DNA of 64,000 nt, taken from positions 36,270,001-36,334,000 of the forward strand of contig OY740792.1 in NCBI GenBank assembly GCA_963514005.1, in the 5' to 3' direction. The notes beneath the pieces are model-generated. The model searched no databases. It was not told the origin of the DNA and was given only the letters and a program-made list of their open reading frames with translations. Shown here piece after piece: positions 1 through 64,000 of this stretch; the stretch's first letter is position 1, and each line of letters opens with the position of its first letter. The stretch comes from Raja brachyura (taxonomy: Eukaryota). Made by a program: the position numbers and the translations under genes.

Positions 1-115
1 GAGAGACACAAGGAACTGCAGATGCGAGTTCACAAAAAAATGCACAAAATACTGGTGAACATTGGGCGGTGACACTTCTGGTCGGAACCCTTCTTCAGAA
101 GTAACCTTTCACATT

Positions 116-390
116 CGGCACGGTGGTGCAGCGGTAGAGTTGCTGCATTAAGGCTAGAGACCAGGGTTCTGTGTGGAGTTTGCACGTTCTCCCCGTGACT
201 ATGTGGGTTTTCTCTGGGGGCTTCTGTCTGCTTCCAAAGACGAGCAGGTGTGTAGGGTACTGGACTTTGGTAACAATGGTAAATTGTCCCTAGTGTGTAC
301 GATAGTGCTAGTGTACAGCTTGATCATTGGTCGGCATGGACCTGGTGGGCTGCAGGGCCTGTTTCCACACTATATCTCTCTAATCTAAAC
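116..390 (+). mobile_element. HE1-like tRNA-derived V-SINE
   Basis: GGCACGGTGGTGCAGCGGTAGAG head, V-domain (GAGTTTGCACGTTCTCCCCGTG), CR1-type tail. Confidence 0.8.
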
Positions 391-577
391 ATTTATAATG
401 CAGCAAAACAGGAAACTTAAGGGTGATGATAGCCAGGATTTGAATAACACCATAAAAACGTTGATAGGCTCTTGCTAGGCAAGGCATTGTGTCTATCTTA
501 CCCATATTCTCTAGATATGCTCCCAGAGCTGCTGAGTTACTCCAGCACTTTGTGAATCTTGTCTAAAGGCTAATTTA

Positions 578-872
578 GTAGTTTAGACATGCAGCGTGGA
601 TACAGGACCATCAGCCACTGAGTCCATGTCAACCAGTGATCACCCCTACACTAGTATTTTCCTACACATTAGGGACATCTTTTACCAAAACCAACTAACC
701 TACAAACCTGCACGTCTTTGGAGAATGGGAGGAAACTGGAGCACCCAGAGAAAACCCACGTGGTCACAGGGAAAACGTACAAATTCCAGATGGACGCCAT
801 CCTTAGTCAGGATGGAACCTGGATCTCTGGCGCTGTAGGGCAGCAACTCTACTGCCAAACCACTGTGCCACG
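578..872 (-). mobile_element. HE1-like V-SINE
   Basis: Reverse complement of the family seen at 116-390. Confidence 0.8.
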
Positions 873-1183
873 ACCGTCCTTTCAGAAGGATGCTAGAATG
901 CCCTTTTCTCTCCAATGGCTTTGCTAAACCACAAAGTGTAAATTGGGAAAACATGCTTCTAACCAGCATTCTTTGCAATGAGAACCATTCATTTATCTTC
1001 ATATAATTAACCATATCGATCCTATTTCAGCACTGCGCAAGGTCAAGGAGTCACTTGCAGTCAACACAAAGGCATTCCATGCTCGCTGAACGTCATGCGA
1101 TGTTGCTAATTATACACAATTACTCGCACACCCAAAATGACGAAGGAAGATCTTTAAGGAAGTTTTCCAAAACTCGATTTTTA

Positions 1184-1470
1184 GGGCGGCATAGTGGTGC
1201 AGCAGTAGAGGTGCTGCCTTGCAGCGTCAGAGACCTGGATTCCAGCCTGAATGTGGGTGCTGACTGTGCGGAGTTTGTACGTTCACCCTATGACCGTGTA
1301 GGTGTTCTGTGGGTGCACTGGTTTCCTTCCACACTCCAAAGATGTGCGGGTTTGTAGGTTAATTATCTGCTGTAAATTGCACATATTCCTTGTGGGTAGG
1401 GTAGAACTAGTGTATGGGGTGATCGCTGTTTGGCGCAGACTCAGGCCTGATTCTGCGCTGTATCTCTAGA
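1184..1470 (+). mobile_element. HE1-like V-SINE
   Basis: A/B-box head, V-domain, tail. Ends ~20 bp from the exon 4 donor. Confidence 0.8.
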
Positions 1471-1489
1471 GTCTAAAGGAAGAGATTAC

Positions 1490-1873
1490 CTAGAAGTGTC
1501 ACGGTGACGTGGAGAGGATCGGAAGTCTTCGCTGCTGCGTTGCGCTTTAACCAATTGGTATGTGGGACCCAAACAGAGGCAGCGCAGTAGTAATATCCAC
1601 TGTCTCCTTCGTCAGCTTGTTGCACTCTCAGTCTGTATTCGCTGCCGCTAATCCTGTTTAACATGACAAAGTCCGAGTTGTTGACGATGGCTGCAAGGTT
1701 CATGTACACCAGAAGTTTGCTGCTTTGAGTATCCGTCGGCAGAGATGTGCTGAAATACCAGCCAACCTCAACACTGAAGTCTTCGGCACCAGTTACACTG
1801 CAAACAAGATCAATCTCGCCACCTTTGCTCAACGTGAGGATCCCTCCGCTTGCTGAGACATTTAAAGCCTGGG
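1490..1873 (-). CDS. PTGFRN: PTGFRN-like exon 4, Ig-V domain 3 (gene continues beyond window start)
   Basis: Acceptor gtgttacag|CC, donor CTAG|gtaatc, 384 bp, phase 1-1. Encodes AQALNVS..LVCSV..VGWYF..DSGYYYCAASVWV. Confidence 0.88.
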
Positions 1874-1942
1874 CTGTAACACAGAAAACGCATTATTTAG
1901 TAAAAAATTCCTACCCTGCAAAGAGTATTTCAAGCTTGATGA

Positions 1943-2150
1943 AAGACACCAAGTGCTGGAGTAACTCAGTGGGTCAGGCAGCATCTCTGGAGAACATGGA
2001 TAGGTGATGTTTCCGGTCGGGAGCCTTCTACAGAGTTTGAAGATGGGTCCTGACCCGAAACATCACCCATCTATGTTTTCCAGAGATGCTGCTGGACTCC
2101 AGCACAGTGTATTTTTTTTGTAAACCAGCATCTGCAGTTCTTTGCTTTTA
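1943..2150. repeat. PLE-derived fold-back element
   Basis: GCTGGAGTAACTCAG..GCAGCATCTCTGGAG..TAGGTGATGTTTC followed by its reverse complement. Confidence 0.75.
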
Positions 2151-3295
2151 CTACATCTGAGATTAATAGCCCTATACTGTCCCAAAAGCGTCATGGCAGA
2201 TAAATGGTTATGCAAATTATCAAAATAAAAATTAGAAGCTAGTTCTCCCTTAAATACATTTACTCAAAGCATATGCACAAGGAACTGCAGATGCTGGAAT
2301 CTTGAGCAAAGCACAAGGTGCTGGAGGAATTCTGAGTCAGACAGGGAATGGACAGGCAACATGTTGGGTCGGGACCCTTCTTCAGTCTCAAAAAGTCTGA
2401 ATTCAGTCTAAAGGAGGATCCCGACCTGAAATGTCACCCATCCATTCTCACCACAGATGCTGCCCAATCCATCGAGTTTGTCCAGCACTTCGTAACTTAC
2501 TCAACCCTCTCTTCATGCCTGTGCCATTAACTCCCCCTTCAAGCAGTAATTCCAAGCATCTGGCGTACCTATATATCCACACCAATCTCCTTCACCCAGC
2601 TTTTGTACCTTTCCACACATGGTGATACTGGCAATGAATTATCTTGGAGCAACCCAGAGGAATTGCTGCAACAATTATGTTAGCATACGATGGAACTACA
2701 GATGCTGGTTTATACCGAAGATAGACACAAAATCTGTGGAATTCTCTGCCAAAGAAGGCAATTTGGGGAATTCTCTGCCACAGAAGGCAGTGGAGGCCAA
2801 TTCACTGGATGTTTTCAAGAGAGCTAGATTTAGCTCTTAGGATTAAGGGAATCAAGGATATGGGGGAAAAGCTGAAACGAGGTACTAATTTTGGATGATC
2901 AGCCATGATCATATTGAATGGGGGTGCTGACTCGAAGGGCCAAATGGCCTACTCATGCACCTAATGTTTCTATCTTTTTATGTAAAATGCTGGAGTAACT
3001 CAGCGGGTCAGGCAGCATCTCTGGAGAAAAGGGATAGGCGATGTTTTGGGAGATACGCCAGCATTTTGTGTCTATTATCTTCGATGTATATAAAGGCACC
3101 TTCCACAGTCTTGTAATCCTATGGAAAAAGTGTCTCCTTCGTCTCCTCTCACATTTAAATCATGTATCTGTGTATTCACAATTTTATTCTGCTAAGATTA
3201 GTCAAATATGATGCAGATTTTGCAAAATACACCTCCCTTTAATTCCTTCCCGGTTTTGAGAGAACTAATTATCACACGCAAATCTTGAGCATATA

Positions 3296-3548
3296 GCCCG
3301 TCCCACCAACCTCCCTCCTCACTCCTGTCCCATGTCCCTCATCAAGCCCATCCCAACTCCCTCCTCACTCCCCGTCCCAACTCCTGACCCACCAACTCAC
3401 TCCAAGCTCGTCCCACCAACTCCCTCCACATCTGTCCCAACTTCCCCTTCATGGCTGTCCTTACTCTCTCCTCATGTTCCTCCCAACTCCCTTTCATGTC
3501 CGTCCCACCACCTCCCTCTTCACACCTGTCCCACCAGCTCCATCCAAA
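3296..3548. repeat. Degenerate C-rich minisatellite in intron 3 (units like CCGTCCCACCAACTCCCTCCTCACT)
   Basis: Repeated GTCCCACCA and CCCAACTCCC units. Confidence 0.65.
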
Positions 3549-3622
3549 CTGTGGATCCACCCATTAAAATGGGCGGTTCACCTATCTGCCAAAATCCGAC
3601 TGAGGATCTGACAACGAGGTAC

Positions 3623-4051
3623 CTAGTGGCTGAACTTTGATGGTTTTGATGGTTGCCTCTTTCTCATGGAGCTTCTTCCAGTTGAAGCCATCTTCTTTGA
3701 CCCACTCGGCTGCCACACATGAATAGACACCACTGTCCCCCAGCTGCAAGTGGTCAACGATGAGTCCGAAGACGCCGTTTCCCTCCAAGCTCATCCTAAC
3801 GTCGCCGTGCCAATATCGATCGGTGTACGAAGCCCCGGGTAGTAACTGGTCATCTGCAGTGAAGGACAGGATGTCCTCTGGACCAGCTCCGTTTTTCGTC
3901 AACTGCCACGTGACGGAGAGATGGGTGGAAACGGTTGACGATGTTGACGTCGATGCAACACACTGTATCTCCATGGGCGTCCCTTCTGTGTGGTTTGTGT
4001 TGGTTAGGCTTCTGGACTTTGCAGGCAGCACAGCCAGTTTATCGGGAATCA
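3623..4051 (-). CDS. PTGFRN: PTGFRN-like exon 3, Ig-V domain 2 (EWI-motif domain, here EWV)
   Basis: Acceptor ttcatacag|TG, donor CTAG|gtacct, 429 bp, phase 1-1. Encodes VIPDKL..EGTPMEIQC..HLSVTW..DSGVYSCVAAEWVKE. Confidence 0.9.
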
Positions 4052-4053
4052 CT

Positions 4054-4410
4054 GTATGAAATCATGAGAGGATTAGGTTGGGTAAATGCACAGTGTCTCT
4101 TGCAGAGGATAGCGAGATCGAGAACCGGAGGACAAAGGTTTAAGGTGAAGGGAGAAAGATATAACAGGAATCTGAGGGGTAACTTTTTCACACAATGGAT
4201 GGTGGGTGTATGAAACGAGCAGCCAGAGGAGGTAGTTGAGGCAGGGACTATTGCAACGTTTAAGAAACAATTAGACAGGTACATGGATAGGTCAGGTTTG
4301 GAAGGATGTGGACCCAAAGCTGGCATATTGGACTAGTGTAGATGGGATGTTGGTTAGTGTGGTCAAGTTGGCCCAAAAGGCCTGTTTCCACGCTGTATCA
4401 CTCTTTGACA
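4054..4410 (+). mobile_element. CR1 3' fragment abutting the exon 3 acceptor
   Basis: YEIMRG..SRTGGQRFKVKGERYNRNLRGNFFTQ plus tail AAGGCCTGTTTCCACGCTGTA. Confidence 0.85.
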
Positions 4411-4616
4411 CTGATAAAAGAATGCATCAAGATTACCAACTAAACAAAAAGCGCGGAATGATTTAATAGGAACCTTAAGGCTAACTTTTTCCACACAAAG
4501 GGTGGTGGGTATGTGGAGGAGGTAGTTAAGGAAGGTACTATCACAACGTTTAAGAAACATTTATACAGATGCAATCAAAATTAATAGCAAATTAATGCAC
4601 AAAGGGTGGAACTTAC

Positions 4617-4982
4617 CCTTTAAGCTCACACGAGCTTCATAATTTCCATTGCTGTTTTCGTCGGTACTGGGTGTTTGGCAATGATAGCGCCCCTCATCCT
4701 CGAACTTTACACTTCTGAAGCGCAGCTCAACCGAGCTGTCACCCAGCCTCTCCACCCAAATGTCACCGGCCGCAACTTTGTCCTTGTACTCGGCATCGGA
4801 AAACTCGGCTTCCAACGTACTGATCACCTTCACCAATACGCCGTTGCGGGACACAAACCAATCAAAATTTTGCTCAGAGGGCCCTTGGTAGGCGCTGACA
4901 TTGCAGGGAACACTGACGGGGGTTTTCACCACACGGTACAGGGGACCGGTCGGAACCTTTACCACACGACCTGACGTCAGTC
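4617..4982 (-). CDS. PTGFRN: PTGFRN-like exon 2, Ig-V domain 1
   Basis: Acceptor tcttgcag|GA, donor AAGG|gtaagt, 366 bp, phase 1-1. Encodes RVVKVPTGPLYRV..PCNVSAYQGPSEQNFDW..DEGRYHCQTPSTD..GNYEARV. PCNVS, GPSEQNFDW and GNYE favour PTGFRN over IGSF8/IGSF3/CD101, but orthology is untested. Confidence 0.9.
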
Positions 4983-5877
4983 CTGCAAGACACAGGAAAC
5001 AAGCAAAGGATGAACATTCTTCTAATTAGGCCAGGACAGAGTGGATGTGGAGAGGATGTTTCCACTAATGGGAGAGTCTAGGACCAGAGGGCACAGCTCA
5101 GAATAATAGGAGGTACCTTTAGAAAAGTGATGAGGAGGAATTTAGTCAAAGGGTGGTGAATCTGTGGAATTCATTGCCACAGAAGACTGGCGAGGCCAAG
5201 TCAGTGAGTATTTTTAAGGTGGAGATTGAAAGATTCTTGATTAGTTAGGGTGTCAGGGGTTACGAGGAGAAGGCAGGAGAATGTGGTTGACATGGAAAGA
5301 TAGATCAGCTGTGATAGAATGGCAGAGTAGACTTGATGAACCAAATGGCCCAATTCTGCTCCTGTAATACGTAGAATATTTGACAAGAATTCACCATATC
5401 CAAACTAACATGAATATTATAAATGCTTGCAAGTGAGAAACAAACATAATGCCCACACTCGATCGAAGATTAACTGCTGCTGTTTATTTTGGTTTATTAT
5501 TGTCACGTGTACTGAGGTACAATAAAACCTTTTGTTTTTCGTGTTATGCAAACAGATCATATAATACCATACATGAATCTAATCAAGTCAATCTCAAGTA
5601 CAACAGGTAGAACAAAGGGGAAGATAGAGTGCAGTATATAGTTCTCAGCAACATAGTCACAAACTTATACGGCATGGAAACAGGCCCTTGGGCCCAAACC
5701 TGCGCAAACCGGATATGATGCCCCATCTATATCATATCCCTCTAAACCTTGCCTATCCATGTACCTGTCCAAATGACTTTTAAATTTTGTTATAGTATCT
5801 GCCTCAACTACCTCTTCTGGCAGCTCATTTCCTCAAACAACCAATCTCTGTGAGAAATTGTAGCTCATTTAAATTTA

Positions 5878-6192
5878 GCTTTAGAGATACAGTGTGGTAA
5901 CAGGCCCTTCGGCTCAGTGTCCACGAGACCAGTTCACAATAGTTCTATGTGATCCACTTTTTCATGTACTCCCCACACACTGGGAGGCAATTGACAGAGG
6001 GCTAATTGACCCACAAACCCACACTTCTTTGGGGATGCGAGAGGAAACCAGAGCATCCAGAGAAACCCACGTGGTCATCGGGAGAATGTGCAAACTCCAC
6101 ACACACACAGACAGCACCCGAGGTCAGGATTGAACCCGGGGCTCTGATGCTGTGAAGCAGAATCTCTACCAGCTGCTCTACTGTGCCGCCCC
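5878..6192 (-). mobile_element. HE1-like V-SINE
   Basis: Full-length copy. Confidence 0.8.
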
Positions 6193-8629
6193 CAATTTGT
6201 AGTGCAAATTGCTGAAAATGGAAGTAGTTATTAAAAAAAACCCCAATGAACTGGCAAAGAGGCTGGCATCTTCTTAATCAGGCAGAATAATGAATAAAGC
6301 ATTTACAATGCAAGATCCGCCACAGAAGCCAACTCTCAATGTAACACGGGAAATATTAGTGATAAGGATTTGCGGAGCAGAGTTGGGGGGGGGGGGGGGG
6401 GGGGGGTGGGGGAGAACGGATGAAGGGGGTAAGAAGGAAAGAGAGAAGGGGGGGTCTGAATGGCGAATAACCTTAGAAGCTAATATGTTAAGTTTTGCAT
6501 TCTTAAAATGTGCAACTATTGAAGATAAGAGTATATAAAATCCAGACGTGCTGGATTTTTGAACATAGAACAGGTAGAAGGTACAGCATAGGATCAGGCC
6601 CTTCGGCCCACATAGTCCATGCGAAACATGATGCCAAGTTATATAATCATCTCTGCCTGCACGTGATTCCTATCCTCCGATTCCTTGCATGTGCCGATCA
6701 AAACGTTTCTTAAATGCCACTACACATCTTGCTTAAACTTTGCCCCTCCCTGTTTCCTCCCGCATCCCAACGTGCCGGTTTGTAGCTTCTGTAAACTGTC
6801 CCTAGTGTGTAGGATACAACTACTACACGAGGTGATCGCTGGTCGGCATGGACTTGGTGGGCGGAAGGGCCTGTGTCCATGCTGTATCTCTAAAACGTAA
6901 CTAAACCACCCGCAGTGGGTATAATGGAAAATTCACACATCCATTTCAGGGATGAATGAGGGAGTTTGCATCTCATCAGATGTCGCAGGCCATTGAGTTT
7001 CTATTTAGCTTGACATTACGATGTTGGTCCTAACTGGATTTGTCTATCAGAATGTTTCCAGATGGAGGGCTTCAGCACTCCACTGACACTATATTTCACG
7101 TTCTTCCCCCCGGTGAAGTTGAGAACTAATTTGATTGGGTGCATCTACTACATAAAGATACGTACCTCTGCAAATTATCCACATGCAAAACAGGCTCATG
7201 CAAAACAACACTATGCTCCCAAGAATGTAATTTAAGGAACTTGGATGCAAATTTCATTCCCCATGTCTTAAAACAGAGGATCAGAATTAGGCCATTCGGC
7301 CCATCGAGTCTACTCTGCCATTTGATCATGGCTGGTCTATCTTTCCCCCTCAACCCCATTCTCCCCATAACCGTTGTCGTTCTTACTTATAACATTCATC
7401 TTGAGTCCAGTAAAGTAGAAGGGACTTGAACTATTGACTGCAACAGACACAAAGTGCTGAAGTAACTCAGAGGGTCAGGCAGCATCTCTGGAGGATATGG
7501 ATTGGTGACTTCTCGGGTTGTGATCCCTCTTAGTCTGAGGGGTGGGGTGGTGCAGGGGAGGGGATTCTGCCCCACCTATGACTCCAGAACTCCCCCCCCC
7601 CCCCAACCCCCCCAAAAGACTGAAGGCCTCGACCCGAAACGTCGCCTTTCCATTCCCCCCACAGATGCTGCCTGACCTAGTGAATTCCTCCAGCACTGTC
7701 TGTTTTCACAAAAGCGGTGCCTCAAGCCTACCTTGCCAGAGACATCCGTGATCCGTGAATGAATTAAAAAAACATCTTTGTTAAGGTTGAAAACGGCAAA
7801 CAAAGTATTCCCTAAAGAAACACAATATTGTTTTCCAGAGATGCTACTTGACCCTCTGAGTTACTCCAGCACTTTGTGTCTTTTTTGCTTGCAAACCAGC
7901 ATCTGCAGTTCCTGTGTCCCTCTGAATTCCAAGATGGCATCCAATCCTGGCGACACTCTGTGTTCTGGTCCCAGAAGCGGATGTGAAATCACGCATTACA
8001 ATTGCTCCACTATTTTAAACCTTCTCTCCCAACAGCAGCATTTCTTACTTTTTTATAATGTTTATTTTCCCAACGTTTTTAATAAAAAAATAAGGAGGCA
8101 TATTTTTTCAGATTGACGGGAAAGTATTATTGTCTAACGAGATAAATATTAAATAAGGAAAGGGAACTACTTTAAGCAGGCAAAACATTTCCTAATCCTT
8201 GGGTGCTGGATTTCTGAAGTTATTGTCCAGCCTCCCGCAAGCTCCAAGACTTCTTTGTTCATGTTTCTTTTGTGCTACGCAACCCTACAAAGTAATCTAA
8301 TCTTGCATAATTTGGTAACCCTGGACACCAATTCTTAATATGGAATAAAATCTGGCAGTGAGTACTGTCCACAGTTCATCAATTGCTTTTATTATCGCCA
8401 CTTTGTTCTTGGCTAGAAGGTGAGGAATCTTGCCTATGCTCTCACCTCAACAGACTGAACAGTAGATTTATCTCTAGTCCTAGGGCCTTCACGTTTGTGT
8501 TCCTCAATTGTTGAATGCTACCTTATTGTCACATGTACCCAAATACAATGACATTCTTTGCTTTGCATCGATGACATATTGTTACCTCATTCAAGACTGA
8601 AGTTGAGGTTATAATGTGTTTCTTGAAGG

Positions 8630-9105
8630 TAGATCAGAAGACTTTACGAGGATGTTGCCCGGACTCGAGGGCCTGAGCTATAGGGAGACGTTAAGCAGGC
8701 TAGGACTCTGTCCCTTGAAGCACAGGAGGATGAGGGGTGATGTTATTGAGATGTACAAGATCATGAGGGGAATAGATCGGATGGCGCACAGTCTCTTGCC
8801 CAGTGTAAGGGAATAGAGAACCAGAGAACATAGGTTTAAGGTGAGGGCAGAAAGATTTCATAGGAACCTGAAGGGTCACTTTTTCACAAAGCATGATGGG
8901 TTTCTGGAACTAGCTGCCAGAGCAGGTGTTGAGGCAGGTACTATTCCAATGTTTAAGAAACATTTTGACAGGTACATGGATAGAACAGGTTTAGAGAGAT
9001 ACGGGCCAAACGCAGGCAAGTGGGACTAGTATAGGTAAAACATGTTGTTCGGTGTGGGTAAGTTGGGTTGAAGGGCCTGTTTCCACATTGTATGATTTTA
9101 TGACT
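8630..9105 (+). mobile_element. CR1 3' fragment
   Basis: FTRMLPGLEGLSYRETLSRLGL..RGDVIEMYKIMRG. Confidence 0.85.
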
Positions 9106-9675
9106 GCACCTATAAGAGTCTGCATCTGTTCTATCTGAAGAGGGGTTTCCACCCAATTGTAGTCTATCCATTCCCGCCAGAGATTAGTTCCTTCAGCACT
9201 TTGTGCTTTAATCTAGAAGGCATTGTTGTTTAATATTAGAAATTAAAAGAACTGAAGCATTTAAAGTATTGTCTGCAGTTCTGGTCGCCCACTTCAGGAA
9301 CACTGTGGAATGCTTTGCAGAAGAGGTTTGCAAGGATGTTGCCTAGATTGGAGGGCATTAGCTTTAAAGTGAGGTTAAACAGACGGATTGTTTTTTCTCT
9401 GGAATATTGGATGTCGAGGGGAGACCTGATAGAAGTATATAAATTTATGAGAGGCATAGATGTGGAAGACAGTTCAAACTTGTTTTCCAAGGGTGCAATG
9501 TCAAATAGCTTCATGGTAATCACAGGGAGAAGATACAAACTCCATACTGACTGCACCTGCAGTGAGGATCGAACGTGGGTCTCTGGCGCCATGAGGCAGC
9601 AAATCTACCGCTGCACCATGGTGGTCGATCATGACAAACTAATTCAGCTACCTTCTCTCTATTTCAAAGACGTTT

Positions 9676-10221
9676 CCTTAATTATGGCCTTTATGGCGAA
9701 AAAACTAATACTTAAATTTGGGAAACATACGTCAGTCCCTACTCTTAAGATGTGGATTACAAACATGTCCGAGACACTACATCTTGAAAATATTAGACTT
9801 GTCTTGGCAGAAAAACCAGATCATTTTTCCAAGACATGGACACCCTTCAGTGATTTCTTACAAGGACAGTATGGTACAACACAACTTTGGATTTAAATCT
9901 AACTATGGGTTGGGTGAGGTGGGTGGGGAAGGATGAGAGGCAGGTATATCTCCACTTTTCTCTCTCTTTTTCTTTTTGTCCTTTTTTTTTTCTATTCCAT
10001 TCTTCTTTCTTTCTTTCACCCACTCATTGGCTACACTACTTTGGCAGTCTAGGGGTCCTATCTTTGCACATCTCACTTTTTGTCTTTCTTGCTCTTTCTC
10101 TTTTCTTTTCTTCTAATTCAAAGCTAAAAAGTCAAAATTGAAGCTGTACCATAACTGTATAATTCTATATGTCGTTCTACTCTTGTACATTTGCTTCTAA
10201 TAAAAACATGTTTTAAAAAAA
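9676..10221 (+). mobile_element. L1-clade LINE 3' fragment
   Basis: AKKLILKF.KHTSVPTLKMWI..LHLENIR..FSKTWTPF resembles the fish L1 ORF2 C-terminus. T-rich 3' UTR, AATAAA near 10200, A-tail. Confidence 0.65.
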
Positions 10222-10900
10222 GCTTCCCTCCCTCTCCCAACTTTAAACAGATGTATCTTTCTGTACTGTCTCAGAAACTAGCATTTCTCATGAACTATAC
10301 TGACTTTGTAAAATATAAATGTCATTAAGAGTCCCATATATGGGAACTAGCTTTTCAAAACCCCCAAACTTGTGGTTTGTCTGAGGAAGTGATGCGCTAT
10401 AATGCTAACTTTGTTCTACCTATTGTACCTGGGTCTGAACTGATTGTATGTATGTACTGTATAGCTAAAGGAGCGGAGTGTGGTTTTGAGTTACAGCATG
10501 GAAACACACCCTTCAGCCCACAGTGTCCACGCCGGCCATCGATCACACGTTCTGAAATAACCCATTTCAGAATTCCAACATATTTATTGTAGCACAGTCA
10601 ATAGATTACTATCAGTCATATTTGTGCCTGTTCCAAATGTCTGTGGAGGCCAAGTCACCAGGAATCTAGAGCAGAAATTGACAGCTTCTTGATTAGTATG
10701 GGGAGAAGGCAGGAGAATGGGGTTGAGAGGGAAAGATAGATCAGCCATGATCAAATGGCAAAGTAGACTTGATGGATCAAACGGCCTAATTTTGTTCCTA
10801 TGTGTTTTTAAGGAACTCGAATAAAAGTCTAGTTAATTAACAATTAACACTGTGGACATGCCAAGACCTTTCACAAATCTATCTACAAAGTCCTGGGGTA

Positions 10901-11288
10901 CAGGTCCACCATCGACCTTCCAGCACACTTGATTCCAGAGTCTTTCCGGATTATCCGTTTTGCCGGACCAACAGAGGTCACGGTAGCGTTTAACTCCTCT
11001 TGGAGGCAGCGACCTCTGTCGGCCCCTCCACCTAGGCAGCTGAGGGGCCGAGATACAGGCTGCAAAGTTGGCTATGGGAACAGATCTGCCGGCTCTGGTC
11101 AGGCTGGAGTTCCAGAGCACCAGCCGCAGGGGGGAAACTCGACCCGTCGATCGGCCGCGATATCCCGATGTGGCTGAGATCGGCCACCTCACCTGGCATA
11201 GGCACCACATTTTTAGGGGGACGGATTTCAAGTGCACTCTCGTAATTTTGTCCGGATTATAGGAGGTGCCAGACCACCTGTTGACCTG
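10901..11288. mobile_element. Putative Tc1/mariner (Tigger-like) MITE
   Basis: TA|CAGGTCCAC ... GTTGACCTG termini and repeated TCCGGATTAT subterminal motifs. Right TA is degenerate. Confidence 0.5.
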
Positions 11289-11604
11289 AACTCCATTAAT
11301 CTGTCAGTTTGTCCAGTCTTGTTCAGCACTGCTTTCAGAAACAGAATCGAGCAGCTGGTAAACACGAACACTGTCTAAGCCTCAACAATGCAAAGATATT
11401 CCTCATCGCCATAGCAACATATTCATGTAAACAAATAGCTTCAGATAATTAGGGGCCAGAAGTGGTAAGTTCATAAATTCATAGTTCGCAATTCATATGA
11501 GCAGAATTAGGCCATTTGGTCCATAATGTCGGCACCGCTATTGAATCACGGTTGATTTAACTTGCCCTCTCAACCCCATTCTCCTGCCTTGGCATCATGC
11601 AGAT

Positions 11605-11805
11605 ACAAGGAACTGTAGATGCTGGTCTACATAAAAAGACACCAAGTCCTGGAGTAACTCAGCGGATCAGGCATCATCTCTGGAGAACATGGACAGATAA
11701 CGTTTTGGGTGGGGAACTTTCAATCTGAATTAAGTTCTTGACCCAAAATGTCACTTATCCATGTCCTCCAGAGATGCTGCTCGTCCCGCTGAGTTACTCC
11801 AGCAT
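11605..11805. repeat. PLE-derived fold-back element
   Basis: Inverted arms of the same family. Confidence 0.75.
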
Positions 11806-13034
11806 CATGCGTCTGGTCTTGGCATCATGATCGGCACAGACATTGTGGCCTTAGGGCCTGTTCCTGTGCAGTACTGTTCTACGTTCTATCCATGTTCTAT
11901 CCGTTCTTTATGTCTACAAGTGAGGTTGAAATTTTGTTTTGGTGTTGCTCAAATCAACCGATCTTTAGTTTAGCGATACACCATTGAAAAAAGGTCCTTA
12001 GACCCAACGAGTCCTCAGCAACCCACTCACGCTGGTTCTGTGTTATCTACTGTACATTCAGTCACTTTTATGTCTAAAATGAATGACTTCACACTTGTCT
12101 AGGTTGAAATCTCTCAGCAGTATTGCTCATTCAATTAATCTTTAATTCTTAATTTATCTATAATAATGTCAATGGCCTTTACGTGTGAATCATTAGCGAG
12201 ATTGGATACACAGCCAGTCATCAAACGTGGCTATAAAAAGTGAATAGTTGGACTTCGATTACTTAACCTTGAGGGACGCCACTTGTCACACCCACACAGC
12301 CATTACCTTTACAGCCTCTCATAATACTCAGCCAGTTTCCCAGCTAGATCAATACATTGCATTCAATTTCACAAGCTTCTATTTAGTGAACAACCTTATG
12401 AAGGACTACAGAAAATGTTAACACTTTTCCAGAATACATTTCACTCACATTTCCTCTCCACTACTTTTGTTACACCTCTCATGTTTCCCTGGGACATTCG
12501 AGGCCATTCACCCTATCAAGTCAATGCCAGCTTTCAGAGCATTTCCACCATTTTCCTGCAGCTTATTCTTTCTCACATGCCCCTCACTCCACCATGCTCC
12601 TCAGTTTTCTGTCCCAGTTGTGCATTTACAGCAGCCATTATATTCACAAGCAGTGCCAGAGCACTTGAGAGAAACACAGGCCATCACAGCCAGTTCATGC
12701 AAACTCCACACATATAGACACAATGAAGTGCAGATGCTGCTTTACAAAACGAGCCACAAAGTGCTGGAGAAACTCAGTGGGTCAGACAGCATCTGTGGAG
12801 GACACAGACGGGTGACGTTTCTGGTGGACACCTTCTTCAGATTGAAAGGTGGCCCATCCATTCCCTCCACAGATGCTGCCTGACCCGCCGAGTTCCTCCA
12901 GCACTTTATGCTCTGCGCAAGATCCCAGCATCTGCGGTTCTTCTTGTCTCCACAAGATTCGGTAACGTCACACGATTTTCAATCTCATGCCGTTTCTTTG
13001 AACGGCAAAAACAAAAAGGAATTTGTTCAGCCAT

Positions 13035-13485
13035 AAGATGGAAAGGGTACAGAGAAGATTTATGAGGATGTTGCCAGGACACAAGGGCCTGAGCGACAGG
13101 GAGAGGTGAAGCAGGTTAGGACTATTCCTAGGAGTGCAGAGGGATGAGGGGTGATCTCAGAGGTGTACAAAATCATGAGTGGAATAGATCGGGAGACGTA
13201 GTCTCTTGCCCATAGTAGGGGAATCGAGAACCAGAGGGTATAGGTTTAAGGTGAGGGAGGAAATATTTAATAATGACCTGAGGGGTAAAGTTTCACACAA
13301 ATGGTGGCGTGTGTATGGAATGAGCTGCCAGAAGAAATAGTTGAGGCAGATGTTTAAGAAAATGTAAGAAACATTTGATAGTTTAGAGCAATATGGGCCA
13401 AATGCAGGCAGTGGGACTAGTGTAGCTGGGAGATGTGGGCGAGTTGGGCCAAAGGGCCAGTTTCCACGCTGTATGACTATGACTT
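13035..13485 (+). mobile_element. CR1 3' fragment
   Basis: Same family as 8630-9105. Confidence 0.8.
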
Positions 13486-14071
13486 AAGTCCATAAGTCAT
13501 AGGAGCAGAAGTAAGACTTTCAGCCCATGGAGTCTACTCCGCCATTCAATCATGGTTGATCCATCTCCCCCTCTCAACCCCGTTCTCTTGCCTTCTCCCA
13601 GCTACTTGACCCTTCATCACAACTTTCCGACAGAAACCCAGCTTATTTCCCACCGTGCTTCGTTATTGAACTGAATCATATTATTATTATTATCCCAGGA
13701 TGTACAAGAAACCAGGTAAGCTGAAATCTTGAGTGAAGCACAAACTGCTGGAGGAACTCAGCAGGTCAGGCAGTGTGTGTGTGTGGAGGGAGATGTGTTC
13801 TGTCCATTTCCTTCCACAGATGCTGCCTGACCCGCTGAGTTCCTCCAGCACTTTGTGTTTCGCTTGAGATTCAAGAGCCTGCAGTTCCTTGTGTATCGAG
13901 TAACAAGGTGCTAGAATAGAATTACGAAGGGACTCAATGCTGAGAAGAATTATCCACCAAAGAAAATACTGACATTCCCGTCCCCTCGCCTCCCGCAGCG
14001 GACCTCGGAAGCCTCAGAGCGTCGCCCAGGGCATTGGGAGGTTTGCCCCCAGTCCGTTCACCCATCCTCTC

Positions 14072-15650
14072 GAGGGATCCATGCAGCACATCTTCCCATC
14101 TCCACCCCTTTCCACAAAGACCCATCCCTCTGCAATTCCCTGGTTAACGCATCCCTTCCCACCCAAACCACCCCCTCTCCAGGTACTTTCTCGTGCAACC
14201 GCAGGAGGTGCAACGCCTGTCGCTATACCTCCTCCCTCGACTCTGTCCAGGGACCACGACAGTCCTTTCAGGTGAGGCAAAGGTTCACTTGGAGGGTGAT
14301 CCAGGGTTATGCCTCCAACGCCTTCAACCTGGGCTGCAGGAGGCGCCTCGAGACCCAAAGATGGCCAGGTGGGCCGACCAGACTTTGGACTTTGAATAAT
14401 GCAACCAAAAATGGTGGCGCCCGCATGTGTAATATATGCACTTGCATTTGTGGCAAATAAAGCACCACTGAACTAATAAACTCCAACCTCAACTACTGTA
14501 TCCACTGTACAAGGTGTGCACTTCTATATTTCGGCGAGAACAAGCGCAGACTGGGCCATCGTTTCGCTGAACACCTCGCCAAGTCCGCATTGGCCTATAC
14601 GATCTCCTGGTTTCCAAGCTCTCTAACTCCCCTCCCATCCCCACACTGACCTTTCCATCCTCCATTGTCAGAGGCCACACACAAATTGAAGGAACAGCAC
14701 CTCATATTTTGCTTAGGCAGCTTAATACCCAGTGGTAAGAAAATTGATTTCCCTAACTTCAAGTAACCCTTGCATTCCCTCTCTCTCTGTCCCTCCCCCA
14801 CCCTAGTCGTCCTACTAGTATCACGGTCGTCCTGCTTAGCTTCACTCATTATCACCTTCTCCACAGCCTACAATGGGCCATTGTGGGCTCCACATTTCCT
14901 TGATCATCATTGCTGGCTTTGATTTGCTCTTTTGTACACCTTTTGATTCATTTTTTATGGATACTTTTAAGTTGTAGATTCATAGGTTCTTGATTTGTGT
15001 CAGGGGTTATGGGGAGAAGGCAGGAGAATGGGGTTGAGAGGGAAATATAGATCAGCCATGATGGAATGGCAGAGTAGAATTGATGGGCCAAATGGCCTAA
15101 TTCTGCTCCAATGACATGAAATTTGTTCTTCATGCCTTTTCATATCTCTAGTTTTCCTGCCCCCTCTCAGTCTGAAGAAGGGTCTCAATTCGAAAAGTCA
15201 CCTATTCCTTTTCTCCAGAGATGCTGGATAACATATTTACATATAAAACTATAAATGGACTGGACAAGCTAGATGCAGGAAAAATTTTCCCAATGTTGGG
15301 CGAGTCCAGAACCAGGGGCCACAGTCTTAAAATAAAGGGGAGGCCATTTAAGACTGAGGTGAGAAAAAACTTTTTCACCCAGAGAGTTGTGAATTTGTGG
15401 GATTCCCTGTCACAGAGGGCAGTGGAGGCCAAATTGCTGGATGGATTTAAGAGAGAGGTAGATAGAGCTCATGGGGCTAGTGGAATCAAGGGATACGAGT
15501 ATAAGGCACGCACGGGTTGTTGATTTGGACAATCAGCCATGATCACAATGAATGGCGGTGCTGGCCCGAAGGACCGAATGGCCTCCTCCTGCACCTATTT
15601 TCTATGTTTCTATGCTGCCTGACCTCCATCCAGCATTTTGTGTCTATTTT
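14072..15650 (+). mobile_element. Degenerate Penelope-like element 3' part with nested insertions
   Basis: CNRRRCNAC..QGPRQSFQVRQRFT, then YCIHCTRC.LLYFGENKRRLGHRFAEHL; hammerhead-like core at ~15172. Interrupted at ~14291-14478 and by CR1 pieces (~14965-15120; ~15227-15611 with ATGCTG TSD). Confidence 0.8.
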
Positions 15651-16788
15651 AGATGGATTGGCAGATAGCTTCAGAAAGGGAGAAGTGCTGCATCAGACCT
15701 GCATGGGGAAGCTATCTCATAGCTGCTGTAAGTGCACTATTTACCACAACCTATTCCCATTTTGCTATTTTCCCCATCAGACCACAGGTGAGATGGAAAC
15801 CACACACATGCCACAGCATGAAAACACACCTTGCACATCTGCATGCACAGGCAAAACCTATTAGTCATCATTTCAGCCAACTTTCTTTTTCTTTAAGCGT
15901 CAGGCAGCCTGCACCTGGGGCAGAACAATCTGATGACAACTGGTAGCCCCAGAACTGCCATGATAACAATATCATCTTTCCCAAATAAGACCACACAGAG
16001 GAGCCTCTACTGAGAGAAACTACTTTGACTTCATTGATGCATCATGGGAACAGCTTCTTCGGCCCATCAAGTCCATGCCGACCATTGATCACCTATTCAC
16101 ACTAGTTCTATGTTATCCCACTTTCTCATCCACTCCCTACACACTTTGGGACAATTTACAGAGGGCCAATTAACCCACAAACCCGCATATCACAAGTTAA
16201 TGGGCAGAATGAGGCCATTTGGCCCATTAAGTCTATTCGCCATTCAATCATGGCTGATCTGTCTTTCCCTTTCAACCCCATTCTCCTGCCTTACCCCTGT
16301 AATCCCCGACACCCTTTGGGTCTTTGGGATGTGGGAGGAAATTGGAGCACCCGGAGGAAACCCACACGGTCACAGGCAGAACATGCAAACTCAACACAGG
16401 CAGCACCTGCGATCAGGATGGAACCTAAGTCCCAGGTGCTGTGAGGAAGCAGCTCTACCAGATGTGTTTTTTTACTTTGGCAAAGTAAACTTAATTATGT
16501 CTAAAAAGTGGTTCATTAGTAATGTGCAGCGGGCAATTTGCATTTTACCGGGGCAAATTGCCCAAAAGAGGGAGGGACTAGTCATTGCCAAATGCAAAAA
16601 CACAAAGCGCTGGAGGAACTCAGGAGGTCAGGCAGCATTGGTGCAGGGAATGTACAGGTGATGTTTCTGGTCAGGAACCTTCTTCAGACCCTGAAGAAGC
16701 GCAAAGATGGGTCCTGAACCAAAACTCATATCGTTTGCAGGTGCAAGGAACAGCAGCAAATTCTTGATGAAAGTGAAAGCAAAATAAT

Positions 16789-17117
16789 AGCCCTGTCCCA
16801 CGGTGCGAGTTCATTGCAAGAGCTCTCCCGAGTTAAAAAAACAAACAAACTCGTGGTAAGCACGGAGAATGAACGTAGCGGGTATGTCGGAGCTTGGGGA
16901 CGTCTCTTAGCGGCTCGTACCGCTAATGGCAGGTACTTGGGAAGACTCGCTAACGGCAGGTAAGCACGGGAAGACTAGAGAAGATTTTTCAACATGTTGA
17001 AAAATGTCCACGAGAGCCCCGAGTACCGACGAGTGGCCATTGCCGTAAATCTCCGAGTTCGAATCAGGGCAAGCTCGGGAGAACTCTAGGAATGAACTCG
17101 TACCGTGGGACAGGGGT
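16789..17117. mobile_element. MITE with ~45-bp TIRs (PIF/Harbinger-like)
   Basis: AGCCCTGTCCCACGGTGCGAGTTCATT.. pairs with ..AATGAACTCGTACCGTGGGACAGGGGT. TAA/TTA-rich flanks, CpG-rich interior with an internal ~24-bp repeat. Confidence 0.75.
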
Positions 17118-20029
17118 TTAAATCCCTGCCATTTCCCATTAACTACTTTATCTTTCTGTTCACATGAAAGATTTTATTTGCAGTTTTGATATTTCTTGCA
17201 AGCTAACTCTCCTAATGTACTTTACCCACACTCCCTTAAGTCATCTTTTGCCGGCTTCTAAAATGTTTCCATTCTTCTGGACTTCCACTATTCCTTGCCT
17301 TCTCTTTCAGCTTCTTTATAAATCTTGTTGATTCTGCAACTTCCTAACAACCGCTCCCAATTTCACTGCCCCACCTAATGCTAATAAGCACAAATGAGGC
17401 CGCCTGCATCGAATTTACAAAACACACAAAGTGCTGGAGTAACTCAGCAGGTCAGACAACATCTCTGGAGAACATATCTCAGCTTAGGACCCTTCCTCAG
17501 ACAAGACGTAACCTATCTATGTTCTCCAGAGATGTGGTCTGAGCCGCTGAGTAACTCCAGCACTTTATGTCCTTTTCATAATGTTCAGAAATGATAGGAA
17601 TAGAATTAGGCCATTCGGCCCATCAAGTCTATTTCGTCATTCAATCATGGCTGATCTATCTTCCCCTCTTAACCCCATTCTCCTGCCTTCTCTCCATAAC
17701 CCCCCGACACTAATCAATAATCTATCTATCTCTGCCTTAAAAATATCCATTGACGGCCTCCACAGCCTTCTGTGACAACGAATTCCACAGATTCACCACC
17801 CTCCGACTGAATAAATTCCTCCTCATCTCCTTCCTAAAGGAATTTCCTTTTATTCTGAGGCTATGACTTCTGGTCCTAGACTCTCCCACCAGTGGAAACA
17901 TCCTCTCCACATTCACTCTATCCAGGCCAAATTAGCTTAGTGGAAATAGGCCCACTGAGTCCACTCCGGCCATTGATTTCCTGTACACTCGTTCTATCCT
18001 ACCCACTAGGAACAATTTCCAGAAGTCAATTAACCTACAAACCTGTACGTCTTTGGAAAGTGCAAAGAAAACGGAGCACCCAGAGAAAACCCACATCATC
18101 ACAGGGAGAATGTGGTTTGTTTATTATGTTCATGAAGTAGAAAGATTGATTTATACTATTTTCAAAACTCAAGAACATTGGCACAGGGTGGAATATATTA
18201 TACTCAATACTAAATGCAGGCTTCACACAAGAATGGTAAAAAAAACTCATTCAATGGTGGTGGCAGAAGATGAAGTGTAGATCCATGGAGCTTAGTTACT
18301 CGTCACTTCAGTCAAGATATTTATCTTTAACTATATAAAATTATGAGGCATAGATAGGGTAGACAGTCAGAACATTTTACCCCCAGGGTGGAAATATCAA
18401 ATACTAGAGGGCATAGTTTTATAGTCGGACAGGCAAAGATGAAGGATATGTGCACATGTTTTGTTTACTATAGATAGTGGTAGGTGCCTGGAATCTGCTG
18501 CCAGGGGTGGTGGTGGAGGCAGATATGATAGTGGCATTTAAGAGGCTTTTAGATAGGCAGATGGATATGTAGGGAATGGAGGGATGTGGTTTATGTGCAG
18601 GCTGGGGAGATCAGTTTAACTTGGCATCTGTGGATTTCTTGATTTTAATCATGTGAAGTCTTTCTTTTGTCTGGAGAGATATGTTTACACAAGCCAATTA
18701 CCTACAAACCTGCACGTCTGTGGGATGTGGGACAAAAACCGGAGCACCCGGGGGAAACCCATGCAGTCACCGGGAGAACGTGCAAACTCAGCACAGACAG
18801 CTGAAGTCAGAATCAAACCCGGGTCTCTGGCGCTGTGAGGCAGCAGCTCTACTGTTCTCTCCATCTCTATATTCCTGTATATTTCTTTAACAATATTCAT
18901 CAATTTTCTCATTTAAAGTAGTCAGCACATTTTTTCCCCAAAGTTTTTCTCAACAGCCATTTGCGGTAAAGCATTCTAAGTCTTAATAACCCCTTTATCC
19001 CTATCCATGGTCCGGCGATAATCCTAAACACATGTTCCTTATTGCTATTCCACCAAGTGCTGGGAATAGTCATTGACTTTCTCAATATCTTTCACAATTC
19101 CCAAAGCTGCAGCTGGACCACTAATCCTTTGGCTCCAGTCAAAAACGTCATCAATATTAAGGCACATTAAATTATACCCCTATTTCCATTTAGTTTCAAG
19201 GAAAGTTCTGAGATTTTCCTCATCCATGACTGAAAGAACTTTCCTCCAAAAAATGTGCCCGAAATGCATTTAATTAAAGCTCTGAACAAAAGAAAAACAA
19301 TTTGCTTTGCTGTTCATTGTTGAAGGAGGCTGAAGGGTGATAGGGTGAATGCAGTCTTTTACCCAGAGCAGGGAGGATCGAGAACATGTGGACATCAGTT
19401 TAAGGTGAGGAAAGAGGATAGATCTAATAGGAACCAGCAGGGCTACCTTTTTTTACACAGAGGGTGGTAGGTGTACGGAACGAGCTGCCAGAGGAGGTGG
19501 ATGAGGCAGGCATTTCACAATGTTTAAAAAACATTCAGACAGATACATAGATAGGATATGTTTAGAGGAATATGTGCCAAACACAGGCAGATGGGACTAG
19601 TGTAGTTGGGCATGTTTGTCTGTGTGGGCAAGTTGGGCCGAAGGGCCTGCTTCCACGCAGAATGACACTACGAATATACGTAGCCCCCATATTACAGGGG
19701 ATGGGTATGTGTTCTGTGTTCTTGTCTTATGGGCGAGGGGAGGAGGGAGTGACCTGGCGTGGGGGGAGGGCCGTGATGGACGGTGGGAAAACAAAGGGGG
19801 ACCCGGTGTGGGGTGGGGCGGGATGACTAGTTTAGAATCCTCTGCCCAGCAGATAAGTCTGCGTTCGTTTGTTTGTTCATTTGTACTGGTGAAGGCGCTG
19901 TGCACATGGCCACCGGCCAACGGTCGCATGTCATTTTCTTTTCGTTTTCACTTTTAATTTCAAGTTTTCATGTACCTTGTGTTGTGACTGCTGGCAGACC
20001 AATTTAATGAGTTTTATCGTATCGTAATC

Positions 20030-20935
20030 GAGGACCTGCGCCAATCTCTGCCTTAAAAATATTAATTGACATCCTCCACAGCTGCCTGTGGAAATGAATT
20101 CCACAGATTCACCATCCTCTGATTGAAGAAAATTCCCCATTTTCTTCCTAAAGATGCGTCCTTTTATTCTGAAGTTATAACCCAAGGGTAGGCAACCTTG
20201 TTCTGCATAGGGGCCGGGACGTATGTTTGTGAGCGGATGGCGAGCCGCATCTATCACGTGTATACATGGGCCCGGATGGCAGGCATCAAATCACATGTTC
20301 ACAGAAGTTAGACAAAAATGCTGAGGCAGCCTCATGCAATCCTTGCATTTCTCACCCGTTGAGTTTCTCCAGCATTTTTGTCTATCTTAGATTTTTCCAG
20401 CAGCTGCAGTTGTTAAACGTGTTCACAGAAAGTGCGCGGTCGTGCTGGTGGCTTTGCGCAGGATGCGGTACAGCCAGAGCTCGGTGGGCCGGATGATTAT
20501 GGAGGAAAAAATCCGCCTACGGGCCGGATGATTTTGGATTACAGACCGCATTCGGCCCAGGGGGCGTAGATTGCCGACCCCTGCGATAGCCTATGGTCCT
20601 AGACTCTCCCACTGGTGGAAACATCCTCTCCGCCTCCACCCTTTCACTATTCGGTAAGTTGCAATGAGGTCATCCTTCTAAACTCCAGCGCGTACAGGCC
20701 CAGTTCCGTCAAACGCTTATCATAGGTTAAACCAATTATCCCTCGGATCATTCTCGTAAACCTCTGGGCTCTCTCCAGTGCCAGAACATCCTTCCTCAGG
20801 TATGGGGCCCAAAACTGCTCACAATGCTTCAAATGCGGTCTGACCAAAGCCTCATAAAGCCTCAGCATTACATTTTATATTCAAGTCCTCTAGAAATAAA
20901 TGCTAGCTTTGCATTTGCCTTCCTTACTAATGATT
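20030..20935 (-). mobile_element. CR1 LINE fragment interrupted by a hAT MITE
   Basis: LYEALVRPHL..QFWAPYLRKDVLALER. CR1 sequence resumes after 20591. Confidence 0.8.
20183..20583. mobile_element. hAT (Charlie-like) MITE containing a nested PLE fragment
   Basis: TIRs CAAGGGTAGGCAACC / GATTGCCGACCCCTG. Degenerate 8-bp flanks TTATAACC / CGATAGCC. Confidence 0.6.
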
Positions 20936-21424
20936 CAAAACCGTATGTTCTTTTGCATACTAACGGCAAGAGTGCAGAGAATTGCAGGCAGCCTGTGTGA
21001 CGTGCTTCAGTCATGAATAGACAAGCCGGAGACAACATGGATAAAGGGTCTATTCTCTCACGGGCGAGCATCAGAAGTAGTTTGCAAGAAATGTTTAATG
21101 TAGCTCTCAAACAGATAGTAGAGTTGCACAACGGAGTTTGAAATGGCTGCTGAATTAGGAGACATGGTAATGTTTAATGGATCAGAAGGTTAGAAGAACA
21201 AGATAGACAAACTGAGCATATTAAACCAGGGGAGCTGCAATTCAACATGGGGGGTCTGACTAACTGCTTTGGAACAAGGAACAACGATGGGAATTTCTTC
21301 TCAACTGAAAGATTAAGAGCCAGTTAGGCAATTGAAAACTGAACAATGTTTTTAAATTGGGTAAAATAAATCAAGGAATTATGGCAAAGATGCTGGGAAC
21401 ACAAATCAGAATACAATTTAAGGC

Positions 21425-21645
21425 ACAAAACACAACATGTTATAGTAACTCAGCGGGTCAGGCAGCATCTCTGTAAAACATGGATAGGTGATGTTTTAGG
21501 TCGGGATTGTTCTGCAGATTGATGAAGGGTCCAACACGAAACTTCATCGACCCATGTTTTTCCCGAGTTTCTGCCCAGCCCGTTGAGTTACTCCAGCACT
21601 TTGTCTTTTTTTTGTAAGCCAGCATTGGCAGTTCCTTCTGTCTAC
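21425..21645. repeat. PLE-derived fold-back element
   Basis: Inverted arms with a TGATGAAGGGTCCAACACGAAAC core remnant. Confidence 0.7.
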
Positions 21646-21877
21646 AATTAAAGGCAAACTACGTTTGAGTAGCTGAATGCATATTCGGACATTCTCAACC
21701 CATTCTTCTCACGCATTGTTTCCACAGAACTCCCGAGACAATGGCAGGCATTGCAACATGCATGGTAGAAAGAAATGCACTTGTGAGCCTCCCAACTGGA
21801 ACATTATTGCCAAGATGCTTGGTCAAATAATTCTGCTGTCAATGACGGCACACAAAACACACAAATGGAAGAACGTG

Positions 21878-22212
21878 ATTTGGGAACAGCTCCATCCAAG
21901 ACCACAAGAAATTGCAGAGAATTGTGGACGCAGCCCAGACCATCACACAAACATCCATTGATTCAATTTACACTTTACAAGGCCACCAGCATAATCAAAG
22001 CATGCATAATCAAAGACCAGTCTCACCCCGGCCACTGCCTCTTCTACCCTACCCTCAGGCAAGACGTACAGAAGCGTGAAAACACACACCTTCAGATTCA
22101 GGGACAGTTTCTTTCCCTGCTGTTATCAGGCAACTGAACCAGCCTATCACCAACTAGAGAGCAGTCCTGAGCTACTATCTACCTCATTGGAGACCCTCAG
22201 ACTATCTTTGAT
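21878..22212 (+). mobile_element. Rex1/Babar LINE fragment
   Basis: IIKDQSHPGHCLF..KTHTFRFRDSFFP. Confidence 0.75.
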
Positions 22213-22854
22213 CAGAGGGTTACACAAAAAGCTGTCAAAACTCAGCGGGTGCAGCAGCATCTAAGGAGCGAAGGAGATAGGCGACGTTTCGGGTCGAGAC
22301 TTTACTTCGGAAGGCAAACATGGATCGGTGAAGGATGGCATCATGTTCAGCACAGTCATTATGAGCCAAAGGGCTGTACTGGTCCATGTTCTTAATGCTT
22401 ACTTTAGATATCCAAACCAGTAACAGGCCCTTCGGCCCACCGGGTCTACACCAACCAGTGATCACCCTGTACACTACCACTATTCAACACACTAGGGACA
22501 ACTTACAATTTTTTACTGAAAGCCGGTTGACTTAAAAACCTGTACATATATTCTTAAACGTGTGAAACATGGAGAGAATGTGCAAACTCTGTATAGACAA
22601 CACCTGTGTCAGGATCGATCCCGGGTCTCTGGCGCTGCGAGGCAGCAACTCTACCGATACGTCACTGGGTCACCGTGCCAATGTTTACACGTATTTCCCA
22701 GAAAGATTTCACTCCATTCATCCAAGTCAAATTCACAAATCAAAAACAAAACCAAAACGTAAACCAAAATATAAATCGACTGGAATGTTTATCGAGTGTC
22801 ATGAGCAAATACTGCCATCACATCACACATTACAATTAAAATACTTTGAATGCG

Positions 22855-23300
22855 TAGGAAGGAACTGCAGATGCTGGTTTGCACGGAAGATAGACACCAA
22901 ATGCTGGAGTAACTTGACGGGTCAGGCAGCATCTCTGGAGGAAAGGAATAGGTGCCATTTTGGGTTGAGACCCTTCTTCAGGCTGAGAGTCGGGGGAGAG
23001 GGAAACTGGAGGTATGAAAAGGTACAAAGAACAAAAGAATGAAAGGCATGAAATAAATAAATCAAGGCTAGAAAGGATGTTCAATGAAAGGCAGAGCCCA
23101 CAATGGTTCATTGTTGGCTGTGGAAGAGACGATAACGAGGAGATATGAACAGTTAATTGTTCTTTTCATACATTTCATTGTTTGGTTCTTTATACCTTTT
23201 CATCCCTCTAGTTACCCTGTCCCCGACTTTCAGTCTGAAGAAGGGTCTCAACCCGAAACATCACCTATCCCTTTTCTGTAGAGATGCTGCCTGACCAGCA
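22855..23300. repeat. Long PLE-derived fold-back element with hammerhead cores on both strands
   Basis: ..GAGACCCTTCTTCAG at ~22967 and CTGAAGAAGGGTCTCAACCCGAAACATC at ~23235. Confidence 0.75.
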
Positions 23301-23577
23301 GTTTGTATCTATCTAAAGAAGTTTAAGGTTTAGTTGTAATAATTCTGACAATTGAAATGGAACAAAATAACTTTAATCCAATCTTTCAGTTGAGATGGTT
23401 TGGGGAGGTACATTGTGCAAGATATCCAGCAAAGGACCCTGTTCTTCTGAACTGTGCTGTATCTACACGTGTCAGACTCTGAAGAACGTCCTGACTCAAA
23501 ATGTCACCTATCCACGTCCTCTAGAGATACTGTCTGACCTGCTGAGTTACTCCAGCATCTAAAGCTCCTTGTGTCCA

Positions 23578-24815
23578 TAGACAATAGGTGCATGAGTAGG
23601 CCATCCGGCCCTTCGAGACAGCACCGCCATTCAATATGATCATGGCTGATCATCCACAATCAGTACCCCATTCCTGTCTTCTCGCCATATCCCCTGACTC
23701 CACTATCTTTAAGAGATATCCAACTCTCTCTTGAAAGGATCCAAAGAATTGGCTGCCGCTGCCTTCTGAGGCAAAGGCAGAGAATTCCACAGATTCACAA
23801 CTCACTTGGTGAAAAAGTTTTTCTTCATCTCCGTTCAAATGGCCTACCCCTTATTCTTAAACTGTGGCCCCTAGTTCTGGACTCCCCCAACATTGGGAAC
23901 ATGTTTTCTGCCTCTAGCGTGAATAATCCATTAATAATCTTATCTGTTTCAATGAGATCCACTCTCATCCTTCTCAATTCCAGAGTACAAAAGCCCAGCC
24001 ACTCTTCTGTCAATTTATGACAGTCCTGCTATCCCGGGAATTAACCTCGTGAACCTACGCTGAACTCCCTCAATAGCAATAATGTCCTTCCTTAAATTTG
24101 GAGACCAAAATTGCACACAATACTCCAGCAGTGGTCTCACTAGGGCCCTGTACAACTACAGAAGGACACCTCTTCTCCTATACTCAAGTCCTCTTGTTAT
24201 GAAGGCCAACATGCCATTCGCTTTCTTCACTACCTGCCGTACCTGCATGCTTACTTTCAGTGACTTATGAACAAGGACCCCCAGATCTTGTTGTACTTCC
24301 CATTTTCCTAACTTGACACCATTCAGATATTAATCTGCCTTCCAGTTTTTGCCACCAAAGTGGATAACCTCAAATTTATCCACATTAAACTGCATCTGCC
24401 CACTCACCCAACCTGTCCAAGTCACCCTGCATCCTCATAGCATCCTCCTCACTGTTCACACTGCCACCCAGCTTTGTGTCATCTGCAAATTTGCTAATGT
24501 TACTTTTAATCTCGTCATATAAATCATTAATGTATATTGTAAATAGCTGCGGTCCCAGCACCGAGCCTTGCGGTACCCCACTAGTCACTGAGAGAGACCC
24601 GTTAATCCCTACTCTTTGTTTGCTGTCTGCCAACCAATTTTCTATCCATGTCAGTACCTACCCCCAAAACCATGTGCTCTAATTTTGCCCACTAATCTCC
24701 TATGTGGGACCGTGTCAAATACTTTCTGAAAGTCCAGGTACACTACATCCACTGGCTCTCCCTTGTCCATTTTCCTAGTTACATCCTCAAAAAATTGCAG
24801 AAGATTAGTCAAGCA
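23578..24815 (-). mobile_element. CR1 LINE fragment (RT to 3' end)
   Basis: GVPQGSVLGPQLF, FADDTK and RTRGHSLRIRGRPF, with frameshifts. Confidence 0.88.
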
Positions 24816-25218
24816 TGTTCTGTTGTATTCAGTGGCTTATTTCCAAGGCCACCGTCTCTTTAAGTCACTCACTCACATTTAAAGAAAGACACTTTAATGA
24901 ATTGGGTAATTATTAATTTATTGTATTATGATCATTATATATTTATCTGTATATTGTTGTATTAATGGGCCTGTTAAGCTGCAGCAAGTACGAATGTCAT
25001 TGTTTTCACTGATACATATGGCAATTAAACACTCTTGACTCCAGTTTTATCGCTTATCTGTACGTCTATTATCGGCTTGTTTTTTTTATCAAATCTGGAG
25101 GCAGCCAGCATTATGGAAGACCCACACCGCCCTGGCCACACTCTCACTTTTCACTCCTACTATTCGGAAGAAGGTACAAGAATCTGAAAACCCTGACCAC
25201 CAGGTTGAGGAAGAGCAA

Positions 25219-25510
25219 GGGCAGCACAGTGGCGCAGCGGAAGAGTTGCCGCCTGACAGCGCCAGACACCCGGGTTCGATCCTGACTATTGGTGCTGTCC
25301 GTATGGAGATTGCACATTCTCCCTGTGACTGCATGAGATTTGTCTTGGAGATCCATTTTCCTCCCACACTCAAAGGTTGTAAAGTTAGATTAGTAAAATT
25401 ATGAATTGTCCCTAGTGTGTTTGTTAGTGCTCGTATACGGAGTGATCACTGGTCAGCGCGGACACGGTGGGCCGAAGGGCCTGTTTCCACACAGTATCTC
25501 TGAAGTCTAA
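25219..25510 (+). mobile_element. HE1-like V-SINE inserted in a Rex1 fragment
   Basis: GGGCAGCACAGTGGCGCAGCGG..GGTTCGATCC head. Confidence 0.8.
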
Positions 25511-27539
25511 AGAAGTAAGTTATTTTGCCTATGAAAAAGCCAAATGGAAAATGTATCTCAACAGCATGCAGACCCTGCCAAGCTTCAAAAAGGCCAGCAC
25601 GAAACTTGCAGCTTGAAATAACTTGTGCCCTAAATGTATGAGGTTTCTGTTCTATGTGTCAGGTCTCCAGCAGATTGTGCTTGTTATTAGTGACTGACAC
25701 AATGGCAGTCATGGTTAACTCTTAGATTATTCAGAAAAAACATGACACCAAATCCAAAACTGAAAGTAAAAAGCCAGTTAACTACACCCAGAGGAGATCA
25801 GCTATATTTAATAAACACAGAAATGCATCAAATGTTATAGTGGATATATGGAACAATGTTAAAAATATATTTGGACAGGTACATGGATAGGAGAGATTTA
25901 GAGGGATGTGGGCCAACACTTCACACTATACACTTCATGCTGTCTTGGCAAGACCACTGGCATAATCAAGGACCAGTCTCATCCAAGTCACTTCCTCTTC
26001 TCATTTACAGAGGCTGATTAACCCACACACCTGAACGTCTTTGGGATGAAACCAGAGCACCCGGAGGACACCCACATGGTCACAGGGAGAAAGTGCAAAC
26101 TCTGCACAGAGAGCAGCCGAGGTCAGGATTGGATCATGTGGTACAGCCGCTACCTCACAGTACCAGGGACCCGGGTTCGATCCTGACTACAGGTGCTATC
26201 TGTGAGAAGTTTTCCCTGTGACCACGTGGGTTTCTTCCGGATACTCCAGTTTTCTCCCATATTCCTAAGATATACAGGTTTGTAGGTAATTGATTTCTGT
26301 AAATTGTCCCTAGTGTATTGGATGGAACTAGTGTGTAGGAAAGAACTGCAGATGCTGGTCTAAATCGAAGGTAGACACAAAATGCTGGAGTAACTCAGGC
26401 AGCATCTCTGGAGAGACGGAATGGGTGACGCTTCGGGTCGAGAGCCTTCTTCAGACTTAATCTGAACTAGTGTTTGGGAATCACTGGTCAGCACAGCCTT
26501 AATGGGCTGAAGGACCCTTTTCCACGCTTTATCTCTCTAAAGTCTAGAGTCTAAATCTCCTCACGTCTGCTTCTGAAGGTCTTCTCACCTATGACTTTAC
26601 ATCATTTTTGGCCAACTATGACGTAGGGCCACTGGATTTTAAAATGGACACAAAATGCTGGAATAACAGCAGGTCAGGCAGCATCTCTGGAGAAAATGCA
26701 TAGTTGACGTTTCGGATCAGGACCCCTTCCTCAGACCCAACCTGAAACGTTGCATATCCATGTTCCCCAGAGATGCCACCTAAGTTACTAAGTTAAATGA
26801 CTAAGTTACTCCAGCATTTTGTGTCCATTTTTATATAACACTGTTTTAGTGTAGACAAAATCCAGTGGCACTTTATCCTGGTCGGCCAAAATTCGCAGTC
26901 AAAGATGAGACCATATAAGCCAGTCTCTGCAGTTCATTTTTATTCCATTCTATAAAAATGAATGTTGTTGTTGTCGTGTAGGGTTACAAATGAACAATGA
27001 CCACATGGGCAAGGTAAAAGGGAGTGATTAGCACAGTGAAACCATACTTCAATGGCAATAGTGAAAAGTAGCTTAAACCCATACAAATGCAACTGGTAAC
27101 ACCATACCATGACTCCATACAAATTCCCTACAATACGACTCAGCTGCCAATTTCCTCAAAACTTTTTTTAGGGCAGCGCCATGGCAACGGTGAGGTGCAC
27201 AAAAAATGTTTGGTGTGAGCTTCTCCATTCTGCCGAGCTTGGGGACATTTCTGTGGCAAATGTTATATGAGCAACATCCGAGGTTACCGAACACGCAGAC
27301 TGCAAGCACGTTCAGATTTGCTGAAGTGAAGATTGAGATTGTTGAAGTGAAACACAACAATCTCGGGGAATTCTTGTTCCTCGGGATGAGTCACCCAAAC
27401 AGCATTTTGACACCGCACAGGCTTCGGAAGTCAAAGCTGACATTATTTCAGTTTAGTTTATTATTGTCACATGCATCGAGGTACAGTTTTATGCTGCGTG
27501 CTATCCTGTCAGGGGGAAAACTATGCATGATTACATGTC

Positions 27540-27825
27540 GGGTGGCACAGTGGGGCAATGGTAGAGCTGCTGCCTTAAAGCCACAGAGACCCTGCTTCGA
27601 TCTTGACCACAGGTGTTATCTGTATGGAGTTTGTACGTTCTCCCTCTGACCACATGGGTTTTCTCCGGGAGCTTTCGTTTCCCACACTCCAAAGATGAAC
27701 AGGTTTGTAGGTTAGTTGGCTTCTGTTAAATTGTCTCTAGTGTGTAGGAGTGCGGGGATCGCTGGTCGGCGCAGACTCTGTGGACTGATGTGCCTATTTT
27801 CACGCTGTATCTTTAAACTAAACTA
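27540..27825 (+). mobile_element. HE1-like V-SINE
   Basis: Full-length copy with (ACTAA)n tail. Confidence 0.8.
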
Positions 27826-28184
27826 AGGATACAGTCAGAAGATGGTGAAGGTAAAACCGGGCCATGCGGGGCTGGGTAACGACCAGTGATTCCCAAACAC
27901 TAGTTCAGATTAAGTCTGAAAAAGGGTCTCGACCCGAAACATCACCCATTCCTTCCATCCAGATATGCTGCCTGTCCAACTGAGTTACTCCAGCATTTTG
28001 TGTCTATTTAAGGTTAGTCAAGCCGTCCACAGTGTAGATACAGGATAAATGGAATAACGTTTAAGGCCAGATAAAGTCCAGAAAAGGCCAAAGTCTCAAA
28101 CTCAACAGCAGCATTTCTGTTTGAGACATGCCGCAGTAACACCCCTGGGTTTAAGTGACAGAAATCCTTCCTTTCAGGAAGATT

Positions 28185-28386
28185 GTCACAAAATGCTGGA
28201 GTAACTCAGCAGGTCAGGCAGCATCTCTGGTGAAAAGGAGTAGGTGACATTTCATTCGGCGACCCTTCTTCAACCTGAAACACCACCTATTATTTTTTCT
28301 CCAGAGATGCTGCCAGATCCACTGAGTTACTCCAGGATTTTGTGTCTATCTTCTGTGTAAACCAGCATATGCAGTTCCTTCCTACA
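28185..28386. repeat. PLE-derived fold-back element
   Basis: Inverted arms. Confidence 0.75.
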
Positions 28387-29345
28387 TTCCTTTTGGGAAC
28401 ATGGGTTGCTCCAGTCATGTGCCCCTGCTGGAGTTAAATTACGTTACTGAAGACCATATCTGTTGTGAAACACAGTCTTTGTCTGGAAGGCAATGTTGAA
28501 ATTCTATGTACTCGGAATAAGAGGCATTCATTGATAACAAATACAGGCATGGAAGAAAACAGCAAACAGAAGGGGACATCACTGTGTGATTGATTTACTG
28601 CAGCTCTCCTTGAAATACACACATTCATTTCTGAACCTTGTTACAAATCCTATTGTCTACATGATTAAAGAACTGTGTAATTCTCAATCAGTGAATATGA
28701 GCATAAAATCATGGGTGGAATAGATAGGGTGAATGCACAGAGTGGAGGAGTTAAGAACCAGAGGATACAGGTTTAAAGTAAGAGGGGAAAGATTTAATAG
28801 GATCCCGTGGAGCAACCTTTTCACTCAGAGGGTGGTTGGTAGATGGAACAAGCTGCCAGAGGAGTTAGCTGAGGCATGGGCTATATCAACATTTAAATGC
28901 AGATGGTGTCATAGGTGAGACACGGAGGTGGTCCCAGCGGCGATCCCTTTGTAGAAAGATCACTTTGAAGAAAGATTTGATAACTGGGATTGTATTCTCT
29001 GCAGCAACGGAGGTGGAAAAAAAACTTAGTTGAGGTGAATAATATTATGCGAATAGGACCCGTTTCGCTTAACAAAGAGTGTGGGAAGGAACTGCAGATG
29101 GTGTTTTAAACTGAAGATAGACACTAAAAACTTGAAAAACTCAGCAGAAAAGGCTGCATCTCTGGAGAGAAAGAATAGGTGATGTTTTGGGTTGAGACCT
29201 TCAGACTGAAGAGGTTGAAAACCAGCCATAAACACAATGACTGGAGATGTGTGTTATCCAACTAAGGGCAGAAATCAGAAATCATGTGTTCATCTTTTTT
29301 GATGTGACACCATAATAAATATATTACAGAAAAATGAATTTAATG

Positions 29346-29620
29346 GGGTGGCACGGTGGCGCAGCGGTAGAGTTGCTGCCTTACAGCACCACAGACCCAG
29401 ATTTGATCCTGACTACGGGTGCTGTCTGTACAGAATTTGTACATTCACCCTCTGACCACATGGTTTTCTCTGGATATTCCGGTTTCTCCCACATCCGAAA
29501 GAAGTGTAGGTTTGTAGGTTAATTAGCTTCTGTGAATTGTCCCTGGTGTATAGGATGGAACTGGTGTATGATAGATTGCTGGTCGATGTGGACTTGGTGG
29601 GCTGAAGGGCCTGTTTCCAT
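29346..29620 (+). mobile_element. HE1-like V-SINE
   Basis: Full-length copy. Confidence 0.8.
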
Positions 29621-30239
29621 ATATATGTCTTACATATATATCTTAATTTCATTGAACCATATACGATTGAATATGTGGCATTATTTTTGTCTTGTTTCTA
29701 TAGTCAAAGGGTAAGGTTGATTGATTTCTTTGTGCAGAACAGTGATGGAAGTCCAACTTGCCTTGTTTCTGTTTTTTTCTCTCTCTATATATATATAAAT
29801 ATATATATGCATAACAGCATGAATCTGATTTCAATACATGAATATAGTCATGTGGTGCACCTGTTGGTCAGAGCCTGGCTCTACTGTGGAATGTAATTTA
29901 GCCTAACCTTATTCATACCGCATCCAATTTAAAGCATAAATGTTGCATTCAAGTGTAAGTTAAAAGACTCACTACAGTATACACCAGACTGCACAATTTC
30001 AAGCTGAAAAATGCAAAAGCTACCTACTGTGGGAGGGATGTGTCCCCACTCCGTCACTACGCTCCCTCGCAATTTCTCACACTCAACTCTCACCCAATGT
30101 TGGCAGCCCTGACTATATACAAAAGCAATTTCACTGGACCTCAGTACGTGTGACATTAAAGTACCATTGAACCGGCGGTTATCACACCGAGATTTCACAG
30201 ATATCACAATGAAATGACACTGCTCTGGTTCTTGATTAG

Positions 30240-30985
30240 CGACACCCACCCCCTCACCGTCTGCCCGAAGGGGCGGTAGCTGGGAAAGAAGGCAGCGATA
30301 ATGAAGGGTATATTCGATGGGTAAAACTACCTCGGGGGCGAGTAGCCCTGGCGCAGCGTCCGGGACCCGCCCGCCCGCCGGCCTGGAGTCTCACAACACC
30401 GTTCTCCACCTCCCCCCAGTTGCACGCCCACTCTCACTTTCTCTCCCCCCCCCCCCTTCTTTTCCTCTTCCCCCTTCTCTCACTCTCTTTACTTCCCTTT
30501 ATCCCACCCTATCACCCTCCCCATTCCCACCTCCCTCTCTCCCTACTTCCTCCCCACTCCTTCTCACCCTTCCCCCTTCTCTCCATCCCCATTCCTTCTC
30601 TCCCTCCCTTTCTCCCCCAGACTCACCGCAGAGCAGCGCCGGCAGCAGCAGCAGGAGGATCGTGGCGGAGCGCCGCATGTCCCCGCCGGGATGGCCTCGC
30701 CTCGCCTCGCCTCGCCTCTCCCCTCGCAGTCTCAGTCTCCCCCGGCTTCACGCCCGGGCTCCCGGTGTCGCTCCCCGCACCATGGGGCGGTCTCCCGCTC
30801 CGCCGCTCGCTGCAGACACTGAACCAGAATCAGACCTCCCCCAAGAGTACAAGCCGGGCTCGCTGGCGGCCGGGAGGGAGGGAGGGAGGGAACACACAGC
30901 GCTGGGAACCAAAGATCTTTCCTGGGAACCGCTGCGCTGCCAGCCCGACAGGTAATGGGAGCGGGTAGAAGGCGGGCGGATCTCC
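30240..30985 (-). promoter_or_regulatory. CpG-island promoter / 5' UTR of PTGFRN-like gene
   Basis: Sharp rise in GC and CpG around exon 1, GGGCGG boxes (e.g. ~30785, ~30975), no clear TATA box. TSS cannot be determined from sequence. Confidence 0.7.
30627..30678 (-). CDS. PTGFRN: PTGFRN-like coding exon 1 (signal peptide MRRSATILLLLLPALLC + G, phase 1)
   Basis: ATG at 30678 (context GGGGAC-ATG), Leu-rich hydrophobic core, donor G|GTGAGT at 30627/30626. Joins exon 2 in frame to give ...LLCGLTSG-RVVKVP, like PTGFRN ..CRG-RVVRVP. Lies in a CpG island. Confidence 0.85.
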
Positions 30986-31275
30986 ACCCTCTCCCCGCCT
31001 CCTCCACCCTCTCCCCGCCTCCTCTCCTTCCCTCCCACCTCTCTCTAGGATCTTTCCTCTCTCTCTCTCTTTCCTCTCCTCCCCTCCCACTCTCTCCTTC
31101 CCTTCCACCTCTCCCCCCCCCCTCCTTCCTTCCCTCCCGCCTCTCTCTCCTCTCCCCCTGCGTTCTCCCTCCCTCTCACACACCCCACTCCCTCCTTCTT
31201 TGCTTCCTTCCATTCCTCCCCCACATCCCCTCCCCATCGACCTCACTGCCTCCTCTCTTTCTTCCCGTCTCACTC
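30985..31275. repeat. Polypyrimidine (CT-rich) low-complexity tract upstream of the promoter
   Basis: Nearly pure C/T on the + strand; a second such tract lies at 30430-30618. Confidence 0.8.
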
Positions 31276-31944
31276 AATCCCTGTGGGACTTCACTACTGC
31301 TCCTTGTTACAAATGTACACATGGGCTACTTTGTTACTTCACCCCTGCAACAGTTTGATTTGTAATAAAGTGGGATATGTATTAAAACAACTGGAAGAGT
31401 GGCTGCCTCGCAGCACCCCAGGTTCGATCCTGACCATAAGACATAGGAAGAGAATTAGGCCATTCAGCCCATTCGAGTCTGCTCTGCCATTCGACCATGG
31501 TTGATTTACCTTTCCTGCTCAACCCCATTCTCCTGCCTTCTCCGCGTTGCTAATCGAGAACCTGTCAATCTCCGCTTTAAAAATACCCAATGACTTGGTC
31601 TCCAGAGCCATCTGTGGCAATGAATTCCACAGATTCACCACCCTCTGACTAAAGAAATTTCTCCTTGGGTGCTGTCTGTGTGTGGAGTTTACACGTTCTC
31701 CCTGTGACCGCGCGGGTTTTCTCCAGATACTCTGGTTGCCTCCCACATCCCAGTTGGAGTAACTCTCTCTCTCTCCCTCCCTCTCCTCCCCTCCCCTCTC
31801 CTCCCTGGAGGTCAGGCAGCACCGCTGAGGGCCAGGAGTCAAAAGTGTTTTATCGTTTTGTGTACCTAAATAGAACAATGAAATTCTTACTTGCAGCAGC
31901 ATTGCAAGTCTGTAAACACAGTACTCATAGATAACACATTAGCA

Positions 31945-32235
31945 GCACAGAAGCGGGCCCTTCAGTCCACCGACTCCACGCCGACCTCCGATCCCTGTAC
32001 ACCAGCACTATCCTACACACTAGGGACAATTTACAATTTTTTACTGAAGCCAATTAACCTATGAACCTGTACATCTTTAGAGTGTGGAAGGAAACCAGAG
32101 CACCCATGGTCCAGAAAAAACAAAACCCACGTGGCCACAGGGAAAATGTACAAGTTCCGAACAGACAGCACCCATAGTCAGGGTTGAACCCAGGGCTCTG
32201 GGGCTGTGAGGCAGCAACTCTACCACTGTGCTATT
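31945..32235 (-). mobile_element. HE1-like V-SINE
   Basis: Family motifs on the minus strand. Confidence 0.78.
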
Positions 32236-33477
32236 GAGCTAAACAAACAAAAAGAAGTTCAATAAATAACAATATATATAGTCCAAAACAAAAGAAAGCT
32301 CAAAGTCCTTTTTGCAACAAATACAGTTTGTATGTCAGAGTTTAGTTGGAGTTCGTAGTGTTAAGTTTTGAATTTTGTTCAATCAATGGTCTTGCTATTT
32401 TTGTCTCTAAATTTTGCTTTCTCGGGTTTCGGACTTGGGTAGGTCATGCTGGTAAATGTTCCTGCTTTATCTTTAAGTGCCAGCTGCACTGAGGAATTGT
32501 TACAGATTCAGCCATTTGACCTTAAGAAGTGCAGAGAAATTTTCTGCTTTCTCATGCAGAGGAAAATGTACAAGGACAAAAGTTTTATCTCGACCCTACA
32601 CTATAACAGGCAGCAAAATTAGGTGATCTGTCATGGAGCCGTACAGGGCGGAAACAGGCCCTTCAGCCCACCTTGTTCATGCCAACCAATTTAGCACATG
32701 GAGCTAGTCCCATTTTCTTGCATTTGGCCCATAGCCCTCTAAACCCTTCCTATCTATATGTCGTAATTGTCATAATCATACAGTGTGGAAACAGGCGCTT
32801 GTGCCCAACTTGCCTACACCGACACTAGTCCAACCTGCCTGTGTTTAACTCGTATCCCACTAAACCAACTTATCGATGTACCTGTGTAGATGTTTCTTAA
32901 ACGTTGCAATTATATGTGCCTCAATTACCTTCTCTGGCAGCTCCTTTCATACGCCTATCACCTTTTGAATGATAAACTTACCCCTCAGGTTCCTATTAAA
33001 TCTTAATAGGTAGACTGAAAAGCTTTGTTTGCATGCTATCCAAACAGATCACATAATACTATACAAGTACAAACTAGCCAAACTCAAGTACAATAGGTAG
33101 CGCAGAGGGGAAGATACAGAGTGCAGAGTATAATTCTCAGCATTGTAGCGCATCAGTTTCAGAGACAAAGTCCAATGCCCACAATGGGATAGCGGTGAAT
33201 CGGACAGTACCCTAGCTTAAGGAAGGACCATTCTGACACCTGATAACAGAGGGGGAAAAGACATTCCTAAGTCTGTTGGTGTGTACTTTCAAGCTTCTGT
33301 ATCTTCTGCTGGGTGGGAGCAGGAAGAAGGAATGACCGGGTGGGACAAGTTATTGATTTGAAACAATTTGAAATAAAGTTAATTTGAAACAAATTAAAGT
33401 TTGGAACTCGAGTGTATGGCATTGTTGGCCAAGGATTAACAGCTTGTTAAATTATACTTAATCTTTAGAGAGATAAT

Positions 33478-33763
33478 TTAGAGATACAGCGCGGAACCAG
33501 GCCCTTTGTCCCACCGAGTCTGTGCCGACCAGTGATCACCTCGTACGCAAGCACCCTCCTACACACTACGGACAAGTTTCAATTTTATTGAAGCAAATTA
33601 ACCTAGATACCTGTACGTCTTTGCAATGTGGGAGGAATCCTGAACACCTTGGGGAAACCCCAGTAGTCACAGGAGAACTCACAGACAGCACCCACAGTCA
33701 GGATCAAACCCATGTCTCAGGCGCTGTGAGGCAGTAACTCGACTGCTGCACCACTGTGCCACC
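33478..33763 (-). mobile_element. HE1-like V-SINE
   Basis: Family motifs on the minus strand. Confidence 0.78.
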
Positions 33764-35399
33764 CAAACGCCCAATGTCACTGCATTGGTTTTGTGTGTAC
33801 TGCCTTCCTGCAAAGAACCGGTTTATTTGTAGCAAAAAGGAAAAGACAGCTGGTTATATAGACCCTATAAAGTGTACAAAATACTGTCTTTCCATGCCGT
33901 ATCTCTAAACTAAAATGTCACTTACTATAAGTAGCACAATAAAATTGTCAAAATCATTTCACTTTGACCGCCTTAATATTCTTGTAATCTTTGCTGAGCT
34001 GTTTGGCTGATATTGTCTGCAGAATTATATATACAAGGATGACCATCAAGTTTGAGGTGGCACAGCGGTAGAGCCGCTGCCTCACAGCGCCAGAGACCCA
34101 TGTTCGATTCTGACCTCGGGTGCTGCCCGTGCAGAGTTTGTACGTTCTTCCCGTGACCACGTGGGTTTTCTCCAGGTGCTCCAGTTTCCTCCCACATCAC
34201 AAAGACGTGTGGATTTGTAAGTTTATTGGCTTCTGTAAATGGTCCCTAGTGTGTAGGATGGAACTAGTGTATGGGTGATTGCTAGACTTTACTGGACTTT
34301 ATCTTGCACTGAACGTTATTCCCTTTATCCCGTATCTGTACATTGTGGATGACTCGATTGGAATCATGTATAGCCTTTCTGCTGACTGGTTAGCAGACAA
34401 TAAAAGCTTTTCACTGTACCTCAGTACATGTGACAATAAACTAAACTAAACTAATGGAACAATGAAATTCTTTCCTATAGCAGGATGACCAGAACTGAAT
34501 ACAATCCTACAAGTACAACCTCAGCAGCGTCTTGTACAACTGTCCCATTACTGCAGCATTTCAGGCCTGTAAACACTATACGCAGAGATAGGATAATAAA
34601 CAAAAAATATCAATAAATGAATAGCCGAATAGCGCACAATAACTCAAAGTCCTTGGTATTACCAAAGGCGACCATAGTTCATAGTTAAGGTTAGTGTGGT
34701 ATAGTGTTCAAGAGCTTGATGGTTGCTGGGGAGGAGCTTTAGTCTGAAGAAATGCCTCGGCCCGAAATGTCACCTATCCATGTTCCCCAGCAATGCTGCC
34801 TGACCTGCTGAGTTACTCCAGCACTTTTTGTCCTTTTGTGTATTGACATTCATCTGCATTTCTTTGTTTCTGCACTCTGTTCTTGATCCTGGAGGTGACG
34901 GTTTTCATACTTCTGTATTTTCTTCCCGATGGCAGGAGTGAAATGAGAGCGTGGCCAGGGTGGTGTGTGCCCTTGATTATGCCTTTTTAGAGGGGGATGG
35001 GGAGGTCAGGACCCATGATGACCGGTAATCTCCTTCGTTTCTGGTCATTCGAGTTGCCAAACCGTGATGCACCAAGTAAATCTGGCTGTAGAATTTCAGT
35101 CACCCTCCAAGTTATTAGTCAAAGAATGACCTGCACTGTTTACCAAGTTAGTTATTGAAACGCAAGAAGTTCTGTGCCAGTGAAAAAGGCACATCAAATA
35201 CAGTGATTCTTGCAAATTCTCACAGCTGTCAACGTTTAACTACTGCTATGTTTGCAGGCTGCTCTTAAAGGGACTTACCACAGCTCACACAGCAACAGAG
35301 AAGTGTTGCTAATGACTGATTGGATATTGCAACTGTTCAGAATCAAGTGCATTTAATTGTGGGATGTACCGACAATGGAATAATTAAATTCTTTCCTCT

Positions 35400-35688
35400 A
35401 GCAGCAGTGTGGCACAGCGGTAGAGTTGCTGCCATTTACAGCGCCAGACCTGGGTTCGATCTTGACCACGGGTCCTGTGTGTAGGGAGTTTGTACATTCT
35501 CCCTGTGACCCCGCAGGTTTTCTCCTGGTGCTCTGGTTTCCTCCCACACTCCAAAGACGTGCAGGTTTGTAGGCTAATCGGCTTTGGTACAGGATTGAAA
35601 ATTGTTTCTCGTGTGTAGGATAGTGCTAGTGAATAGGGATCGCTGGTCAGCATGGACTCGGTGGACTGTATCGCTAAACTAAAACTAC
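35400..35688 (+). mobile_element. HE1-like V-SINE
   Basis: Full-length copy. Confidence 0.78.
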
Positions 35689-37344
35689 TTCTAGTTCCTT
35701 TGTTCATATCGCAATTCATAACAGAGATAAAGCATTAACTCCGGGGATGGGGGGATGGGGGGGTGTGTGTAGTCTAGTGTGTAGGGAGTGGATGTGATAA
35801 TGGGATAACATAGAACTAGTGTAAACGGGTGATGGATGGTCGGCATGGACTCGGTGGGCCGAAGGACCTGTTTCCGTGCTGTATCTCTGATCTCTAAACA
35901 ATTTTTATTCTTTATCCTGTGTCTGTACACTGTGGACGGCATAATTGTAATCATGTATAGTCTTTTCGCTGACTGGTCAGCATGCAACAACAAAGCTTTT
36001 TCCTGTACCTCGGTATACCTGACAACAATAATAAAGTTAACTTTTACATTCTAGTGAAGTCACTTATCTAAAATGGCAGCTCCTGCCTGCAATACAGGTT
36101 GTTATAATAATACTCCTCAGATAGATGAGATAATGCTGGGGAAGTGTGCACTATTCAACTTTGGAAGAAGTGAACACTTTTTGAAGGGAGTAAAAGACAA
36201 CAGGCAAATGAAAATAAATTAAACTAGAGAAAGGCAAGGGAGCAAGTTCAAACTAGTAGAAGTCAGGTCCAATATTCAAGCCAGCAAACTATCACTCAGA
36301 CAACGTGTGAACAATGCTTTGTATAGAGGTCCAGGTAAATCCAGATATAATGATTCAGGTAAATGGCTGAGGAGCAGTGAATGTCCTGATTGAGAGCAGA
36401 CAAAATTTAGCAGAAGGAAGAGTTAAGAAAAACTTAATATAATAAAATAGGATTCATGGTTTATACCCTAGATGCTGGTTTATACCCAGATGCTGGTTTA
36501 TACTCAAGATAGACACAAAATGCTGAAGTAACTCAGCGGATCAGGCAGTATCGCTCGCGAACATTTAGGTGGTGTGTCAGGTCGGTACACTTCTTCAGAC
36601 TTATGTTTTGATCAACACAAAATTTTATGACAGACACAGCATTTTGCATCCATAGTTTTTTTTAAGCTTAGTTTAGAGAAACAGTAGGGAAACAGGCCTT
36701 TCGGTCCTCTGAGCCTGTACTGAGGTACAGTGAAAAGCTTTTATTGTCTGCTAACCAGTCAGCAGAAAGGCTATACATGATTCCAATCGAGTCATCCACA
36801 ATGTACAGATACGGGATAAAGGGAATAACGTTTAGTGCAAGATAAAGTCCAGTAAAGTCCGATTAAAGATAGTCTGAGGGTCTCCAATGAGGTAGATAGT
36901 AGCTCAGGACTGCTCTCGAGTTGTTGATAGGATGGCTCAGTTGATAGGTACCAATGACAATTAAGTACACTTTATGTTTTAGATTCATTTTTAGTTTTGG
37001 AGATACAACGTGGAAACAGTCCAATCGGTCCATTGAGTCCACGCCGACCATCGAACACCCGTTCACACTAATTCTATGTTATCCCGCTTTCTCATCCACT
37101 CCCTACTTGAGGCAATTTCACAGAAGCCAATTAACCAACAAACCCGCATGTCTTTGGGATGTGGGAGGAAACTGGAGCACCCATAGGAAATCCACTCGGT
37201 CGCAGGGAGAACCTTACAGACAGCTCCTGTAGTCAGGATCCAACCTGGATCTCTGACGCTGTAAGACATTTGACTGGCAACAGTTGCAGTATCCATTCAT
37301 TCGGTAGCAGCACGTTCCTGGAGTTGTGTGTTGCGTGAGTAAAG

Positions 37345-37648
37345 TTTAGTTTAGAGATACAGCGTGGAAACAGGCCCTTCCCCCCACCGAGTACGCACCG
37401 ACAGGCAATCCCCGCATATTAACATTATCCTACACACACCAGGGACAATTTTACATTTATACCAAGCCGATAAACCTACAAACTTGCACGTATTTGAGTG
37501 TGGGAGGAAACCGAAGATCTCGGAGAAAACCCACGCGGTCATGGGGAGAATGTACAAACTCCGTACACACAGCGCCCATAGCCAGGTTCAAACCGGGCCT
37601 CTGGCGCTGTAAGGCAGCAACTCTACCGCTGTGCAACCATACTGCCCT
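37345..37648 (-). mobile_element. HE1-like V-SINE
   Basis: Full-length copy. Confidence 0.8.
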
Positions 37649-37717
37649 TGACTCTCAACAGTTTCAGTATCCATTCAATCGGTAGCAGCACTTCCCTGTA
37701 GCTGTGTGTTGCATGAG

Positions 37718-38030
37718 TTTAGTTTAGTTTAAAGATACAGAGAGGAAACAGGCCCTTCTGCCCACCGTGTCCGCACCGATCAGCGATCCCCGCACATTAG
37801 CACTATCCTACACACACTAGTGACAATTTTACATTTATATAAGTCAATTAACCTACAAAACTGTAAGGTCTTTGGAGTGTGGGAGGGAAGCAAAGATCAC
37901 AGAGCATGCGTACGCGGTCACAGGGAGAACGTACAAACCCCATGCAGAGAGCACCCATAGCCAGGATCGAACCTGGGTCTAGGCGCTGTAAGCTTTTTAA
38001 AGCGGCATCTCTACCGCTAGGCCACCATGC
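37718..38030 (-). mobile_element. HE1-like V-SINE
   Basis: Full-length copy. Confidence 0.8.
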
Positions 38031-38954
38031 CATTATGGTATGTCTCTTTAAGTCCAGGCTGTAAAGATAGCAGGAGTGAAACATTGACAGCTGTGAGAAT
38101 TTGCAAGAATAGGGAATGCCACAACAAATTAACGTCAGCCTCAGCACTGCATTATGCACAGAAACCCAGCAATGTCGTTCTGTGAATCTGACTGTTGAAG
38201 TTGCAGGCTGATTTTAACTTCTATAAACAGGATTAGAGTGACCCAAACTGACCCCAAAGAAAAGATGGAACAATTTCTAGAGTTTTCCTAATAGCTGAAT
38301 AATGACATCCTGGGTGGAAAGGGAGTTAAGGGAATAGATAGAGATTGAGGAGAGGCTAATGGAGCTTAATTCAGATAAGAGTGAGATGTTGCATTTTGAG
38401 AAGCCAGACCAGGACAGGACCTTCACAATGAACTGTAGAGCCGTTGGGAGTGTTGTGGAGCAGAGGGTGTAAGTACATAGTTCCCTGAAAGTAAGGTTGC
38501 AAGTGAAGAAGACTTTTGGCATGCGGGACTTGATCGGCCAGGGAATTGAAGTTGCGATACAAGGAACTGCAGATGCCGGTTTACAAAAAAAGACACAAAG
38601 TGTTGGAGTACCTCAGCGGGTCAGGCAGCATCTCTGGAGAAGATGGGTAGGAAACACTTTGGATCAGGACCCGTCTTTGATGACCACAAATGCAGTGAAA
38701 TAGACCTTTAAACCTCTTTGTTTCACACCAATCAAAAATTGTGACTTTTTTAGGTAATTTAATTTTATTTTAGGGGAACTTATCCACAAACACCCTCCTT
38801 CCCCCTCACCTTTCACTTCCCTCTCCTCCTCCCCTGAACCCTGGCTGCCTTTGCAGCATTTTCACCCTTCCCCCTCACGGTCCACCTACGTTCCTTCCTC
38901 CGCTTCACAGTTCACAACTCGTTATCCTTATGGTCTCACACCTGCCTCCTGCGG

Positions 38955-39250
38955 TTGCAGTGGAAAGTACCTCGGGAGGGGGTGGTTTGCGTGGGATACA
39001 ACGAGTTGACCAGGGAGTTATGGAGGGAACAATCTATGCAGAAAGCAGAAAGGGGTGGAGATGGGAAGAAAGGGCCAGTAGTGGGATCCCTGTGGAGGTG
39101 GCAAAAATGTTGGAGGATTATATGTTGTATGCGACGGCTGATGGAGTGGAAGGTGAGGACAAAGGGGACTCTCTCCTTGTTATGAGAGCGGGGAGGGGGA
39201 GTGTGAGCAGAGCTGCTGGATATCGAGGAGACCCTGGTGAGAGCCTCATC
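38955..39250 (-). mobile_element. Penelope-like internal fragment
   Basis: Reverse complement matches the region upstream of the GIY-YIG domain (ATCTTCCCATCTCCACCCCTTTC, as at ~14090). Confidence 0.65.
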
Positions 39251-39444
39251 TCAATGTTCCATTGTCGGTACATATTACAATCAAACATTCTTGACTTAGT
39301 TGATACTAGTGCATCTGTGGATATGATATATAAATAAACCTACAACAATATTCACTTTTGACACAGTCAATGAGGAAATGCTAAAGGATATTTCTTTATA
39401 ATGCTACTATACCTTTTACAGTTCTCAAAATCTTTTCATTGTAA

Positions 39445-39850
39445 ATGTAACCAAACTGATCTCCCGGTGGCTCAACTCTTCAACTCCCCCTCCCATTCCG
39501 AATCCGTCCTTTCTGTCCTGGGCCTCCTCCATGGCCAGAGTGAGTCCCACCGCAAATTGGAGGAGCAGCACCTCACATTTCGCTTGGGTAGTTTACACCC
39601 CAGTGGTATGAACATTGACTTCTCCAATTTCAGGTAGTCCCTGCTTTCTCCTTCTTTCCCCTCCCCTTCCTATCTCCCCCACAGCCTACTGTCTCCGCCT
39701 CTTCCTTTCTTCTTCCCGCCCCCCCCCCGACATCAGTCTGAGGAAGGGTCTCGACCCGAAATGTCACCTATTTCTTCGCTCCATGGATGCTGCCTCACCC
39801 GCTGAGTTTCTCCAGCTTTTTTGTCTACCTGTGTTTCTACAGTTCCTTGT
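39445..39850 (+). mobile_element. Penelope-like 3' fragment
   Basis: NQTDLPVAQLFNSPSHS..EEQHLTFRLGSLHPSGMNIDFS, followed by CTGAGGAAGGGTCTCGACCCGAAATGTC. Confidence 0.8.
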
Positions 39851-41376
39851 TTCTGCCTTGTTCTTCATTGTGCTCACAAACAAGTCCATACAGTCACTAA
39901 AGATAGACACAAAAAGCTGGAATAACCAGTCTGAACATCACCTATTCCTTTTCTCAAGAGATGCTGTTTGATCCGCTGCATTACTCCAGCTTTTTGTGTC
40001 TATCTTTGGTTTAAACCAGCATCTGCAGTTCCTGCACCATACAGTCACTCTCAGATACAAGAGTTTAACAGTTGCAATTCACACTGATAATGAAGATTAA
40101 AGACCTGGGAGTGTGGATGCTATTGATTTGAATATTTTTGTGTGAGGTCGATTTCTATTACAGTACATAGGCCTCTTTGCAACCTTGTTGGTAACTGAGT
40201 TACTTGGCTGCTTAACCCTGTAGTTGCTAAGGTGGCATTAAATGCACGCATAGTCATTCCCAAAGCTGTGCAACTCAACATTTATGTTTAAATAAACAAT
40301 GATGCAGCTGGTAGAACCGCTGCCTCACACCGCCACAGACCTGGGTTCGACCCTGACCTCGGATGTTGTCTGTGTGTGGTGTTTGCACATTCTCCCTGTC
40401 ACCCCGTGGGTTTCCTCCAGGTGCTCCGGTTTCCTCCCGCATTCCAAATACGTGTGGGTTTGTAGGTTAATTGGCCCTCTGTAAATTGCCCCTTGTGTGT
40501 AGGATAGAACAAGTGTATGGGTGATCGGTGGTTAGCACAGACTCAGTGGGCCGATCGGCCTGTTTCCATGTTTTATCTCTAAACCTAAACCTAATTCCAA
40601 AGACAGGCGGGTTTTGCAGGTTAATTGGCCTCTGTAAAATTGCCTGTAGTGTGTAGGGAGTGGATGTGAAAGTGGGATCACATAGAACTAATGTGAATGG
40701 GTGATTGATGATCAGCATGGACTCGGTATACCTAAGGGTCTGTTTCCATGCTGTATCAATAAAACAAATCAATTGGTATCCTGAAAATATTAATTGCATC
40801 AATATCTGCCCAGTTGCATGCAATACATGATTTGGCTGTAGTAGCAAGGAACTGTAGATGCTGATTTACAAAGTAGGACACAAAGTGCTGTAGTAACTCA
40901 GGTGGTCTAGCGGATAACATCCCTGGAGAACATCGTAGGTGATGTTTCAAGCCAAATCACTTCTCGACTTCGACTGCTAGGGCTTTGTCTCAAAGGGGAA
41001 AAGATAAGTGCTGCTAATCTGCAATGCTCATAAATTCATATGTTCTTGGAGCAGAATTAGGCCATTCTCCCCCCCCCCCCCCCCCGCCTCTGTACTAATC
41101 CAGAATCTGTCAATCTCCGCCTTAAAAATACCCAATGTCTTGGCCTCCACCCCCATTTGTGGCAATGGATTCCACAGATTAAAGAAATTCCTCCTCATCT
41201 CCTTTCAAAAGGTACGTCCTTTTATCCTGAGTTTAAGGAGGCTAGAGACTCTCCCACTAGTGGAAACATCCTTTCCCCTTCCACTCTTTGCAGGCATTTC
41301 ACTAGTTGGTAAGTTTCAATTAGGTCCCTCCTCATCTTTCTAATCTCCTGTGAGTACAGGCCCAGTGCTGTCAAAC

Positions 41377-43090
41377 CAGAGCTGCCAACTCTCACGCATT
41401 GAGCGTGAGTGTCACACATTTCGCCCAATTCTCACCCTTTCACGCTGATCACAGAATTTCTCACGCCCTGTCGAGAGAAATTCTGTGATCAACAAGAATT
41501 TCAAAACTAATATCAACTGCTTGTGTGCGCGTCTGGTGACAAGACAGCAGCATTCTTATTTTCTATTATTCTCACTTGACCGAACTGTCACACACCTTCA
41601 ATCCATGTCCCCATGCAAAATTACATTGAAAGACATGGCAGTGAATGAGTGTCACCCAGCGCAGCAAGTAAGGCCATGTCCTGCTCCCGGCGGCAGTCGG
41701 AATTTAAGGATTTGCGGGAATCGGCTGACATGAGCGAGCGACAGGAGAGAGGTACATGGGCCGTGGAACCGGGGGGGGGGGCTTTGGATGAGGTGCTGCT
41801 GTGCTCTGAGCAACGTGGTTGTGGGTGTAGGAGAGCCGGGGCGGAGGGAGGGATGGAAGCAGAAGCAGCGCGCGGGGGCAGATGCAGACGGGGAGCCGAG
41901 GCTGGCGTGTGTTTGCCAGGCTGGCGAGCTGCTCGCTGCAGCTCCAGCCATGGAGTAGCCTCAGTGCAAGAGTCCCGGGCCGTCGGAGGTATCGGAAGCG
42001 TTGCACTGCTGCCGTGAGAGTCCATGCGCCAAATTCGTCCTGGTGACCGGCATGGACCAGGCTGCGGCTCGGTACATCCTGCAGGACAACCAGTGGCTGC
42101 TGGAAGTAGGTACCAAGCACTGGATACAAGCGGTGGAAGACAGTGGCCTTTAAATGGGGGTGGTTGGAAAAAGCATCCTGCTTGTCTGCTAGATTTTCAC
42201 TTGCTGTAACTGCAGGAAAAATGTTCCCGATGTTGGGGAAGTTCAAAACCAGGGGTCACAGTTTAAGAAAAAGGGGTAGGCCATTTAGGGCTGAGATGAG
42301 GACAAACTTTCTTCACCCAGAGAGTTGTAAATCTGTGGAATTCACTGCCACAGGAGGCAGTGGAGGCCAATTCACTGGATGTTTTCAAGAGAGAATTACA
42401 TTTAGCTCTTGGGGCTAGCGAAATCAAGGGATATGGGGAAAAAACAGGAAAGAGGCACTGATTTTAGATGAACGACCATGATCGTATTGGATGGCAGTGC
42501 TGGCTCGAATAGTCGAATGGCCTATTGATGGTATTTTCTATGTTTCTATGCTTGAGTTTATGGCAATAAAACTCAACCACTTGATTTTGAAGCATTCATG
42601 CATGGTGGAGGTATAATGTAGTCATAGTGTGATACAGTGTGAAATCAGGCCCTTCGGCCCAACTTGCCCACACCCGCCAACATGTCCCAGCTACGCCACC
42701 TGCTTTTGGTCCCTATCCCTCCAAACCTGTCCTATTCATGTATCAGTTTAACTGTTTCTTAAATGTTGGGATAGTCCCTGCCTCAACTACCTCCTCTGGC
42801 AGCTTGTTCCAAACACCCCCCTTTGTGTGGAAAAAGTTACCCCTTAAAGAGTTACCTCTTAAAAATGCTTTAAACAAAAAACATTGAAATCATACTTCTA
42901 CAATGCACTAAAACATGATTTTAATACATCGTCCCCCCCCCCCCCCCCCCCACCCCATCCGACACCCTCCCCCCCCCCCCCCCCCCACCCCATCCCACAC
43001 CCCCCCCCCCCCCCTCAGTTCCTACGCTCTCTCGGGCTTGGTCTCTCACAATTTCTCACTCCCAACTCTCATTCAATGTTGGCAGCCCTA
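41377..43090. mobile_element. Non-autonomous hAT-type DNA transposon (1.7 kb) inserted in a CR1
   Basis: TIRs CAGAGCTGCCAAC / GTTGGCAGCCCTA; 8-bp TSD TGTCAAAC / CGTCAAAC. Host CR1 is contiguous across the site; nested CR1 pieces at ~42205-42550 and ~42620-42845. Confidence 0.8.
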
Positions 43091-43861
43091 CGTCAAACGC
43101 TCATCAAATGTTCACATATGTTCACGCAATCACAGTCATAAACGAATTGCAAGCCTCACTTGCCCTTAATGCGCCTATTTCTGGGGCTAAAGGGGCCATT
43201 GAGGATAGAGGCCATTCAGCAGTGCCTGACAAGACAAGTACAAGGTTATGCTGAAAATCATGTTGATTGTGTGTTATTTTGGTGCAGAGTAGTTTAGAGT
43301 GACCTTCACACATCAGATTCAACAAAAACAGTCCTGCTTTAGTCTATCTTGATAAGAAACAATAAACAAGTTGGGGCAGCACAGTGGCACAGCGGTGAAT
43401 TGCTGCCTTACAGCGCCAGAAACCCAGGTTTGTTTCTGACCTTGAGTACTGTCTGTTCAGAGTTTTATACGTTTTGTTTCATTGCAGAAGCCTGACATTT
43501 CTAGTATTTATGTTAAAACCATCTGGTGATATCAATCATGAACATTTTAAGGGAATGCGTTGAAGTTGTCACTGCATATTATGGTATAGTATTATGTAAA
43601 CTGATTGGATAATATGTTTTTCACTGTATCTTGGCACAGTTAATAATAATAAACTGCGGCATGGTGGCGCAGCGGTAGAGTTGCTGCCGTACAGCTCCAA
43701 GGACCCAAATTCGATCCTGACTACGGGTGCTGTCTGTATACTGTTTGTAGATTCTCTAGTGTCTGGGTGATCGCTGGTCGACGAGGTCTCGGTGGACCGA
43801 AGGCCCTGTTTCCACGCTGTATCTCCAAACTAAAATTTAAAAGAAGTATTGTAAAAATGGC

Positions 43862-44338
43862 GACACAAGGAACTGCAGATGCTGGTTTACAAAACAAGAC
43901 ACAAAGTTCTGGGTTAACTCAGTGGGTCAGGCAACATCTCAGGAGAACATGGATTGGTGATGTTTCGGGTTAGGACCCTTCTTCAGACTGATTGTAATGG
44001 GAGGAGGGAAGAGGGAATGAATCTGGGAAAGAGGAGAGGAGGGACAAAGCCTGGCAAGTAAAATGTGGAAACAATTCCCCACATTCTTTCTCTTGAAATC
44101 ACACGCTCCCTGGCCAGCCTCCCTACCTACCTACCAGGCACCGCCCTGCCTAAGGTCATCTGTGGCTGGTCGTAATTGGTCCTGTCTTTTCTTGCCTCCA
44201 GCTTTTCACCTCCACCCCCCCATCCCACCCCCCAATTTTCAGTCTGAAGAAGGATCCCAACCCAAAATGGTACCCATCCGTTTTCTCCAGAGATGCTACC
44301 CGACCCGCTGAGTTGCTCCAGCACTTTGTGTCTATCTT
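43862..44338. repeat. Long PLE-derived fold-back element
   Basis: Cores at ~43960-43986 (-) and ~44244 (+). Confidence 0.72.
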
Positions 44339-46478
44339 AAGCAATAGTTTGATACAGGTGAGGAGGGTTTTTGATAGTTAGCTGGTTGGACAAAAGCCAG
44401 AGCTGAAAAGACCTTCTGTGGGAGACTAAAGGATCGAAGAGTTGTGAATTGTGAAGCTGGAGGAAGCAGCAGACTCGTAATTTTATATTTTTAATTGAGC
44501 TACTTTATGCTAGAGTGATTCACTCATTATTATAATTACACCTCAAAGCTCTTGCCTGCTTACTGGAATTATGTTTACTGGACCGCCTAGACCTATTTCC
44601 TTCACTCCATAGATGCTGCCTCACCCGCTGAGTTTCTCCAGCAATTTTGTCTACCTTCGATTTTCCAGCATCTGCAGTCCCTTCTTAAAGAAATAGTTCC
44701 ACTTATGCTAAGTTTCAAACCTTGATGTTATAAGTTCTTAAGTTCATGTCATGGGAACAGAATTAGACCATTTGACCCATTGAATCTGCACTGTTATTCC
44801 ATCATGGTTGATCTATCTTTCATTCTCAACCTCATTCTCCTGCTTTCTCCCCATAACCTTTGACACAATGCTGGTTTGCTTAATGAAGGGGGGGATTATG
44901 TTATAAACACGCTGCTACGATGATAGTAACTGTGGTTAATTATGATGGACATTTCAGGACACTTTTCAGGTTTAGGTTTATGATTGTCACGTGTTCCCAG
45001 GTACAGTAATTAGCTGTGTTTTGCGTGTATTCCATGCAGTTCATACCATACATGAGTACAACAGATCAATCAAAAGAGGAAATACACGGAGTGCGGAATA
45101 TAGTGTTATAGCTACAGAGAAAGTACAAATAAAATAAGTGCACGGGCCACAATGAGGTAGATTGGAAGATTGGGTCATTTATCCCCAGCATATGAGTGGT
45201 TTAGATTTATTTTGTCACGTGTACAGTGAAAAGCTTTGTTTGCAAGCTATCCAATTAAAGCAGCTAATACTACAGTATATACAAATACAATCATGCCGAA
45301 CTCAAGTACAATAGAGCAAAAAGATACAGAGTGCAGGATAGAGTTCTCCGCATTGTTGGACATCAGTTACAGAGGCAAAGTCCAACGTCCGCAATGGGTA
45401 CATTTGGAGAATCGAGAATAGTGAAAAGCCTGGATAAAATGGATGTGAAGAGGATATTTTCACTAGTGGGAGAGTCTCAGACCAGAGGACCCAGCCTCAG
45501 AATAAAGGGCATACCTTTAGAAAGGAGATGAGGGGAATTTCTTTAGTCAGAGGGTGGTGAATCATTGCCACAGACGGCTTTGGAGGCCAAGACATTTGGT
45601 ATTTTTCAGATGGAGATTGACAGGTTCTTGATTAGAAGGGTGTCAAAGGATATGGGGAGAAGGCAGGAGAATGGGGCTGAGAGGGAAAAATAGATCAGCC
45701 ATGATTGAATGGCGGCGTAAACTCGATGGGCTGAATAGTCTACTTCTGCTTCTATGAGTTGAGTTTAGTTTATTGTGTACCGAGGTACAGTGAAAAGCTT
45801 TTGTCGGACACTACCTAGTCAGCGGAAAGACAATACATGACTGCATTCGAGCCATCCACAGTGTACAGATACAGGATAAAGGGAATAATGTGAATAACAT
45901 TTAGTGCAAGATAAAGTCCAGTAGTCCGACCAAAGATAGTTTGAGTGTCTCCATGGAGGAAGATGGTAGGTCAGGGCTGCTCTCGAGGCGTTGGTAGGAT
46001 GGGTTTATGACTTACGAACTCATGAACAATGACGGACTCACCCTGATATGGATAGAGATAGCAACCAATAATCAAACCAAGCTTGCCCAAGGTCACCCAA
46101 CTATCAAAGGCAGTCACATGGAGAGCACGTCTCTCTTGCTTCCAGAAACATGCAATTCCTGTTGGAAACAGGTCTTCCCACAAACAACTCTTTCCAGCTA
46201 TGCCTTTGGGGGTTCCCTTGCTGACAGGTACAGTGATATTTCCCTAAACAGAGACAGTCAGCAAACAACCGTGAACAGTGGACGAGGCAAGACTGGTCTG
46301 TGTGCCACATGGCAGAAGGATTCCGGTGATTATGGGCGATACCCGACAGCGGACCTCATTCGCCCACCGCGGAACCGGGAACATGCCCGGAAAGACACGG
46401 TGGTCCATGGTCTGTGGAGGGGAGGGGGGGTTGGAAGCCGAGCCCGGCCCCTGCTCATCTCCCGAAGACTGGAGAACC

Positions 46479-46613
46479 TTCTTCTTTCGTGTTGCGTGCG
46501 CAGCCTAAAGTTGTTGGACAACTTGTTCTATTTGATCTTCCGTTTGTGCACGCCGAGTTGATTGTATTAGTCGTAACAGGGCGGACCACATGAAGGTTGC
46601 AATCTTCTACCCC
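46479..46613 (-). mobile_element. 135-bp ribozyme-headed non-autonomous retroposon (possibly Ingi/Vingi-dependent)
   Basis: Flanked by an 11-bp TSD, ACTGGAGAACC (46468-46478) and ACCGGAGAACC (46614-46624). The 5' end is ribozyme G1 and the 3' end is CACGAAAGAAGAA. Confidence 0.8.
46560..46613 (-). ncRNA. HDV/CPEB3-like self-cleaving ribozyme (minimal P4)
   Basis: Minus strand reads P1 GGGGTAG / J1/2 AA / P2 GATTGCA / P3 ACC / L3 TTCATGT / P3' GGT / P1' CCGCCCT / GT-TACG-A / J4/2 CTAA / P2' TACAATC. G1-U wobble and putative catalytic C are present; P1 and P2 each have one mismatch. Confidence 0.8.
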
Positions 46614-47999
46614 ACCGGAGAACCGAAGAGGAGGGAGCCAGTGACGACGGTCACGAGGCGCAAGGCCGGTAGGAAAGTGAACCGGGGTCTTACCTCCCAC
46701 GCCCTCAAGGCCACAGGGCACAAAGGTAGCAGGGCGAGGAGAGGGACGATGGTTCATTGGACCATCCAGACATAGGCGATGGCTGGAGACCCTGCAGAAG
46801 CCTGGGGCTCACCTGGATGGGCGCCTCTCCATAAGACCTAGCGGGGGTAGAAACGGCGCAAAATCTGGTCACTTGAAAAGGAATTTCACTGCATTTTGCA
46901 CATGTGATAATAAAGCACGATTGCCTTTCACAACTGCTGACACAGACTCCAATCTGTGGAAGCTTGCCAATGTTTGAGTCACCTGGGCCATTTGTATTTC
47001 TTTATATCCAATGGACAAATGTACACACAACATCCAGCCACACAGACATCTGCTGCAGGCATTTTGATGCCTGTTTCATCACTTGATGTTATGCATGAAA
47101 AGCTTCCTCCCCTCTGTTAACAGACTTCTGAACAGACCGTCCAAAAGCCCGGGTTTAGATTAGAGATACAGCATGGAAACAGAGTCCTCACAGGCCATCC
47201 TCACTCATTCACACTAGTTCTATGTTATCCCACTTTTTCATCCTCTCCCTACACACTAGGGGGAATTTGCAGAGCAAGAGAGAAAATGCAAATTTAAAAA
47301 GTGCAAGAACAGCAAAGAGGTAGATGGAAGATTGAGTAATTCAGCCCCAGCATATGAGAGCTTTGGCCCGCTGAATCCACGCCAACCATCTATCACCCGT
47401 TCACACTAGTTCTATCTTATCCCACTTTCTCATATACAGTCGACAGTCCAAAATATTAGTGAAGGGTGCTGACCCGAAACGTCATCTGTCCATTCTCTCC
47501 ACAAATGCTACCTCACCTGCTGAGTTCCTCCAGCACTGTGTGTTTTGCCCACAATATTATGTCTGGATGTTGCAATTGCTTTTCGATACCCACCTGTTGT
47601 AATCTATGTTTGACTTTATTATGTACATTTTATGCATCTTTGTAACTGAGGAAAGTATAAAAACCTGTCATACTGGCTACTGATATGCATTTTGCCGGAA
47701 GCCTATTTAAAAGTAGCATAGTTACAAGAAGCAATAAGAGAAGTATTTAGTGGTGTGAAGTGAATCAAAAGTGAAAATAAATGATGCAAAAGAGAAGAAA
47801 ACACTCCTATTACTAATTTATAGAGTCTCATAGCTGTACTGTACAACCCATTCAGCCCATCTTGTCCTTGCCGACCAAGTTGGCATATTGGGCTGCCATC
47901 ATTTATCCCATTTGCCTGCATTTGGCCCATATCCCTCTAAATCCTTCCTACCCGAATCCCTGTCCAAATGTCTTTTTAAAGAGTTTAGACTTGAACCTT

Positions 48000-48285
48000 C
48001 GGAGATACAGCACGGAAACAGGCCCTTCGTCTCATTGAGTCCGTGCCGATCAGCGATCCCTGCAAACTAGCACTATCCTACACACGGGACGATGTACAAT
48101 TTTTACCAAAGCCAATTAACACACAAACTTGTTCATCTTTGGAGTGTAGGAGGAAACTGGAGCACCCAAAAAAAAACCAAGTGGTCACAGGGAGAACGTA
48201 CAAACTCCACACAGACAGTACCCGTACTCAGGATTGAACCCGGGACTCTGGCGATGTAAGGCAGCAACTCTACCGCTGCGCCACC
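48000..48285 (-). mobile_element. HE1-like V-SINE
   Basis: Near full-length copy. Confidence 0.8.
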
Positions 48286-48944
48286 CTATTGGGCTGCCAG
48301 CACTTGGGCCATTTGCCTGCATTTGGTCCATATCCCTCTAAACCCTTTCTGCCCATACATCTGTCCAAATGCCTTTTTAAACACATTATTGACTTCAGTG
48401 GTGGGTGATACAGGGAAAGTAAAAGGACAGGGTGTGGGACTAGATAGCATCAACAAAAAAGCTTTTCACTGTACATTGGTGCACATGACAATAAACTAAA
48501 GAAATTCAGGGACTGCAATACTAGAGCCATATCAGAAACAAAACTGAGAGAAAGGCAAGACTGGCTGCTCGGTATTCCAGAGTATTCACAGTCACACAGA
48601 ACATTGTCTTTGCATTTTTTTTGTCATATATTATAAAAATATTTTTTTTTAGCTGAGGCAGCTGTCAGATATCTGCAGAATCTGGATGTCAATGAGATTA
48701 GCCCTGTTATTTTCTTTCCCCTCACCACAAATCAAATGCTGGGAATTTCCAACAAGTTCTGTTTCATTTCCGAAGCTCAGCATTACCAGTATTTGTTAAA
48801 AACATCTGGTGATATCAATCATGAATATTTTAAGGGAATGAGATGAGGTTACCACTGTGTATTTAGGTATGGTATTATCTAATCCGACTGGACAACATGT
48901 TTTTCACTGTATCTTGGTTATTATCAGGTGATAATAATAAACTA

Positions 48945-49245
48945 TGGCACGGTGGTGCAGCGCCAGAGTAGCTGCCTCACAGCGCTAGAGTCCTGGGTTC
49001 GATCTTGACTACGGGTGCTGTTTGTACACAGTTTGTACGTTCTTCCTGTAAACACTTGGGTTTTCCCCGGGTGCTCCAGTTTCCTCCCACACTCCACAGA
49101 CGTACAGGTTTGTAGGTTAATTAGTTTTGGTAAAATTGTAATTTGTCGCCAGTGTGTAGGATAGAACTAGTGTACATGATGACCGAAGGTTGGCACAGAC
49201 TTGGTGGGCCGAAGGGCTTGTTTCCGCTCTGTTTCTCTAAAAAGT
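48945..49245 (+). mobile_element. HE1-like V-SINE
   Basis: Full-length copy with GGTTCGATC B-box. Confidence 0.8.
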
Positions 49246-50469
49246 GTAAATAAATCTAAACTTAAACCTAAAGAGATTTTTGATTTCACCACTCAGAAAC
49301 CGAGCTGCCAATTTAATCTTTCTTGGGTTCTATTATCAAAGAAAGTTGTTCCTTTGTATATCACTGATGAATACTGGGATACTAGGGGGAGCCGTCCTGT
49401 ATGGTAGGGCTGGAACATCAGGCCTCCGTGAAGGCGACTGCCGAGGCCTCAATAGGCCTGACTATAGGAGGATATGGGGGTGGGGACTGGTTAGTGTGCC
49501 TTCCCTCATAATGGGAACCATTGTGGGGGATGTTTTTTATGTTTAAAATCTCTATATTATTGTTATGCCCGTATTTTTTTTTACGTGCTGCATTGGCAAG
49601 AAACATTTCACTACACCAATTGGTGTACGTGACCAATAAAATAACCTTTGAACCTTTGAACCTTTGAAATCAGATAATCATTTAAAGGGCAGCATGGTGG
49701 CGCGGCTGGTAGAGCTGCTACCTCACAGCGCCATAGACTGGCTTTGATCCTGCCCTCAGGTGCTGTCTGAGTGTGTGGAGATTGCACATTCTCCCTCTGA
49801 CTGCATGAGTTCCCTCCAGGTGCTCCAGTTTACTCCCACTTCCCAAACACGTGCGGGTTTGTAGGTTATTTGGCCCTCTATAAGTTGCCCCTAGCTTGTA
49901 ACTAATATTTTGGACTGTGGACTATGAGAACGTGGGATATCATAGAACTATTGTGTGAACAGGTATTCGACGGTCAGCATGGACTTGATGTATCCTGTTG
50001 CCATGTTCTTGAAATCTTTCAATCAATTTTTAAAAATGGGATCACCCTTCAATCTTCCAAATTCAGGGGTGTATCTACCAAATCTCTCCTTTTGCAATCT
50101 CTTCTCATTCCTTGAACCTTCAAGCCCTCGTATCAGTCTGTGGTACAATCCTTCCAAGGATAAACGTTTTCTCATTTATGAAGATGAAATTAGTTCAGGG
50201 ACTTATATGTGGCATTTTCAAAGTGTTCATTTATTAGCTGGCTTGGGTGAAATTTGTAGTTATTTGATTGGGATTTAGAAAAATATTACATTGAAAAATG
50301 CAAAAATGTACTTGAAAATGTTTATTAATTCAATTAGTCACTTTATTGCTAAATGTAAAAGTGGCATTTGAAACATTCACAAATCTGGATCATAATTTTA
50401 CAAAAGAACCAGGAACATTGTCTTGTCCAACATTTTCCCATCTCTAAAGAGCAAATTGTAGGAGATATA

Positions 50470-50976
50470 AAGAACCGCAGATGCTGGTTTATAAGAGAAG
50501 ACACAAAGTCCTGGAGTAACTCAGCGGGTCAGGTAGCTTCGCTGGAGAACATGGATAGGCAACGCTTTGGGTCGGGATGTGATAATAGGTGGAAGAAGGC
50601 TGGAAGAGGGGAGGAGGTGGGACAAATGCACTTGAATGCACACCAATTCCTCCCTTTCCCCTCCCCTCCCCTCCCCCACTCTTTTCCACATATATTCCAT
50701 CCTCTAGCTTCACATTTCACATTTCTTCTCTCCTTATCTCACACTTTATGTTTCTCATCTCTAACCTTTGTCCACCCATCTGCCAATCAAGCTTCCCCAA
50801 ACCCTCCCCTGTATCCACCTATCACTCGCCAGACTTTGTCACGCCCACTCCTCTCTTCAGCTTTCTCCGGCTGCACCACAAACAGTCTGAAGAAGGGCCC
50901 CAACCCGAAACATTACCTATCCATCTTCTCCAGAGATGTTGCCTGACCCGCTGAGTTACTCTAGCACTTTGTGTCT
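50470..50976. repeat. Long PLE-derived fold-back element
   Basis: Inverted arms; CTGAAGAAGGGCCCCAACCCGAAAC at ~50887. Confidence 0.72.
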
Positions 50977-51294
50977 TATAATGTATTATACGTGTGTGTG
51001 TGAGAGAGAGAGATAATGGACAATTGGCGAGTTTGCTTGCACCCGTGTCTTCACTGTAAACTGTGACGTTATGTCATGCATTGACTTCACTATTCAGACT
51101 TTTGTGCCAAATAATATTCAGTGTTGCAAAACAACAAGATACTGCCAATTCTTGGTTATTTAGCTGTTGTGGCAACAGTATGATCGACTGATTCAAGTTT
51201 CCAGTGTTTCAGAGACTGAAGGAACTAATAGGGAAACTCCAAATAATTAAATAATAATCTCCTTGTGTGATGTAATTTATAACGAGTCCCTTGT

Positions 51295-51598
51295 GGACGG
51301 CACGGTGGCACAGTGGTAGAATTGCTGCCTTGCAGCGCCAGAGACCCGGGTGCGATCCTGACTACGGGTGCTGTCTGCATGGAATTTGTACGTTCCCCGT
51401 GTGACTGCTTGGGCTTTCTCCGGGTGCTCCAGTTTCCTGCCACATTCCAAAGAAGTACAGGTTTGTAGGTTAAGTGGCTTCTGTTAATCATCCCGTCTCT
51501 AGGATAGAACTAGTATATGGGGATCGCTGGTCGGCATGGACTAGGTGGGCTGAAGGGCCTGTTTCCATGCTGTTTCTCTAAACTAAACTAAACTAAAA
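51295..51598 (+). mobile_element. HE1-like V-SINE
   Basis: Well-preserved head, V-domain, GAAGGGCCTGTTTCC tail and (ACTAA)n. Confidence 0.85.
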
Positions 51599-53922
51599 GG
51601 AGTCCCATTTCATCGCCGAACTGGAGTTAGTCCAGCACTTTGTGTCTATTTTTGGACACCAGCATCTGCATTTCTCAGCGTTGATATTTATATTCATTTC
51701 TTGGGACACACGGGAACTGTAGATTTTGGAATCTTGAGCAAAAAGCACAAAGTGCTGGAGTAACTCACCGGGTCAGGCAGTATTTCCAGAAAACATGGAT
51801 AGGTGACGTTTCGGGTCAGGAAACTTCTGTTCAGAGTGACTGTAGTAGGTGGAAGAAACCTAGAAGATGCGAGGGCAGGACAAAGCCTGACGAGTGATAG
51901 GTGGATACAGGCGAGAGGGGGGGGGGGGGGGGGGGGGTTAATTGGCAGAGGGGTGAACAAATGCCAGAAATAAAAAGGAGACAAGAGGCTATGAGATAAG
52001 AATTGTGAGATGTGATTTGTGAAGCCAGAGGAAGGGATGTAGATGGAAGGGGAAGCGGAAAGAAGGGGATAAAGGAGAAATGAGGGGGGGGGGGGGGGCG
52101 GGCAGGATAGTGGGAGAAATGGGTGTGAATTCATGTAGGGCACAGGGAGAGAGGTTGGGGGGGGAAATAAGATGTTGTTGTTAGTTATGGAGTCTTAGAG
52201 TCATACAGTGTGGAAACAGGCCCTCCAGCCCAACATGTCCCATCTACACTAGACCCACCTACCTGCGTTTGGCCCATATCCCTCTAAACCTACCCTTTCC
52301 CATTAGGATGTTTCTTAAACCTTTCAATGGTACCTGCCTCAAATACCTTCTCTGGCAGCTAGTTCCATACACCCACCACCCTTTATGTAAAAAAAGTTAC
52401 CCCTCAGGTTCCTATTAAATCTTTCCCCCCTCACCTTAAACCTCAGCCATCTGGTTCTCAATTCCCCTACTCTGGTGCCCACAACTGAACACTGTACTCT
52501 CAATATGGCCTTACCAACATTGTATATAACTGCAACATGACCTCCTAACTTCTATACTCAATGGTTAGTTACCTGAAATTGGTGAATTCTGTGTTCATAC
52601 CATTGGGTTGTGATCTACTTGACGTTTTTTATGGTGAATTTTCTTTGCAGTTCCATTTCATTGTTCAGTGCCCTTCCTCAGGCCTTTCCCAGGCACGGGT
52701 CCTCCGGTCAGTATGGAATAGCACATCTTACACTATTGCTGTTCACATCGTTTACCCAATTTTCTTTCTGTCTGCACTGTTGCCGAGGTAACCACTACAC
52801 ATACAGTAACCCTGCATTACACATCATTGTACCAGCCTCGGACTGAAATTCTCCCCCTGCCAAACTTGCCACAGCATGTGGACGAGTGATTCATGAACAG
52901 ATTACTCATTATAACCCGTTTTTTGTTTTAGTTCTAGATTTAGAGATACAGCATGGAAACAGGCCCTTCGGCCCAACCTGTCCATACCGACCAACAATCA
53001 CGCCGTACCCTAACACTATCCTACACACTAGGGACAATTTAGTGCTAGTGTACGGGGTGATTGCTGTTTGGCACGGACTCTGTGCTTGTTTTGGTGCTTT
53101 AAAGTCTAAAGTAAAGTCAACAGTCCCTGGATTAAAAGTGTGAGTGTCTGGACCCCGCGATAGACGCTAAATACTAGACTGACTCAGCGGGTCAGGCAGC
53201 ATCTCTGGAGAACGGGGTTTGGTGACATTTTTAGTTGGAACCCTTCTTCAGACTGGAACCTGCATTGCACACCAGGGTACCAGTCCCAGGTGGAAATCCG
53301 AGCTATTCTGTCTGCCAAACTTGTCACGGCATGTAGGCGGAGTGATTCACGTGCCTTTCCTCAATGTACACAGCCAGAGGGTTGTTGCACAATTCTCTGC
53401 AAAACAAACCCGCAAGGACACCGAACCAAATTGGGATCCAACCACACCCCACCCTCCCTTGGTGCTCCCTGCAGCTTCCCCTGATAATGTGGGGATTGAG
53501 TGGACCAGATGGTATACTGCATGTAAGGAAGTGGTTCCACGTTCAGTGAAAAAAGGGGAAAGATGTGACAAAGAGATGGGACCAAAAACCTTTGTTTAGC
53601 TTAGTTTAGTATTGTCATGTCTATGGTTTCTTTATTATCACGTGTACCAAGGTACACTGAAACATTTTTTGTGCATACAGCTCAGCAAGACTATCACCAT
53701 ACATGAGCCCAATCCACTAGACTAGTTAGACTAGAATGTACAGAACTGCTCACTGAGTCTGCAGGCACGAGGCCCCATTTTGCTGCCATTTTCAGTCCCA
53801 GCTACATCGGGCCACAGGCCCATTGCAGCAGTCGACTCCATCCCTGCTGTACTGCGAACTGTTGTCCCTCCCCTAGCTCCGCCTGAATGTACCGAGGTAC
53901 CGTGAAAAGTCTAATTATGTTG

Positions 53923-54195
53923 AGAGATACAGTGTGAAAGCAGGCCCTTCAGCCCATCGAGTCCACGCCGACCGTCAATCACCCGTTCTCCAGTTCTATC
54001 CAACACACTGGGGACAATTTACTGAGGCCAATTAACCTACAAACCTGCACATCTTAGGGACATGGGAGGAAACCGAGCACCAGGAAAAAACCCACGCGGT
54101 CGCAGGGAGAACGTATGAACTGCATACAGACAACACCCATAGTCAGGATTGAACCTGCGTCACTGGTGCTATAAGGCAGCAAAGCTGTGCAGCCC
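53923..54195 (-). mobile_element. HE1-like V-SINE
   Basis: Family motifs on the minus strand. Confidence 0.78.
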
Positions 54196-54688
54196 CCTTT
54201 TTGTTGCGTGCCATCCAAGGTACAGATGCAGGATGAAGGGAGATCGTAACCAGGTGTTTAAAAAAAAGCCACAAAGTGCTGGAGTTACTCAGTGGGTCAG
54301 GCAGCATCTCTGGAGAACATAGATAGGTGACATTTCGGGTCGGGGTCCTTCTGATAGATCCTGACCCAAACTTCGCCTATCCATGATTTGTTGAATTCAT
54401 TGCCACAGACGGCTGTGGAGGCCGTCATTGGGTTTTTTTAAAGCAGAAATTGACAGATTCTTGATTAGTAAAGGTGTCAAGAGGGTTATTGGGAAAGGCA
54501 GGAGAATGGGGTTGAGAGGGAAGGATAGATCAGCCATGATTGAATGGCGAAGTAGACTCGATGGGCCGAATGTCCTAATTTAGCTCCTATGACTTATGAA
54601 TAGCTCAGGCAACATCTCTGGAGAACATGGATAGGTGAATTTTCAGGTTGGAATCCTTCTGATAGGTTTCTGACCCGAAACGTCGCCT

Positions 54689-57239
54689 CAGGTCCGGATT
54701 TAAATGAAGAGAGGCCCTAAGCTATTTCACTTGTGAGGCCCCCCCCTCCTAATCCCCCACCCCCATGACTAGAGGACCATGACTACCCGACAGTGACAGT
54801 GTGACACTTTTAGATCCTACTGTATGTTGTCATTAAACTGTTGGTTTTAAAATACATATTGGATTCACCATGGAGCAGGCGATGCTTTACCTGGATCGCC
54901 GTTTGAAGCTCTGGAGTGTTGGGCCTGCTGCTTCAACATCATGGAGCTGTGGTTTGTGGAGCTCACAGCCTCGGGCCGCGCTGGTTTTAATATCGCGGAG
55001 CCCTGGGATCCCTTTGCCGAGGGCCGCCAGCGTGAATCTCCGCCCAGCTCAGTCTGTGGACTCCGGGAGCCGCGGTCTCCGGTAGGAAGTGGCCGATTCG
55101 GAAGTCCTAGCCGCTGAGAATGTTCTCCCGTTCCGACGTCGGATGGTCACCCCCAAATTTCATTGTCCCAATGGCCATGAGGGGGGGTCCAATAGGAGGG
55201 GGTCCGTCGGAGACGGGAAAAGGGATCATCAATGGGGGCGAGGACTCCTTCCCATGGAAGAACCCCATGAGGTGGAGGCAACGGAAGAAGAGCTCCAAAT
55301 CGCGGCGGGCGCCGAATTCATTGAGGTGGGGACGGAGGGGACAAAGGTGAGGACAGGGTCAGCCTTAAGCCGATTGGACTGATTGCTCCCAATTCGGCCC
55401 CGCGAGTAAGAGGGCCCCGCGCCAGAGTAATTGGCTGGGGTAGATGTACCCGGGTGAAGGGGGGAGAGAGGGGCAGATAGAGAGTAGAGCGGTGGAGGGG
55501 GAAGAAAGGGATAGACGGGGAGGGGGAATGGAGAAGGGGGAGAGGGGGAGGTGGATCGTTCCCTCACAGTCCCGGGGCAGCGCTCCTGCCCATCCAGTCG
55601 CCGTGCTTCACGCACACAGCCCCGGCTCCACCCCTCTCTCTCTCCCTGGGGAGACACAGTGAACAATATAGGGAGGGCCGGGCCGGGGGTTGGAGCAACG
55701 TTTACAAACATCGGCCTCAGCTCACACCCGTCCGCCCGGACCCCGGCTTCCGCTCCTGCCGCCAGCCCTCGCCCTCCCTTCTCTCCTTCCCATCTTCCCT
55801 CCCTCCCTTCTCTCCTTCCCTCCCTCCTTCCTCTCTCTTTTCCCTTCTCTCATTCGCTCCATCCCTTCTTTCTCTCCTACCCTTCTCTCCCTCCCTCCCT
55901 TCTCTCCTTCCCTCCCACACACACATCACGCACAGACAACTAACACACAGTTAGGATGGGGTAGAGGCCCAAAGGGTAGGATGGGGCTGAAGCCCAAAAT
56001 GTAATGCCTGGACTGGTTTTTCACCAATGGTTATTGGTTTTCCAGGATCTATTTAATTAAATTACTTTTTTTTTCATTTCACAGTCACTAAAACAAGTGA
56101 TATCGTAACAATTTACTTTTCAGAGGTGATCTACACATGTTGTTTGTTACTCGTAGGCTTACATGAATGCAATTTTATATTAAAATGTAGCTTAGATCTG
56201 TTTGGTCCATTAAATCACATACACTTTTTAAGCGCACATTTTGGTTACTGTAACTTTAATTATAGACTTTAATTATATTTCTATGAATCTACAGACCTTG
56301 GCTGGGAACCTGGGGCTCACCAAAATTGTCCCCAATTGGGCCCCACAACCCCTAAGGCCAGTGCTAGGTGAGGCCTCTGCTGAGGACAGACCGTTCGGTA
56401 TCTGAGAGGGGGAGGTCACAGGGGATGGTGAACATATGGCAGGGATGGGGGTTGGGGCCGGAGGAAGGCAGGTGAGTGGACTGAGGCCAAGGCAATAGAC
56501 AATAAACAATAGGTGCAGGAGTAGGCCATTTGGCCCTTCGAGCCAGCACCGCCATTCAATGTGATCATGGCTGATCATCCACAATCAGTACCCCATTCCT
56601 GCCTTCTCCCCATTTCCCCTAACTCCGCTATTTTTAAGAGCCCTATCTAGCTCTCTCTTGAAAGCATCCAGAGAACTAGCCTCCACCGCCCTCTGAGGCA
56701 GAGAATTTCACAGACTCACCACTCTCTGTGAGAAAAAGTGTTTCCTCGTCTCCGTTCTAAATGGCTTACTCCCTATTCTTAAACTGTGGCCCCTGGTTCT
56801 GGATGTCTGGTGGAGGGGTGGTGGGTGGTCAGGGGGTAGGGAGTATGAGGACTGTAGTGTAGGTGGGGAAGAGCTGGGGTCACATGGTTTGAGGGGAATG
56901 GGGAAGACCCAGTGGAATAGCCACTGAGATGACCAGGGTTGGCTGACTAGCACTAGGACCCAGCGCTGTCAAACCCGGGGGAGTGGGAGTCTGCAGCGTG
57001 GATGCTTCAGGCCCGGTGCTGTCCAGGCTGCAGGTAAGGCGACGGCGACGGCTGCGGGCTGCTGGAGGGCGGTGGAATGGCCAGGTTCAACGGGCAAAGA
57101 GTAGGAGGTTCCGATGGAAGGATGGTCGGTGGGGCGGCGAGGTTCATCGGGTCCGGTGAGGCAGCGAGGTGAGTAGGCCCCTCTAGATCTCGAGGCTCTA
57201 AGATTAAGCTTGTCAAGATTATACGTAAATCCGGCCCTG
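54689..57239. mobile_element. Non-autonomous hAT-type DNA transposon (2.55 kb)
   Basis: TIRs CAGGTCCGGATTTA / TAAATCCGGCCCTG (13/14). Perfect 8-bp TSD CGTCGCCT (54681-54688, 57240-57247). No transposase recognised; nested CR1 at ~56495-56800. Confidence 0.85.
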
Positions 57240-57624
57240 CGTCGCCTATCCATGTTCCCTAGAGATGCTGCCTGACCTGCTGAGTTATTCCAGTACTTTG
57301 TGTGTTTTTTGTAAACAGACATTTTGACTGTTCAAGGGTCACAGTACTGTACTACAATGAGTTATAAATGCCTGACCTTATATGCTCTCTGTCTGCCAGA
57401 AGCTGCACTGATTCATGAGTGGATTTGTCATTGTGAATCATATCCTGTGTACACTTCTCCTTCAGTGCAATCTTTCCTTGAGAGGGTGTGGATAGTTGCT
57501 AAAGAGCTGGCGATATTGTTCCTGGTTTTATACACTAATTCCTGACTTATTTCAAAGATGTGAGATGACTGCGGTGTTTGCACCCTCCCTTTCATCTTAT
57601 GCAGACATGAACCCTCAGTCACAG

Positions 57625-58202
57625 TCATACCAGCTTGGAAACAGGCCCTTGGGTCAAGTTGCCCATGCTACCCAACATGCCCCATCTACATGTCCCACCT
57701 GCCAGCATTTGGCCCATATCCCTCTAAATCTGACCTATCCATGTATCTGTCCAAATGTTTTTTTCAAGTTTGCGATAGTATTTGACCTAACTACCTCCTC
57801 TGGTAGTTCATTCCTTACACCCACCACCCACTGTTTAAAAATGGTTGCCCTCAGGTTCCTATTAAATCTTTCCCCTCTCACCTTAACCCTATGTTCTCTG
57901 GCTCTTGATTCCCCTGTTCTGGGTAAATGACTGTGCATTTATCCAATCAATTTGCCTCGTGATATTATACATCTCTGTATGATCATCCCTCAGCCTCCTG
58001 TAAGGAATAAAGTCCAGCCTGCCCAACCTCTCTCTATAGCTCAGGCCTCGAGTCCTGGCAACATCCTTGTAAATCCTCTCTGCATCCTTTCGAGTTCAAC
58101 AATATCTTTCCTATAACACAGTGACCAAAATTGTAGACAATGCCACAAATGTTGACTCGCCAATGTCTTGTACAACTGTAACATAACCTCCCCACTTCTA
58201 TG
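57625..58202 (-). mobile_element. Older CR1 LINE 3' fragment
   Basis: Reverse complement encodes degenerate CR1 ORF2 C-terminus (RARGHRVKVRGERFNRNLR-like) plus 3' UTR. Confidence 0.8.
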
Positions 58203-58301
58203 TTAAAGAAGGAACTGCAGATGCTGAAGAATCGAGGGTTACACAAAAAGCTGGAGAAACTCAGCGGGTGCAGCAGCATCTAAGGAGTGAAGGAGATAGG
58301 C

Positions 58302-58329
58302 GACGTTTCGGGTCGAGACCCTTCTTCAG
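58302..58329 (-). ncRNA. Minimal PLE-type hammerhead core (mirror copy)
   Basis: Exact reverse complement of 59539-59566. Confidence 0.6.
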
Positions 58330-58892
58330 ACTGGTCAGGGATCAGGGAAACGAGAGATATAAACAGTGATATGGAGAGATAAAGCAAGAACAATGAGTGA
58401 AAGATATGCAAAAAAGTATTGGTGATAAGAAAAACAGGCCATTGTAAGCTGTTTCTGGTGTGAAAATGAGAAGCTAGTGCGACTTGGGGGGGGGGGGGGG
58501 GGGGGAGATGGTGAAGGAATGTCAGGGCCCGAGGGCTGAGGGAGAGGTGGGGGGGTGGGGGGAAAGGAGCAGTCTGGGTTAACAGAATTGAGAAAATTCA
58601 ATGTTTAAGCCCAGAGGATGCAGACTCCCCAAGCGGAATATGAGATGTTGTTCCTCAAACTTGCGGTGTTGTTCACTCTGGCCATGGAGGAGGCCCAGGA
58701 CCGAGAGGTCGGATACGGAGTGGGAGGGGGAGTTGAAGTGCTGAGCCACCGGGAGGTCGGGTTGGTTATTGCGGACCAAGCGGAGGTGTTCGGCGAAACG
58801 ATCGCCTAGCCTCCGCTTGGTCTCACCGATGTAGATTAGCTGGCATCTGGAGCAACGGATGCAGTAGACGAGGTAGACGAGGTTGGAGGAGG

Positions 58893-59291
58893 TGCAAGAG
58901 ATGCTACACTTGTTCCTTCACCTCCCCCATCCACTCCTTTCAGGGACCCAAGCAGTCATTCCAAGTCCGACAGAGGTTCACCTGCACCTCCTCCAACCTC
59001 GTCTACTGCATCCGTTGCTCCAGATGCCAGCTAATCTACATCGGTGAGACCAAGCGGAGGCTAGGCGATCGTTTCGCCGAACACCTCCGCTCGGTCCGCA
59101 ATAACCAACCCGACCTCCCGGTGGCTCAGCACTTCAACTCCCCCTCCCACTCCGTATCCGACCTCTCGGTCCTGGGCCTCCTCCATGGCCAGAGTGAACA
59201 ACACCGCAAGTTTGAGGAACAACACCTCATATTCCGCTTGGGGAGTCTGCATCCTCTGGGCTTAAACATTGAATTTTCTCAATTCTGTTAA
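58893..59291 (+). pseudogene. 5'-truncated PLE ORF: Cys linker + GIY-YIG endonuclease domain
   Basis: Open frame CKRCYTC..FTCTSSNLVYCIRCSRCQLIYIGETKRRLGDRFAEHL..VAQHFN..EEQHLIFRLGSLHPLGLNIEFSQFC*. No start codon and no RT. Confidence 0.85.
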
Positions 59292-59538
59292 CCCAGACTG
59301 CTCCTTTCCCCCCACCCCCCCACCTCTCCCTCAGCCCTCGGGCCCTGACATTCCTTCACCATCTCCCCCCCCCCCCCCCCCCAAGTCGCACTAGCTTCTC
59401 ATTTTCACACCAGAAACAGCTTACAATGGCCTGTTTTTCTTATCACCAATACTTTTTTGCATATCTTTCACTCATTGTTCTTGCTTTATCTCTCCATATC
59501 ACTGTTTATATCTCTCGTTTCCCTGATCCCTGACCAGT

Positions 59539-59566
59539 CTGAAGAAGGGTCTCGACCCGAAACGTC
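59539..59566 (+). ncRNA. Minimal PLE-type hammerhead ribozyme core
   Basis: CTGAAGA-A-GGGTC(TC)GACCC-GAAAC-GTC: CUGANGA and GAAA cores, helix II, ACGT palindrome in place of helix III, GUC cleavage triplet. Helix I is only ~2 bp. Confidence 0.6.
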
Positions 59567-59646
59567 GCCTATCTCCTTCACTCCTTAGATGCTGCTGCAC
59601 CCGCTGAGTTTCTCCAGCTTTTTGTGTAACCCTCCCCACTTCTATG

Positions 59647-60787
59647 GTTGGTTAAGAAAGTTCAATCTTTGGGTTTTAATGGCGGAGTAGCAAGATGGAT
59701 TGAACAGTGGCTGAATGGGAGATGCCAGAGAGTAATGGTGGATGGCTGTTTGTCAGGGTGGAAGCCGGTGACCTGTGGGGTGCCTCAGGGATCTGTGTTG
59801 GGTCCACTGTTGTTTGTCATGTACATCAATGATCTAGACGATGGGGTGGAAAATTGGATAAGTAAGTATGCAGATGATACTAAGATAGGTGGTGCTGTGG
59901 ATAATGAAATAGATTTTCAAAGTCTACAGAGAGATTTGGGCCATTTGGAAGAGTGGGCTGAAAGATGGCAGATGGAGTTTAATGCTGATAAGTGTGAGGT
60001 GCTACATCTTGGCAGGACAAATCAAAATAGGACGTACGTGGTAAATGGTAGGGAATTGAGGAATGCTGTGGAACAGAGGGATCTAGGAATAACTGTGCAT
60101 AGTTCCCTGAAGGTGGAATTGCATGTAGATAGGGTGGTAAAGAAAGCTTTTGGTGTGCTGGCCTTTATAAATCAGAGCATTGAATATAGGAGTAGGGAAG
60201 TAATGTTAAAATTGTACAAGGCATTGGTGAGACCAATTCTGGAGTATGGTGTACAATTTTGGTCGCCTAATTATAGGAAGGATGTCAACAAAATAGAGAG
60301 AGTACAGAGGAGATTTACTAGAATGTTGCCTGGGTTCCAGCAACTAAGTTACAGAGAAAGGTTGAACAAGTTAGGTCTTTATTCTTTGGAGAGCAGAAGG
60401 TTAAGGGGGGACTTGATTGAGGTCTTTAAAATAATGAAAGGGATAGACAGAGTTGACGTGGATAAGCTCTTCCCATTGAGGGTAGGGAAGATTCAAACAA
60501 GAGGGCATGACATGAGAATTAAGGGACAGAAGTTTAGGGGTAACATGAGGGGGAACTTCTTTACTGAGAGAGTGGTGGCTGTGTGGAATGATCTTCCAGC
60601 AGAAGTGGTGGAGGCAGGATCGATTTTAACATTTAAAAGTAAAGTGGATAGGTATATGGACGGGAAGGGAATGGAGGGGTATGGTCTGAGTGCAGGTAGA
60701 TGGGACTAGGGGAAAATAAATGGTCGGCACAGACTGGAAGTGCCGAGAAGGCCTGTTTCCGTGCTGTAATTGTTATATGGTTATATG
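59647..60787 (+). mobile_element. Young 5'-truncated CR1 (HER1-like) LINE with open ORF2 RT/C-terminal fragment
   Basis: ORF 59648-60709, 353 aa without a stop: GVPQGSVLGPLLF, YADDTK, WQMEFN, RRLRGDLIEVFKI. 3' tail GAAGGCCTGTTTCCGTGCTGTA is shared with the SINEs. Confidence 0.92.
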
Positions 60788-61354
60788 TAGAAACAAAGAA
60801 CTGCAGATGCTGGTCTATACCAAAGATAGACACAAAGTGCTGGAGTAACTAAAAGTACTGGACTAAATCTTTTTTCTCCAGAGATGCTGCTGACACAGTG
60901 AGTTACTCCAGCACATTGTGTCTATCCTATCGTCTATACTCATTTCAGCTTCAACATGATGCTCAGTCCTGGCCTTTGAGTTGGAACATTCGAAAACAGT
61001 ACTGGGGAGATAGCTCGGCAAAAAAGTGGAACAAATGACATCCAATGTCTAAGTTCGCATGAAGCAAAGTCTGGGATAGCCCTCAGCCTGCGGTGTGAGT
61101 CACTGTCTGCCAGCAGGCAACAGAGCATTGGCCAAAATATGCTGCTGTCAATTTTACAATATGAGTAATAGGATGTAATAGTGAACAAACTCAATCTGTG
61201 ATGCCTTCTCAAGGTTACCTTAGAAGTACAGGCACTCCCTGACTTAGGTGACTAACGTAAACTCACACTTATGTAAATGGTTCTGCACTCAGTCCCTAGT
61301 CCAATCAAGGCAGTTTGTAATTTCCGCAACACTGTACGATTAGTCACATTTATA

Positions 61355-61965
61355 TCGGAAACAGGCCGGCAATGGGATAAATGGAATAACGTTCAGTGCA
61401 AGATAGAGTGCAGTAAAATCTGATTAAAGACAGTCCGAGGGTCTCCAGCGAGATAGATAGTAGCTCAGGACGGGTCTCTGGTTGTTTGTAAGATGGTTCA
61501 GTTGCCTGATAACAGGTGGGAAGAAACTGTCTCTGAATCTGGAGGTGTGCGTTTTTACAATTCTGTATCTTGTGCCTGATGGGAGAGGGGAGAAGAGCGT
61601 GTGCTCGGGGTGAAACTCGTCCTTGATTATGCTGGTGGCCTTGCCGAGGCAGCGTGCAGTGTAGATGGAGTCAATGGAATGGAGTTGGTTTGTGTGATGG
61701 TCTGGGCTGCGTCCATAATTCTCAGTAATGTCTTGCAGTCTCGGGTGGAGCTGTTCCCAAACCATGCTATGATGCATCCTGATAAAATACTTTCTACTGC
61801 GCATCTGTTGAAGTTGGTGAGAGTTGTTGGTGAGACATGCCAAACTTCATAAGCGTTCTAAGAAAGTAGAAGCGTTGGTGTGCTTTCTTTTCCATTGCTT
61901 CGATATGGTTGGTCCAGGACAGGTTCCTGGTGATATTTACTCCCAGGAACTTGAAGCTTTCAACC
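61355..61965 (-). mobile_element. Rex1/Babar LINE 3' fragment
   Basis: KATSIIKDEFHPEHTLFSPLPSGTRYRIVKTHTSRFRDSFFP. Confidence 0.8.
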
Positions 61966-63732
61966 AGCACAAAGGTGTAAACGTATTGGTGTAAACCTGT
62001 ATAGTTTAGTTAGTTTAGTTTAGAGATACAGCGCGGAAACTTCTTGCGGTCTTGGGCAGAGTAGTTCCCAAACCAAGCAGTGATGCAATTTGATAGTAAG
62101 CTTTAATGTCATGTTGGCCAAACTGATAGGAGAGTATGCTGGAAACGCTCAACAGGTGAGGTAGCATCTTTGAGTTAACAGTTTGGGACATGATGAATGG
62201 CCATTGACCCCAAAAGGTCAGTTTGCACAAGTGCTGACTGTCCTTTTAAATATTAGAAGCACTTTCTTTTATTTTAGGTTACCTGCATCTGTGATTTGAC
62301 TTTTCCCCTTTTTGTGCCCATTTGCAAAAGTCCTTCTGCCCACCGAGTTTCCAGCGACCAGCGATTCTCGTACATTAACACTATCCCGCACACTGGGGAC
62401 ATTTTACAATTTTACCAAGCCAATTAAATCTACAAACCTGTCAGTCTTTGAAATGTGGGAAGATACCAGAGCACCCAGAGAAAAGACATGCGGTTATAGG
62501 GAGAATGCACAGACTCTGCGCAGACAGCAGCTGCAGTCAGGATTGAACCCAGGTCTCGGGTGCTGTAAGGCAGCAACTCTACCGCTACGCCACTGTGCCG
62601 TCACTGGTTGTTTCAAGGGAGAAATCATTTTGGCAGTTGGTAAATTTACTATTGCTGCAGCCACAGTGTGGGGCCCAAGCGAACATCATGTGACAACTGT
62701 TGCATTCTTGTCACCCATATTACCTCCTGATTTATCCCCCTCCCCCACTGCTGAATATACCAGCTGTCACAACCAATATCCAAAAACATCCATGAGCATA
62801 AAGAGTCAGACAATAAATGTTACTTTTAGTGACAGCAAAGACTGCAGATGCTGGAACTTGGAGCAAAACTTTAATTGCTGGAGGAACTCAGTGGGTCAAG
62901 CAACATCTGTGGAGGGAATGAACGGACACCAATTCAGATCAGAATCCTTCTTCAGACTGATAGAGGGTCCGACCCTAAATTACATAGTTAGATTTTAGAT
63001 ATACAGCGTGGAAACAGACCTTTCATCCCACTGAGTCCGCGCCGGCTAGAGATCACCCGTACATTAGCGCTATACCACACACTGGGGACAATTTACAATG
63101 TTACCAAAGCCAATTACCTACAGACCTGTACATCTTTGGAGTGTGGGAGGAAACCAGAGGAAAGCCACGGTGACTTGGAGAATGTATAAATGGGGGAAGA
63201 GTGGATAGGGGAAGCCTTTACCTGGATCTCATCCCGGTGCCTGCTTTCTACCTCTCTGGACCTTCTTATTTCTGGTTTATACCAAAGCTGGAGCATCTTC
63301 TGGGGAACATGGATGGGTGACGTTTCCGGTCGGAACCCCTTCTTCAGATTGACAGATAGAGAAAAGGCCAGAACATATCCGTGCTGGCAACAGTTGACCT
63401 CAGGGAGGGTGGAGCCCATAATGGTCCATTGTTGGCTGTGTCCTTATACCCATCTGTACTCAATCCCCAGACTGATAAATGCCAATGTGCCATTGTAACA
63501 TAAGTTGCTTCAAATATTATTGAGGCTTGAATAACTGATTATTTTGTTTCAGAAATGCAATTTTTGATATTAGCAGTGACAGCTGTTATTCTAATGCAAC
63601 ATCCCTGCTGAAATCACACAAAGTAGGGATTATTCTAATTGTCAATGGAGATTAGGATTTCATCCATTAATTTGCAATGGGCAGGTGCCTGGTCAACTGT
63701 GCTTTGTGTGGCGATTGCGATTAGTTCTCCTT

Positions 63733-64000
63733 TTAGTTTTAGTTTTAGAGATGCAGCATGGAAACAGGCCTTTCGGCCTACTGAGTTTGTACCGACCCAT
63801 ATCCTGCACACTAGGGACAATTTGCAGAAGAACATTAACCTACAAACCTGCACGCCTTTGAGATGTTGGAGGAAACCAGAGCACCCAGAGAAAACCCAAG
63901 CGGTCACAGGGAAAACGTGCATACTCCACACAGACAGCACCTGTAGTCAGGATTGAACCCATGTCTCTGGCGCTGTAAGGCAGCATATCTACCTGCAGCG
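63733..64000 (-). mobile_element. HE1-like V-SINE (head runs off window)
   Basis: Family motifs on the minus strand. Confidence 0.8.

Follow-up and report, generated by a model that had tools for sequence, protein, structure and literature searches.

An abundant retroposon in a vertebrate genome headed by a predicted minimal HDV-like ribozyme

Short mobile elements that lack a recognizable promoter raise the question of how each new copy acquires an exact 5' end. This question is posed by a 135-nt insertion on the minus strand at positions 46479-46613 of a 64,000-nt stretch of the Raja brachyura genome (assembly GCA_963514005.1, contig OY740792.1, positions 36,270,001 to 36,334,000), hereafter the window. 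A first-pass annotation of the sequence alone described this insertion as a retroposon that is essentially a mobile HDV/CPEB3-like ribozyme. On re-analysis, the annotated insertion, its boundaries and its sequence were all confirmed. The proposed interpretation was only partly supported, as the retroposon and the fit of its first 54 nt to an HDV-like fold held up, whereas the suggested Ingi/Vingi partner did not gain support and self-cleavage remains an inference from sequence.

A precise insertion from a very abundant family

On the minus strand, the locus reads CTCTTC, the upstream target-site duplication (TSD) GGTTCTCCGGT (46624-46614), an element that begins GGGGTAGAAGATTGCAACC and ends CACGAAAGAAGAA (46613 down to 46479), the downstream TSD GGTTCTCCAGT (46478-46468), and CTTCGG. 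The two 11-bp direct repeats are identical at 10 of 11 positions. No other copy of the element was found within the window. To define the family and its ends independently of the annotation, contigs of four public runs, representing the source organism (label A) and the species labels B, C and F, were aligned to 46379-46713 at 80% likeness or better, and between 6,420 and 7,826 contigs per run matched. In run X1, the summed contig depth was 3.5 in the unique flank (46379-46426) and 0.3-1.7 million inside the element. Depth rose from 264 to 96,021 between the bins 46463-46474 and 46475-46486, and fell from 216,726 to 290 between the bins 46607-46618 and 46619-46630. Because summed depth is not a copy number, these values are read only as indicating at least many thousands of copies, plausibly 1e5.

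Loose contig ends, at which the alignment stops and the sequences continue differently, clustered at the element's boundaries. At 46478 (418-453 contigs per run), they continued as (TTC)n on the plus strand, which is (GAA)n on the element's strand, and then as unrelated AT-rich DNA; loose ends before 46494 likewise continued as (TTC)n. The 3' tail of this copy (46479-46494) reads AACACGAAAGAAGAA, and other copies run on as (GAA)n. At 46613 (111-131 contigs) and 46614 (125-141 contigs), the loose parts were AT-rich and agreed with one another at only 0.34. A further 49-55 contigs in runs X1 and X4 broke at 46605 and continued CCCACCCC before diverging, which identifies a minority subfamily that begins GGGGUGGG at exactly the same first base. 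The 5' end of the family is therefore G1 (46613), give or take one T that the T-rich upstream flanks often supply by chance, and its 3' end is the (GAA)n tail.

The DNA in which the element landed (46439-46474 and 46619-46713) is itself a moderately repeated, GC-rich and older family, with a summed depth of 190-690 in X1 and many CpG-type variants. One paralogue of this host repeat, recovered in X1 and X3, aligned up to 46478 and resumed at 46655, and the 30 intervening letters matched 46625-46654 at 21 of 30 positions and at 20 of the first 24. This paralogue therefore has one copy of the target and none of the 135 nt, as a precise insertion with target-site duplication predicts. Contigs of the source run with no differences ran across or reached both junctions, and a contig of label C (X4) bridged the 3' junction with two differences, so the insertion is shared with that close relative. 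A contig at single-copy depth from the more distant label F (run X14) joined 46427 to exactly 46614, the base before G1, with unknown letters between; it may represent an orthologous site without the element, but it cannot be read with confidence and no claim is based on it.

No pol III-type head was detected in or around the element: a tRNA search was negative, and Rfam searches at E<=10 on 3 kb and on 156 nt returned no tRNA, 5S, 7SL or snRNA hit, so it is not a SINE in the strict sense. The element is a non-coding cellular retroposon and not a virus or provirus. A partner LINE was sought through the 3' end, but neither (GAA)4 nor a tail-like sequence occurred elsewhere in the window. A LINE fragment at 59648-60709 (+), a 353-aa ORF with a reverse-transcriptase domain (RVT_1, E = 1.7e-16), shares no sequence with the element and is not its evident partner. 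Additionally, exact-pattern scans with a 3'-domain pattern and a ribozyme-core pattern across metagenome contigs (twice), viral contigs and bacterial/archaeal genome contigs gave no hits.

The window also holds other repeats, including three to four diverged copies (76-86%) of another short interspersed repeat at 44249-44331, 44605-44647, 47461-47543 and 48963-48980, with the core CTCCAGAGATGCTGCC..CCGCTGAGTT.CTCCAGCA, which resembles a SINE common in elasmobranch sequences. A 185-nt inverted repeat, 82% complementary with arms 665 nt apart (48101-48285 and 48951-49135), is likely to comprise two oppositely oriented copies of a repeat, and an 82-nt C-rich low-complexity tract (35-nt period, 2.4 copies) occupies 42933-43014. 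Elsewhere, a 156-aa ORF at 3582-4052 (-) contains an immunoglobulin V-set domain (E = 2.4e-6, just above the Pfam cut-off) and is possibly an Ig-superfamily exon, while a GC-rich block at 30001-32000 (GC 0.57, GC skew -0.35) contains several overlapping ORFs of 127-212 aa on both strands, of which the one scanned had no Pfam hit.

Fit of the 5' end to an HDV-like fold

Numbering from G1 (nt p = 46614 minus the plus-strand coordinate), the first 54 nt can be drawn in the nested double-pseudoknot order of HDV-like ribozymes, P1-J1/2-P2-P3-L3-P3'-P1'-P1.1-(P4)-J4/2-P2'. The 5' strand of P1 (46607-46613, nt 1-7, GGGGUAG), whose G1 is the predicted cleavage site, pairs with the 3' strand (46578-46584, nt 30-36, CCGCCCU) at six of seven positions: G1.U36, G2-C35, G3-C34, G4-C33, U5.G32 and G7-C30, with an A6xC31 mismatch. 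J1/2 is A8 A9 (46605-46606). The 5' strand of P2 (46598-46604, nt 10-16, GAUUGCA) pairs with its 3' strand (46560-46566, nt 48-54, UACAAUC) at six of seven positions: G10-C54, A11-U53, U12-A52, U13-A51, G14-C50 and A16-U48, with a C15xA49 mismatch. P3 (46585-46597) consists of A17-U29, C18-G28 and C19-G27 and encloses L3 (nt 20-26, UUCAUGU), which contains U20, C22 and G25. G37 and U38, which partner C22 and U21 in P1.1, are followed by the P4 remnant, nt 39-43 (46571-46577 in all), in which a P4 hairpin is lacking and only U38-A43 could close a UACG loop of this copy. J4/2 (46567-46570) is C44-U45-A46-A47, with C44 (plus-strand G46570) as the putative catalytic cytosine. Downstream, the linker and 3' domain (46495-46559) can form an 8-bp long-range helix between nt 62-69 and 112-119 and a hairpin between nt 90-96 and 100-106.

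A deliberately loose descriptor was written to estimate how often such a fold arises by chance. It required a G.U first pair, at most one mismatch in P1, a P2 of 5-8 bp (one mismatch allowed only at 7 bp or more), a J1/2 of 0-4 nt and a J2/3 of 0-1 nt, an L3 of 7-8 nt with C at its third position, a G after P1, and a spacer of 3-60 nt followed by C-N-R-A. Across both strands of the window (128 kb), it matched exactly once, at 46613(-). However, in 20 Mb of first-order Markov sequence modeled on the window, it fired 5.75 times per Mb, so about 0.7 chance hits per window are expected and the motif by itself is not significant; moreover, the descriptor was written after the sequence had been seen. 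The weight lies in the coincidence of the hit with the first base of a family whose end was defined independently, for which the chance is about 6e-6 per position (5.75e-6), and 3.5e-7 for a form with a perfect P2 of at least 7 bp, as in the family majority.

The first-pass annotation had listed three deviations from the fold in this copy and had set as a test whether the family consensus would repair them; this held for two of the three. Substituting the six majority letters into the copy to list pairs and fold, we found that A49>G (46565, 99% of family depth) turns C15xA49 into C15-G49 and makes P2 (UGCAAUC) a perfect 7-bp helix, whereas U24>C (46590, 90%) makes L3 UUCACGU. A40>U (46574, 99.6%) makes the loop UUCG, showing that the UACG tetraloop in the earlier annotation is a private change of this copy. 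C114>U (46500, 99%) restores A67-U114 in the long-range 3' helix, G61>A (46553, 99%) falls at an unpaired position, and A99>U/G (46515, about 58%) lies in the loop of the 90-106 hairpin. None of the six breaks a predicted pair. The third deviation, A6xC31, is repaired by G6 only in the minority subfamily beginning GGGGUGGG, and most contigs that reach the 5' end retain the mismatch.

The majority L3 is identical to that of Cpeb3, since a published mouse primer that starts 18 nt from the cleavage site (nt 19-33) reads GTTCACGTCGCGGCC and places TTCACGT at nt 20-26, the same place as here. An NMR study of the CPEB3 ribozyme names as core features the G1.U36 wobble, the Mg2+-binding U20.G25 wobble, C22 in a P1.1 of one G-C and one U-U pair, and a 4-nt J4/2 with the catalytic C and two adenines. 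Each has its counterpart at the same number in this element, except that C57 corresponds to C44 because P4 is missing. Within the core, the only freely polymorphic site is U45 (46569; G 23%, A 7%), the N of C-N-A-A, which also differs among known ribozymes. At 46570, neither C44>U, the classical inactivating change, nor C44>G reached 5% in X1, X3 or X4.

Nevertheless, several results weigh against this fold. Rfam HDV, CPEB3 (RF00622) and drz models did not match at E<=10 on 3 kb or on 156 nt, nor at gathering score across the window, where only noise was returned. This is expected to some degree for a P4-less form, because covariance models cannot score the pseudoknots, but it is still a failed test. 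Nested folding energy was no better than that of shuffled sequences (z = 0.2-0.4), although such folding is uninformative for pseudoknots, and an alternative hairpin (nt 10-16 with 24-30) competes. Compensation between strands could be viewed only through per-position shares, which do not show linked double changes: the majority letter restores C15-G49, the G6 subfamily restores G6-C31, and G32>A (46582 C>T, 9%) still pairs with U5. The changes G32>A and C24>U (10%) sit at CpG sites and are explained by decay alone. Furthermore, depth over nt 44-67, which hold J4/2, the P2 3' strand and linker, was 4-5 times lower than over nt 8-31 and 80-115, so this is the more variable part of the family; a linker indel subfamily with loose ends at 46539 accounts for some of the difference. 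The aligned runs were all contigs and none is on record as RNA, and four further runs presumed to be RNA contained only 2-3 of 50 sampled words (shares 0.04-0.06).

Inferred mechanism and alternative explanations

Taken together, we consider it likely that this locus is one slightly decayed copy of a very abundant, non-coding, promoter-less non-LTR retroposon with two modules: a minimal, essentially P4-less HDV/CPEB3-type putative self-cleaving ribozyme (nt 1-54) and a structured 3' domain ending in a (GAA)n tail (nt 55-135). In this view, copies would be transcribed passively inside host transcripts, the ribozyme would cut immediately 5' of G1 and thereby set the exact 5' end of the template, and the reverse transcriptase of an unidentified autonomous LINE would recognize the 3' stem-loops and repeat tail and copy the RNA up to G1 by target-primed reverse transcription, leaving a TSD of about 11 bp. 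Our analysis directly establishes the insertion, its TSD, the sharp family ends at G1 and at the tail, the fit of sequence to fold and the family letters that repair that fold, whereas catalysis, read-through transcription, RNA 5' ends and the LINE partner are inferred. The retroposon itself is virtually certain, while an HDV-like self-cleaving head in the source copies of the family is likely. Given its C15xA49 mismatch and U24 in L3, this copy would probably be a weaker ribozyme than the majority form. The Ingi/Vingi partner suggested by the first-pass annotation was rejected for lack of any evidence.

The principal alternative is that the retroposon is real but its HDV-like drawing is a chance resemblance, with the sharp 5' end arising from a transcription start, such as an unrecognized internal pol III or pol II promoter in the conserved nt 8-31, or from another processing event. 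The expected chance hits, the absence of an Rfam match or thermodynamic signal, the retention of A6xC31 and the lack of testable covariation favor this possibility, and the best-conserved block, nt 8-31, could equally be a promoter element. However, the hit would then have to fall on the first base of the family by chance, the majority letters repair P2 and make L3 identical to Cpeb3, all named CPEB3 core residues sit at the same numbers, and no tRNA, 5S or 7SL likeness was detected; this alternative is therefore considered unlikely, though it is the strongest of those weighed. It is less probable still that a true HDV-like ribozyme was inherited from the 5' end of a parent LINE and is now a passenger, with 5' ends set by template end or template switching and cleavage not needed for mobility. 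R2 SIDEs arose by internal deletion of full elements, so a 5' module can simply be inherited, and the majority form keeps a P1 mismatch. Conversely, the ends are uniform to the nucleotide in two subfamilies, no pile of 5'-truncated ends appeared among the best-supported loose ends, and a promoter-less 135-nt RNA has no other evident way to obtain a defined 5' end. Although the imperfect TSD and the repetitive flanks might suggest an assembly or alignment artefact, or a local duplication that mimics a TSD, this explanation is refuted by the contigs that support both junctions, the thousands of copies that share the same ends and the paralogous empty site.

A more speculative possibility, which we consider improbable but not excluded, is that the single-copy mammalian CPEB3 ribozyme descends from a ribozyme-headed retroposon of this type, given that a CPEB3-type core with the same L3, P1.1 and numbering is carried by a hugely amplified lineage in an early-branching vertebrate. 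It would also mean that tens to hundreds of thousands of potentially self-cleaving sites sit inside the transcripts of this animal, with consequences for intron and mRNA fate.

Comparison with known ribozyme-bearing elements

HDV-like ribozymes define the 5' ends of R2, RTE and L1Tc elements and of the non-autonomous R2 SIDEs and NARTc. The architecture inferred here, a 5' HDV-like ribozyme, a structured 3' end recognized by the reverse transcriptase of a LINE and no pol III head, is that of the R2 and R2/R1 SIDEs of Drosophila and of NARTc relative to L1Tc. Ribozyme-headed non-autonomous retroelements are known only as rare rDNA-bound SIDEs in flies and as the Pr77 elements of trypanosomatids, and P4-less HDV-like ribozymes are reported from gut phages; here, the predicted fold combines the two features in a vertebrate, in one of the most abundant repeats of the genome. 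We found no description of such an element in the literature searched, which did not include most subscription journals or repeat databases such as Repbase and Dfam, and a search for drz-Pmar found nothing. If cleavage were confirmed, this would be the smallest natural eukaryotic HDV-like ribozyme, a class of 'SINE' that needs no promoter, a natural experiment with thousands of sequence variants of one ribozyme and a concrete lead on where the CPEB3 ribozyme came from, and many host introns and UTRs would carry self-cutting sites.

RTE-clade LINEs are also known to carry 5' self-cleaving ribozymes, either HDV-like or, in Schistosoma, twister variants (PMC8501958), together with very short 3' ends that finish in short tandem repeats. 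The tail of the RTE-clade element Rex3, GCG(GAA)2(GATG)n (PMC6274825), shows at most a weak likeness to ACGAAAGAAGAA(GAA)n. The R2 SIDEs and R2/R1 hybrid SIDEs of Drosophila (PMC3414825) are short non-coding elements made of a 5' HDV-like ribozyme, which does cleave, and a LINE 3' end; they are not pol III transcribed, are processed out of a co-transcript and are mobilized by the TPRT machinery of the autonomous element. However, SIDEs sit only in rDNA target sites at low copy number, carry a large R2-type ribozyme and have a known parent, whereas the present family is dispersed in AT-rich targets, has thousands of distinct contigs per genome, carries a predicted 54-nt P4-less ribozyme and has no identified parent. 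NARTc and related trypanosomatid SINE-like elements (PMC3185411, PMC3383444, PMC4035085) share with L1Tc the 5' HDV-like ribozyme Pr77-L1TcRz, which releases the element RNA from co-transcripts. Pr77 is also an internal promoter of 77 nt, the tails are poly(A) and the hosts are protists, while here no promoter evidence was found, the tail is (GAA)n and the host is a vertebrate.

The mammalian CPEB3 intronic ribozyme (PMC4836649, PMC10919898) has a 7-nt P1 and shares the L3 of the family majority, UUCACGU at nt 20-26, along with G1.U36, U20/G25, C22-G37 plus a U-U in P1.1, and a 4-nt J4/2 with C and two A. It nevertheless has a full P4 hairpin and is single-copy in one conserved intron, whereas the present element is a dispersed repeat that the Rfam model does not match; only likeness of the core is shown, not homology. 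Minimal P4-less HDV-like ribozymes, namely drz-Mtgn-1 and the theta ribozymes (bioRxiv 10.1101/2023.06.13.544163), are about 50-60 nt long, cleave in vitro and are inactivated by C>U at the first J4/2 position, so that the missing P4 excludes the classical form but not the minimal one. Those ribozymes are reported from gut bacteriophages, often next to tRNA genes, whereas the candidate described here heads an animal retroposon.
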